A stretch of 64,000 nucleotides of DNA, taken from assembly GCA_964016885.1 (NCBI GenBank), contig OZ024742.1:352966001-353030000 (forward strand), given 5' to 3'. The position numbers and the translations under genes were made by a program. Origin of the DNA: Eledone cirrhosa (Eukaryota). Below the pieces are notes generated by a model, which was given only the letters and a program-made list of their open reading frames with translations, was not told the origin of the DNA and searched no databases. This document shows, one piece after another, positions 1-64,000 of this stretch. The number at the start of each line of letters is the position of its first letter. Within the stretch, counting starts at the first letter, position 1.

Positions 1-747
1 AGTAAAAAGTGGAGAGGGAGGAGTATAATGAGGAAGGATGAGATAGGAGGAGAGATGGGTGATAGAGAGAGAGAGATAGCTTTTATAACTGAGAAAGATA
101 TATTGTTTTACATAGAGAGGTTGAAAACCGTTGGAAGATAATGTATAAATTAAAAGAATTGGAAAATTAACGAAGAGAAAAATAATGTAAAGTTAAGGTT
201 TGTATATTGAGGGGTTTGATAATATGTGCGATGAAAAAGAAAATGTTAATATGTATTTAGAATAATATTTAAGGGTTTAATAATATGTGCGATGTTAAGA
301 AAATGTTGATATGTATTATTAAAAGGAACACCAGGTTATTTAAGTAAGGAAATATTGTGAGATGAGCATGAATGAGTTAGATGAAAGGGAGAAAAGAATA
401 ATGAATTGAGGCTGAATAATCTAACGTCAAAAAAATGTATATGTTTACGAAGGGTTTTTACAAGGTGATATAGAGTAAGAATGTATTGTATTATGTAATA
501 ATTGATTCTATGTTAGGCAAGAGTGAGAAAAGGTACACATTAAGGGTTAGACATTAAAAGGAGAAGAGAAGAAAGGGAAGTGATAAATAGGAGCGATGTA
601 GAATGAGTAACAAGTATTATAGAATGTATAATAACCTTTGAAATAAGGTAGAAAGATGGGTATATTTTTAAAAGATGTGTGTATATATATATATATATAT
701 ATATGTGCCTTTGAGAAAAAGATTCTAAATTGATAAAAAATTGAATA

Positions 748-1653
748 TTAGCTGTATACTTTGTGAAATGTTTTATGGAATTTATGCAAGCAGATAGAAA
801 ACAAGTCAGTGCGTCTATTTATTATAGAATCTACATTAGAAATAATGGTAAATTTTTCATTTAGACAGATATTGCAAATTTTGGATAGAGAACTGTTCAA
901 GTATGCAGAAGAAACCTTCTTCCAAAAGATGCTATATTTAATACTTTTGTCTTTCAAGGACCATATGAGTTCTGAGAGAGCCGTATTGGTTCTTTTAAGC
1001 TTGTATTTAAAAGACGAATGATGGTTATAAAGACGAGCTTTAAAGGAGGTGGAAGTGGAGCCAAAATAGGTGAAGGAATTGGTGTCAGTTATAACTTTAC
1101 ATTCGTAAATTAAGTTTTTATCAAGACAATGGTTGTTGAGAGGACATTTATTTTTAATAGGGCAATTGCAATTGCGATTAGAGAGATTATTAATGAGTGA
1201 CCTAGTGTTATCTATAGAAGGAATTGGATTGGAGAAGTTATTTGCAATAGGAATAATAGTTTCTTGATTTAGAATGTGATTAAGAACATTTAGCGAAGTT
1301 GTGTTTGACGTTGTATTTGGGTTTGTAGAAATTAGCCTAGGGTCTACAATGACGTCGGGAGTACTATTACTATTATTATGATATTCAGTGTTGGAAGGAA
1401 GAGATTTAGTATTAAGTATTTTATTGTTGTGTTTAGAGATAACGTTGGAAATGTTGGAGGATGTAGAATAGGAACAGTTTATAGTGTGTTTGTTAAATAT
1501 TTTACTATAGATATGTGAGGGAGGGAAGCATTTATTTAAGGCACTAAATATTAATTTAGGAATATTGTTATTAATAGAGATGGAGAAAGGAGCATTGTAC
1601 AAGATTATGTTTTTTGTATCTAGGTATTTTATTAAAGTTATTGGAATGATCAT
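748..1653 (-). mobile_element. Penelope-like element 3' part: linker + Cys-rich region + GIY-YIG endonuclease (5'-truncated)
   Basis: ORF contains CNCPIKNKCPLNNHCLDKNLIYECKV...TYFGSTSTSFKARLYNH...TALSELIWSLK...CNICLNEK, the typical PLE Cys-rich linker plus GIY-YIG. Truncated near a (TA)n tract at ~1700. Confidence 0.85.
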
Positions 1654-1698
1654 GATTAATTATTCTACTGTAATTTCTTCTAGAATTTGTTTCTTCAC

Positions 1699-1754
<56 letters not shown>

Positions 1755-1912
1755 TGTGTATATTGGAAAATGATTTTTTTTTTTTCAAAATGTCTTATTA
1801 CTAATTCATACTTATTCCTAATTAAACTCTTTTTCACTGGGAATATGTTGTCAGCATTTTCTTTTCCTTTTTACTAATATATCACTCGTGTGTCAGTCAC
1901 ACCTCTATTTTT

Positions 1913-1934
<22 letters not shown>

Positions 1935-1952
<18 letters not shown>

Positions 1953-2500
1953 GTATTAAGGATACTATTTATGGTTATGTATATACGAAAACCTTTTATA
2001 GTTATATATATGATAAACCCGAAATAGTAAAAGACAGTTATTTATTACCTTATTACCAGTAATATAAATAGCTCAATGTAATAACATCAGTTGTTCTAGA
2101 GAGCAGTTATATAGAAATTACATGAATCAAAGTTCTGTTTAAACCATTTATTCGCTTACAATTGTTTCTTCCAAACCGAGGTTTGGATCGTTCGGAGCAA
2201 TTTTTCAATGATTTTTTACATACTTGACCTCCTTTCCAACACAGAGACATATAGAAACATATGTATATACTGATGCACAGTGGGTTGACATCCATTATAA
2301 TAATATAGCATGGCAATTTACATACAAAGATTAAAGTCATATTAAAGGACAAAATTAAAGTTAAAATACAACATTGGTAGTTTACGAAGATAAAGCAAGA
2401 GGATAGTTTGAAGTAGTTAGTGTATGCAATAGTTACACGTGGGGCATGCACGTGTGTCTTATTTATATAAGATTATAGTGCGGCAGGGTGTTATATGTAA
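1935..2500 (-). repeat. Non-coding dispersed repeat (probable PLE pseudo-LTR); diverged relative of 59160-59700
   Basis: Blocks shared with 59160-59460, e.g. tactatttatggttatgt, ccttattaccagtaa, gctcaatgta, ccaaaccgaggtttggat. Confidence 0.7.
2154..2199 (-). ncRNA. Degenerate minimal hammerhead ribozyme (palindromic stem III CAATTG)
   Basis: Minus strand reads tgct-ccgaacga-tccaaacc-tc-ggtttgga-a-GAAA-caattg-TA-agc. The core is non-canonical. Confidence 0.5.
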
Positions 2501-2545
2501 TACAATCAGTTTACGCAGGCAATCAAGAGTATTATCGGGGTTGTA

Positions 2546-5590
<3,045 letters not shown>

Positions 5591-5733
5591 CTGAATAGAG
5601 AAGGATCAGAAACTGAGTTTTTCCAACTAATCTTCCATAACTCGTTGAGTAACCCTCACCGTACGTCGACTCTATCTAGTTCAGTAATTAACCATTACTG
5701 CATTCTGATAATCGTAAGCATGTCTTGCATAAC

Positions 5734-5781
<48 letters not shown>

Positions 5782-6747
5782 ACACATATTCATATTTCTA
5801 AAATTATCTAGAATGGATTCGCAATAGAAAGTGGAGTAAGGTATGAGAAACTGTCATTAAAATAGCTCTCATGTTTTTCTTATTACTGCATACACACACA
5901 CACACACACAAATCACACCCTCACCCACATACACACACACACGCTCACATCACATTCTCACCCACATGCACACACACACACACATCACACTATCAACCAC
6001 ACACACATACACATCACACTCTCACCCGCATACACACACTCGCACAGATCACACTCACCCACATGCACTCATACATACAATATATATGTCAGACCACTGT
6101 AAAGCCCTCCCCAAACATACAATCATTTACAAGCTGCCAGCAGACGCCAGCAAACGCACAAAGCTTGCTTTGTGAGGAGGGTGATTTTGGAGACCCTTAA
6201 AGATGAAAGTCATGAATATCAGACAAAGTTCGAAATAATTAGCGATCTTCAACGGCCTTTCGGTAACATATAAATCCATAAGGGTAGACTTAGCTTATTA
6301 GTCTTGACAGTCTCTGTGTAGAAGGATTATTACAATATCAAACACGAGATAGATGAGTCTCCTCTATAACCTTGATGACAATGTTTCATGTGATTAATAG
6401 ATTCATCTTTCTGATGAAGGCAGATGAGCTGTGCCCCGGTAACTAGTTCTAAGTAGTGGTTAGACTCTCAAACGCCATTAGTACCGATGAGATTCATGGG
6501 CATACAGCATCATATGGTAGTTTATTGGAGCAATTATCCATGGCTCATAACTCACAGCAATGAAGGTGTATATATATATATAAATATATATCTATATATA
6601 TTGTTATACTTTGGGAGGGTCATGTTGCCAATAAGAAACACACGCACCATCGCTTTAACTTCAATTTATTATAATAAATTTATAAATTTAGGAATTTATA
6701 AATTTCCGGTTGGTTGGTTGGTTCCACAACCAGATGATTGTTAATAT

Positions 6748-9041
6748 AAGTATTTAGAAGTTGGTAAGGTTGCCACGAAGAACAAGGTTTGGTAGAAAGA
6801 TATGATAGGAATATCGACCACGACTTTAGCTTGTTTTTACATTATTTACTAACAAAGGTTGAGCTGGCATGCCAAGAGAAATGAAATAATTCAATTAAGA
6901 TTACAAGAGAAAATACGGTCGACTGGCTGAGGCGTTTAGCCAATTCCGTAGTAAAATTGCTGTGTCGTTACATATTGTTTGTGCTGGCGGAGCAAAAGAA
7001 CAAGTGCTGTTTACATTAGCACGGTCTAGCTGGAAGTGATTGCGTCCTCAAATCTTTGCGGGCTATTTCTCCCTCAGAACGCGTAGGGATACATCCCCTT
7101 CTACTGGCGCTGATTGGCTAAGGTGAGCCAAATCACGCACAGAGAATGTATGTGAGCCCGCGGAATGTCGGTCAACTCATCACCTCCGAGCAGATTTTTA
7201 GCCGATAATCGTTAACGATGAAGCCGAGGACCCACAGATAATTGAATCAACAAGAACAAATGCTGAAAGAGCACATCATTGAAAAAATAATTCAGCAGAA
7301 AGATGCATGCAAGAAAAAAAAATGAGGCGCGACGGGCCGTGTTGAGCCGCTGTCAAATCACTAGCTGTTTTGTAGTTTATACGTGACCACCAAAGGTCTA
7401 CCTGTCTTGCATTAAATGTTAATGGTAAGTGTTGTACCAGTAGCTCTGGCGAGAAAATGATGGCCTCCCAGATGTAGTGCCGAATGTGCTAGGGAGCCAG
7501 GAAAAAATGGCTGGTTGCTTTGAAAAGAAAAAAAAGCAAGTTGAATCTGTAGGTGGGTTGTAGTTCCATGTAATACAACAAAGAAAATGTGTGCGTGCGG
7601 TCAATATACAATGATAGTGAGAAATGAATTTTCATATAATACAGTTTAAAAAAAATAAATGTTCAAAATAAATGCCTGAAAAAAAAAAGGAAGAAAGAAA
7701 GAATTGTTTCTTTTCCTTTAACAAAAAGTTCGCTTCTTTTTTCTTTGGGATCGTTCTGACTAAGAAGCTAGCAGAGTTGTTGTTGTTAAAGCAAAGTCAC
7801 AATGAATCTTCTGTAGAGTAGAAGTCGAGCGTTGAAGAACCAATAGTCACCGATATGGCAGCCACGTCAGACGCCATAATGGTGAGAAAACTAATGTCTT
7901 AATTTCTCGAGTCCTTGTGGTAACGAGACAGAAGGTATGGTGGTTGCGTCGGTAAAGTTAAAAGCCGTTTCCTGGTGTTGGTTAATAGTTAGCCATGTGA
8001 TGCTGCTGATGGCTGGTACTTGGTGGTAGCCGTTTTGAAATATCCTCGTGGCGAAAAGTTTTTGAAATACTGCTAATTTGTCTCTTTAAAAAATATTCTA
8101 AAGAAAATGTTAACAAAAAAAATAAATTTCCAATAAAACCATTTCGTAAGAAAATCCAAGATGGCTGATTGAAAAATGTGCCTGTGATGAAGAAGCCGTA
8201 ATGTGGCACGATGCAGCCAATCAGATCGCTGGTACTGAAGAAGACAAGCTGAACGCGGGAAAACAAAATTTGTGAGTCTCCATTTGCAACCTCAACAGTA
8301 GGCTGAAAGCAAAATTCTATATCGAGAAATTTTTTGTTAGTCGTCGAAAAAACTCTTTCTATTGTGTTGTATGTTTGTGTTCGTCTGTATGCGTGCTTCA
8401 ACAAATGGAATATTATGAATGTTATGGACTTACGCTAACTGAGTGTAGCTACCCGATTCGAACATTCCAAATGTTAAGCCATTCCACATTGCCGTTAAAA
8501 CGAATGGCGAATTCAAATAGGCTGCGTTTTCATTCATAATCGTCGAGGGGTGCCAATAAAGGAAAGGAATGTTTCTCTTTGTTGAATATAAGTCACCAAT
8601 TTAGCGGAGAAGTATTTAGAAGTTGGTAAGGTTGCCACGAGGAACCAGGTTTGGTAGAAAGATATGATAGGAATATCGACCACGACTTTAGCTTATTTTA
8701 ACATTATTTATTAACAAAGGTTGAGCTGGCATGCCAAGAGAAATGAAATAATTCAATTAAGATTACAAGAGAAAATACGGTCGACTGGCTGAGGCGTTCA
8801 GCCAATTCCGTAGTAAAATTGCTGTGTCGTTACATATTGTTTGTGCTGGAGGAGCAAAAGAACAAGTGATGTTTACATTAGCACGGTCTAGCTGGAAGTG
8901 ATTGCGTCCTGAAATCTTTGCGGGCTATTTCTCCCTCAGAACGCGTAGGGGTGCATCCTCTTCTACTGGCGCTGATTGGCTGAGCTGAGCCAAATCACGC
9001 ACAGAGAATGTATGTGAGCCCGCGGAATGTAGGTCACTACA
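6748..9041 (-). mobile_element. Small non-autonomous LTR retroelement (two ~432-bp LTRs, ~1.4-kb decayed interior)
   Basis: Near-identical direct repeats at 6748-7179 and 8610-9041. The minus-strand LTR begins TGTAGTGACC. A PBS-like TGGTGAC lies at 8598-8592 and a purine-rich ggaggtga precedes the other LTR. No intact gag/pol. Confidence 0.8.
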
Positions 9042-9623
9042 GTTCTTTCGTCACGCATTCTGTGACTCTTCAATGACTGGGGATTATTTTCTTTGTTTTT
9101 GTGCCTCTCCTTTGTTCTGTTCTACGCCATTTTGTTTTTGTGTGTGCTGTGTGCTTAGTTTGCGCATGTTATACATCCGGGTGTCTGTTGGTGTTTATAT
9201 TTGTTTATTTATTTGTTTATTTACATGTTACTGGTTGGTTGTTTGTTCTATGTGCTAAAATAGAACATAAGGTTAAATTAGTGAACATAGAAATAAAGAT
9301 AGAATCTACACACATAAAAGACGCAATGTTCAGACAAATCACAGAGGCAATAAACATAAATGAACTCCAACCGAAACTAAATGGAAATCATGAATGGAAC
9401 AGCAACATCACAACTTACAATTAAGGACAAAATGAAAACACACATGCACATAGAACAAACAACGAACCAGTAACATGTAAATAAACAAATAAAGAATGAA
9501 ATATAAACACATACAAACACCCGGATGTAACACATGCGCAAACTAAGCACACACCACACACAAAAACAAGATAGCGTATGACAGAACAAAGGAGAGGCAC
9601 AAACATAAAGAAAATAATCCCCA

Positions 9624-9666
9624 GTCACTGAAGAGATCACATAATGTGTGACGAAAGAACTTTGAC
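9624..9666 (+). ncRNA. Minimal type I hammerhead ribozyme in PLE pLTR
   Basis: gtca-CTGAAGA-g(a)tcacataatgtgtgac-GAAA-gaac-TT-tgac, with stem I gtca/tgac. Homologues at 9042-9077(-), ~21625-21668(-) and 31951-31992(-); the last has a covarying stem II gttgca/tgcaac. Confidence 0.7.
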
Positions 9667-10874
9667 AATATATAAACAATCATCTGGTTGTGGAACCAAC
9701 CAACCGGAAATTTATAAATTCCTAAATGAATAAATTTATTATAATAAATGGAAGTGATAGCAACTGGTGCTTGTGTTTCTTATTGGCAACATGACCCTCC
9801 CAAAGTATAACAATATCGGTTTCAACACACGTTTTCAGATAAAGAATATTGCTAAACAAATTCAGAAACGAAATATATATATATCAATAATATTAGTAAA
9901 TGGAAACTATATTTATAAAAAACATTTATTTTATTATACGTATTTCAAGGGTAGTAATGTTGTATTACGCTTTCGTTAGATAAACTACAATAATTGTTGT
10001 AAAGATAGTGATATATCTTCATGTTAACTTCATGTTATAAGTTCATATATACATAAATTTCACGGTGGCTAGACCGGGGAATAGGCTTGCAGAACACAGG
10101 CAGAGATTGATGTGCATCGCACTCGGATTTTTCATTCGTTTCCCTCTCAGCCTCACTCTCACACTCTCTTTTTATGTATACATTTTTACATCATGTGTAT
10201 ATGAATTAAATTAGATAACGAGAAAGAAAGATGAGGATAGATAACAGACCGAATAATTTAAATGTTAAATATTTTTGAGATATAGAAATAGATTAAAGGG
10301 AATAGATGGAAGAAATAAGAATAGTTTATGGAAATGCCTGACTGAGAACATTACCAATATCATATTCCAAATATTATATTTTTAAATATTGTTATCAAAA
10401 TACATTTATGACATGGTCATCATTTTGTCATTTACATTTTTTCCTCATACATTATATACTAATAATATAAATTGTTTTTCTCGCTGCCGCCCTAGAACCC
10501 CCACGAAGCTATGATGGCATTCAGAACTTTACACTATTCTATCCTTATAAAATTGTCGCATGTCCTATGAATTGTTCTATACATGTTTACGTCACTGATA
10601 AGCAGATAAAATGTATAGCATATGTCTACATCATTTTCCAGTAATTATATATAGTTGTTAGAATTTATGTTGCTTGCAGCACTCTATCTATTCCCATATC
10701 TCTTCGCCCACTACATATTTTGCATTTGTGTCATTGAATTTATGTAAAGTTACATATGAAGTTCAATTGAAATCTAAATTCAATTTGTAAACACGTTCTA
10801 GGAATAACTCTATTTCTTTCATTAAAACAACTGTTATCTTTTCTACAGAGATATCGTAGCCATGTTTTGTTATA

Positions 10875-11058
10875 TAATTATTTCTATTTTTGGCACAAGG
10901 CCAGCAATTATTCCAGTGTGTTACTGGTACTTTATATTATCGACCCTGTAAGGATGAAAGGCAAAGTTAACCTTGGCGGCATTTGAACTCAGAACATAAA
11001 ACGGGCGTAACTCTATGCTACAGAGTATGCCGTCCGACCCTCTACTGATACTGCCAAT
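10875..11058 (-). mobile_element. tRNA-derived SINE
   Basis: Reverse complement of the family at 23049: A-box-like tggcagtatcag, B-box gagttcaaat, gcctttcatcct...gtcgataa...agtaccagt, tail gctggccttgtgccaaaa. Confidence 0.85.
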
Positions 11059-12189
11059 ATTGATGATATAGTTTATAGCGGAACATATGTTCTGAATATT
11101 AAAAATGTCACCAATACTTTCGGCATCAGCATCATCCGAATTGCGACCACAATCGAACATTCTTGACGAAGTCTCTTCACAATTCACTCTTTTACTTTGC
11201 ATTTAGTAATAGCTCGGTATAGAGTTTGTATGGAGGTTAATCGATGAAGGTTCAATCAGGTCTTCCTCTACTGCGTCTCCCACGAGTTGTTTCCCACAAT
11301 CGCAGTTTGTGTATAACTTCCAGCAATATATTGCAAATCTTTGAAAAAGTTCATATCAATGTCCAATGTCTCAAGGGAAAACTAATTAGTAGTAACGAAG
11401 AGGAAAGAATTAAAAAGTGTCTATTCTAAATGCATTCTTCCTCCGACTAAATAAAACATACTAAAAGGAATCTGGATGAGGCTTATACCATAGAAGAAAA
11501 AAACTACATTAGGGCGTATTTGGAACTATTGCATAATAACCTTGTAAATCGAAAGGGTAAGTTTGAATGTAGTGGTACATACGGAATAACTGGAAGAAAG
11601 CAATCCAGCCAGGGTACGACAATAGTTGAAACCCCCTGTGGATAGTTGAAGGAAATATTTACACAATATCTGAGCCACAGCCTATTAAATTTAGTTATTT
11701 TACAACGCAGTATTGGAAGGTTCAATCAAGACTGTCACAAACAAATTATTTAGAGGCTTGGACAATATACCAACACGATTATGGAATGTTTGCATGAATG
11801 ATTAACTTTTTGAAATTTACAAAATGACCTTCAGAGGAATTGTGTCTCCAACCAAGAAGGGTACTTGATATATACAGTAAATTATGGAGGAAATGTTTTT
11901 TCAAAGTTGCAGTTAAAATGTACAACACATCGCTACTAAACAGAATAAGATGACTTGTAGTCTTGAAACTTAGAATACATACAAATGGTTTCAAACAGAA
12001 TAGATAGACTCTCTCACACATATTAACACCGCGATGTTAATAGAAGGTGTCAGATACAATAACCTGAAAACTGTTCTGATTTTTATTTATTTCAAAATGG
12101 ATGTTGATGCCATCAATGAAGGTAAGCATTTGTCAATCCTAGTTACATATGTCATACATGATGCCAAAGTTCTCCTTAAGTACTCTACA

Positions 12190-14520
12190 TAAACATGGGC
12201 GTTCAGATTCTCTCTTCTGGTAGGCCATACCGAATTGTTCCAGTTCCCTTGTTTTATCATCCCGAGTGTGCCGTCTATTACTGGTATTCCACAGGCTTTA
12301 AGATTCCACATTTTCTCAATTCCAATTTACTTCTCAATTACAATTGTTACTTACTGAGCTTTTCAAACACTTTCAATGAGTTAGCATGTGATGGAATAGT
12401 GATGTCAATTAAGAAACATTTTCTTTCTATGGTCCTTGATAACATTGGTCAGTTGGTGGCCTTTATCGTTCGACCAATGTCCACAGGTATGTCCCAGAGC
12501 TTTCCGAAATCTTTCAAGGAGATGTTATTATCTGATGGAATGCTCAGGTCAATTAAGTAACATGTTTTCTCTTTATTGTCTACAACTAAACTTTTATCAG
12601 GGCTGTTGACCTTGATTGTTCAGTCAGGGTTCACAGGGGAAGTCCCAGAGGATTGGTGCGCTATCGCATCCTGATAATGCATCTGTGTTATGATTGTGAC
12701 ATTTTCCCGCTATGTCAGCCTACAAAACATGCACTTTACCCAAGGCAAGTATCACTCCTCTCTATCATGCCTCGTTTTATATTCCTGGGCAGCTAATACC
12801 AGGCAGCCTTAAACCAGTTCCATTTCTTATTACATTGGCTTGAAGGTTGCGTGTTGGTCTTGTGCAGCTAAAATGAACCCTTCACTCTCTTCATTTAGCT
12901 CAGAAATCTGTAGCCGCTGATGGGTGAGAGATTGATCTACATCCGGTTCTTTTCTATGCAGAACACACTGCCCATGCAGTGGTTTTTGCTCCCATTTAGT
13001 GCACAGTCACTTTAGGCCTTCATATTTTACCAACACTTTGACATTCTTTGCGGCTTTAATTGCAGAATTGCCATTATTATTTTCAAACTGTATTCCTAGT
13101 TCTTCCACAAACTTCCTCCCTTCCTTTGTGACTGAATGTACCTTTTCATCCCTTCTTGGTATGTAACCGTTTTCATCATCTACTCATCTGTGGCTTTAAG
13201 GCACTGATTCATTCGAATTGTCGATATCCTGTATAAAAGCTAAAGCTGGATCATTCCTCTACCTCCATTTTGTCTAGGGATACAGAGGCGATCCACATCT
13301 TCTGTTGGGTGATCTGTTCTATTACAGGTCAATGTTTCCTGATTTTGGTGTCGATTCTCTTAATTTCGTTAACCCTCCAATTTATAATATTGAAACTGTT
13401 GCTGACAACAGGGATTGCAAGCGCATTTATGGCACATAATTTATTTCTCCAGTTAAGCTCTGTTTTTATGACAGCACATACTCTCGGGTAGTATATCTTC
13501 CAGATTCTCTCTTTCATGGTGGTGTGGTGAATGCCTTGGCCTTCATTGATCCCTAAATATATGTAGGTTTGTTCTTGTTCCGGTTTCCTAATTATTCTAT
13601 TCACCTCTATTTCCATTGAGTGTGTGCTTCTCATTTTCCCTTTCCTAAATGTTGCTTTGTCACATTTCGTCATTCCAAACTCCATCCCTACATCATCGCT
13701 GAATACCTTAACAGTCTTCAGCAGTCCTTCAGTTCGTATCACTGTTGGCGTACAGCTTCAAGTTATCAATATAAACAGGTAATTTGCGGTCTATTTTGTA
13801 ACCATGTTTAGTTCTGTTGAATGCTAAAGACAAAGTTGTGAGTGCAATGTAAAATATGAGAGAAGAAAACGAATCACCATGAAAGATTATGCTGTTGGAA
13901 TTTATAATCGCATCCCTTTGTAGCAACGGTCGGGTTGTATTCCTTATGCATTATTACAGGAAGTATGTTGTTACAGATGGAATTTTCAGACATTGCATAT
14001 GTTACAACATTCATGTGTGTGGAACACTGACAAATATATTATTATAGTCAATTGAAGCAGTAATCTGATTTCCATACACTTTATGATAATATTTCAGAAT
14101 GATGCGGTTAATGAGAAGTCGTTCTTTGGACATGTAAGACCCATGATGACAACCTTTTGGCTCAATCGCCAATAGCTGATTTTCACCCATAAATTAGTAG
14201 GTTGTCTCAGTCAAGATTGATGTGAGAATTGTGTATGATGTGGGGAGGCAAGTGATATGTCGATAATGCTTTTTGAGTATTAGTTTCTTTCGACTATGGT
14301 CTGAAATATGTTATATCCTGTTGAAACCAATAGGGTTTGCACAATTTTGTTATAACATTTTACCAACATTTCATGGTAGACGTTAGAAAAGGCTACCAGA
14401 AGTTTGACACTTGATCAACGACAGGTGATTTCAATGTGCTTGCTTTCTTTAGTGCAAACTCCAGTTCTTCCACTTATGTTTTACCAATTTTTTTTCCTAA
14501 ATTATCTGATATTTCTTCCA
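12190..14520 (-). mobile_element. Old R4/Dong-like (RT-RLE) non-LTR retrotransposon remnant, apparently two fused copies
   Basis: Fragments IFHGDSFSSLIF, YIDNLKLYA, VKVFSDDVGMEFGMTKC, YLGINE and IPVIDGTLGMI are collinear with ORF 55850-58174. The RLE region is present twice (~12340-12500 and ~12510-12650). Confidence 0.8.
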
Positions 14521-15789
14521 TGTAATGGGTCCATTAGTGTAGAATGAGTAAAAACTGTGTTAATATAGAAGTCAGATATTAAGGCAACCAAATATACTAT
14601 AATAAAATATCAATATTTTCAGTCGCTTATATCGGCTCAGTTGTCATAAGATTCTTAACTGTGTTTCCTGGTATGTGGGGTTTGTGCTTTCAAGACGGGT
14701 GTAATTGAGTGATAGCATCTTCTGTTATCTCAATAGGTATTAATTATACTTATACAACAATTATATTTATAACGTCATTTTCAAGAAATATCAACCAATC
14801 ATTACTCCTACGCTTTAATGTTTCGGTCAATATATTCTGCTGACTAAACTATATATCATTCACATTTATAAATGAGATTTTATTTTGTGCAGTATCTATA
14901 TACATTGAGTTGATGGATAAGATATATTTATCAAAGTTACGCCTGACAGATTCTGCAAAATGGCTGTAGCTCAACATTACATTTTCCATTATACTTCCTG
15001 GATTAAGGATTGTTTGAATGAAGGTCAATTCTAGTATATAAGCCCTTAATATATTTATCAATGGTGACAATCAAATGAAATTTTAAATTCATTGCCATTA
15101 ATTTCATTTCAAAATTTACATTGATAGAAATAAATAATGAAATGTATATCGTCAATGCATTAACAATTCGGCTAATCTATCATTCTTTTTATCGGAGGAA
15201 GTAAAACGAACAATTCAATTAAATACTGACTACTGAAAAATATCAGAGTTCACAGAGCGTAATATTTCAGCATGGCAAATACATATTTCTTTGATAAATT
15301 GATTATGAGATTCTTGATTACCAACATCCGGACCAGTTAGCATGTGGTATTAATGGCTACAGAAGAAAATAATGAAACATTCTAATAAATAACGATATAT
15401 TGAGGTTGATCAGAAATATAAATGCCATAGCCATTTGATCAAAGTACTTATAGTGTTACGCATTAATTCAAAACCGTATCAACTTCACAAACATGTCAAA
15501 GTTAGGTAGCATGGAAAAATATATACATGCTGTTAATACTTAAATAAAATGTTGTTACTAGAATAAGGATACACATGTGTGGTAGTTGACATGAAATATA
15601 TATACGTATCTGCTAGCAAATAAAGTGTTATATCAAACTTGAGAAGATGGAATTGGAATGAACGCCACTACTTGCAGAAATCAGCACAATGATTGAACTA
15701 GAAACGCCTCATCTCACTTATGTGTCATTATAAATATGCTAGGCAGATCCACCTCAAATTACAGGCTCAATGATAGAAAGGTGAGGAAA

Positions 15790-17250
15790 TCAGGCAGCTC
15801 TTTGAGGAAGTGAATATTGAGACAGGACCCTTCGCCAGAGCGGAGCTACAGAGAGCAAAGGAGAAGATCAAGGAGGTCAAGGCCTATGGATAAGATGGAG
15901 TGGCATCAGCGGTGATGAATAAGTGTGATTTTGATTATATCATCCTGGAGTTCTGTAACCAAGCACTGGAGAAAGGAGTTGCCCCGAATCAGTGGAAGAT
16001 TAGTAGCATCGTCTCAGTGCCAAAGAGGAGAGATCTCTCTAAAACCAACAGCTACAAGGGTATCTCAATGACGTCATATGTGGCAAAGACCCACAACAGG
16101 ATCATTCTTAACAAGGATCCAGCCCGAGATGGAGGAGAAGATCAGGAACAAGGAGAACGTCTTCAGTGAGGGAAGATCAACCACCAGCCGTATCCTGATT
16201 CTGAGGAGGGTATTAGAGGGAGCTACAGAAAATAGCCTTACTGCTGTCATTGTTTTCATTGACGTTAGTAAGGCCTTTGATTGTGTGGCCCGTCACTGCC
16301 TGATCTCACTGCGTAACCCAACACCAGAGCCCAAGTGATTACACCTGATGGGATGACGAAGTGCTTTGAAATACTGGCTGGAGTGCTCCAGGGAGTTACA
16401 TTTGCTCCCTACCATTTTATCATTACCTTGCGCTGGTGAAACACCAGCACTGCGGCTTTACTGTAGCACTGGCTCAGAGCAGAAGAGTTAAAACTCACAA
16501 GATATCAGATGCTGAATTTTCTTAGGCGATAGCTCCGGTGACAAACACAGTGAAAGAGTCAGTGGAGTTGATGCAGGAGTTGGACACTGTGTCCATGAGC
16601 GTGCGTTTAAGAATGAATGAGATTAAGACGAAGTATCTATTAGAGAAAATTAAGAAGCCAGAGAAGAATATGAATATAGGCGGGTAGTCAATAGATTTAG
16701 TTGAGGACTTCCTATATCTCGCAGAACAGATTGGGTACACAGAAGATGATGTGGTTGAGAGGAAAAGCAAAGCCTGGGCGGCATGCCACAGTTTGAGATC
16801 GGTGTGGAAGTCAGACCTTCGTAAACACTTTAAGATCTATCTCTTCGTTGCTACAGCGGAGATTTGCTGCTGTACTGGTACGAGACTTGAACTCTAACCA
16901 AGAAACTAAACGAGGTGGTGCATGTGTGCTACAGGACACTGCTGAGGATGGCTCTGATCATTAATCAGTATACACTGAGGATGAAGGATTCAGAGATGTA
17001 GAGGTGCCTCCTAAAAGCCAGCTTGAAAGAAACACAGAGGGAACTGAGTCACCCTCACCGACATTCAGATTAGACATTGCACTCAGTAGTCCTGTAGGAG
17101 CGGCTACATGGACACACTAGAAGAGGGAGACCGAGATTTACATATATTGAAGTCCTAAGGACAGACAGTGGTCTTTGGGAGACGCAGAACATAGCGGCGA
17201 TGATGAAGAACAGAGAAGCTGATGAGAACTCGTCCATCGATCTCGAGAAT
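15790..17250 (+). mobile_element. Degenerate LINE reverse transcriptase (RTE-like)
   Basis: QWKISSIVSVPKRRDLSKTNSYKGISMTSYVAK, RSTTSRILILRRVLE, VFIDVSKAFD and GVLQG motifs with stops and frameshifts. Confidence 0.8.
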
Positions 17251-19329
17251 TCTACCCACTCTAGATAGATATATACACACAAAGGTTATAATTTATTTAA
17301 TATTGTAACGTCTATTCAATGGCTGAAACACAAGATATACAATGTTAGAAATATCACAAATAAAGATATAGAACAAATAAATTAGTGAAGAATCCTGTAA
17401 CCCTAACTCACATAGTCACTACAACATTTTCCGACCAAATGCTATATATTGATATATTAACATCATATTCGATATACAGATGATCGAAATGTGTTATTCA
17501 ATAGAAACATTCATCAACAACATGACGTCATGATATCTGTAACTTATTAAAAATCATACATTTTCAAAAGGTTTTCGTTATCGATTAAATGTCAACATGA
17601 AAATGCGAGCAAACGACTGCTCGGTATGTCACATTATGTGTAAACTTTCATTTAATCGGCATACAGATTTGTCGAATATTTCTTTTACATACATTTTTGA
17701 ACGAAAAACAAAGCAATCATTTATTATAAAAAAAGAAAATGTGGATGAATCTAAGGAATCATGAAATATATTTGAACGAGATAATATATATTATAGGTAA
17801 ACCTTCTTCACTAGGATGAAAGCGTGGAAATAAGAATCAACGTTCTGAATTTAGAATGTAAATATGATATGTTTGGAAAAATCCCGCTTATGAAGAGTTA
17901 CAGAGGAAATTGAAATTAAGTATAATTATTAGTGGAACACAATATAAGTGATAATTCAACTAACAATAATTTTCAAAGCAAAAGCTAAATGAATTAAAAA
18001 TAAAAGTATAAAGACATGTTAAGATATTAGTCAAATCGATTATAATAAAAATATTGAACTCACAAATACTTTATTATAAACTGAGCAAAACTTTATCCAG
18101 CGCATAGGAGATACTTAGTGAAAGCAATCGTCATAATATTCATTTGGATAAACCTGAAACCCTGTTTTATTTATAGATATCAAATGAACGTTAACAATAT
18201 CACTCAGTAGGGTTTAGAATATGATAATTTCAATACATATTTCAACCATTCTCTACCAAATATGTGCATAAACATACGCTATAAACCTGAGAAAGTATAA
18301 ACGTTACGCGGTAGGATGAATCTATATATGTTTGTGTGACAAAATACCACATCCTGTATTCATCAACGTTTAGGGTAGATTGTATACACTATTTTTCAGA
18401 CACAGTGTTTCCTAGTAATAAAACGACACGTGTTTAAATTCGACAGTTATACACCTTCACAGATTTGGTTACGTTCATCTTCATCATCATCTAACACATT
18501 ATAACGCATACAATTTATTAGGCACCGAAGATTAGATTCTGAAACTGATATGCTGTACATACTTCATCGCTTGTCCCCTTTGACATAATCCACCTTTCTT
18601 ATAGATCAATGCATTTTGAAATATTTACTCAAGCAACATATGAAACACTCGATATATTTTTGCGCTACTTCAAGCAATTAAAAATCACAGAAGATTTCCA
18701 CCATATATCGTAATTCCGATGATTTGTAATATCATAGGAACTCTATTATCATAATTCAAATATAAAGAGGTTTCCACGATTATACGAAACATCAATGAAT
18801 TTAAGTTGGACGGAAATTATGGACATAATGATTAATAAAATCATCGTCTGTGTTTTGATGTCTACCTACTTCAAAGTAGATTAATAGGCGGTGCATAAGT
18901 TTGGAAATACTTTGTACAATGGAATGTTTTCCCATCTAGAGAATAATTTCCTGAGTTATAAATTCAGCAATGATGGTTTGGAATTTACATACACAATTGT
19001 TTACAGGGCGTCAGCTTGAAATCAGGAACCATTTATTAAATGAAATTAATGATGAAACATCTTATGCTGATATATCATAATCAGCTGCATGGTCCTCATC
19101 ATAATGGTGATTATAAGGTCAGACATTTTGATATGTTTTCGTTGTTTTCCTCCAAATGTTGTGAGATCGAAAACGAGATAGTGTAATATATTTATTACCA
19201 ACGACATTAAATATATTGTTAATGTGGAAACTACTACTACTACTACTACTACAAATACGACTACTACTGCTGCTGCTGCTGCTTCTACTACTACTGCTGC
19301 TGCTTCTACTGCTACTACGACTACTTCTA

Positions 19330-20400
19330 ATATTTCATTTATTAGCTACAAGGGCTGACATATAGGGGAACATACAATAGACGGGGATGGTGGGACTTTT
19401 ACATAAAAATCAAGTAAAAAGTAGGAAAACAATAACAAAATGCAAGAAAAATACAACAATGAAAATTCCCCAATAAGGGGAAAACTACATAGGGGTGATT
19501 ACGGTACCGCACAAATCCTGAACCACCCGACACTTCGAGGTTACCCGGGAAGGGCCACCCTTCCTCCTCAAATTAACCTGTCTACGGACGAGAGCTGAGC
19601 GTAGGATAATTCACACAGGCCATTCTCGCCAAATTCACCCACCTTTCAGCAAATGTACTGTGGGCAGCACTTCTCTCTCCGCCGTCACCTACCTTTCCAA
19701 GTGAAATTTCTTCACTATGCACTCAGCTACTAGCCGTATATGTTCTACATGCGACAAAAGATGTTTGACATAACTCCACAAGCCTGCAATGCTCGGACAT
19801 TGGACGAGAGAGTGCAGAGAAATTTCATCGCATTGAGTGCATCTGACAGGACTTCATTTCTTGTAGAATTTGTCTTGAATCGGCTGTGCCCATAATTGTC
19901 ACTGCTAAGTCAGAGATCTCTGGAGATAATCCATAGTCCCGACTGGAACGTTCTCCGGAAAGACCTGGTTAATTCTATATCATCGGAACGAATAATGTCT
20001 ACGTGAATGTCGTCACTCTTGTCCACTGGTTCTTTATAGATCATTAAAGATAGAGATTTTCCCGGAACGCTTTGCCCAGTTGGATGAGGGCAATGAGCGC
20101 CTCAAACATTCTGGGTGCCAGATACCCAATATGTGTCTTGCTTTCTCTCATGACTTCAGTTCAGTCGAAGAGACAACTTCGGAACAGTCTCACAAACGAC
20201 ACACCTATATTATCAGCGATAAGTAATAGCTGAAGAAAGATTAAACTCGCCGCACATTTGCGCATTACAAGCCACAGCATACCGAACACGTCAGGTAGCC
20301 GGTGTTGGCAGCAGATTGAACACCTCAACGGTGGAATCATTATTTTCGAGAAGAAGCTGCAGAGCGGGCGCGCCCTTATACGTCGTCGTTGTCTTTCTCC
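19330..20400 (-). mobile_element. Tx1/L1-like LINE 3' fragment
   Basis: RCSICCQHRLPDVFGMLWLVMRK matches RRSICCQHPLRGGLGMPWLMMRR of 48553-48939. Minus-strand 3' end AATAAATGAAAT abuts a trinucleotide repeat, as at ~48495. Confidence 0.75.
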
Positions 20401-20419
20401 AACGTCCAACGTTACACTG

Positions 20420-20620
20420 CTTACTATAAACAAAGCATGTCAAACAGAGGTTCCCCCGAGGGCCACAATGGTATCATATGTGTTGTCTGTGGGCCGTATA
20501 CGACAATTAATTGTGCAAATTACAACTACTTTTACGAAGACAAACCTCTGTGCTGGCCACTGGTGTACATGTAAAAGGGTACATGTTTCACATGCCTGCT
20601 ATAAACAACATTCTTAATTT
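20420..20620 (+). mobile_element. Possible piggyBac-like transposase C-terminal Cys-rich domain remnant
   Basis: ICVVCGPYTTINCANY...KPLCW...GTCF spacing resembles the CxxC...C...PLC...CF domain. Short and interrupted. Confidence 0.3.
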
Positions 20621-20753
20621 CGCATTTCACTTACACACTTAACATAAGAACTATAAACGTTCTAAGATTACAGGGAGTTTTCATAAAAATGCTTGAGGCA
20701 CCCCGCATTATATTCGGTGAAATGTAGAAAAACATTGTTATATATATATATAT

Positions 20754-20925
20754 ATAGGAAAACATATGACACCGACGTCAGAGCTCAAGCCGTTTCGACG
20801 GCTATTAACGGCTTGAGGTCTGCCGTCGGGGTCATACTTTTTCCTATTTACCACTCTACTACATTAAGTATTGAGTACTCTGGTGCGTTATGGTCCATTT
20901 GGTTCCTTAACACAATTCTATGTTG
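20754..20925. repeat. Dispersed repeat (second copy inverted at ~30270-30410) beginning with a fold-back hairpin 20754-20847
   Basis: ataggaaaa...gagctcaagccgtt / aacggcttgaggtctgccgtc...ttcctat. 20810-20920 is the reverse complement of ~30275-30390. Confidence 0.75.
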
Positions 20926-21296
20926 TATATATGGAAAAGAATGAAACGAAATGAAATGACATTTCGTTTCATTATTTTCCATTTATCGTTTTCGGTGCGC
21001 GCGGCCGACTAACTCACTGGATATGCAAATTAGGCTGCTCAGCCGTTAATATGCATAAGGAAAGTATATACTTTCAGACGTTCAACCATCTGGCAGGAAG
21101 GAATACGATGCTGACGATAGCTAATATGCTTGAAACTAGTACACCGTTCCTGTGTCAGTGTTGAACAAAAAGGTGACGATGGTTGCCTGAGCACTGTACG
21201 GCGTAATTCGGGCTGTTTTTTGTTTACAAACGAAGCGAGCATTATAAAAAATGTTCGGTAAACCCATACGTACATACATATAAGCATGTGTGCATG

Positions 21297-21417
<121 letters not shown>

Positions 21418-21895
21418 TTCGTTTCTGAATCTGTTTAACAAGATTGTTTATCTGAAAACGTGTGCTGAAACCGATATTGTTATGCTTTGGGAGGGTCATG
21501 TTACCAATAAGAAACACACGCACCAGTGCTGTTACTTCAATTTATTATAAATTAAATTTATAAATTCAGGAATTTATAAATTTCCGGTTGGTTGGTTCCA
21601 CAACTAGACGTTTGTTCATATATTATCAAACTTCTTTCGTCACACAATTTGTGACCCATTCATTGACTGGGGATTATTTTCTTTGTTGTTGTGCCTCTCC
21701 TTTGTTCTGCCCTACGCCATCTTATTTTTGTGTGTGTTGTGTGCTTAGTTTGCGCACGTGTTACATCCATATGTGTGTATATATTTGTTTATTTATTTGT
21801 TTATTTACATGTTACTGGTTGGTCGTTTGTTCTATGTGTGTGTGTGTTTTTATTTTGTCCTTAATTGTAAGATGCGATGTTGCTGTTGCTGTAAT
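21418..21895 (-). repeat. Solo pLTR of the PLE family at 9257-9880/30800-31690, between (TA)n tracts
   Basis: Reverse complement of ~9400-9875. Confidence 0.85.
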
Positions 21896-21919
21896 ATAAT
21901 ATATATATATATATATATA

Positions 21920-21963
<44 letters not shown>

Positions 21964-23048
21964 GTGAGAAGAAATAATACTGCATGGTTGCACATGGGTT
22001 ACATATGATAATAATAGTCCTTCGTCAGTGATTTTCCAACCTTCATTGGTATTTCATCGCATTAAAAATCATAAATAAAGCTATTGGGACAAGTAAATCG
22101 CGTAAAGCGAGTGATACATGTAAACAACATAGAAGGATGAAAGCAACGCACAGATAGGACAAAACAAGCAACATGGTTATCCAGTCAGCATAAGCCGGGT
22201 GGATTTCCTGAGCGAGAGAGATATACAGACCATCCGACGTGAGTGAGAGGTGAGCAGGTAGAGAACCCACTACAAGCCAAACGGGAGGAAGTGAGAAGGG
22301 GAGAATCAGAGAGTGAGTGAGTGGAAGTGCGAGGATATATATATATATATATATTTGTTAAAATAACAGATTAAAGTTCAAGCAGATAACCGCTGCTTTC
22401 ACCCTTAACGGGATCTTCTAACATTTAAAAAAAATCAATCTGTGAAATCATAAGTAAATATTTCGAAAAAACGTTTCAACCGAAGGAAATCAGGAAGACG
22501 ATACTTTGGTTCGTGAAGACGTTCCCTGACTATGAACGGAAAAAACAAGATAATACGTCATTATGTGGAGTGGTGAGAATAAATACACGCAAAAACAAAA
22601 CCACGTTCATGGTATAAATGAAGTCGTAGACTAATATTCTATTTAGAAAACCGAATGATTCTCGGCTTCGGAGTTAAGAATAATGTAAATAAATTAGTAG
22701 AACGGAAATGACAGAGGTTATTGAAATCAACAATAATTAAATATATACATACACGTATCCACGCATCCATATACGTATACACACATGCATACACGAACAC
22801 ACACACCATGCATGCATAAACAAGCACTTTTCTATGTGTATTTGGTGTATATGTTCGAATGTGTGCGGGTACAGGTGTCGCGCGGATTTATGTATGTGTG
22901 CGCGTGTGTATGTGTATGCGATTGTTTATGCATCCATGGCGGGTTTGTTGGCGTATGCATGTGTATGTACGTATATGGATGTGTGTGTATGTATATATTT
23001 AATTATTGTTCATTTCAATAACTAACTTATTTATATTATTCTTAACTC

Positions 23049-23231
23049 GGTGGGTTGGCAGTATCGGTAGAAGGTTTGGCGCCATGCTAGGACGCATAGA
23101 GTTACCGCCCTTGCCATTCTGAGTTCAAATCCCGCCGAGGTTAACTTAGCCTTTCATCCTTATGGGGTCGATAAAATAAAGTACCAGTAATACACTGAGT
23201 AATTGCTGGCCTTGTGCCAAAAGTAGGAACA
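23049..23231 (+). mobile_element. Full-length tRNA-derived SINE with 14-bp TSD
   Basis: A box tggcagtatcgg and B box gagttcaaatc. TSD attattcttaactc at 23035-23048 and 23232-23245. Confidence 0.9.
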
Positions 23232-23465
23232 ATTATTCTTAACTCTGAAGCCGAGAATCATTCGGTTTCCTAAATAGACTCTATTAATACCATAAACGTG
23301 GTTGTGTAATTGTTCTCACCGCTCCACATAATGACGTATTATCTTAGCTTTTTTCCGTTCATAGTCAGGGATCGTCTTCACGAACCAAAGTATCGTCTTC
23401 CTGTTTTCCTTCGGTTGCAACATTTTTCGAAATATTAACTTCTGCGTTCACAGATTGAATTTTTT

Positions 23466-23514
23466 AGTTTCAGAAGATCCCGTTAAGGGTGAAAGCAGCG
23501 ATTATTTGCTTAAC
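23466..23514 (+). ncRNA. Variant-core hammerhead ribozyme (CAGAAGA) in PLE pLTR
   Basis: agttt-CAGAAGA-tcccgttaagggt-GAAA-gca...tgc-TT-aac. Confidence 0.55.
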
Positions 23515-24552
23515 ATTTAATCTGTTATCTTAATAAATATTTGCTTTCGGGATCTTATATATTTGATATATATTTATCCTTATCGAGCCCTCTTTGGATT
23601 TTAGTCTTCAAATTTATTATTATTACTATTTGGCTCCCTCAGTTGAGCACTCTATTGACTTATATTCATCATGCAGAAACAACATCTGAATTTTTCTACA
23701 AAGAACATACCCGTACCAAGCACGAAGACATACCTATAACTCCTGATACAGAGAGCGGACTCGTTCCTTAAAAGGTTGCGTTGGCGTGCCTTTTATTTCG
23801 ATAATCAGGGAAAAGCGGACACGAAACAGGATAAATTTGTGTTTAGAACTCATAATAACTCTCCGAGTAAACCAGCATTGATACCCTTCGAAAACGATGT
23901 CTTGAAACTCACACGGAGTATCAAATTTCGGAATAGGAGCAATTCCTTCTAGCAGGACCCGAAGAATAGAATTCGTGTTATTAAGGATTATAACGGCGTG
24001 CACGTCTACTCCGACAAAACTGGTAATATATATCAAGTGGAGCTCATTACTCACCATTAACTGCAACATAATGCTGTAACTAAGGATTAACGTAAAAGAA
24101 AGAAAATTCAGCGACAGTGGTGAATGTACGGAATTATAGTGATGTAATAGTATGGAAAATACCAACACGCAACAAAGTATCAGAAGCAGTCAAGAATATC
24201 AGGCATCGCAATCCCAATAATTTTCTTCAACCATTATCTATACTATAAAGCTGACGGCCCTATGTAAGTAACACACTTTTATCCAAGCGGCTGGACAAAA
24301 CGGCACCAAATTTTCACCATAGATGTAACTTTTTTTCGAGTAACAAATTCTTCGTATTTTCATCCACTGAATTTTGTTAAAGGATTAAAGACATTATTTA
24401 AATATTCACTTCTTTAAATTTTTCAATTGTCAACATTTCCGGTTATACGACATTCCTAACGTCTTCACGAACCAAAGTATCATATTCCTGTTTTCTTTCG
24501 GTTGCAAAGTTTTTGGAAATATGTACTTCTGTGTTCACAAATGGATTTTTTT

Positions 24553-24603
24553 AGTTTCAGAGGATCCCGTTAAGGGTGAAAGCAGCGATTATTTGCTTAA
24601 ACT
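24553..24603 (+). ncRNA. Variant-core hammerhead ribozyme (CAGAGGA)
   Basis: agttt-CAGAGGA-tcccgttaagggt-GAAA-gcagcgattatttgc-TT-aaact, with stem I agttt/aaact. Confidence 0.6.
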
Positions 24604-24680
24604 TTAATCTGTTATTTTAATAGATATGTATATAGTGACGAAACATAAGTCAATTGCATGATCTCATAATCCTTTATTTG

Positions 24681-24734
24681 CTGCTATATATATTTCGATG
24701 ATAGCCATTGAAATGCTATGACCTCATAAGGCAG
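24681..24734 (-). ncRNA. Decayed minimal hammerhead ribozyme (palindromic stem III TATATA)
   Basis: Minus strand: ctgc-CTtATGA-ggtcatagc...gctatcatc-GAAA-tatata-TA-gcag. One core mismatch. Confidence 0.55.
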
Positions 24735-25084
24735 TTAGTCAGTTCTTAGATATGCCAGCTCTGTGTTTATGGTGCTGATGGATTTAGAGCCTTGGGACAA
24801 AAATATATGTACACGAATATATATATATATAATTATATATTCGTGTACAGATATTTTTGCATACACAAAAACAAATATATATATATATATATAATTATAT
24901 ATTCGTGTACAGATATATTTGCATACTCAAAAACAAAATATAACCGAACGTATTTATTTCAAGAAAGCACAAACGGCTTATCGTCATTGTTACTGCCGAT
25001 ATGCCACCCCAAAAGTCCTAGCCTGGCCGCAAGATCAGATTTTCCAGAAGAAAAAATGTTACTAGAGGAAAAGGGAGACTAATC

Positions 25085-25180
25085 TTCACGATTACCATCA
25101 ACAAAGCCCAGGGTCAAACCCTAAAAGTGGCTGGCCTTCATCTGAGAAAACCATGGTATGTAGAGTGCTCTAGCGTGAGC
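25085..25180 (+). mobile_element. Helitron Pif1-like helicase C-terminal fragment
   Basis: Translates FTITINKAQGQTLKVAGLHLRKPW, matching the conserved FAMTINKSQGQTL motif of Pif1/Helitron helicases. Confidence 0.7.
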
Positions 25181-25959
25181 TAAGGAAGATGAGAGGAAAG
25201 AGAGAAGGAGAAAAGAAAGTTACAATGAAAGAACATCTTAAAGTTTACCCAAGTCAAATTATATATTTATTAACATTTCTATCTGCAGGTTGTTAGCAAG
25301 CTTACTGGCGCTTTAGTATGGTATTTAATTCTCATATCGTTTTTGATTGATATGGTGCATATATCGCAGCTATTCTTATGTTTTAAACACTAGATAATGA
25401 TTGTTGATGTATATTTTACGACAGAATTAGCTGAACATTATTTTGAATGAACAAATAAAAGAGTTGTTTGTTGGTTGGTTCCTTCGCGTATCACACGAAA
25501 AAAACCAAGAGTGACAATCGGAAAGTATGTACAGGATTGGGATAAGAGTATATGCAGTAAAGATTATTGATACTAATTTCATAACACCAAAGAAGAAGAA
25601 AGACATACCACGTATGCTAACCTACCTAACTGCTATTTCTAGCAGGTTGGGAGTCAACCATAAGGGATTCTCTCTGCGAGTTCGTTGTCAGTGATGATCG
25701 TGCTTCACGGACTATGTCTCCGATTCCAACAGTGGGTTACGCACACACACACACGCACACGCACATGCACACACACTAACACACACACGGGCACACATAC
25801 ACACACACACATATATATATATATATACACACAAACACACACAAACACACACACACTGACACACCCACAATACGCACACGCTGTAAACAAGACTATGCAT
25901 CCAATACATACGTTTTCTCTTCTGCCTGTCTTCTCTTATCGTTTGTTAACCTTGGCGAA

Positions 25960-27736
25960 TCTGGGTACCTCACATCTGAATATTTCTACAAAGAACATAC
26001 CCTTACCAAGCAGTAACACGTACTTAAATCTCCTTATTCAGAAATTGAATCGTTTCTTAAAAGATTGAGTTGGCGTGCCTATTATTTCGATAATCAGGAA
26101 AAAGAGGATAACAGACAGGATAAATTTGGGTTTAAAACTTATAATAACCCTCCGAGCAACCCAGTATTGCTACCCTTCGAAAATGGTGTCTTGGAACTCA
26201 TACGGAGTATAAACTTTCGCAAGAGGAGCAATTCCTTCCAGACATACCTGAAGAATAGCATTCATTTTATAAAGGATTCTAACGGCGTGCACGTCCAGTC
26301 CGACAACACTAGCAATCTATATCAAGTGGAACGCACTATATACTATCAACTGCTACATAATGCTGTAATTAAGGATTACCGGAAAACTAATCGGAGTGCC
26401 ATTAATGACATCAACGATGTTGGGTTTAAAATCACCTCTGAACTCAACATCCAGGACAGGGCTGAACATCTGGACTCTATTTTCCCCACCTTACCCTGAA
26501 GTATCACAAACTCAATTTCGCCAACAACCCGTCTATTCGGCTTATTAACCCTACGAAGTCCGATTTAGGTAGACTTAGTAAAAGGATTTTATATAGAAGT
26601 ATACCTGAAATTAGAAGCTTGGCCCCTCATGCACTGTGGAACAATTCTTTCGCGGTGATTGATTGGTTCAATGGCATATGCAACAAGGAACATTGCCATT
26701 TTATCCAATTCGACATCAATAATTACTACTCCTCCATCATTTTATCACTTCTCCTTAGAGCTATCAATTTAGCTAAATCGCTCACGGTGGTTAAGGATTT
26801 CGAAGTTGATGTTATCCTCAATGCCCGTAAGTCGGTGATTTTTCGAGGACTCTATTTGGATTAAATAATCTAATAGTACCCGATTCGACGTAAGTATGGG
26901 CGCCAGTGATTCGGCGGAGTTTACTGATCTTATCGGCCTTTTCCTTCTTTTCTCCATCAAGTAAAAATTCACCAATGTAAGGTCGAAACGCCCACGTCCC
27001 GTAGGGACTACATAGGGTTAACCCCAAGTAGCGTCTTTGCATGCACACCGATTCATTTTTTAACCCTATAAGAAGGAATACTACGTCACTCTCAACTTAT
27101 ATCTGGAGTCTAAAAGACAACCACACCCAATATAGGTTATACTGGGAGGACCTAGCCCTAGCTAGATCGTACAGCGGAAATAAAGAACTATCCAATCTTT
27201 GCACCGCTGAAGCCCTGGAAATACTCTAAACAAATGAGCTAAAAATCTGAGGCAATTTCTGCTTGTAAACATAAATTGCATAACACTTTTCTGTATTACA
27301 GCCCTTCATTATACCCTAACGGATAGTACGAACAGTACGCGGATAATTTAGGTCTTGATGTGGTAGCTAAGTATATTTATTGTTTATACCATTACTTATT
27401 TGTATAGGTAAGTATACCTTACCTGCATGTTTTATGAGGTACGTATATTTCTCGTACGTATATTTGCATGTATATGTTATGGGTGTATATATCATAATAT
27501 ATATACTGGTACATGTGTATATGGTTATGTGTATATGCGTATTGTGTGCGTACGCGTGTTCGCACCTATGTAAGGTGTGTGTATATGTGTACTTTGTTGT
27601 TTGTTTGACGTACGTTTAGTGAGCATATGTGTGTATATTTATATACGTTTATATAATTATATGTATACATACACGCACGCACGCACATACACGCACACAC
27701 ACGCACACACCCGTGCACACACACACACACACACGC

Positions 27737-27787
<51 letters not shown>

Positions 27788-28535
27788 TGTGTCTGTGTGT
27801 GTGTATGTGTGCGTGCGTGTATATATATATATAATCAGTGAAACAATTGTTTGATTGCAAATAAATCCCTGTTTTGTACTGTTGACCATGTTATTCTTCA
27901 CTTTTTCAATTATATATGTGTATTTGGTGTATACTTTCGTATGTGCGCGGGTACAGGTGTCACGCGGGTTTATGTATGTGTGCTCATGTTTATGCGTACA
28001 TGGTTGTTTATGCATGCATGACGGGTGTCTTCGCGTATGCATGTGTATGTACGTATATGGATGCGTGTATATATATATTTAGTTATTGTTGATTTCAATA
28101 ACCTCTGTAATTTATTTACATTATTCTTAACTCTGGAGCCGAGAATCATTCGGTTTCCTAAATAGAATACTAGTCTACGACTTGTGCTATACCATGGACG
28201 TGCTTTTGTCTTTGCATGTAATTTTTTTCAACGATCCATATCATGACGTATTATCTTCGCTTTTTTTCGTTCATTTCCAAGGAACGTCTCCACGAACCAA
28301 AGTATCGTCTTCCTGTTTTCCTTCGGTTGCAACGGTTTTCGAAATATTACTTCTGCGTTGACAGATTATTTTTTTAGTTTCAGAAGATCCCGTTAAGGGC
28401 GAAAGCAGCGGTTCTTTGCTTAAACTTTAATCTGTTATTTTAATAAATATTTGATCTAGGCTTCTTATATTTTTGATATATATTTATCCTTATCGAGCCC
28501 TCTTTGGATTTTAGTCTTCAAATTTATTATTATTA
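25960..28535 (+). mobile_element. Internally deleted Penelope-like element: RT fragments ~26000-26960, GIY-YIG end ~27040-27300, pLTR ~27880-28535
   Basis: WRAYYF...FGFKT...PFENGVLELIRSINFRK...VQSDNTSNLY; RLINPTKSDLGRLSK; FIQFDINNYYSSI; MGASDSAE; TSLSTYIWSLKD...NLCTAE. Confidence 0.85.
28376..28426 (+). ncRNA. Variant-core hammerhead ribozyme (CAGAAGA)
   Basis: agttt-CAGAAGA-tcccgttaagggc-GAAA-gcagcggttctttgc-TT-aaact. Confidence 0.6.
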
Positions 28536-28536
28536 C

Positions 28537-29058
28537 TATATATATATGAATGTATATATAGTGTAATTTGCAAACACTGTATGCTTAATTAAAAACATTT
28601 CGGGTAATGACAGTCTCACTTCCATTAAATGTTCAGCAAACAGGGGAGATAAAACTGACCGAGTTCTGTTTCGTACTGATTGGTACTTATCAAAGCCAAG
28701 TACTCCACCTGTTTGATGAAAATCATGACTGTTTCATTCCTATAGTATTCAAGTAATAATCAGGAACTGATTATACAGAGCGGGTGCCGATCAAGCAGAT
28801 ATTAAAAATTAGAATTGGTGCTCTGAAATAGCGATATATATATGAATGTTTATATAGTGTATTTTGCAATACGCTGTATGCTTAACTAATAGCACTTCGA
28901 AGACCTTACGCTATTGTTTTTGAGTAGTGACAGTCTCACTTACTTTACATTTTCAGCAAACAGGGGAATTAAAGCTGACATAGCTCTGTTTCGTACTGAT
29001 TGGTGCCAATCAGTACGAAACAGAGCTCTGCCAGCTTTAACTCCCCTGTTTGCTGAAA
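28537..29058 (-). repeat. ~300-bp non-coding partial tandem unit with decayed HHR (28653-28697, -) ending in a fold-back hairpin 28951-29058
   Basis: 28537-28684 is repeated at 28834-29004. Minus strand: ggct-tTGATaA-gtac-caatca-gtac-GAAA-cagaactcgg-TC-agtt. The other copy has palindromic cagagctctg. Confidence 0.65.
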
Positions 29059-29196
29059 TTTTAAAGTCCACAACATCAATATATATGTACCTGTATGATA
29101 CTTCAGGTGAATAAGATGTATATTATATGTACAAACATTGATAATTCTCCGAGGACACTGAGCCTAAGTTTGGAATATATTAATATTATATAATAA

Positions 29197-29281
<85 letters not shown>

Positions 29282-29973
29282 TGAAATACAAAGTACTTCA
29301 GATGTTAAAATTCCTTTATTGAAAGGCCTTATATATATTTCGATGACGGTAGAGGCCACATATGTTAAATCCAGTCATGATATCATCAGACATCTTCTCA
29401 CATAATAAGGTTACTTTTAATAGGCAATCCAAGTTCGCAGTGACAAAGGAAGGGACGAACATGACGTTTTAGAAGCCATCTCCCGACTCCTATGAGCTTC
29501 AATCAGCTCCTACGGTTGTGCGCAGGCCTAAATCAATACATCCCCAAAAGACTACAGCAGCTCAATTCTACGTATTTCCTTTACTCCTCCTTGAAGGGTC
29601 AGGGATTTCATTTAAGCCAACTGTATTGGTATTGCAGTCTATTTAGGACTTGTGATAAGGGAACACGATGTTTATCAACAAGTTTCATACTTGCCTTACT
29701 GTTCAGTTTGGACAAAATCACTGGCTGTCATCCGCCAGCAAAACACAATATTTTATTAGGAGGGTTTAAATATTAATATCTCCAAATGTACATAGGGAAT
29801 TGAACTTCAGTAAGAAGGATTAAGCATTTTGTTTGAAATAAAGAATACCAATCTAATTAGAGAATATTTGATTATCTAAATACACCCCAATATTATCTAG
29901 TCTCACACCCACCCATATATATATATATGATAGGTAAATATTTAAATTATATTTTTTGAATTTACTTTGAAAG

Positions 29974-30064
<91 letters not shown>

Positions 30065-30217
30065 TGTGTGTGTGTGTGTGTGAGAGAGAGAGAAAAATTA
30101 CAAACCTTCCATCTCGATTCTACTTTTCAAAAGCAGTAGTACGAAACCGGTAACGTAACCAAATACATATATATTTAAAATAAAATCACCAGTTGCATTT
30201 TCGATTTCATCTTTTTT

Positions 30218-30272
<55 letters not shown>

Positions 30273-30417
30273 ACGAAGGAATTGTGGTAAGGAGCCAGAT
30301 GGACCATAACGCACCAGAGTACTCAATACTTAGGGTAGTAGAGTAGGTAATCGGAAAAAGTATGACCCAGACGGCAGAGCTCAAGCCGTTTCGACGGCTA
30401 CTTATGGGCCACAATAG

Positions 30418-30798
30418 AATTTTTAGCCTGCTAAATAAATAGCCGAACTTGTCAAGGGGTACTTCCTTATATGGGAAGATAGTAGTTGTGGAGAAGATTG
30501 GTCAACATTTGTTGTAAATACAAATGAGTCTATCATGGCATTTGGTGGGGGGTAGGTGTGGCTGACCTTGCCTGTAGAACAATGAAGGATCAAGCGTTGA
30601 AGCTGCAATCTACTTTCAACGCTTGAAAGGCACCACTCACTCCCTCATTGTTCTACAGGCAAGTTCAGCCACCCCTACCTGCCACCAAGTGCCATGATAG
30701 ACTTATTTGAGATTACAATTATCTCGACAAATACAATCTTCCCATATAAAGAAGTACCCCTTAACAATTTCGGCTATTTATTTACCAGGCTAAGAATT
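30418..30798. repeat. Imperfect fold-back inverted repeat (~170-bp arms) with internal hairpin
   Basis: ttagcctgctaaataaatagccg...gcctgtagaacaatga versus tcattgttctacaggc...cggctatttatttaccaggctaa. Internal tcaagcgttgaa/ttcaacgcttga at ~30590-30626. Confidence 0.8.
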
Positions 30799-30799
30799 A

Positions 30800-31686
30800 T
30801 AGGAGCAAATTTTGGAATAGAATAGAAAGAACTAGGAACAAGGCTAATAGAATAAACTCATGGTACGATAGCAATAAATACCAGAGTGTAATGTTCATCG
30901 ATACAACCCCTAGAGGTGAATTAGCTTACAAATTTAGAAGGGCCCTAAATAAACATAAACTCAATATTAAGATATTAGAAAGACCAGGTACCTCCGTAAA
31001 CACACTTATTAGCAATACATACCCTTTTCAAAGACCCTCATGTATAGATAAAAAATGTATAACCTGTAAAATAAGCCCCCATATTAACTGTAAAACTAGA
31101 AATGTAGTGTATAGCATAAGATGTACTGAAGGACAATGTAGAGATAAAAATATAGTGTACATAGGTGAGACAGCTCGTAGTGTAGGGGGACGGATAAATG
31201 AACACTGGCGAGACCTTCAAGATAGTAAAGAACCATCTGTACTCTACCAACATGCTAAAATAGAACACAAGGGTAAATTAGAGAACATAGAAATAAAAAT
31301 AGAATCTACACAAAGAAAAGACGCAATGTTTAGACAAATTACTGAGGCAATAAACATAAAAGAATTACAACCAAAATTAAATAGAAAATATAAGTGGAAC
31401 AGCAACATCACAACTTACAATTAAGGACAAAATGAAAACACACACACACATAGAACAAACAACCAACCAGTAACATGTAAATAAACAAATACATAAATGA
31501 ACATAAACACACAGAGACACCCGGATATGGCCCATGCGCAGACTGAGCACACAACACACACACAGAAACAAAATGGCGTAGGACAGAACAAAGGAGAGGC
31601 ACAGAAACAAAGAAAGCAATCCCCAGTCACTGAATAGGTCACAGAGTCACCTATGGTGCGTGTGTTTCTTATTGGCAACATGAACC

Positions 31687-31690
<4 letters not shown>
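30800..31690 (+). mobile_element. 5'-truncated PLE: GIY-YIG ORF 30891-31424 plus deleted pLTR
   Basis: CITC...NCKTRNVVYSIRCTEGQC...VYIGETARSVGGRINEH...RQITEAINIKELQPKLN. Confidence 0.9.
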
Positions 31691-31762
<72 letters not shown>

Positions 31763-34560
31763 TTGGGGAGGGTCATATGTGTGTAATATTGCCAGAATTA
31801 ATAACAGAACACACTCACTGTTTGGTTGGTTTTCGCTTCTGTGTCTTTTATATCGGTTAATTTAATTTATTCGGTCCTCAATGTTGTCATTGACTGACCA
31901 ACGGTCAAAAATACAGATACAATATAGACACAGACACATATATATCATTTATCAAAGTTCTTTCGTTGCACATCTGCAACAGCTTCAGTGGTGTTATTGT
32001 TTCCTCCCGTTGCATTGTATTTTCTATGCCATTTTATTTAGTCTGTTTATATATTTATTTATTTGTTTATATATTTATGTTTTTGTCTTCTTTGCTCATG
32101 CATTTGCGTGTGTGTATAGTGTTTTGTTTGATGTGTGTTCGTGATTGGGTGACTGTGTATTGGTTAATGTATTCTATCTTTACTATTGTGTGTTTATATG
32201 TGTTTGTTGTTATTGTGCTTGTGTATGTATTTATTTATTTATCTATTTATTTATTTATTTATGCTTCTCTTAGGTCAGTGTTGTTTGATTAAGTGTTGTT
32301 ATTCCATTTATTTTTTATGTTTAGCCTTGGCCTTCTAAGTTCTGTTTCACTGGCCTCTCTGATTTGCCTATCTGCTGGGTCATTTCTATGTGTAGATATT
32401 ATTCTAATTTCTATGTTGTCTATATTACCGTCGTGTTGTTGTCTGGCATGTTCTTGAGTACTGAACCGTTTTTTCGTCATTTTAGTTCTCCCCAGTGTTG
32501 GTCTATCCTTTCACCTATGCTACGAGCTGTGTCGCCTATGTATGTTGTTCTCATGTTTCTGCAAGTACCCTCTTTACATCTTATGCTATAGACTACGTTT
32601 CTAGTTTTACAGTTTATCCGGGGGTTTACCTTATATATGATACATTTCCTATTAATACAGTGGGTTTTCTTAAAAGGGTAGGTTTTGCTGATCAGGGATG
32701 TTATGGTGGTTCCTGGCGTTTCTCCACCTTAATCTTTAAGTGGGGTTTTCTCAGGGTCTTTCTACACTGGTTAGCTAATTTCCCTCCATGGGTAGCGTCC
32801 ATAAACATGACACTCTGATATCTCTGGTTGTTGTACCATAAGGTGGCTTTCCTTATCTTATGTCTAGCCCTATCTAAGCTATTCCATGATTTGCTCCTGT
32901 ATAATTGGCAAATTCCTTTCATATCCAGTTCTATGAGGGTCTTATACTTCTCCGTGGCTCCTTCGTATACTCTGGTGCTGTCTCTTTGCTTGTAGCCAGA
33001 AAACTGCATGCGGTTGATGAATTGTTGCATGTTTCTTTCCATTTCTGTTGGGACGCACATGCGGGACACGTTCTTCACCAATCGTACCAAGTCTGCGATC
33101 AGAATATTAAACTTAGCACTACTGGACATTGATGAGTTTTTGAGTATCAATTATTTGGAGGCCATGGGTTTAGCATAGTGTGAGTGGAGAATTTGGGCTC
33201 TCTCGTCTAGAGTGTTAATACAGAGTTCCTTGTCTAATACAGGTGGTCTATTGTTAGGGTGTTTGGAAGGGTAGTCGATAGTTACAGTTATTCTCTGGTG
33301 TATGGAATTAGCTATCTGCTGGATGCTTTCCATTGTGCTACGTTCCAAATCAAACTTGTTAGTGCTCTCTAGTGGAGATGTTCTCATAACTATATTGATA
33401 TCTTCTACGTAACGAGAGTACATGATGATGTCTATGGAGCTCTCATTAGGGAGATCTTTAAGTCTCCTTTCCCACCATACCATAAAAAGGTTGGCAACAT
33501 CACCGGCTATGCTGACGCCAATGGCTGCTCCCTCATTTTGGGTGTAGATCTTCTCGTTGAACTTGAATATGTGGCCCTTTAGGGTAGTTTTGATACTAGC
33601 CCCTATTGCATGTGCGACCATTTTTCTTACCTAATCATTGTTTTGGGAGGTCCGTATAGCTTTGGTCCACCCAATTCACCTTCCCATGGGAGTATTTTTA
33701 GCCATTGATGTTATGGTGGGAGATCTACCTCTTATGGGTCTACTGGTGCAGAAACGTCTAAGTCCATGCCTGTCTAGGTAGTCAGTGTCGTAGGCAAGTC
33801 TAAGTAGGAGGCCCAGTTCTTCTGTGTCGACGTCGCAGAACTCCACCTCTATCTCAATGATCATCTCCACACACGTTTCGACCACAAAATCAATGTTAAT
33901 GGATGGGTACAATGATACCACTCCATGCTGCCTATTATGCAGTTGGCTAGGTTCATGTTTTTGTTGCACCCACTGATTCTGCTGAGGAGGTCATCCGTAC
34001 TGTCACATACATCTGGGAACATCTTGATTATGCGGCGTATAACCATTGAAAGAAAGTAGGAGATCCTGTAGTTGCTAGCTATATTTGCTCCGCACACTGG
34101 TTTTGTTGGTGGTCTTGTTGTCGGGTCGTCGACTGTCTTGTGGTCATTGCAAAGCCCATACAAGGGTGGTATGCCATTTTTAGACGCCTGGAAGTTGGTG
34201 GCAGTGCGTCTGCTTGGCTTTAGGATGTCGGTCCACATCATCATGTGAGCGTTGATGATTTTTTCTCTCCCATCATGTATTTGCTGTGCAATTTCGCTCG
34301 TGTTTGTGATGTGGAGTTGTATAGCCTTGATGTAGTTCGGCAAGCTGTCTATTGACATCCTACCAGACTTATCCGTTGGTAGACATACTACCTCACCATC
34401 CCTTGTCCGCTGCTAACCAAACCTTCTACAGCCTTCCTCGCAACAGTGAGTGTGTTCTGTTATTAATTCTGGCAATATTACACAAATATGACGCTCTCAA
34501 GAATAACACATGTTTCGACACACGATTTCATATAAAAAACCTCGCAAAACTAATTCATCG
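31763..34560 (-). mobile_element. Degenerate PLE: RT ~33151-34360, linker, GIY-YIG ~32289-32700, pLTR 31763-32288, inverted pLTR piece ~34442-34560
   Basis: PPLYGLCNDHK...PTKPVCGA; VVSLYPSI; FKFNEKIYTQNEGAAIGVSIAGDVANLFM; YSRYVEDI; YIGDTARS. 34442-34500 is the reverse complement of 31763-31822. Confidence 0.9.
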
Positions 34561-34597
34561 CCTTTATATATATATATATATATATATACATATATTT

Positions 34598-34670
<73 letters not shown>

Positions 34671-34682
34671 GCCTAGAAAGCT

Positions 34683-35224
34683 GCAATAATGAGGGACTAA
34701 TCCTACTGACATGGCTTTAACAATGAGTCTGTTTACATACTTACAAACGAATCAACTATTATTATTGATATTCGAAAAATGCAGATTACATTTTTTATAT
34801 TCAGCCATGTAGTGTGATCATTTTTCCTTTCTAAAATGGCAAAGCCGGCCATTAATCACTTGTATAGAGGAAACTGTCTGGACACTCTGCTGATATGCAA
34901 ATCTGGCTGATCAGTGGATCTGCTAATATGCAGATTTGTGTAATCAGCCAGTCTTCTAATATGCAAATCAGGCCGATCAGTCAATGTATATTTGAGAAAA
35001 TATATATTTTCAATTGCTCCGACAGTTGGCAGGTGAACAGTGAACTGCACTGATGAAGGGTGATACTCAGAAATATTAGTGTCTGCAGTTGTGTTTATAT
35101 GCCACCTCAAGAGCAATAATGAGGGGCTCATTCTACTGATATGGCTTTAAAAATGAGGATGTGTGCATACTTTCAAACGAATCTAATTGTTATTATTAAT
35201 ATTCGAAAAACTCAGATTACATTT
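34683..35224 (+). mobile_element. Non-coding HHR-bearing element with ~111-bp terminal direct repeats (period 430 bp), retrozyme-like or solo pLTR
   Basis: 34683-34793 matches 35113-35224. Canonical HHR in between. Flanked by (TA)n and (CA)n/(TA)n. Confidence 0.65.
35043..35090 (+). ncRNA. Type I hammerhead ribozyme, canonical core
   Basis: aactgca-CTGATGA-a-gggt-gat-actc-a-GAAA-ta-ttag-tg-TC-tgcagtt. 7-bp stem I aactgca/tgcagtt, GUC cleavage triplet at 35081-35083. Confidence 0.8.
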
Positions 35225-35245
35225 ACATACACACACATACACACG

Positions 35246-35279
<34 letters not shown>

Positions 35280-35314
35280 TACACACACACACAGACACAC
35301 ACACACACACACAT

Positions 35315-35375
<61 letters not shown>

Positions 35376-38117
35376 ATATACGTATGTAGGGATCGAGGTT
35401 GCCTATGAGTTCTTCAGATGAGCGTCGTGATGAGGGCCTGCTGTGAACTATGAAATATGCAATCATATCTTGACACCCACACTATATCGCCATAACATCA
35501 GGAATACCGCTTTTTCCGGCCCGTTTTATTCTCCCATACTTACATATTACATGAAACATTACACATCTGCCATTAATTCATGTGATATTATAACGGCATG
35601 TTTTAGAGATACTTAACACAGAGGCCTAATATAATATATTACACGTAACGTACTGAAATCAAACAACTACATTTTATCACCTCAATTCTTTTATATTTAA
35701 CATATTTTATAAGGTTTTCATATAATGTTGAAATGTTACGTTTTAGTTCAAATTAAGTACATGTGTTATGAGCATATTACAGAACGCATATATTATATTG
35801 GAATAGCAAAACAAAACCACGATTTATAGGACATAATCTTATTAACATTTGTTTTGTTTTTTTCAAACCGTGAAACATTTAGCAGAGAAATAGTTTCATG
35901 ATCTACAGCATTTCGAACTTCTTCACTTATAATAAAACTTTCACCAAGAAATCAAAATGACATGAAATACAATTATTACTGCTTAACTGTATCAATATAT
36001 AGCAGAAAAGTCAGTGTTAACAACAAATCGAATAATTGAATAAGTATATTTTACATTCGCATAACGAAATTCCTTCATATGAAGAATTTAACATTTGTTG
36101 ACCTTTCTTTAATGCAATTTTTAACTGAAGATTGGAAATATCAAAGTAAATATTCGCGGGGGACAATATAATTGAAGGGAAAATAAATAACAAGAGAAAT
36201 GAAGTTATAGGAGAGCATAGAATAATTACAAATAAAAAGAGAATCAAGGAAATATTAAAAAAAAAAACAATTTCAAAGGACAACGAACGATGATGTGACT
36301 AAATAAATGATATGGAGATAACAGGCCTATTATATAGAAATACTTCGATAAGATCAAAGATAAAGAAGTGAAAGAAAAATAGAATTTCACGAGAGAAGGT
36401 ATTGAGCAAAGACGGACTACACAATATAATACAAATAATACAAATCATATACTAGAAATAATGTCTTCTAGAACTGAAGATGAGATGAGATAAATGTAAG
36501 CAGATATATAAATATCTAAACATATTACCGACGAGATAAAATTACCCACCTGAGGGTGTCAGGCTGCTCGTGTACGTAGGCGAAGTTTATTTCATGACGG
36601 GTGAACAACACAGTAAGCAACGGCGCGTTAATACTTATAATACTTAGAAAATCCCTTACATTTGTCAAATGGTGAGGGTCCATATTCAATACCGTTTCAT
36701 CTAACTCAATTCTGGCACATAGCCAAGCACAAGTGTGGGTCCCAATCGGTGCGCTGCTTAAATTGAAGCGATACGTCTTATCATCCACATCATGTGTGGG
36801 CCACACACATGTGGGTGGTAGAATTCATTTTTAGTCATTTAGCATGTATTCTCCCGACTGAACATAATTTTCTTGTGGATAACTTTTACTAGCCTACTGT
36901 TTGGTGTATTACATTGTCTCTGAGGTTATACAGTATTTTATATTGGTTTGTTATTCTCTAAAGGCACGAGTATAATTTAAGAAATATAATGTATTCAAAC
37001 ATATGTTACACACGTAAATGATATGTCAGCTACTTTTATATAATGTATATGTATGTGCCTGTGTGTGTGTGTATACACATACAACAGCTTGGAATATGAG
37101 CACTTTAGCAACAGTGAACTATATACAGAAGTGACAGACATAGCTGCATCTCAGATTGAAGACCACATCAACACCACTTGGACGGATATCTGCAGACGTA
37201 GACAACTCCCCAAGACATATCAAAATACCCTCAGCACCAGAAACAACGGACTACCAGCATTCTACGACCTCATTAAAAACCACAAAACACGTGTTAATTT
37301 ATGGATTAGACCAATTGTCTCGAGTATAGAAGAGCCCCTCTATAACATCTCCTGGTTCCTCTCCCAGATCCTTAACACCATTCGTACTTCTTTTCCTGGA
37401 CATATCAGAAGCTCCAACGAACTCATACAAAGACTACATCAATTACAATCTAACCAACCTAAACTCAACAGATATGCCTTTAGCCTCGATGTTGTCTCCC
37501 CATACACAACAATACCTACTCATTCAGCGGTCAACCTAGTGATGAGGGCATCATTTCATACAACCTATATTGCTTCGGCCTCACTCCACAAGACATATAT
37601 CAGCTTCTATCCGTAATCATAGTAAATAACTATTTCACTTTCCACCACCACACATACAAGCAATAGGCCTACCCATGGGGTCCAGTCTTTGATGCTTTCT
37701 AGCCATCAACTGTATGAACCAACTGGAACGTCGAGCGCTCAACACCTGCCACTCCTGTGTTATCTTCACCCGATACAAAGAATATATACTCATCCTCACG
37801 TCATCCCGTGAAGAGGTTGACAATATCTACAGCATTTTCAAACACAGATAACAACATACGATTTACAGATAACTACCCAATAAAAATGGTTCCTTGTCTC
37901 TGCTGGATTACAACTTAGAATAATAGTCGAAGGTACTTTATACACCAACTTCTATAAGAAAGCTGGCCAGCAGAGACCTATTTGTACATTATAGATCAGC
38001 CCTTCCGTTGGTGCTAAAACTGGATGTCCTATACGGAATAAATGTAGGAAGACAAATGATCAGATCCCTAAAACTGCACACTTCATAGATGTACTGAAGC
38101 CAAACGGTTACCCAACG

Positions 38118-39255
38118 TCGAACACTCCACACTCAACACCACTCAAACACTCCACACTCAGCACCAATCGAACACTCCACACTCAGCACCAATCGAACAC
38201 TCCACTCTCAGCACCAATCGAACACTCCACACTCAACACCAATCGAACACTCCACACTCAGCACCAATCTAACACTCCACTCTCAGCACCAATCGAACAC
38301 TCCACATCAGCACCAATCGAACACTCCACACTCAGCACCAATCGAACACTCCACACTCAGCACCCATCGAACACTCCACACTCAGCACCAATCGAATACT
38401 CCACACTCAGAACCACTCGAACACTCCACACTCAGCACCAATCGAACACTCCACACTCAGCACCACTCGAACACTCCACACTCAGCACCAATCGAACACT
38501 CCACACTCAACACCACTCAAACACTCCACACTCAGCACCAATCGAACACTCCGCACTCAGCACCCATCGAACACTCCACACTCAATACCACTCAAACACT
38601 CCACATTCAGCACCAATCGAACACTCCACACTCAGCACCAATCGAACACTCGACACTCAACACCACTCACACACTCCACACTCAGCACCAATCGAACACT
38701 CCACGCTCAGCACCAATCGAACACTCCACACTCAGAACCACTCGAACACTCCACACTCAGCACCAATCGAACACTCCACACTCAGAACTACTCGAACACT
38801 CCACACTCAGAACCACTCGAACACTCCACACTCAGCACCAATCGAACACTCCACACTCAGCACCAATCGAACACTCCACACTCAGAACCACTCGAACACT
38901 CCACACTCAGAACCACTCGAACACTCCACACTCAGCACCAATCGAACACTCCACACTCAGCACCAATCGAACACTCCACACTCAACACCACTCAAACACT
39001 CCACACTCAGCACCAATCGAACACTCCCCACTCAGTACCATTCGAACACTCCACACTCAGCACCACTCGAATACTACATACTCAGCACCACTCGAATACT
39101 GCATACTCAGCACCACTCGAACACTCCACGCTCAACCCCACTCGAACACTCTACACTCAGCCCCACTCGAACACTCCACACTCAGCACCACTCGAACACT
39201 CCACGCTGAGCACCACTCGAACACTCCACGCTGAGCACCACTCGAACACTCCACA
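38118..39255 (+). repeat. Minisatellite, 25-bp unit (a/c)tcgaacactccacactcagcacca, ~45 copies
   Basis: Direct reading; period 25 (e.g. 38341, 38366, 38391). No unique spacers. Confidence 0.95.
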
Positions 39256-39659
39256 TCCGCGTTAAAGAACATCTCACACACGTTCATCCTCATTAAAAAA
39301 ACACATTGACAAATGTAGAAACATCAACCAACATATTACCGTTACCATTAAAGCCAGTGATAGAACTATGGGCAACTTAAGAATTAAGGAAGACTTACTC
39401 ATACGTCGTCTCAACCTGCATATAAATAATAGATTAGAACTCAGCACACATTACTTAACATAAAAAGACACAGCCACAGGTACACAAACTAAACATCTCA
39501 TACAGAAAAAAAAGAGAATTGATTTCACGAAATACTATACTGGAAATAGACTTCAGTCTCTTGAAGTGCGAAATAAATAACGCTTAAAAACGACTTTCAA
39601 ATCAAAATTTAATGCCAAAGAGAGGAATGTGTAACAGAATCCACTGGAAGTTCCGTAAA

Positions 39660-39695
39660 CCCTAAAGAAGGGACTTTTAGGTCCCGAAATATTGG
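39660..39695 (+). ncRNA. Decayed minimal hammerhead motif in PLE 3' UTR
   Basis: cc-CTaAAGA-a-gggac-ttttag-gtccc-GAAA-tatt-gg. One core mismatch, stem III rudimentary. Confidence 0.4.
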
Positions 39696-39805
39696 ACAGT
39701 AAAACGAACAACAAAAACACAATACAAAAATTAGCAAGACACTTACTTTTCGTTGCCTCATCTCATAGAAAATTGTGCATTGTTTAGCCTTCTAGCACCT
39801 TCTAT

Positions 39806-40775
<970 letters not shown>

Positions 40776-40869
40776 AACGAGTTATTTGGTTTGTTGATTA
40801 TTCAACAAAGTAAATTTACAACAAATTAGAAGCACTCAACGAGGTGTTTATCCAGAGTATCATTAATAT

Positions 40870-41030
40870 AAATAATATTAATAAACGGAAAATATCTTTA
40901 TAAAACCATTTTTATTTTATTATACACATTTCAAGGGTACCCTATTTTAGTACGCTTTCGTCAGATAAAATAGAATAATTGGTGTAAAGATAGTGACATA
41001 TCTTCATATGAACTTCATGTTATGTGTTCA
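40870..41030. repeat. Dispersed repeat, second copy at ~9885-10047
   Basis: Shared ttttattatac..atttcaagggta...tacgctttcgt.agataaa...gtaaagatagtga.atatcttcat. Confidence 0.75.
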
Positions 41031-41155
41031 TTGAATATATATATATATATAAACATAGCCCTGGGTGTATATATATATATGTGTATGTTTGTGTGTGTAA
41101 CTGTATATGCGTGTGTGCGTGTGTTTGCGTGTGCGGGTGTGTGTGTGATGTGTGT

Positions 41156-41198
<43 letters not shown>

Positions 41199-41258
41199 TG
41201 TGTATGTGTGTGTGTGTGTCAGTTGAGAGTATTAGCGTATCATTATTTCTTCAAGACA

Positions 41259-41373
41259 TTCTGAGTTCAAATCCCGCCGAGGTTAACTTTGCCTTTCATC
41301 CTTACGGTGTCGATAAAATAAAGTACCAGTAATGCACTGCGTATTTGCTGGCCTTGTGCCAAAATTAGAAACA
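41259..41373 (+). mobile_element. 5'-truncated tRNA-derived SINE with 17-bp TSD
   Basis: Matches the 3' part of 23049-23231. TSD attatttcttcaagaca at 41242-41258 and 41374-41390. Confidence 0.9.
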
Positions 41374-41752
41374 ATTATTTCTTCAAGACAATTTCATTTT
41401 AGAATTGCTATAACTGAATATATTTATTATCACTAAATATACGATAAATATTACACTGACATATTTCGAATAAGTTATACCTCTTCTCCCTATTTTACAA
41501 CTGAATTTCTAAGACAATATAACATGTCAGATTACTAATGTGCTTCATTAATATATGTCTATAGTATCACAACAAATACATTGTTATCCGTCCCTTTAAT
41601 TTGTTTTCTGTTATTCATTATAGTAATACATTTGCATTATTTACCACCAAACCTTAATGCATACCATTAAAATTATTTAGTAGATATAATCGTTCGAACT
41701 ACTGATATAAAACAACGTTCTGTCGTTTGATGATGTCTACATATATATGTTT

Positions 41753-42359
41753 GTTTTTCTTTTTGTTCAGTTATACTATACGGCCTGGAAAAACCTTTTT
41801 CCTGGAGCTAATTTTACTGTAATGAGAGTATTTGAGTTTCTAACTCAATACATGCTTTTGATACATTCGGCTCCGTTAATTCGTAGAGCTATTTCAATTG
41901 TCGTGTAGACCCGGCTGCTATTTTTAGTGACGTGAGTCTGTGCGACGCGCTAAGTTTGGGACCGTGTGCGTTACATATACACACACTATCCAGTTCTTTA
42001 TTTTATGTAGAAGTGATAAGGATACTAATTCCTCACCCGCTGATGAGCCAACAATTTGATATACCTCTTCACAAATAATATTGCGAAACGGTTCCATCAA
42101 AAACCGTCCGGGTGAATGGTAGTTACCACAATACTGGTTTGTATTTATGTTCTTGATTTATTCTTAAATTGAGTCTAGCAAACGCTATTGTCTATAGTTA
42201 GTATTTGTTTTACCATTTGAACGCATATATGCATATGTCTGTGTTCGTTTTTCTTTTTGTTCAGTAATACTATACGGCTCAGAAAAAACTTTTTTTCTGG
42301 AGCTAATTTTACTGTAATGAGACTATTTTGAGTTTCTAACTCAATACATACTTTTGATA
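41753..42359 (+). mobile_element. Non-coding HHR-bearing element with ~111-bp terminal direct repeats (period 494 bp), retrozyme-like
   Basis: 41753-41863 matches 42247-42359. Canonical HHR in between; no ORF. Confidence 0.65.
42033..42115 (+). ncRNA. Type I hammerhead ribozyme, fully canonical core
   Basis: tcacccg-CTGATGA-gc...gc-GAAA-cggtt-ccatcaaa-aaccg-TC-cgggtga. 7-bp stem I, closed stem III hairpin, GUC site with predicted cleavage after 42108. Confidence 0.88.
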
Positions 42360-44749
42360 TATATTAACATATATGAAATTAATGATAGAGCTGTTTCTTA
42401 TAAACTTATCATCCTGAAATTAAAAAAATGTTTGCGTTTTTACGCTTTATGTTGTATCACAGCAATGTTGGAATTTGTATATATCTATAGAGATGTTACT
42501 GAAAATATTCAGTTTTATAGAAAACTTTACAATTCAACACATTCAATGAATGAGATCAAATTATCGATTAACTCTATAGAATTGGCACGGTTTGACCCAC
42601 ATCGATCGAAATATGTTTTAATTTGTTTCATTTGTTTTGGAGCTGAGAAACAATTGATATCTTGAAATATTGCATCGCAGTGTTACTTGTGCCTCGTTAA
42701 GCAATATTAAAAATATAAAAATAGGGCATACACCCTATAGCAACCTCTATAATAGACTACAGAAATCAGAATCCAGAAGGAAAATGGACGATTGACTCCG
42801 CTTTAGATTTATTATATCAATGGATTAACCACATGCACAAGCTGCCATTGATTATAGGTCGATTTCTTCTTCTATTCGTACCTCTATTTAATAATACTTA
42901 TTTTCTTTCAAAGACGATATCTCATAAAATCTCAAATAAAGGACATGGTTTATAATTTAGGAAAACCTATTACTATGCTACCGTATACATAAATATCAGG
43001 TTCGGTGAATATAATGTTGGGATTGTAGGATCATGACAAAGGGCGATGCTACTGTATTGCAATTTTGCACAAATAAATTATTTGTCAATAAGTAATATGA
43101 CATCAATGAAATGTTATTGCAATTAGCGTCATGACATCATTTCCTCGTTGATATTTGAACCTAATAAAGGGTCTCACGACATCTGAACAAATTATAAAAT
43201 ATATTTTTATCATAGATTTCAACAGAATAAAATTACTAAAAATAAAAATAAGATGTTCACGTAATTGCTTGTGAAGAATATATTAACATACAAACTGCAT
43301 ACGTTCAAATCAACTTGGAATATCCAGTGATAATATAATGTTTATGGAACATTACATCTCTTATTTCACTAACATAATACTACAGCGAGATGACTTCTTC
43401 TTCATGCACTTATTCCTCAGAGAGCCGTGGAAGCAGGTGTCCCCACTCACTCATTTCAGGGAGTGTTCTCAGTAGCACCATATTACAATTGATCGGGTTG
43501 GATCCTCAAGCGAAACAAGCCAAATTCTTGGATGTTATCCAACCATTTTGCACGGGGTGTAACTTTGGGTCTCCTGGTTGTTTGTATTCTCTAACATCTG
43601 TCCACAGGTTATTTCCTGCGCCATTCAAACCACATAGACATAGTACTGAAGCGGTGATCACTCTATTAGTAGAAGTAGTGTTCTTATTTCGATGGAGTCT
43701 CTGATCTCTGTGCATCACACTCTATTCAGTAACATGACTCCAAAGAGCCAACAACCTAACCCTATGCCGGCCGCCTATATTCACGATCGTATTAATCATT
43801 ACTCAGGATTCATGTATGTAAGTAAGATGCATTACAATGGAAATTGTATATCTATGTTTTAAAGATAACTGGTTGTAATCTAAAGATGTAATGGCCTAAC
43901 CGCGTCAGGAGCTTTGTCGAATATGTAGGGAGGAAACTTCCATGGCTCATTGTACCGTTTGTATACTTTACTCAGAACTAACGGCGTCGAGTAGCACACA
44001 CCCTGGAATGAGCTCCAACATTTGTACTGGCTATTTCAACGCCTCTCCCTCACCATCAAATGGGTTTAATAGATTCTCCATTCTAGCTGCTATAACAATA
44101 TGTATGCTAACAACTGTATAAGTGTATGTCAGAAAACGCTCCACGATTCGGCCCTCATGTGCATCATTCAGGTAGCCATATTTGAATACATTTGTATCCA
44201 GAAATGGGCGCGTGGTGGTTTGCTGATTGATAAGTATCATTTTGTATTGTTTCTATTATATTCCAAGGGATTTTTATTTTATTTCAAATAAATCATCAGT
44301 TGGCATTGAATTCCACAAACGGTTATCACCTCAACTGTAAAACACGTAAAATATATCAAATCATTAAGAATATTAGTAAAGAAAATACATAAATTTATTG
44401 ACGAAATTGCAGAACATTAGCCACATACTCCCACACAACGAACTTTCGTCTACTATCTAAGTCATTAACATACTCTTACATTGGAGGATACACGCATACG
44501 CATGTGTATGTATGTATATTTGTGAGTACAAATATATGTGTATGGTTACAATATCAACATGTGTATTTTTATATTTTACTGTGTGTGGGCTATCTTAGGA
44601 GCGTGTATGTGTGTATTCCCCTCCATATATGGACTGTTATAGTCGTGTTCCATAGCTGTCATATCAGAATTCTTTGATCAACGCACACACACACACACAC
44701 ACACATAGAAACAATCACACATACACACACACACACACACATATGACAA

Positions 44750-44811
<62 letters not shown>

Positions 44812-44881
44812 TGAGAGGTAGTACACTGGAAGGTACTATCCGTAGTAGTAGAGCACTCAGTCCATGGGACGAGTTAGGTAG

Positions 44882-45176
<295 letters not shown>

Positions 45177-45697
45177 TACTATTTATATACCATTGTTTAA
45201 CAAAATATGTTAGACTTTCTTTGTAATTTGTAATCATATCCATTGTTCAAATATTAATAATTGTTCTACTTTATTTTTCAAGGATTATTATGTTTCTTTT
45301 CATGAAAGTATGTCTCGCCAAATTCCTCCCAGAATCGAAATTATTTTAGAATTAGTTTTAGTTTCTCTAATAAAATATATATGGATATATTGCTAAAATG
45401 GATTTGCAGAAATATTTCTCTTCATAGGGCTAAGCAAATTAGTTAAGATCAAACCTGCAGAATGTTGATAAATAGTTAGCATATAATCAAATGCATTAGT
45501 TATATTTGAGCAAGTGATTTTTTGCTTTGATTTCTCTTTGAGTGGAATAATTTGTTTTGAATACCGTGTCAATAAACGAATAATTACTTATAAATGTACG
45601 AAATGGCATAAATGGGTATGAGTTTATTACGTACGGCCATCTATAACTAAATACGAGGGAAAATTCATGAACAAATGTATTTTCACTATTTTCCGTG

Positions 45698-45725
45698 ATG
45701 GCCTTGTGCCAATAGTAGAAACAAT
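45698..45725 (+). mobile_element. SINE 3'-tail stub
   Basis: tggccttgtgccaatagtagaaacaattatt equals the SINE tail. Flanked by imperfect duplication tatt(t)(c)tccgtg. Confidence 0.55.
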
Positions 45726-46053
45726 TATTTCTCCGTGCACCTAATGGCGAGACAATTTTGTACTATGTTCATTAGGAGCAGCTTTCTCAATGTATATACC
45801 TGAGGTGAGATATTGATAATGATTTTGTAAAGTAACTAAAAACGCACATAAATAAATACCACTTGGAAAGATACAGATTGCGTGGCTCTTAGGCCAAAGA
45901 GTAATACTTTGAGACCTATATGAAACAGTGGAATTTGGATCAGGTGAAAACCCACCAGCTAATATTCTATTAACCAGTACAACATTTATATTTGCCAGTT
46001 CGTTGTTTAGTATAATAAACGCCATTTTCTAACTATAAATGATACCAATATAA

Positions 46054-46089
<36 letters not shown>

Positions 46090-46197
46090 GTATATACAGA
46101 CACACGAAACGCACACATACACATACACAGACGCATACTCACGCACACGCACACACAAACACACACACACACACACACACATGTACATATATATATA

Positions 46198-46533
46198 TAG
46201 TCATGTAATAAACAACATAAGATCATTATTTCATTTACCAGTGGTTTCTTGAAAGCTAACAAATTTGCTTTCATTCATCAGAATGAAAATATCCTGGTGT
46301 ATTTATCGAAAGTGGATTTGCAAAACAAAAATATAAGAAATATGAAAGTGAGGCTGGGGGAAGAAGACGAAATGGGGAAAAAGAATAATAAATATAAAGG
46401 TATATAAACACACACGCACACACACACACACGCACATACACACACGCACACACACATATACATACACGCACGCGCACACACACACGCACACACACACACA
46501 CGCACACACACGGATATATATATATATATATAT

Positions 46534-46594
<61 letters not shown>

Positions 46595-46838
46595 TACATA
46601 TACATATATATTTATATATACGTATATAACTACACATACACATACACATACATACACAAACACACTTCTTAATCCAGCCTCACTTTAATATTTCTTATAT
46701 TTTTTTGTTTTGCAAATCCACTTTCAATAAATACAGCAGGATTTTTTTTCATTCTGATGAATGAAAGCAAATTTGTTTGCTTTCAAGAAACCACTGGTAA
46801 ATGAAATAATTATCTTATGTTGTTTATTACATAACTAA
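46198..46838. repeat. Inverted repeat (~165-bp arms 46198-46365 / 46665-46838) around CA/TA microsatellites
   Basis: atgtaataaacaacataagat...aagtgaggctgg versus ccagcctcacttt...atcttatgttgtttattacat. Confidence 0.85.
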
Positions 46839-46905
46839 TAAGCGCTGTAACCTACATAGAGCACTCTTTTTTTCCTTGACCTTTCCGACGGAATTACTTC
46901 ATTTA

Positions 46906-46984
<79 letters not shown>

Positions 46985-48229
46985 GATTGATTGTCTATAT
47001 AAATATTATTGCAAATTGTATATTAGTTATAGTGTTTCAATATATTTTCATATCTATTCTCAGATTCTCTTATATTGCAATAATGTATTTATTACTTATT
47101 TGTAACACTTTATAAACAAATACACAATGTAATTCGATTTAGTATCATATCGAATCATATTAACAGCATTTGTTTGATATAAAATATCGTATATCTAATC
47201 ATTTATTATACACGGAAATGTTTCACTGTAATGTAATTAGTCACATAAAACTTAATTAAATATATTTGAAGTAAATTCATATACTTCAGTTAAATTCTGC
47301 ATAAGAACATAACTCAATAAATTATTTATCATTCATAGGTTTTAAAATTTTATTTCCTATTATTTGTTACGAGTATCAATAAGATTGTCATAAAAAAATA
47401 CACCAATCTAAGAATTTTACAACGTACAATGATTCCAATCTATATTGTAATAACTCTCTGATTGTTAAGGTGTAAATGATGTTGAGGAGCTATAAACAAT
47501 AGAATAGAAGTGAGTAGACTACTGGACCTCATTATATGTTAATTTGGAAAGCATTTCGTTTTTCGTAACATGGGATCATATAATATTTATGTTGCAGGAA
47601 TATGTGAACTTTTGCGATTCTATTTTGCGGTAATTACAGGGGATTTATATATATAAATAAGAGTAGTAATGGACACTGAATTGAAAATACTGAGTTTTAT
47701 TTCCGAAATACCACACATCTTCTGTTGACCGGGTAAATGAACGGGCGCAAGATGACACCAGCGCCAACAAGTTTAATAAAACCAGCTTCATAGTAACTCT
47801 AGTCAATTGCAGAGTCCATTTTTCAATCGTTATTTAGAGGAAGAGAGAGTTAGTTTATGAATAACTGATGTTCATTCACACCTATGCTGCACTCGACTAC
47901 AAACCTTGCCAGTACCTTGGGGGATTTTCCTTTTGCAACATGTGATCTGCAAATTCAAACCGATTCATCTTACACCCCACCGAATTAGGGTCTTTATGTT
48001 TTGAATTATGGCTACATGCGTAGGACAAAGATCAGGAACCATTCTAGATAGAGAAGCTACCTCATTGCATCAACATATCACAGCTGCGGTAGTAATAACT
48101 TGTTGAAAGAATGGCTATTGAAAGAATCGATGACAAATTTCACACGAAATATACCAGTGGGAGACCCCGAATTAAAACACGAGAATGAAGATTTGATAAC
48201 ATACACGAAGAAGTGAAAATAAACTGCTA

Positions 48230-48296
48230 AGAAGTGAAGTGAAGAAGAAGAAGAAGAAGAAGAAGGCGAAGAAAAAAAAAGAAGAAGAAGAAGAAG

Positions 48297-48328
<32 letters not shown>

Positions 48329-48355
48329 GAAGAAGAAGAAGAAGAAGAAGAAGGA

Positions 48356-48440
<85 letters not shown>

Positions 48441-48495
48441 AAGAAGAAGAAGAAGAAGAAGAAGAAGAAAAAAATAATAATAATAATAATAATGA
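48230..48495. repeat. Compound (GAA)n/(TAA)n microsatellite
   Basis: Direct reading. Confidence 0.95.
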
Positions 48496-51400
48496 TTTCA
48501 TTTATTGGCAACATTACAGATGCCAGGCACCCAGTCTCGGTCTCTTCTTGACCTAGGACTGCAACTCAGTCAAAGAAACGAGCTGCGGAAAGTCCCGTCT
48601 GACAAACGGCGACCACACCTGTTCACCGTTTAGGCAGAATATATGGAGATGCCGCAGCCTCAGCGCGTGCCTGCGCATCATTAACCACGGCATGCCCAGC
48701 CCTCCACGTAGAGGGTGCTGGCAGCAGATGGACCGCCTCACCAGCGCAACCTGACCCCTCCACAATAATTTGAAGAGGAGCCGCTCCAAGATGGCGAGGC
48801 GCGAACGGGGGCAAGGGACGACAGTCAGACGGTAGAAGATGACGAACGCGATGTACGCGTTTGCCACCCTCGCCCGACCTTTCAGTGATAGCTTCATCCC
48901 AGCCCATTTCTGGGTGAGACTGACTGCGCTGCCTGTCACCTCGTCCTAATGCTTATCCACCTGTAGGTCTGGCCCGAACCAAACCGCTAGCAACTTTACC
49001 GGTCCGTCCCTCCAGCGCCAAACGACGCTGTTGGACGGAATAACTTGCCTCTCCAGGGGCCGAGTGGCAAGCCCACTTACTTTTCCGGGTTAAGTTTTGC
49101 TCCCGTCAACCTTTTATATTCCTCAAAAAAGTTGCCGAACACCTCGATTTCTGAGGTGTCCGACACCATCACGGTGATGTCGTCCGCATAAGCCGACACA
49201 GCCTTTCCTCGTCCCGGTTCGAGCGGGATGCCCTGCAACAGCTCCAGCTTCCGCAGTAAAGGCTCGAGAGTCACTACGTAAAGAAGGGAGGAGAGAGGGC
49301 ACCCTTGGCGGACCGATCGGGAGACCTGAAACGGTTCTGAGAGGTGGCCATTAATTTGACCATCGCGCAGGTGCCGCTGTGCATTGCAGCTATCCAGCTT
49401 ATGAAGACGGGGCCGAAGCCAGCCGCCTTGACGACAGCCTCCAGGTACCGATGGTCCACCGTATGGAATGCTTTCGATTGATCTAAATTGATCAGAGCCC
49501 CACCGAAGCCAGGTTTACAACCTACCCTCTATATGATGTATCGCATTAGGTGGAAGTTGTCTTCTATGGACCTGGTTGGGATTGCGCCTCCCCAACCAAA
49601 TTCCCGACGACAAGCGCCAACCTATTCGCTAACACCCTGGCCAAAATCTTAAACTCTGTGTTCAGCAGAGTTATGGGCCTGAAATTGTCTAATGTGTCCC
49701 TCTTGTTCTCGTCTTTCCTTATCTTCGTCACTACGCCCCGGCTCACAGAACTGGCAATATTCCCGTATTGCTGCCAGTTGCAGTAGAGGGCTTCAAGGAG
49801 ATTGGAGAACAAGTATGGCATATTTACATAAAGCTCGTAGGGCAGACCATCTAAACCGGGTGACTTGCGCCTCATGCAGCCGACAAGGGCATCCTGAATC
49901 TCGGCAGAAGTAATTGGGCTTTTGCAGCGCCCAGCGTCAGCCGTCGAGAGTTGCAGCAAGCCATCGAGGTAGGAACTGAAGTCCGCCACCTTCTCTGACC
50001 CGCCACTTACCCTGAACAGCCGAGCAAAATGTTGGCGAAAGGCCTCACACATCCTCTTGGAATCGCTCAGCTCGTGCCCGTCTCGGTCCGTCAAAGACCG
50101 AATCGTGGTTTTATTTCCACGCTGCGCTTCTGCCACGCGGGCCCATCGAACAGCTTTGGTTCCCTCGTTTCTCAGAGCACGCGCCTTAGCGGTGACAATG
50201 CAATCTTCCTGTTTCGCATTGAAGAAATGGTCTAATGCCATTCTCGCCGCTAGCACATCAGTTACAAAACCACTACCAATAGCCTCGTCTAACTTATCTA
50301 CCAACTCCCCCTCCTTTCTATTTTTCTCTAATGCTACTTCTTTGCTAAACTCTATCGACATTACTCTAATCTCTCTTTTCAGAGCCCCCCACCATCTATT
50401 GTTGACGACTCCTCCTGTCAACTTTTTCTCAACTAAATTGTTGACCTGGTCCCTGTAAGCCTTACGTGCGGAAATATCATGTTTAGCTTCCAGTAACCAT
50501 GTCTAACCTACGCGTCTTATCAAGGTCAACCATACAGATCACAAACTTGGGATCTGAATAGGCGTTCGTTTCAAAACGTGGACAGCTCACACAATTTCTG
50601 TCTATTTTCCTAATGAATATCCTCTCTATATACGATCTAGATGACCATATGCGGTTAGCCCCGGTCCACACTGGCGCATTAGGGAAATCTAGTCAGTACC
50701 TGTCAGACAGTTGGAACTGGCTGATCAGGTTCTTGAGGCTTTTGCACCGCCCGCTCCTATCGGATACTCCCACACAGTCCCAGCGTGGGTTTAAGATGCC
50801 GTTCCAGACCCCGTTAACAGTAAAGGGCGAGACGTACCCAGAAAGTCTTCCAGACGTCTAAAGAAGTCCGGCCGTCCTGCCCAAGTAGGAGCATAGACGG
50901 CCACCAGTCTGAAGGCACCACCTTCATTATTGTTCACGTCCAGGACCACTAACTTCCCGTCCGGGTCCCGGAAGATCGACCTTACCTCGAGATCCAGGCC
51001 TTTCCTAAACAGCACTGCCACCCCGCCTCCCATTCCCGGGCGGCTAACAGATGCAAACATCTGATAGTCGTCGAAAATGTGGGCTAGTGCGCGAGTGTCG
51101 GAAATCCTAGTCTCGCTGACTGCAATTATATCCATTTCTATAGACCTGAGTCGTTGAGCAGGTGACCCTGCTTCCAAGACGATCCCAGGCCTCGAACATT
51201 TAAACATCCTACTCTTAATATGGCAATGTTGGCAGGTTAAAAGAGAGAGAGGAAAGGTTTACTTACCTTCCGGGCTCTTGTGAAGGTCGGGTTGTTGGAC
51301 CTCCATAGTTGGTGGGGTTTCTTTTGGGAACCCCTTTAAAAGTCTTGAAGTTGGTTTTACGTTCGGGGTTCCCACGTCCCGAGAAAAGCTGTCTCGTATT

Positions 51401-52550
51401 TATTTGTATAATTCGATCGATATTCGCACCAGAACCAAATCTTCCGGCACGCGAAATGTGCTCGATTTAAAAATGTTCCCCTCTTTTTGTATATTTTCAC
51501 TTCGTGCTACGAGGGCCATCAATTCCTTGTTGACCCTCATGACGAGCACGAAGTTTTCTATGTTTTGTTGGTGTGGCTGTGGTGGTGATGGTTTTGGTGG
51601 CGTTGTTTCGGTTGTATCTGTGTTTGTTGTGAGTGCGGTGTCTGTGGTTTCAGATTTTTTGTGTATATTTGTTCTTGCGTCTGTTTTAGTTGTTTGCGTG
51701 TGGGGGATTCTGGTGAACGTGATGGTGGTGTTGATGTTGGTGTTATTGGAGAGATGTTTGCGTGGGTTGTGTCTGCGTTTTTCATTGAGGGTGATTTTGT
51801 GCTTTGTTGAGTTTTTTTTTTCTTTTTGTGTTTCCTTTTTTGGATTTTGGGGGATTTGGGTTTTCCCTCATCTTCACTACTGGTAGACGAGGGGTCTGTG
51901 TCTGTAAGTGTGTCTGTATGTATGTTTATGGTTTTATTGGTGTGTGTATTTTGTGGGGGAGGGATAATTGGACAGCTTTCCCCGTTTTCCGCATGGATGG
52001 TCAATGTTGGTGGTGGTCTTTCTATTGGTATTGTTGTTGGTGGTTTTGCCGGTGCTGGTGTTGGTCGTGGTCCTCGCGCCGGCGTCAGCAGCAGTGGAGC
52101 CTTTCGACCCCTTGCCTCTTTCAGCAGTTGAGGGCAGAAGGCTCGTAAATTGTTTTTTTCCCACAAACAAAACACTGCGGCCTTTTAACTTCGGTCATAA
52201 TGTCAATGACCGTCCCATTCTGAAAGCGGATGTGGTCCGGGATTTGTCTTCACATTCTCGGGCCTGATCTGGCGAAGGATCTCCAGGTCAACTCCGGACC
52301 AGTCCTCTCTGGCCGTTCTGGTCACTTCTATAGGAACGGTATCCGTCCCCTCCACGATCTCACATCCCAGAAGCCACCATATGTCAAGTCCTGGTGGGAT
52401 TCTGGGAATGCGGAGACGGCCGTTCTTTTTCCCATGTGGTTTTGCAAGGAGTCATAGCGTGGGCTTCTGACTTGAACAACACCGAAATGGTGCCGTACTG
52501 TCTAACCCTATCTATATATTCGGCGTTTTCTCTGATGCACCTCAGCGCGA
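48495..52550 (-). mobile_element. Tx1/L1-clade LINE pseudogene: ORF1 (zinc knuckle) ~52550-51250, APE ~51210-50480, RT ~50420-48550; most of the C-terminus deleted
   Basis: CFVCGK...LRAFCP; MDIIAVSETR, GGGVAVLF, VAVYAP; KSPGLDGLPYELY, FRPITLLNTEFKILARVLANRL, DQSKAF, RQGCPLSPLLY, AYADDITV. 3' AATAAA then (TTA)n. Confidence 0.9.
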
Positions 52551-52566
52551 ATAATAATAATAATAA

Positions 52567-53650
52567 TAGGAAGCTATTGACTATCTACAACATGTTCCAC
52601 AAGAGGAGTGATGTCGATAGACTCTACCTAAGGAGATCTGAGGGTGGAAGAGGTCTTATCAGCATAGAGGACTGTGTTCAGATGGAGAAAAACAACCTAT
52701 ACAAATACGTGACCTATAGTAAGGAGCCAATGCTCAGAACTGTACTGAAGGAGGGGACAGTAGGCCAGGGGATGTCCAAGGAGGAAATAACATCAGGGAG
52801 GAAGAGCAGCCTTAAGGGAAAATCCCTTCATAGTACCTTCTTTGAGAAAACTGAATTTAGAGATCCACAGACATGGCACTGGTTGAGAAGAGGAGACCTC
52901 AAAAAGGCTACAGAAGGAATGCTAATGGCTGCGCAGGAGCAGGCCCTCTAAACGAAGTGGTTGAAGCACCATATTTACAAGGAGGAGGTTAGCCCACTGT
53001 GCAGGATCTGTGGAGAGAGAGAAGAGACTGTGGCTCACATTGTGTCCGAGTGTAAACACCTAGCCCAGACCCACTATAAGGGCTGGAGACACGATGTGAT
53101 GGGCAGGGTGATCCACTGGCACCTGTGCAAAGTAAACAATTTACCACATTCTGAGAAATGGTATGAGCATAGGCCAGAGGCGGTGATGGAGAACAATCAG
53201 GTGAAGGTGCTGTGGGATTTTAGGATACAGACGGACAAAAAACTGGAACACAATAGACCTGACCTGGTGGTTGTGGACAAAGAAAAAAGATGGTGCCCGA
53301 TTGTGGATATGGCCTGCCCGTTCGACACGAGAGTGCAAGAGAAGGAGAGGGATAAAATTAACCGATACCAGGACCTAAAGAGGGAGGTGAAAAGGATTTG
53401 GAACTGCCATGAAGTCAAAGTGATCCCGATTGTCATAGGCGCACTGGGGACTATCTCCAAAAGTTTCCAGGGATGGTTAAAGAAAATCGGCCCCTTCACG
53501 CTTTTTGGAACGCTTCAAAAGGCATGCTTGCTTGGAACAGCAAGAACACTCCGGTACGTCCTGAATATCTGAGGCTGCAGGTAGTGGCTTGATATTCAAT
53601 CCAACGGACTTTCCAGTTAACCAACATCAATGACTGAGATTCAAGGAATA
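52567..53650 (+). mobile_element. 5'-truncated R4/Dong-like retrotransposon in a (TAA)n tract
   Basis: Near-identical to 57169-58250. CRICGEREETVAHIVSEC, RHD, RPDLVVVD, KERDKINRY. Premature stop at 52949-52951. (TAA)n on both sides. Confidence 0.92.
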
Positions 53651-53655
53651 ACAAC

Positions 53656-53696
<41 letters not shown>

Positions 53697-54781
53697 GGGA
53701 AGAAGACGCACGAGGTGACGGAGGTCATGAAATCGCTCCCGTAAGTTTTGAATTTTTAACATATTTAAATCATTTCTGAAATAACAACTCTTAGTACAAA
53801 TGCTACGTAAAGCACCCGGCTTGAGCCCCCAAAAAATGGGGCCCAAAATATATTGTTATAAGGCTCAAATATTCAAATATTCAACTTTGTATTGTACACT
53901 GTATATCCTAAAAAGAAAATGGCTATAAATGGAAGAAGAACCCCCCCCCCCCTCCTCTCCTCTGTCTACACTATATAGAACAGCCAAACTCACCAACACC
54001 AGAAACTAGATACACCACCCACCCCATCACCTGTGTCCACTAAACACAACAGCCAGATAACGGCATTTTCACCACCACCGCTCACTACGGCCATCATTAC
54101 CACCATTATCCCATCACCGCCGCCACCACCCCTTCACTCCTCCACTGCTACCACCGCTACAGCACCATCACTACAGTAATACGGTCACATCACCGCCACC
54201 ACTGCCTCGGTATCGACATCACCACCACCACTGTCTCAGTATCGCTACCGCCGCCAGTCTCCCATATTTGCCAGCTGGCTGCTGCCACCACATTATAGAA
54301 TCCCTACTGCCAAAAAAAGAGGAAGGCATCAAAATATATAGATAGACTCAAAAGAAAAAATAAAAAAGAAAAAACGAACAACAAAACCAAAGCAGCACAG
54401 CAACAACAGCAAAAAACGAGAAAAGCAAACAGAGAAAAACAAAAATAAAAAAAAAAAAAAAACGTAAAGAAAATAAGAATGAAGAGGGAAGCAGGCGGAC
54501 GGACAGAGAAGAGGGGGGGGGGGGGAACTAAAACTTAAAAAACAAAAACTAAGTCAGACATTCGAACACTACATTACAATGAAACTTATGCTTATTCATT
54601 TTTGGGGCCCTTTCTGCCTGTGTGTTTGTTTGTTTATGTGTGTTCGTATACAGCGTGGTGATAATACCACACAAGGGCCAAGTGGAATGGCGGATCCACA
54701 GATGTATATGTAACCATACATTCGCCAATCCTCGATAAGAGTGTTTAAATATCGAACATAAACAGTTCGAATAACGGTGAA

Positions 54782-57700
54782 ATGGAGACTAGAACGTCAT
54801 GTGACAGACTCTCACCCAACAGGTGCCCCCTGGCTCAGCAGCAGGAACCTGACTGTCAACCAAATACTGCTGATGTTGTAGGAAGGAGAAGAAGGAAAGG
54901 GGCCAGAACCAACTGGACGAAAGAATTGAATAGAACTGTTATGCAATGTTACCTGAAAAGTAACCCCAAGGAGAGGGGCTACAGGAGACGGATGCATAAC
55001 ATCTGGAACGAGATTGGTTTATTTAAATTAGATGAACAAAAATTGGCCGGGCAGGCTCGGGTAATAAGAACTAATGGGTGGATAAGCGAGCTGGAACTGG
55101 AGGAACTGAGCAGAGAGAATGGCTTGGAGATGGCGGGTGTAGTATGCCAGACAAGCGAGCCAGTGGGAAATGAAGGTGAAGAGGTCCTGAGAACGGAGGA
55201 ACCACCCGAAGCAGACAATGATCTGAATACTGAGATAAATAATACCTGGAACAGAGATACGGCCACTGAGGAGATGAATGCTGACCGGCTAGGACAAGAT
55301 TCGGTTGACATCCTAAATTTAGTGGTAGATGAATTGAACAATGATAGTGGGAGACCTATGAACCTAAGATTTGTAGACAGGAAAAAGTTAAAAGAAACAA
55401 CAGCTAAGGTAAACAAAGTCATCCCATACCTTGAGGCGAGGAGCCTTCACCAGTGCAACAATATCCTCAAAGCAACAGCAAATACGGTGAGGAAACTACT
55501 TGGTATAAAAGCGAGAGGAAACAACAGACAAGAAAGAGCAGAGCCGTGGTGGAAGAAGCGACTGAGTGGGCAAATCGGGGAAATGAGAAATGACATAGGA
55601 AAGCTTGAGTCACTACTGAATGGGACACTAAAAAACATAGGCACTAAAAATAGACTGGAAATAAAATACAAAACTAGGAGGAAAAAGCTAAATATTATCA
55701 TAGAGGAACTGAAGCAACGCATTGTAGCAAAGAGTGCAAAAATCAGGCGATACGAGAACAGAGTCAGTCAGTATAAACAGAACCGCATGTTCGACAACAA
55801 CCAGAAGATGCTGTTTGGACAGCTTGAGGGGAAATAAAGAGGCAACGACTTGATCCCTGGGGCGGAGCAAACTAAAACATTCTGGAGAGGAATATGGGAG
55901 CAGGATGTTAGACATAATGTCCAGGCTGGGCGGATTGAGACAGTACAGAGGGAGATAGGTGAGCAGGCACAACAACAAACTGATTTGAGTATCACAGTTG
56001 AAACTCTTAAGGGGCAGGCCAAAAAACAAACCAACTGGAAATCACCAGGCCCAGATGGTGTGCAGGGGTATTGGATTAAACATTTAACATCCCTCCACCC
56101 GAAGCTGACGGCCATGTTCAATGACTGCTTGGTGTCGGGTGAGGTGCCAGAGTGGTTGACAAAAGGTACCACAGTTCTGATAATGAAAGACCGAATCAAG
56201 GGTAATGATGTTACAAACTATAGACCTATCACATGTCTGTCCGTAATGTGGAAACTGTTGACGAGCATTGTGTCTGAGGAAATCTACCATCACCTCCACA
56301 CAAACAACTTGTTACCGGACGAACAGAAAGGATTCCGAAAGAAGTCACGTGGTACAAAGGACCAGTTACTTATTGATAAGATGGTAATGGGGTATTGCAG
56401 GAGGAGACACACTGATCTTGCCATGGGATGGATAGACTACAAAAATGAATTTGACATGGTGCCTAATTCTTGGATCACCAAAAGCCTGGAGATCTTCAGG
56501 GTGGCAGACAATATTAGACAGTTGCTGGGCAGGAGTATGGGGTCCTGGGAGACAGAGTTGACATCAACTGGAGTATCCTTGGGAAGCGTGAAGATCAAGA
56601 GAGGTATCTTCCAGGGAGATAGCCTGTCCCCTCTGTTGTTTGTCCTTGCCCTGATGCCCTTGACCATTATTCTGCGAAAAGTGAGAGCAGGATACAAGTT
56701 GGGAAGGGGAGAGCTTACCATCAATCACCTCCTCTTCATGGACGATCTTAAGCTCTTCGGGAAAAGTGAGAAGGAGTTGGATGTGCTTGTTGACACTGTC
56801 CGTATTTTCAGCAATGATATATGTATGCAGTTTGGTATAGGTAAATGTGGAGTCATTGTGATGAGGAGGGGTAGGTTGAGCAGAAGTAACGGGATCCAGA
56901 TACCAACAGGTGAAATGATAAAGGAAATTGACTCTGAGGAAGGATACAAGTATTTGGGCGTTCTGGAGGCTGATGGCATAAAGAACAAAAAAATGAAGGA
57001 ATTGTTAAGAACTGAATACATTCGGAGAATAAGGAGCGTATTGAAGTCACATCTGAACAGCAGAAATGCCATAAGCGCAGTAAATTCCCGAGCTGTGTCT
57101 TTTATTAGGTACAGTACGGGAATTCTGAGATGGAATGTTGCTGAACAAAAAGAAATGGATAGGAAGACTAGGAAGCTATTGACTATCTACAACAAGTTCC
57201 ACAAGAGGAGTGATGTCGATAGACTCTACCTAAGGAGATCTGAGGGTGGAAGAGGTCTTATCAGCATAGAGGACTGTGTTCAGATGGAGAAAAACAACCT
57301 ATACAAATACGTGACCTATAGTAAGGAGCCAATGCTCAGAACTGTACTGAAGGAGGGGACATTAGGCCAGGGGATGTCCAAGGAGGAAATAACATCAAGG
57401 ATGAAGAGCAGCCTTAAGGGAAAATCCCTTCATAGTACCTTCTTTGAGAAAACTGAATTTAGAGATCCAGAGACATGGAACTGGTTGAGAAGAGGAGACC
57501 TCAAAAAGGCTCCAGAAGGAATGCTAATGGCTGCGCAGGAGCAGGCCCTCAAAACGAAGTGGTTGAAGCACCATATTTACAAGGAGGAGGCTAGCCCACT
57601 GTGCAGGATCTGTGGAGAGAGAGAGGAGACTGTGGCTCACATTGTGTCCGAGTGTAAACACCTAGCCCAGACCCACTATAAGGGCTGGAGACACGATGTG

Positions 57701-58174
57701 ATGGGCAGGGCGATCAACTGGCACCTGTGCAAAGTAAACAATTTACCACATTCTGAGAAATGGTATGAGCATAGGCCAGAGGCGGTGATGGAGAACAATC
57801 AGGTGAAGGTGCTGTGGGATTTTAGGATACAGACGGACAAAATACTGGAACACAATACACCTGACCTGGTGGTTGTGGACAAAGAAAAAAGATCGTGTCT
57901 GATTGTGGATGTGGCCTGCCCGTTCGACACGAGAGTGCAAGAGAAGGAGAGGGAGAAAATTAACCGATACCAGGACCTAAAGTGGGAGGTGAAAAGGATT
58001 TGGAACTGCCATGAAGTCAAAGTGATCCCGATTGTCATAGGCGCACTGGGGACTATCTCCAAAAGTTTCCAGGGATGGTTAAAGAAAATCGGCCCCTTCA
58101 CGCTTTTTGGAACGCTTCAAAAGGCATGCTTGCTTGGAACAGCAAGAACCCTCCGATACGTCCTGAATATCTGA
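54782..58174 (+). pseudogene. R4/Dong-clade non-LTR retrotransposon ORF (RT + CCHC + restriction-like endonuclease), one in-frame stop at 55835-55837
   Basis: ORFs 54782-55837 and 55850-58174 are in the same frame. Motifs KSPGPDGV, YRPITCL, GIFQGDSLSPLLF, LFMDDLKL, YKYLG, CRIC..HIVSEC, RHD, PDLVVVD, DVACP. 3' end at ~58250 followed by (CAA)(TAA)n(GAA)n. Confidence 0.93.
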
Positions 58175-58249
58175 GGCTGCAGGTAGTGGCTTGATATTCA
58201 ATCCAACGGACTTTCCAGTTAACCAACATCAATGACTGAGATTCAAGGA

Positions 58250-58263
58250 ATAACAACAACAAC

Positions 58264-58356
<93 letters not shown>

Positions 58357-58441
58357 AAGAAGAAGAAGAAGAAGAAGAAGAAGAAGAAGAAGAAGAAGAA
58401 GAAGAAGAAGAAGAAGAAGAAGAAGAAGAAGAAGAAGAAGA
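58250..58441. repeat. (CAA)n(TAA)n(GAA)n microsatellite
   Basis: Direct reading. Confidence 0.95.
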
Positions 58442-59317
58442 GCAACATACAACAACATAAGCATAAGAAACAAAATTACCAACAAAAACAAAAACTGGAG
58501 GAAAGTGGAAAAGGAGAATGTGTGGATGCATCGAGTGTCCGCAAATTAGACTTTAAGATGAAATAAATATAATGGCTATCTACTCAATGGAAGAATTGTA
58601 ATTTTGCAATTAGAAACAGTTTTGTTAATATGTTCATCTATATTATTAGCAGCGCCACTGAAGTGAATTTGTATGAAATGAGAAATATGGATTAATTATA
58701 GATTAGTTTTGACTTATAAGTAGAATTACCGCAATGTTCATTATGAAAGTATTAGTTTCTAATTGAATAAACAGGCATACACTGTGGAGAGACCAACAAT
58801 GAAACTTAATCTGTGTCTATTGTTCTTTTTGTCTTTCTAAATGATAGCATTCAGTAATTAAACAAAATATCTCCAGTTTTAATTCATATATGTTAAGGAG
58901 GACTAATAATTCTATAAATACCAAATTAACACAGCTCGCCATAAATAGTCTTCACATATGAATACATTACTTTACCATGATACAGGACAATAGTTTGTGG
59001 CGCTTTTCACTAAGGTATTATCGGCGTTTGTATTCATTTTACCGAAATACGAAGACACATTTTCAAAGAATTCACCGAAACGAATTTATTTCATACTAAC
59101 ATCATCATTATATACACACACTAGAATATGTTCCTAAATACACATATATATATATCGTATTAGTTATACTATTTATGGTTATGTAAACACAAAACCTTAA
59201 GCAGTTGTAAGTATTTTACACACACCCTAAATAGTGGTAGGCAGTAATGTATTACTACCTTATTACCAGTAAGTTAAGTAGCTCAATGTAAAAACATCAG
59301 ATGATTTACAGAGCAGT

Positions 59318-60605
59318 TATATGAAATATATGAATCAAAGAACTGTTCAAAACATTATTGTGCTTACAGCTGTTTCCTCCAAACCGAGGTTTGGATTCTT
59401 CGGAGCAATTTATTAATGCATGGACAGTTATATGACCTCCTTTTCAGCCGAGAGACATACCAATACATATTCAAACATTGATACATATTCAAACATTGTG
59501 GGTCAACATTCATTACAGAATTTAGAGTGGCAGTACACACTTCGAGATTACATTTATATTAATAGGTACAATCAAAAAAATCAAAGATATAGGTTAAAGT
59601 ACAACATGAAGATAAGTGGTTATATAGTGCAAATGTTATATGTGTGGCACGCATGTGCGTCTTGTTTATATAGTGTGGCAGAGAGATATGTGTGGTAGAG
59701 GCACTTAGGTAGGTAAATAAGAGTGTTAGGTTGGTAGATCTGGTGGCAAAGTCTTTATATGATTGATATAGTCTGTGTGTGGAGAAATATTATAAGCATT
59801 AAAGATAGTGCAAGCATTAAAAGTGTTATAAGTATTGGAGATGCACAGCGCAGGGATGTCAAGTAATTCATGTACTTCGGTATTTTCATGGTCAAGGGAG
59901 TGTATATTTCGATTATATGCCTTTCACATAATCCACGACAATCCAGTTAGAGATCGTAGTCTGGTACGATCTCTAACTGGATTGTCGTGGATTATGTGAA
60001 AGGCATATAATCGAAATATACACTCCCTTGACCATGAAAATACCGAAGTACATGAATTACTTGACATCCCTGCGCTGTGCATCTCCAATACTTATAACAC
60101 TTTTAATGCTTGCACTATCTTTAATGCTTATAATATTTCTCCACACACAGACTATATCAATCATATAAAGACTTTGCCACCAGATCTACCAACCTAACAC
60201 TCTTATTTACCTACCTAAGTGCCTCTACCACACATATCTCTCTGCCACACTATATAAACAAGACGCACATGCGTGCCACACATATAACATTTGCACTATA
60301 TAACCACTTATCTTCATGTTGTACTTTAACCTATATCTTTGATTTTTTTGATTGTACCTATTAATATAAATGTAATCTCGAAGTGTGTACTGCCACTCTA
60401 AATTCTGTAATGAATGTTGACCCACAATGTTTGAATATGTATCAATGTTTGAATATGTATTGGTATGTCTCTCGGCTGAAAAGGAGGTCATATAACTGTC
60501 CATGCATTAATAAATTGCTCCGAAGAATCCAAACCTCGGTTTGGAGGAAACAGCTGTAAGCACAATAATGTTTTGAACAGTTCTTTGATTCATATATTTC
60601 ATATA
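59318..60605. repeat. Long palindrome: 641-bp arms (59318-59958 / 59965-60605), 6-nt spacer gtctgg
   Basis: Identical mirror ORFs 59420-59698(+) and 60225-60503(-). Mirror coordinates sum to 119923 wherever checked. Confidence 0.95.
60516..60562 (+). ncRNA. Minimal hammerhead ribozyme (CCGAAGA core, palindromic CAGCTG); mirror copy 59361-59407(-)
   Basis: tgct-CCGAAGA-a-tccaaacc-tc-ggtttgga-g-GAAA-cagctg-TA-agca. Confidence 0.7.
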
Positions 60606-63147
60606 TATATATCTTTATTTTCATGTTTCTGGAATTGCTAAAATTCGAATCCATCGCCTCATGCTACTACACTGAATATGTGTTGTTTGAAGAAAACAAT
60701 CGTTAGGATCCGCTCTAGATAACATTTCAATTCGCTTGGCAGTAGTTTGTTTTCGCTTATTCTGAAATATATTTGATAAGATGTGTGTGTATATTAGTAT
60801 GTCGACAATTTGGTACTGAGTACTGGTATTTATCTCTTGGTTTACGGTTATATATTTCCTAAAATCCTTATTTATTTAATGTCATTTTCAAAATCGTATG
60901 AGTTAAGGCTGTTTATTGTCCATTATCATAAAATCTCGTTCAGTATAGTGAGGAAACCTCAGTTTCACTTGTTTACTGTAACTGACAAGTTACAGAGCAC
61001 GACTTCAGTCAAAAGGTATTATGTCTAATAATATTACAGATGGCGATTCCATATTATACTACATATATTTCCCACCTGCATAAACAATCGCGTCTAATAA
61101 ATCTAAATTACCTATTTAACAAACAAAAGCTTGCATCTGATATTACCAGGTATTATGCCACCTCCTTAATACAAGCAGAAATAGACCCTAGTATCATTGG
61201 AGAATGCAGCCCCATTAATTAATCTTAAACTTTCCTAGAAAGATATCTGAAATACGAGCATGTCTTTGTTTTGGATAATTTATATAATTTTCCGACTTGT
61301 GAGAAATATCGAAATCAATATTTATATATATGTATGTAAACCTAATAATAAAAATAATAATAAGAAAAACATGGCAAAGTATATGGAAGAAATATATTAG
61401 TTATATACTTTCAATAGCTAAGTGATAACAGAGGACGACTAGTAAATATTGACTTGCGGATTAAATGTAAATATGCCCTTGTGTTTACAACTTATAGGAA
61501 CGACTTTATAAATATGCCGAATGACAGACAAATATACGTTAAAATATAGGTTAAAATAGATAAACAGATATAAATATACGACGGTGTAAATACATAAAGA
61601 GATATACATATATATGAATGTATGCGTGTGTTGCCATGTCTCCATGTATGCGTGTATTGACATGTACAAAAATATATATGTAATGATTATATGTAACATA
61701 TAAACTCAATTGCTTTAACCTGAACATAATTATATCTAGAAGTCTAAACTAACCACTAGCCCGATCAAACATAATGCCTTAACCAAAACTCTAAATCTCT
61801 CTCGAGGAAAAGTAAATATTATAAACATCCTCGGAAGTCATGGCAAGAGCTTCCCGAACAAACCATTACCCATATGCTACACATGTTTTAGTGAAGGGCG
61901 TCGTCAGGCACCAGGCGTCGTATAATAGTCTACCGTGACTACGGTCCCAATATGTTATATGCATACGTCTACGTTTTGGGGTCATATTCTCTTGAACTGG
62001 TGACAACCATTTTACAAATTAACATTAAATTAATTTTAAAATTCATATATCATCTTATGAATATAAGACAGTTTAGAAACCAGGCTCTTGAAAATATCTG
62101 TACGGTTAAAGATGGGAAATGTTTTCACTAGTTCTTCATTGAGTATTTTGCATAATATATCCTTAACAGCACAATCTTTACCCTTAAGAATTTCGTGAAA
62201 TATTAAATGTATTTTTATGGAAAGATATTCCCTCTAAGTCAATAATGTATTATATAACAGTTTTCGATATTATATTAGTGAAACACATTGGCTAAGGAAA
62301 ACTCAAAATTCATTCTATCTTTCGGGCCCCCACGAGACAAAAATCTTGTGTCCATTTAACGTTTCATATGAAAGAGACCGCAGTTCTTTTACTGAACATT
62401 TACAGCTGATATATTCGAATTCATTGAAATGTATTAATATTCCCAGCATGAAATAAATTAATTTCTTCCAGATTTATTTTTCAACATAAAACGTATAACG
62501 AAAAGAGGTACCGGAATTCTCAGAAATATATTCATAGAATTGCATTAATTAACTAGGTCTATATGTTTTTTTCTGTTTTATCCTATTACATTTTTAATCA
62601 ATATTTCTTAATACAATAATTTTCCCATTCAACCCAGCATCCATTAAATTTATAGCTTGAAACGCGTATAAATATTGATTCATATTTTAGATTCCAAAGT
62701 ATTGCCTTCAAGTACTGGATAATCAAAACTGATTTATTTTGCGAGTCTATATGACTTATACCATTGCTATGGATATATGATATATAAAACAGTACACATA
62801 ATGGTGGAAAGGCTTAAATTATGCAGAAGACAATCTTACTCCTGATGTAAAATACTTGTTTCCGTAATAGTTAGGAGGAATATATTTAAATGCTCTCCAT
62901 AAATATTGCACATTCTGAAGAGAAATGATTTATCTGATAAACTAGCAATTTTTCTGATCCTATAATTTGGAATACTTGAGTCATTCGATACATCGTATCT
63001 CTCATAATTTTCAACATAAGGAGAATAATCGGTTTCTTTTTTGACTTCAGCATCTTTATTGTCACTCATTCTCCGAAAAGTAATAGTAGAAGCAGCATTA
63101 GCATTAGCAACAGCAGCAACACCAGCAGCAGCATCAAGAACAGCATC

Positions 63148-63192
<45 letters not shown>

Positions 63193-64000
63193 TGTTGTAG
63201 TTGTTATATAATTATATTCGAAACATATGATGTGAATGTACGGATGGCTTACGAGAAAATTAAAATTATTGGCAATATTCTTTGAGATGAATAAGGAAAG
63301 CAAAGAGAAACTAATTATAATTGGCGGTAACTCGCAAAATAAAGAGAAGGACATTTCAGGAAATGTGATATGTGTTTGAAAAACCTCTTTTAATTTTCTT
63401 GCATATATGTACCGTTTGAAATTTTACCATCGCAATTATCAAAATGTCAAAGTCAAGTTAAGTTTGTAATGCTGAATATATGACGGTTTTAAGCGCATAG
63501 ATACATGGCCCTGTGTCTTGTATAATCGCCCAACCCCATTTAATCATTTTTCAGATGTTTTCATCACACCCGCTCTTATTTCATCACCCGTTTATAAAAT
63601 GATACCCACCAATCTCCTGTGAAATTTTATTTTAAGTGGTAGCAATCCTGTGATAATCTTAGAGACTAAAATATATTATACATGACGAAAATGAACAACA
63701 AAACATTACTTTAAATTCCATACGTTATAAAATAAATAGGAGGGGTTAGGGTCTCAATTTGTCAATTAAACGACTAATTATGTATGTTAAAAATCAACGG
63801 TGACAACCTAGAAACATTACCGATTTTGAACACCCCGCTCACTTATCCGCTGTCCCTTATTGTTTTAGACGTGATGGTAGTTTGAGTGGTAGTATTTGGC
63901 TCATTGGTTACGGTGTTCATCTCCATATCGAAGGATCGTGAGTTTTACACTTTGGGCAAAGTTCTGAACGTAAACCTTCAAATTTATTTCAAGCCTCTCT

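Follow-up and report, generated by a model that had tools for sequence, protein, structure and literature searches.

In the human genome, 7,276 of 31,472 minisatellites and satellites are reported to derive from transposable elements (TEs) and to grow by local duplication (PMC3389668). The array described here resembles the Alu-, L1- and ERV-derived minisatellites as they are characterized in that survey: the unit originates from the host element, a terminal unit is incomplete, growth proceeds by local duplication and the start is left unexplained; the initiation models proposed there cover only 6% of the TE-derived cases (PMC3389668). It differs from them in its host, a Penelope-like element (PLE), in a unit made of endonuclease codons and in an internal deletion that coincides with the array. 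With 45 units, it is also long compared to Alu-derived arrays, for which means of about 2.3-2.4 units are given (PMC3389668). A 25-bp minisatellite with blocks of variant units has been described as human MSY1, and the present array shares with it the unit length, the tens of copies, variant types defined by base substitutions and a distinct terminal block (PMC2599865). Compared to MSY1, the array has traits of its own, namely a GC content of 52%, a unit without a hairpin and interspersed variants in its interior.

The reverse transcriptases (RTs) of PLEs are sister to TERT (PMC8557442). Repeat addition by telomerase and DRT10 is reported to need an A-B-A' alignment repeat and a boundary stem (PMC12632851). 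The likeness of these systems to the present case lies in the related RT lineage and in tandem copies of a short RT-associated RNA segment, the difference in the copies themselves, each of which matches the template in telomerase and DRT10, whereas the units of the array descend from each other (PMC12632851). With Nematis-like PLEs carrying a C-terminal endonuclease (EN+) and a short Cys linker, the host element has in common an RT followed by a GIY-YIG domain in one ORF, the motifs YIG-STT-R..EH and LRIKE..N and an adjoining (TA)n tract (PMC8557442). Unlike these elements, the host copy is dead, 5'-truncated and devoid of the linker. A literature search covering titles and the openings of abstracts, with few subscription journals included, turned up neither a report of a minisatellite internal to a PLE nor one of a PLE RT that adds repeats.

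All positions given below refer to the window, i.e. the whole stretch of 64 kb of DNA that was analysed. A sequence-only reading of the locus had proposed that the array records reiterative reverse transcription of one segment and had named slippage or unequal exchange as the alternative. The array is a real feature with ordinary minisatellite behaviour, lying next to an internal deletion of a dead PLE.

The host element

Judged by its protein relatives, the host of the array is a dead, 5'-truncated PLE with a C-terminal endonuclease (Table 1). A HMMER search with an RT ORF of 164 aa returned 894 proteins at E<=0.001, the best of which (P0001) could be aligned over 350 aa at 50% identity. Within this alignment (37077-38120), 176 of 350 residues are identical while seven frameshifts and one stop interrupt the frame, and the catalytic RYIDD of P0001 reads RYKEY in the host copy. 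P0001 has Pfam matches to RVT_1 (E 5e-13) and, weakly, to GIY-YIG (E 6e-4); both domains were matched in all five relatives scanned. The RT region closes with NGYPT at 38103-38117, directly before the first partial unit, and P0001 can be aligned again beyond the array, where 37 of 75 residues of the endonuclease tail (39234-39457) are identical. The 894 RT relatives and the alignment of P0001 on both sides of the array uphold the original description of the host as a PLE with an RT followed by an endonuclease. No closer member of the family turned up, and none of the 236 candidates from a word-index search for longer proteins, made with the RT ORF, qualified.

The GIY-YIG endonuclease of EN+ PLEs is marked by CCHH residues. 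In the 3' half of the endonuclease, the residues R..EH, KH..C, LRIKE and N are kept and one frameshift is present near 39275. The repeat unit originates from the first 22 nt of this half (39234-39255). The 5' half with two Cys residues and YIG is deleted in the host copy and known from relatives alone. Among these, the best reach approximately 50-57% protein identity to the host. The closest named one is P0224 (UniRef A0A0L8GYC4, aa 1-272), an Octopus bimaculoides gene model whose 57% identity to the endonuclease tail over 56 aa hints at the kin of the host and should be taken as a pointer only. P0224 and P0245 (UniRef A0A0L8GX06) are both Octopus bimaculoides models in which about 270 aa of PLE sequence (RT end and endonuclease) are fused to a PF05672 protein, presumably the MAP7 domain; the fusion is either a gene-model artefact or an exonisation. 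In the relatives, a short Cys linker of the form C-x4-C-x6/7-C was detected in 53 of 60 proteins. By eye, and not by a tree, this linker appears to resemble that of Nematis-like elements, though without the CxxC present in most Nematis rows of Fig. S2 of PMC8557442.

Hammerhead features of PLEs have been described (PMC4209133). The 3' part of the element comprises a degenerate hammerhead-like stretch at ~39660-39695 with CTAAAGA, a 5-bp stem (GGGAC/GTCCC), GAAA and a short palindrome. This reading is based on what we take to be the hammerhead core motif; the fold predicted for the stretch (z -1.2 to -1.7) is not that of a hammerhead. At gathering score, the whole window is devoid of Rfam matches, and the seven weak matches obtained in 36300-39900 are at chance level. 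An upstream copy of the element's 3' end was not found within the window, and the best 25 long inverted repeats by length comprised microsatellites alone. The (TC)n(TA)n tract that borders the element is a plausible insertion target, linker-bearing PLEs being reported to prefer (TA)n (PMC8557442). Downstream of the element, two similar blocks of ~120 bp (40000-40120 and 40540-40660, by eye) each adjoin (TC)n(TA)n. Just upstream of it, at 36633-36809 (-), there is a candidate inverted and heavily decayed PLE RT fragment (E about 0.001 with a small database).

Table 1. Parts of the host element and of the array, in window positions
Feature	Positions	Strand	Remarks
5'-truncated decayed PLE RT region	37077..38117	+	frameshift-aware alignment to P0001; ends NGYPT
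Partial first unit (unit positions 9-25)	38118..38134	+	abuts NGYPT; deletion junction
Minisatellite interior, units 2-37	38135..39033	+	interspersed haplotypes a, B, C and one seed-type unit
3' block, units 38-45	39034..39233	+	none of type a, B or C; putative old array edge
Native 3' half of GIY-YIG endonuclease	39234..39463	+	STTRTLHIRVKEHL ... LRIKE ... INNRLEL, stop 39461-39463
Probable 3' UTR/pLTR of the element	39464..39805	+	holds degenerate hammerhead-like stretch
(TC)n(TA)n microsatellite at the element's 3' end	39806..39899	.	Tandem Repeats Finder

The array and its source

Tandem Repeats Finder reported a period-25 array at 38118-39255 (45.6 copies, 91% matches, score 1793), in agreement with the approximately 45 copies of a 25-mer noticed earlier between the RT end and the endonuclease. 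The head-to-tail unit of 25 bp lies inside the minisatellite size class of 10-100 bp. Allowing up to two mismatches, a 14-nt core has 45 matches in the window, 44 of them within the array, while shuffled sequences lead to an expectation of 0.35. Phased on the endonuclease codons, the array consists of a partial unit of 17 nt, 44 complete units (43 of 25 nt and one of 24 nt) and a native end of 22 nt.

The last unit reads STTRTLHIRVKEHL, which is identical at 10 of 14 positions to STTRPLHVHIKEHL of P0224, and then continues as the endonuclease tail; the unit frame is the endonuclease reading frame of this relative. Thus, the seamless transition seen by the sequence-only reading is correct, and so is the derivation of the unit from GIY-YIG coding sequence, as far as the 22 nt representing the codons STTRTLH are concerned. 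The remaining 3 nt form a non-native junction. In the complete units, C occupies position 23 in 42 of 44 and T position 24 in 44 of 44, the units ending CACACTC or CACGCT(C/G)-like, whereas the native copy ends CACATCC. The unit is therefore partly non-native. The step from CACATCC to CACACTC corresponds either to a 24-mer with one inserted base or to two substitutions. The G codon of YIG is not a possible source of the junction, which would therefore not represent native upstream sequence. For a minisatellite to count as TE-derived, its unit has to overlap the host TE or resemble it by at least 70%; here, three positions separate the majority unit from the native 25 nt, and the array lies inside the element.

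The STTRTLH stretch is CA-rich and contains internal ACTC/CAC sub-repeats. The unit has no stable fold on either strand, and hairpin-driven instability was dismissed on this ground. Open frames of 330-404 aa run through the array because the unit is free of stops in every plus-strand frame; a coding role was dismissed for this reason, the sole Pfam match of these frames being sub-threshold and 15 aa long. The majority 25-mer had no exact match in the GTDB prokaryotic genomes, a result of little bearing on a eukaryote.

Descent of the units

The sequence of unit 15 was used as the inferred seed, with C at unit position 8 taken as ancestral because it encodes the conserved T (of 60 relatives, 12 read STT and 31 read STI at this site). 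Relative to this seed, 12 shared and 12 singleton variants are present. Only one of the 44 complete units is identical to it (38459-38483), and identical twins exist for 25 of the 44 units, all of them derived haplotypes. Haplotype a (A at position 8) comprises 24 units, haplotype B (A at positions 2 and 11) five and haplotype C (A at position 3) six. The variants are linked: 2A and 11A occur together (p=2e-5), 3A is never joined with 8A (p=0.005), and the overall linkage with allele counts fixed is significant as well (p=0.002, 5000 column permutations). Three of the six variants that are confined to two units are located in adjacent units (p=0.0017). Neighbours in the 3' block share variants (units 39/40, 42/43 and 44/45), and the last nine units all fall outside types a, B and C (about 1e-8, noticed post hoc). 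Since variants are linked and shared by neighbours and the 3' block is distinct, units were copied from units, DNA to DNA, by local duplication.

A polarity of variants, with mostly ccaatcg in the 5' part and ccactcg in the 3' part, had been noted previously. The polarity is real (Mann-Whitney test on position 8, p=0.0014), but the array is divided into three parts rather than two: position 8 is A in ten units and C in one among units 2-12, A in 14 and C in 11 among units 13-37, and never A among units 38-46 (eight C, one T). Instead of supporting the RT model, this polarity speaks against it because independent copies of one RNA would not inherit each other's changes. At the 5' edge, interior-type units are found, B followed by a, and no old edge. 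The four-gamete test failed for 6 of 66 variant pairs, which matches the expectation for conversion or recurrent change. Higher-order blocks (aaB three times, aaCC twice) were persuasive by eye and were dropped as evidence after permutation tests (p=0.08-0.19).

When independent copying was simulated under uniform or gamma-1 rates, not one of 3000 runs arrived at a variant shared by 24 units; the fraction of runs doing so rose to 0.4% with gamma 0.5 and to 6% with gamma 0.2. At gamma 0.2, the independent-copy model thus survives the allele-count test (p=0.06), so that the case against it rests on linkage and position, two signals that are independent of site rates.

Neither of the two testable hallmarks of a telomerase-type repeat-addition product was found in the array. 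The first is the independent copying of each unit from one template, which is at odds with the single seed-identical unit, the linked haplotypes and the positional block. The second is an alignment repeat. No run of at least three matches occurs at spacings of 20-29 from the native start, in a copy that is ~6% decayed and has lost the native sequence 5' of the unit, where a boundary stem would lie; the best match is 2 nt at spacing 24, and at spacing 25 there is none at the start. The lack of an alignment repeat in the surviving native sequence leaves a flanking-repeat slippage model unsupported, too, which is also the situation of most TE-derived repeats (PMC3389668).

Age of the units and of the host copy

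Among 77 conserved RT columns, 14 are changed in the host, compared to a median of 6% for the intact relatives (103 of 114 long relatives were used; 11 were left out for low identity or short overlap). This implies a nucleotide decay of about 6% with a range of 2-12%, which is a rough value as the reference proteins are only 52% identical at best. The host has accumulated eight frameshifts in 1243 bp and the array one indel in 1138 bp (p=0.027), where about seven would be expected at the host's rate. The mean nearest-neighbour distance of the units is 2.0% overall, 1.6% in the interior and 4% in the 3' block. The present units are younger than the host insertion, and this comparison of unit divergence with host divergence counts against an array laid down by the RT in one run. 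On the other hand, the mean distance of the units from the inferred seed is 6.6%. As this value falls in the host's 2-12%, the root of the array may be as old as the PLE insertion; this is the principal counter-evidence to an origin after insertion and leaves a seed made at insertion with some probability.

The internal deletion

Between YP+1 and STT, the host lacks 104 aa compared to P0001 and 106 aa compared to P0224. In the relatives, this gap has a median of 105 aa (range 100-134; both motifs were found in 60 of 245 fetched proteins). The lost stretch takes in the last part of the RT region as well as the Cys linker and the VY...YIG core of the GIY-YIG domain, about 315 bp in total, while 1116 bp were gained. 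As had been claimed, the array stands in for the linker and the first half of GIY-YIG, about 105 codons being absent exactly there.

The first unit begins only at position 9, yet the STT codons are present in every complete unit. Due to the survival of these codons, the deletion did not precede the first duplication. The interior-type units at the 5' edge and the old appearance of the 3' edge suggest that a deletion ending inside a unit took the old 5' edge of the array at a late stage; polar growth at the 5' end would give the same picture. A TCG microhomology at the deletion junction is possible because S holds the second place after YP more often than any other residue does (12 of 60 relatives).

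The junction sequence of the unit recurs in the element over 10 nt at 37230 and over 9 nt at 39439. The joint probability of the two recurrences, which were noticed post hoc, is 0.008 in a protein-preserving shuffle and 0.0005 in a free codon shuffle; for the best single match of at least 10 nt it is 0.09. The recurrent sequence could have been templated by an RT jump or by DNA end-joining, which makes templated junctions too, or it could be due to chance.

Discussion

The array is probably a TE-derived minisatellite which originated in a dead PLE after insertion and was turned over at the DNA level. The insertion of a 5'-truncated PLE with a C-terminal endonuclease beside the (TA)n tract came first, and the subsequent decay of this copy is evident from its frameshifts and altered residues. 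Subsequently, the STTRTLH stretch may have been duplicated once, with a junction change of 1-2 nt that was passed to nearly all later units. As the variant structure shows, the array then grew and turned over by unit-from-unit copying (slippage, unequal sister exchange or conversion): point mutations that had arisen in single units spread to others and gave haplotypes a, B and C, whereas units of the 3' edge were spared homogenisation. Finally, a deletion ending within a unit might have removed about 315 bp of the element together with the old 5' edge. Slippage or unequal exchange, put forward earlier as the alternative to reverse transcription, is the better fit since the array consists of units derived from each other that are younger than the host and poorer in indels. 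The origin of the first duplication is left unexplained by this reading, as no flanking direct repeat of 5-10 bp that could have seeded slippage is visible.

A seed made at insertion is rather unlikely. In this case, one or a few backward jumps of the PLE RT over the STT segment, made in the course of reverse transcription or integration, and a further jump of about 315 nt upstream would have produced a short tandem and the deletion at once; ordinary DNA turnover would have enlarged and overwritten the tandem later. The exact coincidence of deletion and array, the root-to-tip distance of 6.6%, which agrees with the host age, and the two further occurrences of the non-native junction within the element, of a kind that a template switch could produce, are in line with this scenario. 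However, the 5' edge consists of derived a/B units and not of seed-type units, DNA end-joining would make such templated junctions equally, each junction match taken alone is weak, and a 1-nt insertion is simpler. The RT of R2 is reported to jump templates (PMC8857657), and retrotransposition may start some TE-derived repeats (PMC3389668); on the other hand, a term search of the main text of a paper on PLEs in vitro yielded neither 'template jump' nor 'template switch' (PMC11167929). It is similarly doubtful that seed and deletion arose together because the PLE RT jumped after one to a few rounds of re-priming on a short internal segment of its RNA, perhaps via CTCAGCAC, a motif with two further occurrences in the element; DNA turnover would then have obscured the record.

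It is likewise rather unlikely that the array was inherited, i.e. that deletion and minisatellite arose in a parental non-autonomous PLE derivative which was mobilised in trans and varied locally afterwards. The element retains its 3' end and the hammerhead-like stretch, and a root as old as the host would be expected here as well; the internal repeats of SVA or LTR12 offer a parallel, and LTR12 and L1PA are described as TE families with internal repeats (PMC3389668). Yet neither a second array nor another copy of the family exists within the 64-kb window, none of 23 candidate proteins of 137-438 aa matches the array frame, and the host has kept about 1 kb of decayed RT, which would be atypical of a compact non-autonomous family.

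That a single telomerase-like run laid down all ~45 units from a fixed RNA segment and was followed by a jump, is very improbable. The geometry of the locus with a partial first unit, a seamless last unit and an adjoining deletion fits such a run, the template strand is C/A-rich, and the kinship of PLE RTs with TERT would favour it. Nevertheless, the record of reiterative reverse transcription was not borne out: variants are inherited, linked and clustered by position, indels are too few for the host's rate, the junction of the complete units deviates from the surviving template, and an A-B-A' alignment repeat is missing. The unit genealogy already contradicts this scenario unless all original units were replaced later, which makes it equivalent to a seed at insertion. 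That the array is an artefact of assembly or sequencing, or an unrelated satellite that entered the element, can practically be dismissed: assemblies can mis-size tandem arrays, but the variants among the units are structured, the unit is in frame with, and in 10 of 14 aa identical to, the endonuclease of a relative, and assembly noise is unlikely because, elsewhere in the window, an ORF of 778 codons is intact and a 1130-bp duplicate is free of gaps.

The locus shows the birth of a minisatellite in one place, with its source codons, an old edge, a genealogy of units and a rough host clock. The array may be usable as a VNTR marker. Should arrays prove to be enriched, genome-wide, at the deletion or truncation junctions of PLE copies, it would become possible to test directly whether PLE RTs synthesize DNA reiteratively. 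If seeding by the RT were true and recurrent, such arrays would be fossils of rudimentary repeat addition in a lineage sister to telomerase and would reveal a birth route for minisatellites.

Other repeats in the window

The window is AT-rich and rich in microsatellites, and it contains many retroelement remnants. PLE-like remnants without a Pfam match are located at 748-1659 (-) and 26017-26499 (+). The former includes a CxCX5C linker before a GIY-YIG-like stretch, a motif assigned to the Hydra clade (PMC8557442). Further PLE fragments are an endonuclease end with a Cys linker at 30765-31424 (+) and an RT region at 32480-34511 (-), matched by relatives at E 5e-21 and 2e-14, respectively, with the match to the former covering 30780-31403; Tandem Repeats Finder detected no tandem array inside either of them. 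Hammerhead-core-like patterns were counted at 11 sites in 5404-46790, compared to 4.0 expected, a number that was reached in 0 of 100 shuffles. None of these sites has an Rfam match at gathering score. One of them (9628-9656) has a clean inner stem, and the sites at 46245-46281 (-) and 46754-46790 (+) are near-identical inverted copies.

At 49564-51886 (-), the first part of an RT accompanies a match to AP endonucleases (Exo_endo_phos, E 8e-7) in a remnant that we take to be L1/Tx1-like. A non-LTR element with an RT (RVT_1, E 2e-21) occupies 52334-58441 (+). It also exhibits a zinc motif, and its C-terminus is of the restriction-like endonuclease type; presumably, it resembles the microsatellite-targeting elements R4/Dong. 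Its intact ORF of 778 codons extends from 55838 to 58174. The 3' part of this element (1130 bp) is duplicated upstream at 97.9% identity (52567-53696 vs 57169-58298), and both copies end in (AAT)n, which in the second is followed by (AAG)n.

Follow-up and report, generated by a model that had tools for sequence, protein, structure and literature searches.

Layout of the insertion and of its family

The window analysed here, a 64-kb stretch of the Eledone cirrhosa genome, carries on its + strand a truncated, ORF-less, hammerhead-bearing element (41748..42362, the 5' edge lying possibly as far as 41739), one of hundreds of dispersed copies. It is a 5'-truncated partial tandem of about 1.2 monomers belonging to subfamily U1. 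From 5' to 3', all on the + strand, it comprises: the 3' end of a preceding monomer (41748..41780), which stops at fixed end 1, the pLTR end; a first copy of an 86-nt tail (41781..41866), which starts with a bulged hairpin (hairpin 1) that is mutated in this copy; hairpin 2 (GCTCC-N-GTAGAGC, 41870..41889), located directly 3' of fixed end 2 and common to Hydra-clade PLEs; a type I hammerhead ribozyme motif (42033..42115, predicted cleavage after 42108); the site of a 22-nt deletion (42214..42215), present only in this copy among the aligned copies spanning the site; the end of the full monomer, which is the second copy of fixed end 1 (42242..42274); and a second tail (42275..42362), which stops at fixed end 2 and is followed by a short AT tract. 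The insertion terminates just 5' of where hairpin 2 would follow this second tail. The window copy is an arm that ends in the tail and whose 5' truncation falls about 33 nt inside the preceding monomer; the inverted arm is absent from it. No target-site duplication could be called within the TA tracts, and no convincing match to Pol III boxes A and B was seen by eye.

The direct repeats described in the first-pass annotation as spanning about 111 bp are real but slightly longer, about 120 bp: 41748-41866 and 42242-42362 align over 121 columns with 91% identity and a period of 494-496. The unit is non-coding, as had been claimed (longest stop-free stretch of 77 aa; GC 35%). Its proposed length of 494 bp does not hold for the family, whose monomer measures 515-530 nt (GC 32-37%); the figure is explained by the 22-nt deletion, and a 494-nt family monomer was rejected, the 22 nt being present in the other aligned copies that span the site. 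Apparent breakpoints at query position 475/476 were traced to the same deletion. A circle derived from the family would likewise measure 515-530 nt, rather than the ~494 nt that had been predicted. Thirteen complete monomers ranged from 495 to 531 nt, 12 of them within 508-531 nt, and had a longest ATG frame of 26-84 aa when read as circles.

At least 75 family matches were obtained in the species' own genome (3.0 Gb) from 40 scored of 3083 first-look candidates, candidates not being equal to copy numbers; patterns for the hairpin-2 region matched 138 (U1) and 223 (U3) sites genome-wide, with 0 control matches. Three subfamilies were distinguished, with 67-95% identity overall: U1, which includes the window copy (L001, ~90% identical to the family yardstick) and whose copies are 87-95% identical; U2, 77-81% identical to U1; and U3, 67-73% identical to the others. 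The genome-wide check for copies free of RT/GIY-YIG that had been suggested returned dispersed partial tandems: among the sampled U1, U2 and U3 loci, none had an ORF with RT and GIY-YIG joined to the pLTR in a fixed phase, and the attachment to a PLE ORF expected of an ordinary solo pLTR was absent from every copy examined. Contigs of three runs (one sample, run type unrecorded) cover the unit, and the loose contig ends listed for these runs are (TA)n or subfamily variants.

The window copy is probably inert and a dead end, since it has one hammerhead, the deletion and a damaged hairpin 1; a single hammerhead allows no monomer release by double cleavage, and the copy counts as a monomer derivative. 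Candidate sources lie elsewhere, for example at L011, L013 and L025.

At the family level, the features of non-LTR retrozymes are present as judged from sequence, and the unit appears to represent a new family of these elements with an unusually readable mobilisation signal. The link to retrozymes and PLEs that had been proposed is borne out by a non-coding, hammerhead-bearing unit with a PLE insertion footprint across copies. According to the available text of Cervera and de la Pena 2020 (PMC7229834), the metazoan non-LTR retrozymes of coral, mussel and axolotl are likewise short and non-coding, with a type I hammerhead, GC under 45%, a structured monomer, head-to-tail repeats and PLEs in the same genome. 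The unit differs from them in size (about 520 nt vs. ~170-400 nt for invertebrate retrozymes) and in the arrangement of its copies: dispersed partial tandems and head-to-head arms, against dimers to 62-mers. For the published retrozymes, cleavage and circles were demonstrated and a PLE partner was suggested; for the unit, cleavage is predicted and a circle proposed. Vertebrate retrozymes, as described in a preprint arguing for a PLE origin of animal retrozymes (Li, Clavereau, Pollet, bioRxiv 10.64898/2026.07.22.740005), are similarly non-autonomous and PLE-dependent, with many monomer derivatives, and the unit falls within their size range of 51-972 bp. Non-autonomous Chlamys elements such as MRC1 are also ORF-less PLE dependants with pLTRs and head-to-tail copies; their 3' ends generally look like those of autonomous families, and hammerheads are missing from most Chlamys elements (PMC8557442). 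In the literature covered by the search, in which subscription journals were sparsely represented and which did not extend to Repbase and Dfam, neither a cephalopod retrozyme nor a text describing this hairpin came up.

The hammerhead motif

The complete type I hammerhead reported at 42033-42115 was recovered at exactly those positions, with its 7-bp stem I, CTGATGA, GAAA, closed stem III (5 bp plus A-U) and GTC with the C at 42108. It is the sole strict match in the 64-kb window. A chance origin was ruled out by block-wise dinucleotide shuffles of the window, 0 of 100 of which contained a strict hammerhead. The suggested comparison with the Rfam hammerhead models, run on 701 bases, gave a match to HH9, but below threshold (15.6 bits vs. 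a gathering score of 52, E 0.84); a scan of the whole window reported no hammerhead.

Stem II of the window hammerhead has just 2 closing pairs. The predicted energy of the hammerhead fold in this copy was -20.8 kcal/mol against a minimum of -25.5 kcal/mol (4.7 above), with an ensemble penalty of 5.6 kcal/mol; the predicted ensemble-energy cost in four copies was 3.5-7.4 kcal/mol, and stem II was not selected in the RNAalifold consensus. Stem III makes folding as a monomer, which the first-pass annotation had anticipated, plausible, but a different fold is predicted to have the lowest energy.

In an alignment of 37 copies, which were chosen for an intact core and are mutually related, so that counts are inflated by relatedness and a shuffle count on them is no probability, 90.9% of cells were paired and two-sided changes occurred at 5 pairs, among them G-C pairs replaced by A-U in stems I and III. 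Minor letters numbered 46 of 965 in the core and 5058 of 49797 elsewhere, counted with no selection on the core. In U3, stem I has a different 8-bp sequence and pairing is retained. On the evidence of these alignments, the hammerhead is under compensatory selection, with stems I and III maintained. Covariation was slight across the whole monomer (7 of 121 pairs, term -0.05), and slight also outside the ribozyme and the local hairpins; circular-fold z values of the monomer were -3.1 to -4.1 (25 shuffles each).

The combination of a stable stem III and a weak stem II is unlike that of the retrozymes in the available text of PMC7229834. Most metazoan PLE hammerheads are described as minimal and dimeric (PMC4209133), and the stable stem III sets the unit apart from these, though some Hydra families in this genome have one by eye. 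Visual inspection of the autonomous families C and F showed hammerhead-like motifs with a paired stem III; the descriptor did not accept them, and no conclusion is drawn from them. At the terminus of family C (window 30272-30797 and L159:1633-1730), U3-A8 replaces C3-G8 in the core of a hammerhead-like motif with a paired stem III (by eye; descriptor negative).

Two fixed ends and the candidate partner

Arm ends were compiled for U1 and U2 from 149 distinct arms in 120 partly overlapping loci, after de-duplication and exclusion of arms cut by a locus edge. There are two fixed 3' ends, 86 nt apart, the pLTR end and the tail end: 57 of the 149 arms stopped at fixed end 1, 75 at fixed end 2 and 17 elsewhere, and 119 of the 132 regular ends ran into (TA)4 or longer. 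For U3, 43 of 47 arms ended at the two fixed sites. Head-to-head pairs (n=51) had one end of each kind in 40 cases and the same end in none, the remaining 11 including an irregular end. A tail-to-tail palindromic U1 pair with duplicated flanks (L021/L022) lies inside a LINE-like RT fragment, and the usual fixed ends are missing from it.

These copies show traits of EN+ PLEs: a pLTR-forming partial tandem, an inverted truncated arm and a tail at one end; like Hydra, Neptune and Naiad, they also favour (TA)n targets. The same partial tandem, inverted 5'-truncated arm and one-end tail, with (TA)n targets and a hammerhead upstream of the two ends, are found in descriptions of EN+ PLEs, both of the Hydra clade (Craig et al. 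2021, PMC8557442) and of Poseidon PAc (Frangieh et al. 2024, PMC11167929). The Poseidon protein, when purified, cleaves AT-rich DNA on both strands and initiates reverse transcription at a pair of internal positions, which set the limits of the tail (PMC11167929). The unit differs from them in being without an RT or GIY-YIG ORF, in its tail (86 nt vs. 30-40 nt) and in its start-site hairpin, a bulged GCUC/GAGC stem as against the AC-rich stem-loop of PAc. The element is very probably non-autonomous and mobilised by a PLE. The terminal redundancy had been read as the trace of a circle copied beyond its origin. Its 3' edge is a fixed PLE-type end shared family-wide and its 5' edge is randomly truncated, so it consists of a PLE tail joined to a chance 5' break and is no proof of a circle.

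The unit might instead be the solo pLTR of an autonomous PLE outside the sample, since each DNA search scored 40 candidates and the sample comprised 70 Hydra-like loci in 7 families against about 10,500 candidates; Xenopus retrozymes are indeed often homologous to pLTRs (bioRxiv 10.64898/2026.07.22.740005). This is highly improbable. Forty-eight of the 149 arms read through the tail end, and the mapped ones continue into the same non-coding monomer in all three subfamilies, whereas in Hydra elements the ORF begins about 50-100 nt beyond the tail. No pLTR homology to an autonomous Hydra family was found in the 7 families of the 70 loci (0 of 7), and the family C loci were also negative; families A, B and C and the 7 Hydra families were rejected as parents, their termini having no homology to the unit. 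The similarity hits in the search of Hydra families for a parent were a separate U2 insertion (L236) and copies of an ORF-less family V (L232, L280). Ten PLE fragments compared with Pfam gave 0 family matches.

Each end of the unit starts at TA, with a bulged GCUC/GAGC hairpin following a few bases further on; hairpins 1 and 2 are retained in U1, U2 and U3. A strict hairpin motif was derived first from U, C and E and then tested on more families. Five of 7 Hydra-clade families have it immediately beyond the distal end (3 of 5 out of sample): E (in 8 of the 11 tested copies, of 35), C (3 of 4) and G (7 of 11), and also L263 and L277. It was missing from F (F758; 0 of 8 copies) and L262. The window contains two matches, one in a Hydra element at 23633 and one in the unit at 41870; 144,018 bases of Neptune-like loci contained none, and 14,000 shuffles gave 6. 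In the motif-bearing Hydra families, the (TA)n-bounded ends directly precede the motif. End-to-end distances in Hydra families were 80 (C), 93 (E) and 79 nt (F), and 171 (G) and 132 nt (L277), the last two from very few ends. An unbroken Hydra ORF of 794 aa (L255) has, by eye, the RWK, DKT and CxCX5C motifs that define the clade (PMC8557442) plus a GIY-YIG domain at its C-terminus.

Since the hairpin occurs in most of the Hydra-clade families (5 of 7) and in none of the Neptune-like loci, the mobilising partner is likely to be a Hydra-clade PLE, and hairpin 2 is a candidate RT recognition signal. The Hydra consensus preceding Hydra-1_Obim in the available part of the PMC8557442 supplement ends with a similar GCTC..TTGAGC bulged hairpin, and the signal may extend beyond this genome. 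In several Hydra-like families (G000, e.g. L253-L256), numerous copies agree exactly in open-frame length (713, 758 and 808 codons), which suggests recent activity.

The abundant Neptune-like families A and B, so labelled from a linker motif, also target (TA)n and could be the partner, the Hydra-like hairpin then being ancestral baggage. They had 37,139 and 9,613 first-look candidates, respectively, open frames of 1167 and 1216 aa, (TA)n ends and tails of about 60-65 nt by eye. Such a partner is nevertheless improbable: the unit has no similarity to A/B termini, the hairpin motif is lacking in 144,018 bases of A/B loci, both hairpins are retained in all three subfamilies, and the 86-nt tail is near those of the Hydra families C, E and F.

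Earlier support for a partnership between animal retrozymes and PLEs was, in the accessible texts, limited to co-occurrence and pLTR similarity (PMC7229834; bioRxiv 10.64898/2026.07.22.740005). For vertebrate retrozymes the link is co-occurrence and Xenopus pLTR homology; for the unit, which unlike the Xenopus retrozymes has no pLTR homology to the sampled autonomous families, it is the insertion footprint and a short common hairpin. A two-start-site footprint, a ~20-nt hairpin and unbroken Hydra ORFs in one genome bring partnership, signal and the requirement for a circle within reach of one common test.

The RNA template and related elements

The 5' ends of the arms were not enriched at the cleavage site (3 of 149 vs. 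3.4 expected), and a pile-up just past it was non-significant after counting arms at risk (25 in the following 40 nt vs. 18.1 expected, P 0.07). The lack of an excess at the cleavage site argues for an uncleaved or religated template, not a cut linear monomer. Two complete hammerheads were present in 3 of the 149 arms (L011, L013, L025) and two cleavage sites in 7; exact hammerhead matches numbered 10, including one dimer. Among the matches listed (100 of 138 for U1 and 100 of 223 for U3) there was no same-strand pair one monomer apart, and no trimer or longer, or long array, of this family was found among the matches listed.

A non-autonomous PLE could have been copied from linear, uncleaved tandem transcripts, the tandem being regenerated by strand transfer across the redundancy or from an unseen array, and the hammerhead only trimming. 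Unprocessed RNA was the dominant substrate of the anole PLE (PAc) in vitro, where cleavage was dispensable for insertion and no reads started or ended at the cut site in the published text available (PMC11167929); Xenopus retrozyme dimers were cleaved in 1 of 9 cases (bioRxiv 10.64898/2026.07.22.740005). Read-through of the cleavage site fits uncleaved RNA and a ligated circle equally, and the longest arms measure 921 nt (U1/U2) and 735 nt (U3), none exceeding two units. Such a linear template is, however, rather unlikely. Insertions stop before hairpin 2 and a daughter can be no longer than its linear parent, so tandems would shrink, yet full units persist at 67-81% subfamily identity and tandems must therefore be regenerated; the hammerhead appears to be under compensatory selection in a non-coding element; and the array is absent among the matches listed. 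On balance, the pattern of copies leads us to lean towards a circular RNA as template.

The locus holds one copy, shortened at its 5' side, of a dispersed element of ~520 nt. We consider it probable that this copy was inserted in trans by the RT/endonuclease of a Hydra-clade PLE, a circle probably having been copied. Rare two-hammerhead loci would be transcribed and their RNA cut twice, and the released monomer would be ligated into a circle. The PLE protein would bind the hairpins and nick both strands of a (TA)n tract, and reverse transcription would be initiated internally, once for each strand, at positions separated by 86 nt, giving head-to-head arms and the tail. Synthesis would pass the ligated junction and usually stop early, a rare long product creating a new two-hammerhead source locus.

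A wider reading, which we put forward tentatively, is that of a guild of circular-RNA retrozymes of ~520-540 nt (U1-U3, V and W), with no pLTR in common with autonomous elements, that recruit Hydra-clade PLE proteins via a tiny duplicated hairpin at each RT start. As insertions end just before the distal hairpin, only a hammerhead-made circle would supply a full unit upstream in such a guild. If true, this would explain the retention of hammerheads and of partial tandems in PLEs and their parasites.

Family V (L232:2262-3006; L280:4030-4900; also L171, L059 and L211) is ORF-less, with a period of about 537-541 nt and a layout as in U, to which it is about 70% similar in the post-tail region only. 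Family W lies 1.1 kb upstream of the unit, between microsatellites (window 39896-40665), as an ORF-less partial tandem with a period of about 533-543 nt. This copy has a + arm (39954-40665) and an inverted arm (39896-39957) in the two-end layout of the unit, a degenerate hammerhead around 40405-40487 whose stem III is palindromic (dimer-type), and a motif resembling hairpin 2. A relative of W (L293:5227-6628) is a single young insertion of about 2.65 head-to-tail units of 522 nt, 98-99% identical; both of its hammerhead cores are intact, and TA flanks it on either side. This insertion counts among the evidence for a circle, and L293 is the foremost candidate source locus for testing one.

Other PLE-related sequences occur in the window. 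Two abundant Neptune-like families, both with (TA)n at their ends, have left relics at 30765-31692 (+) and 31760-34550 (-); in copies elsewhere, the open frames measure 1167 and 1216 aa and contain long N-terminal inserts rich in Asn, and the hammerheads are minimal. A terminal remnant of another PLE family (40780-41040, -) contains a minimal hammerhead at 40913-40972, and a tandem array of 45.6 copies of a 25-nt unit (38118-39255) is located apparently within a PLE-like fragment.
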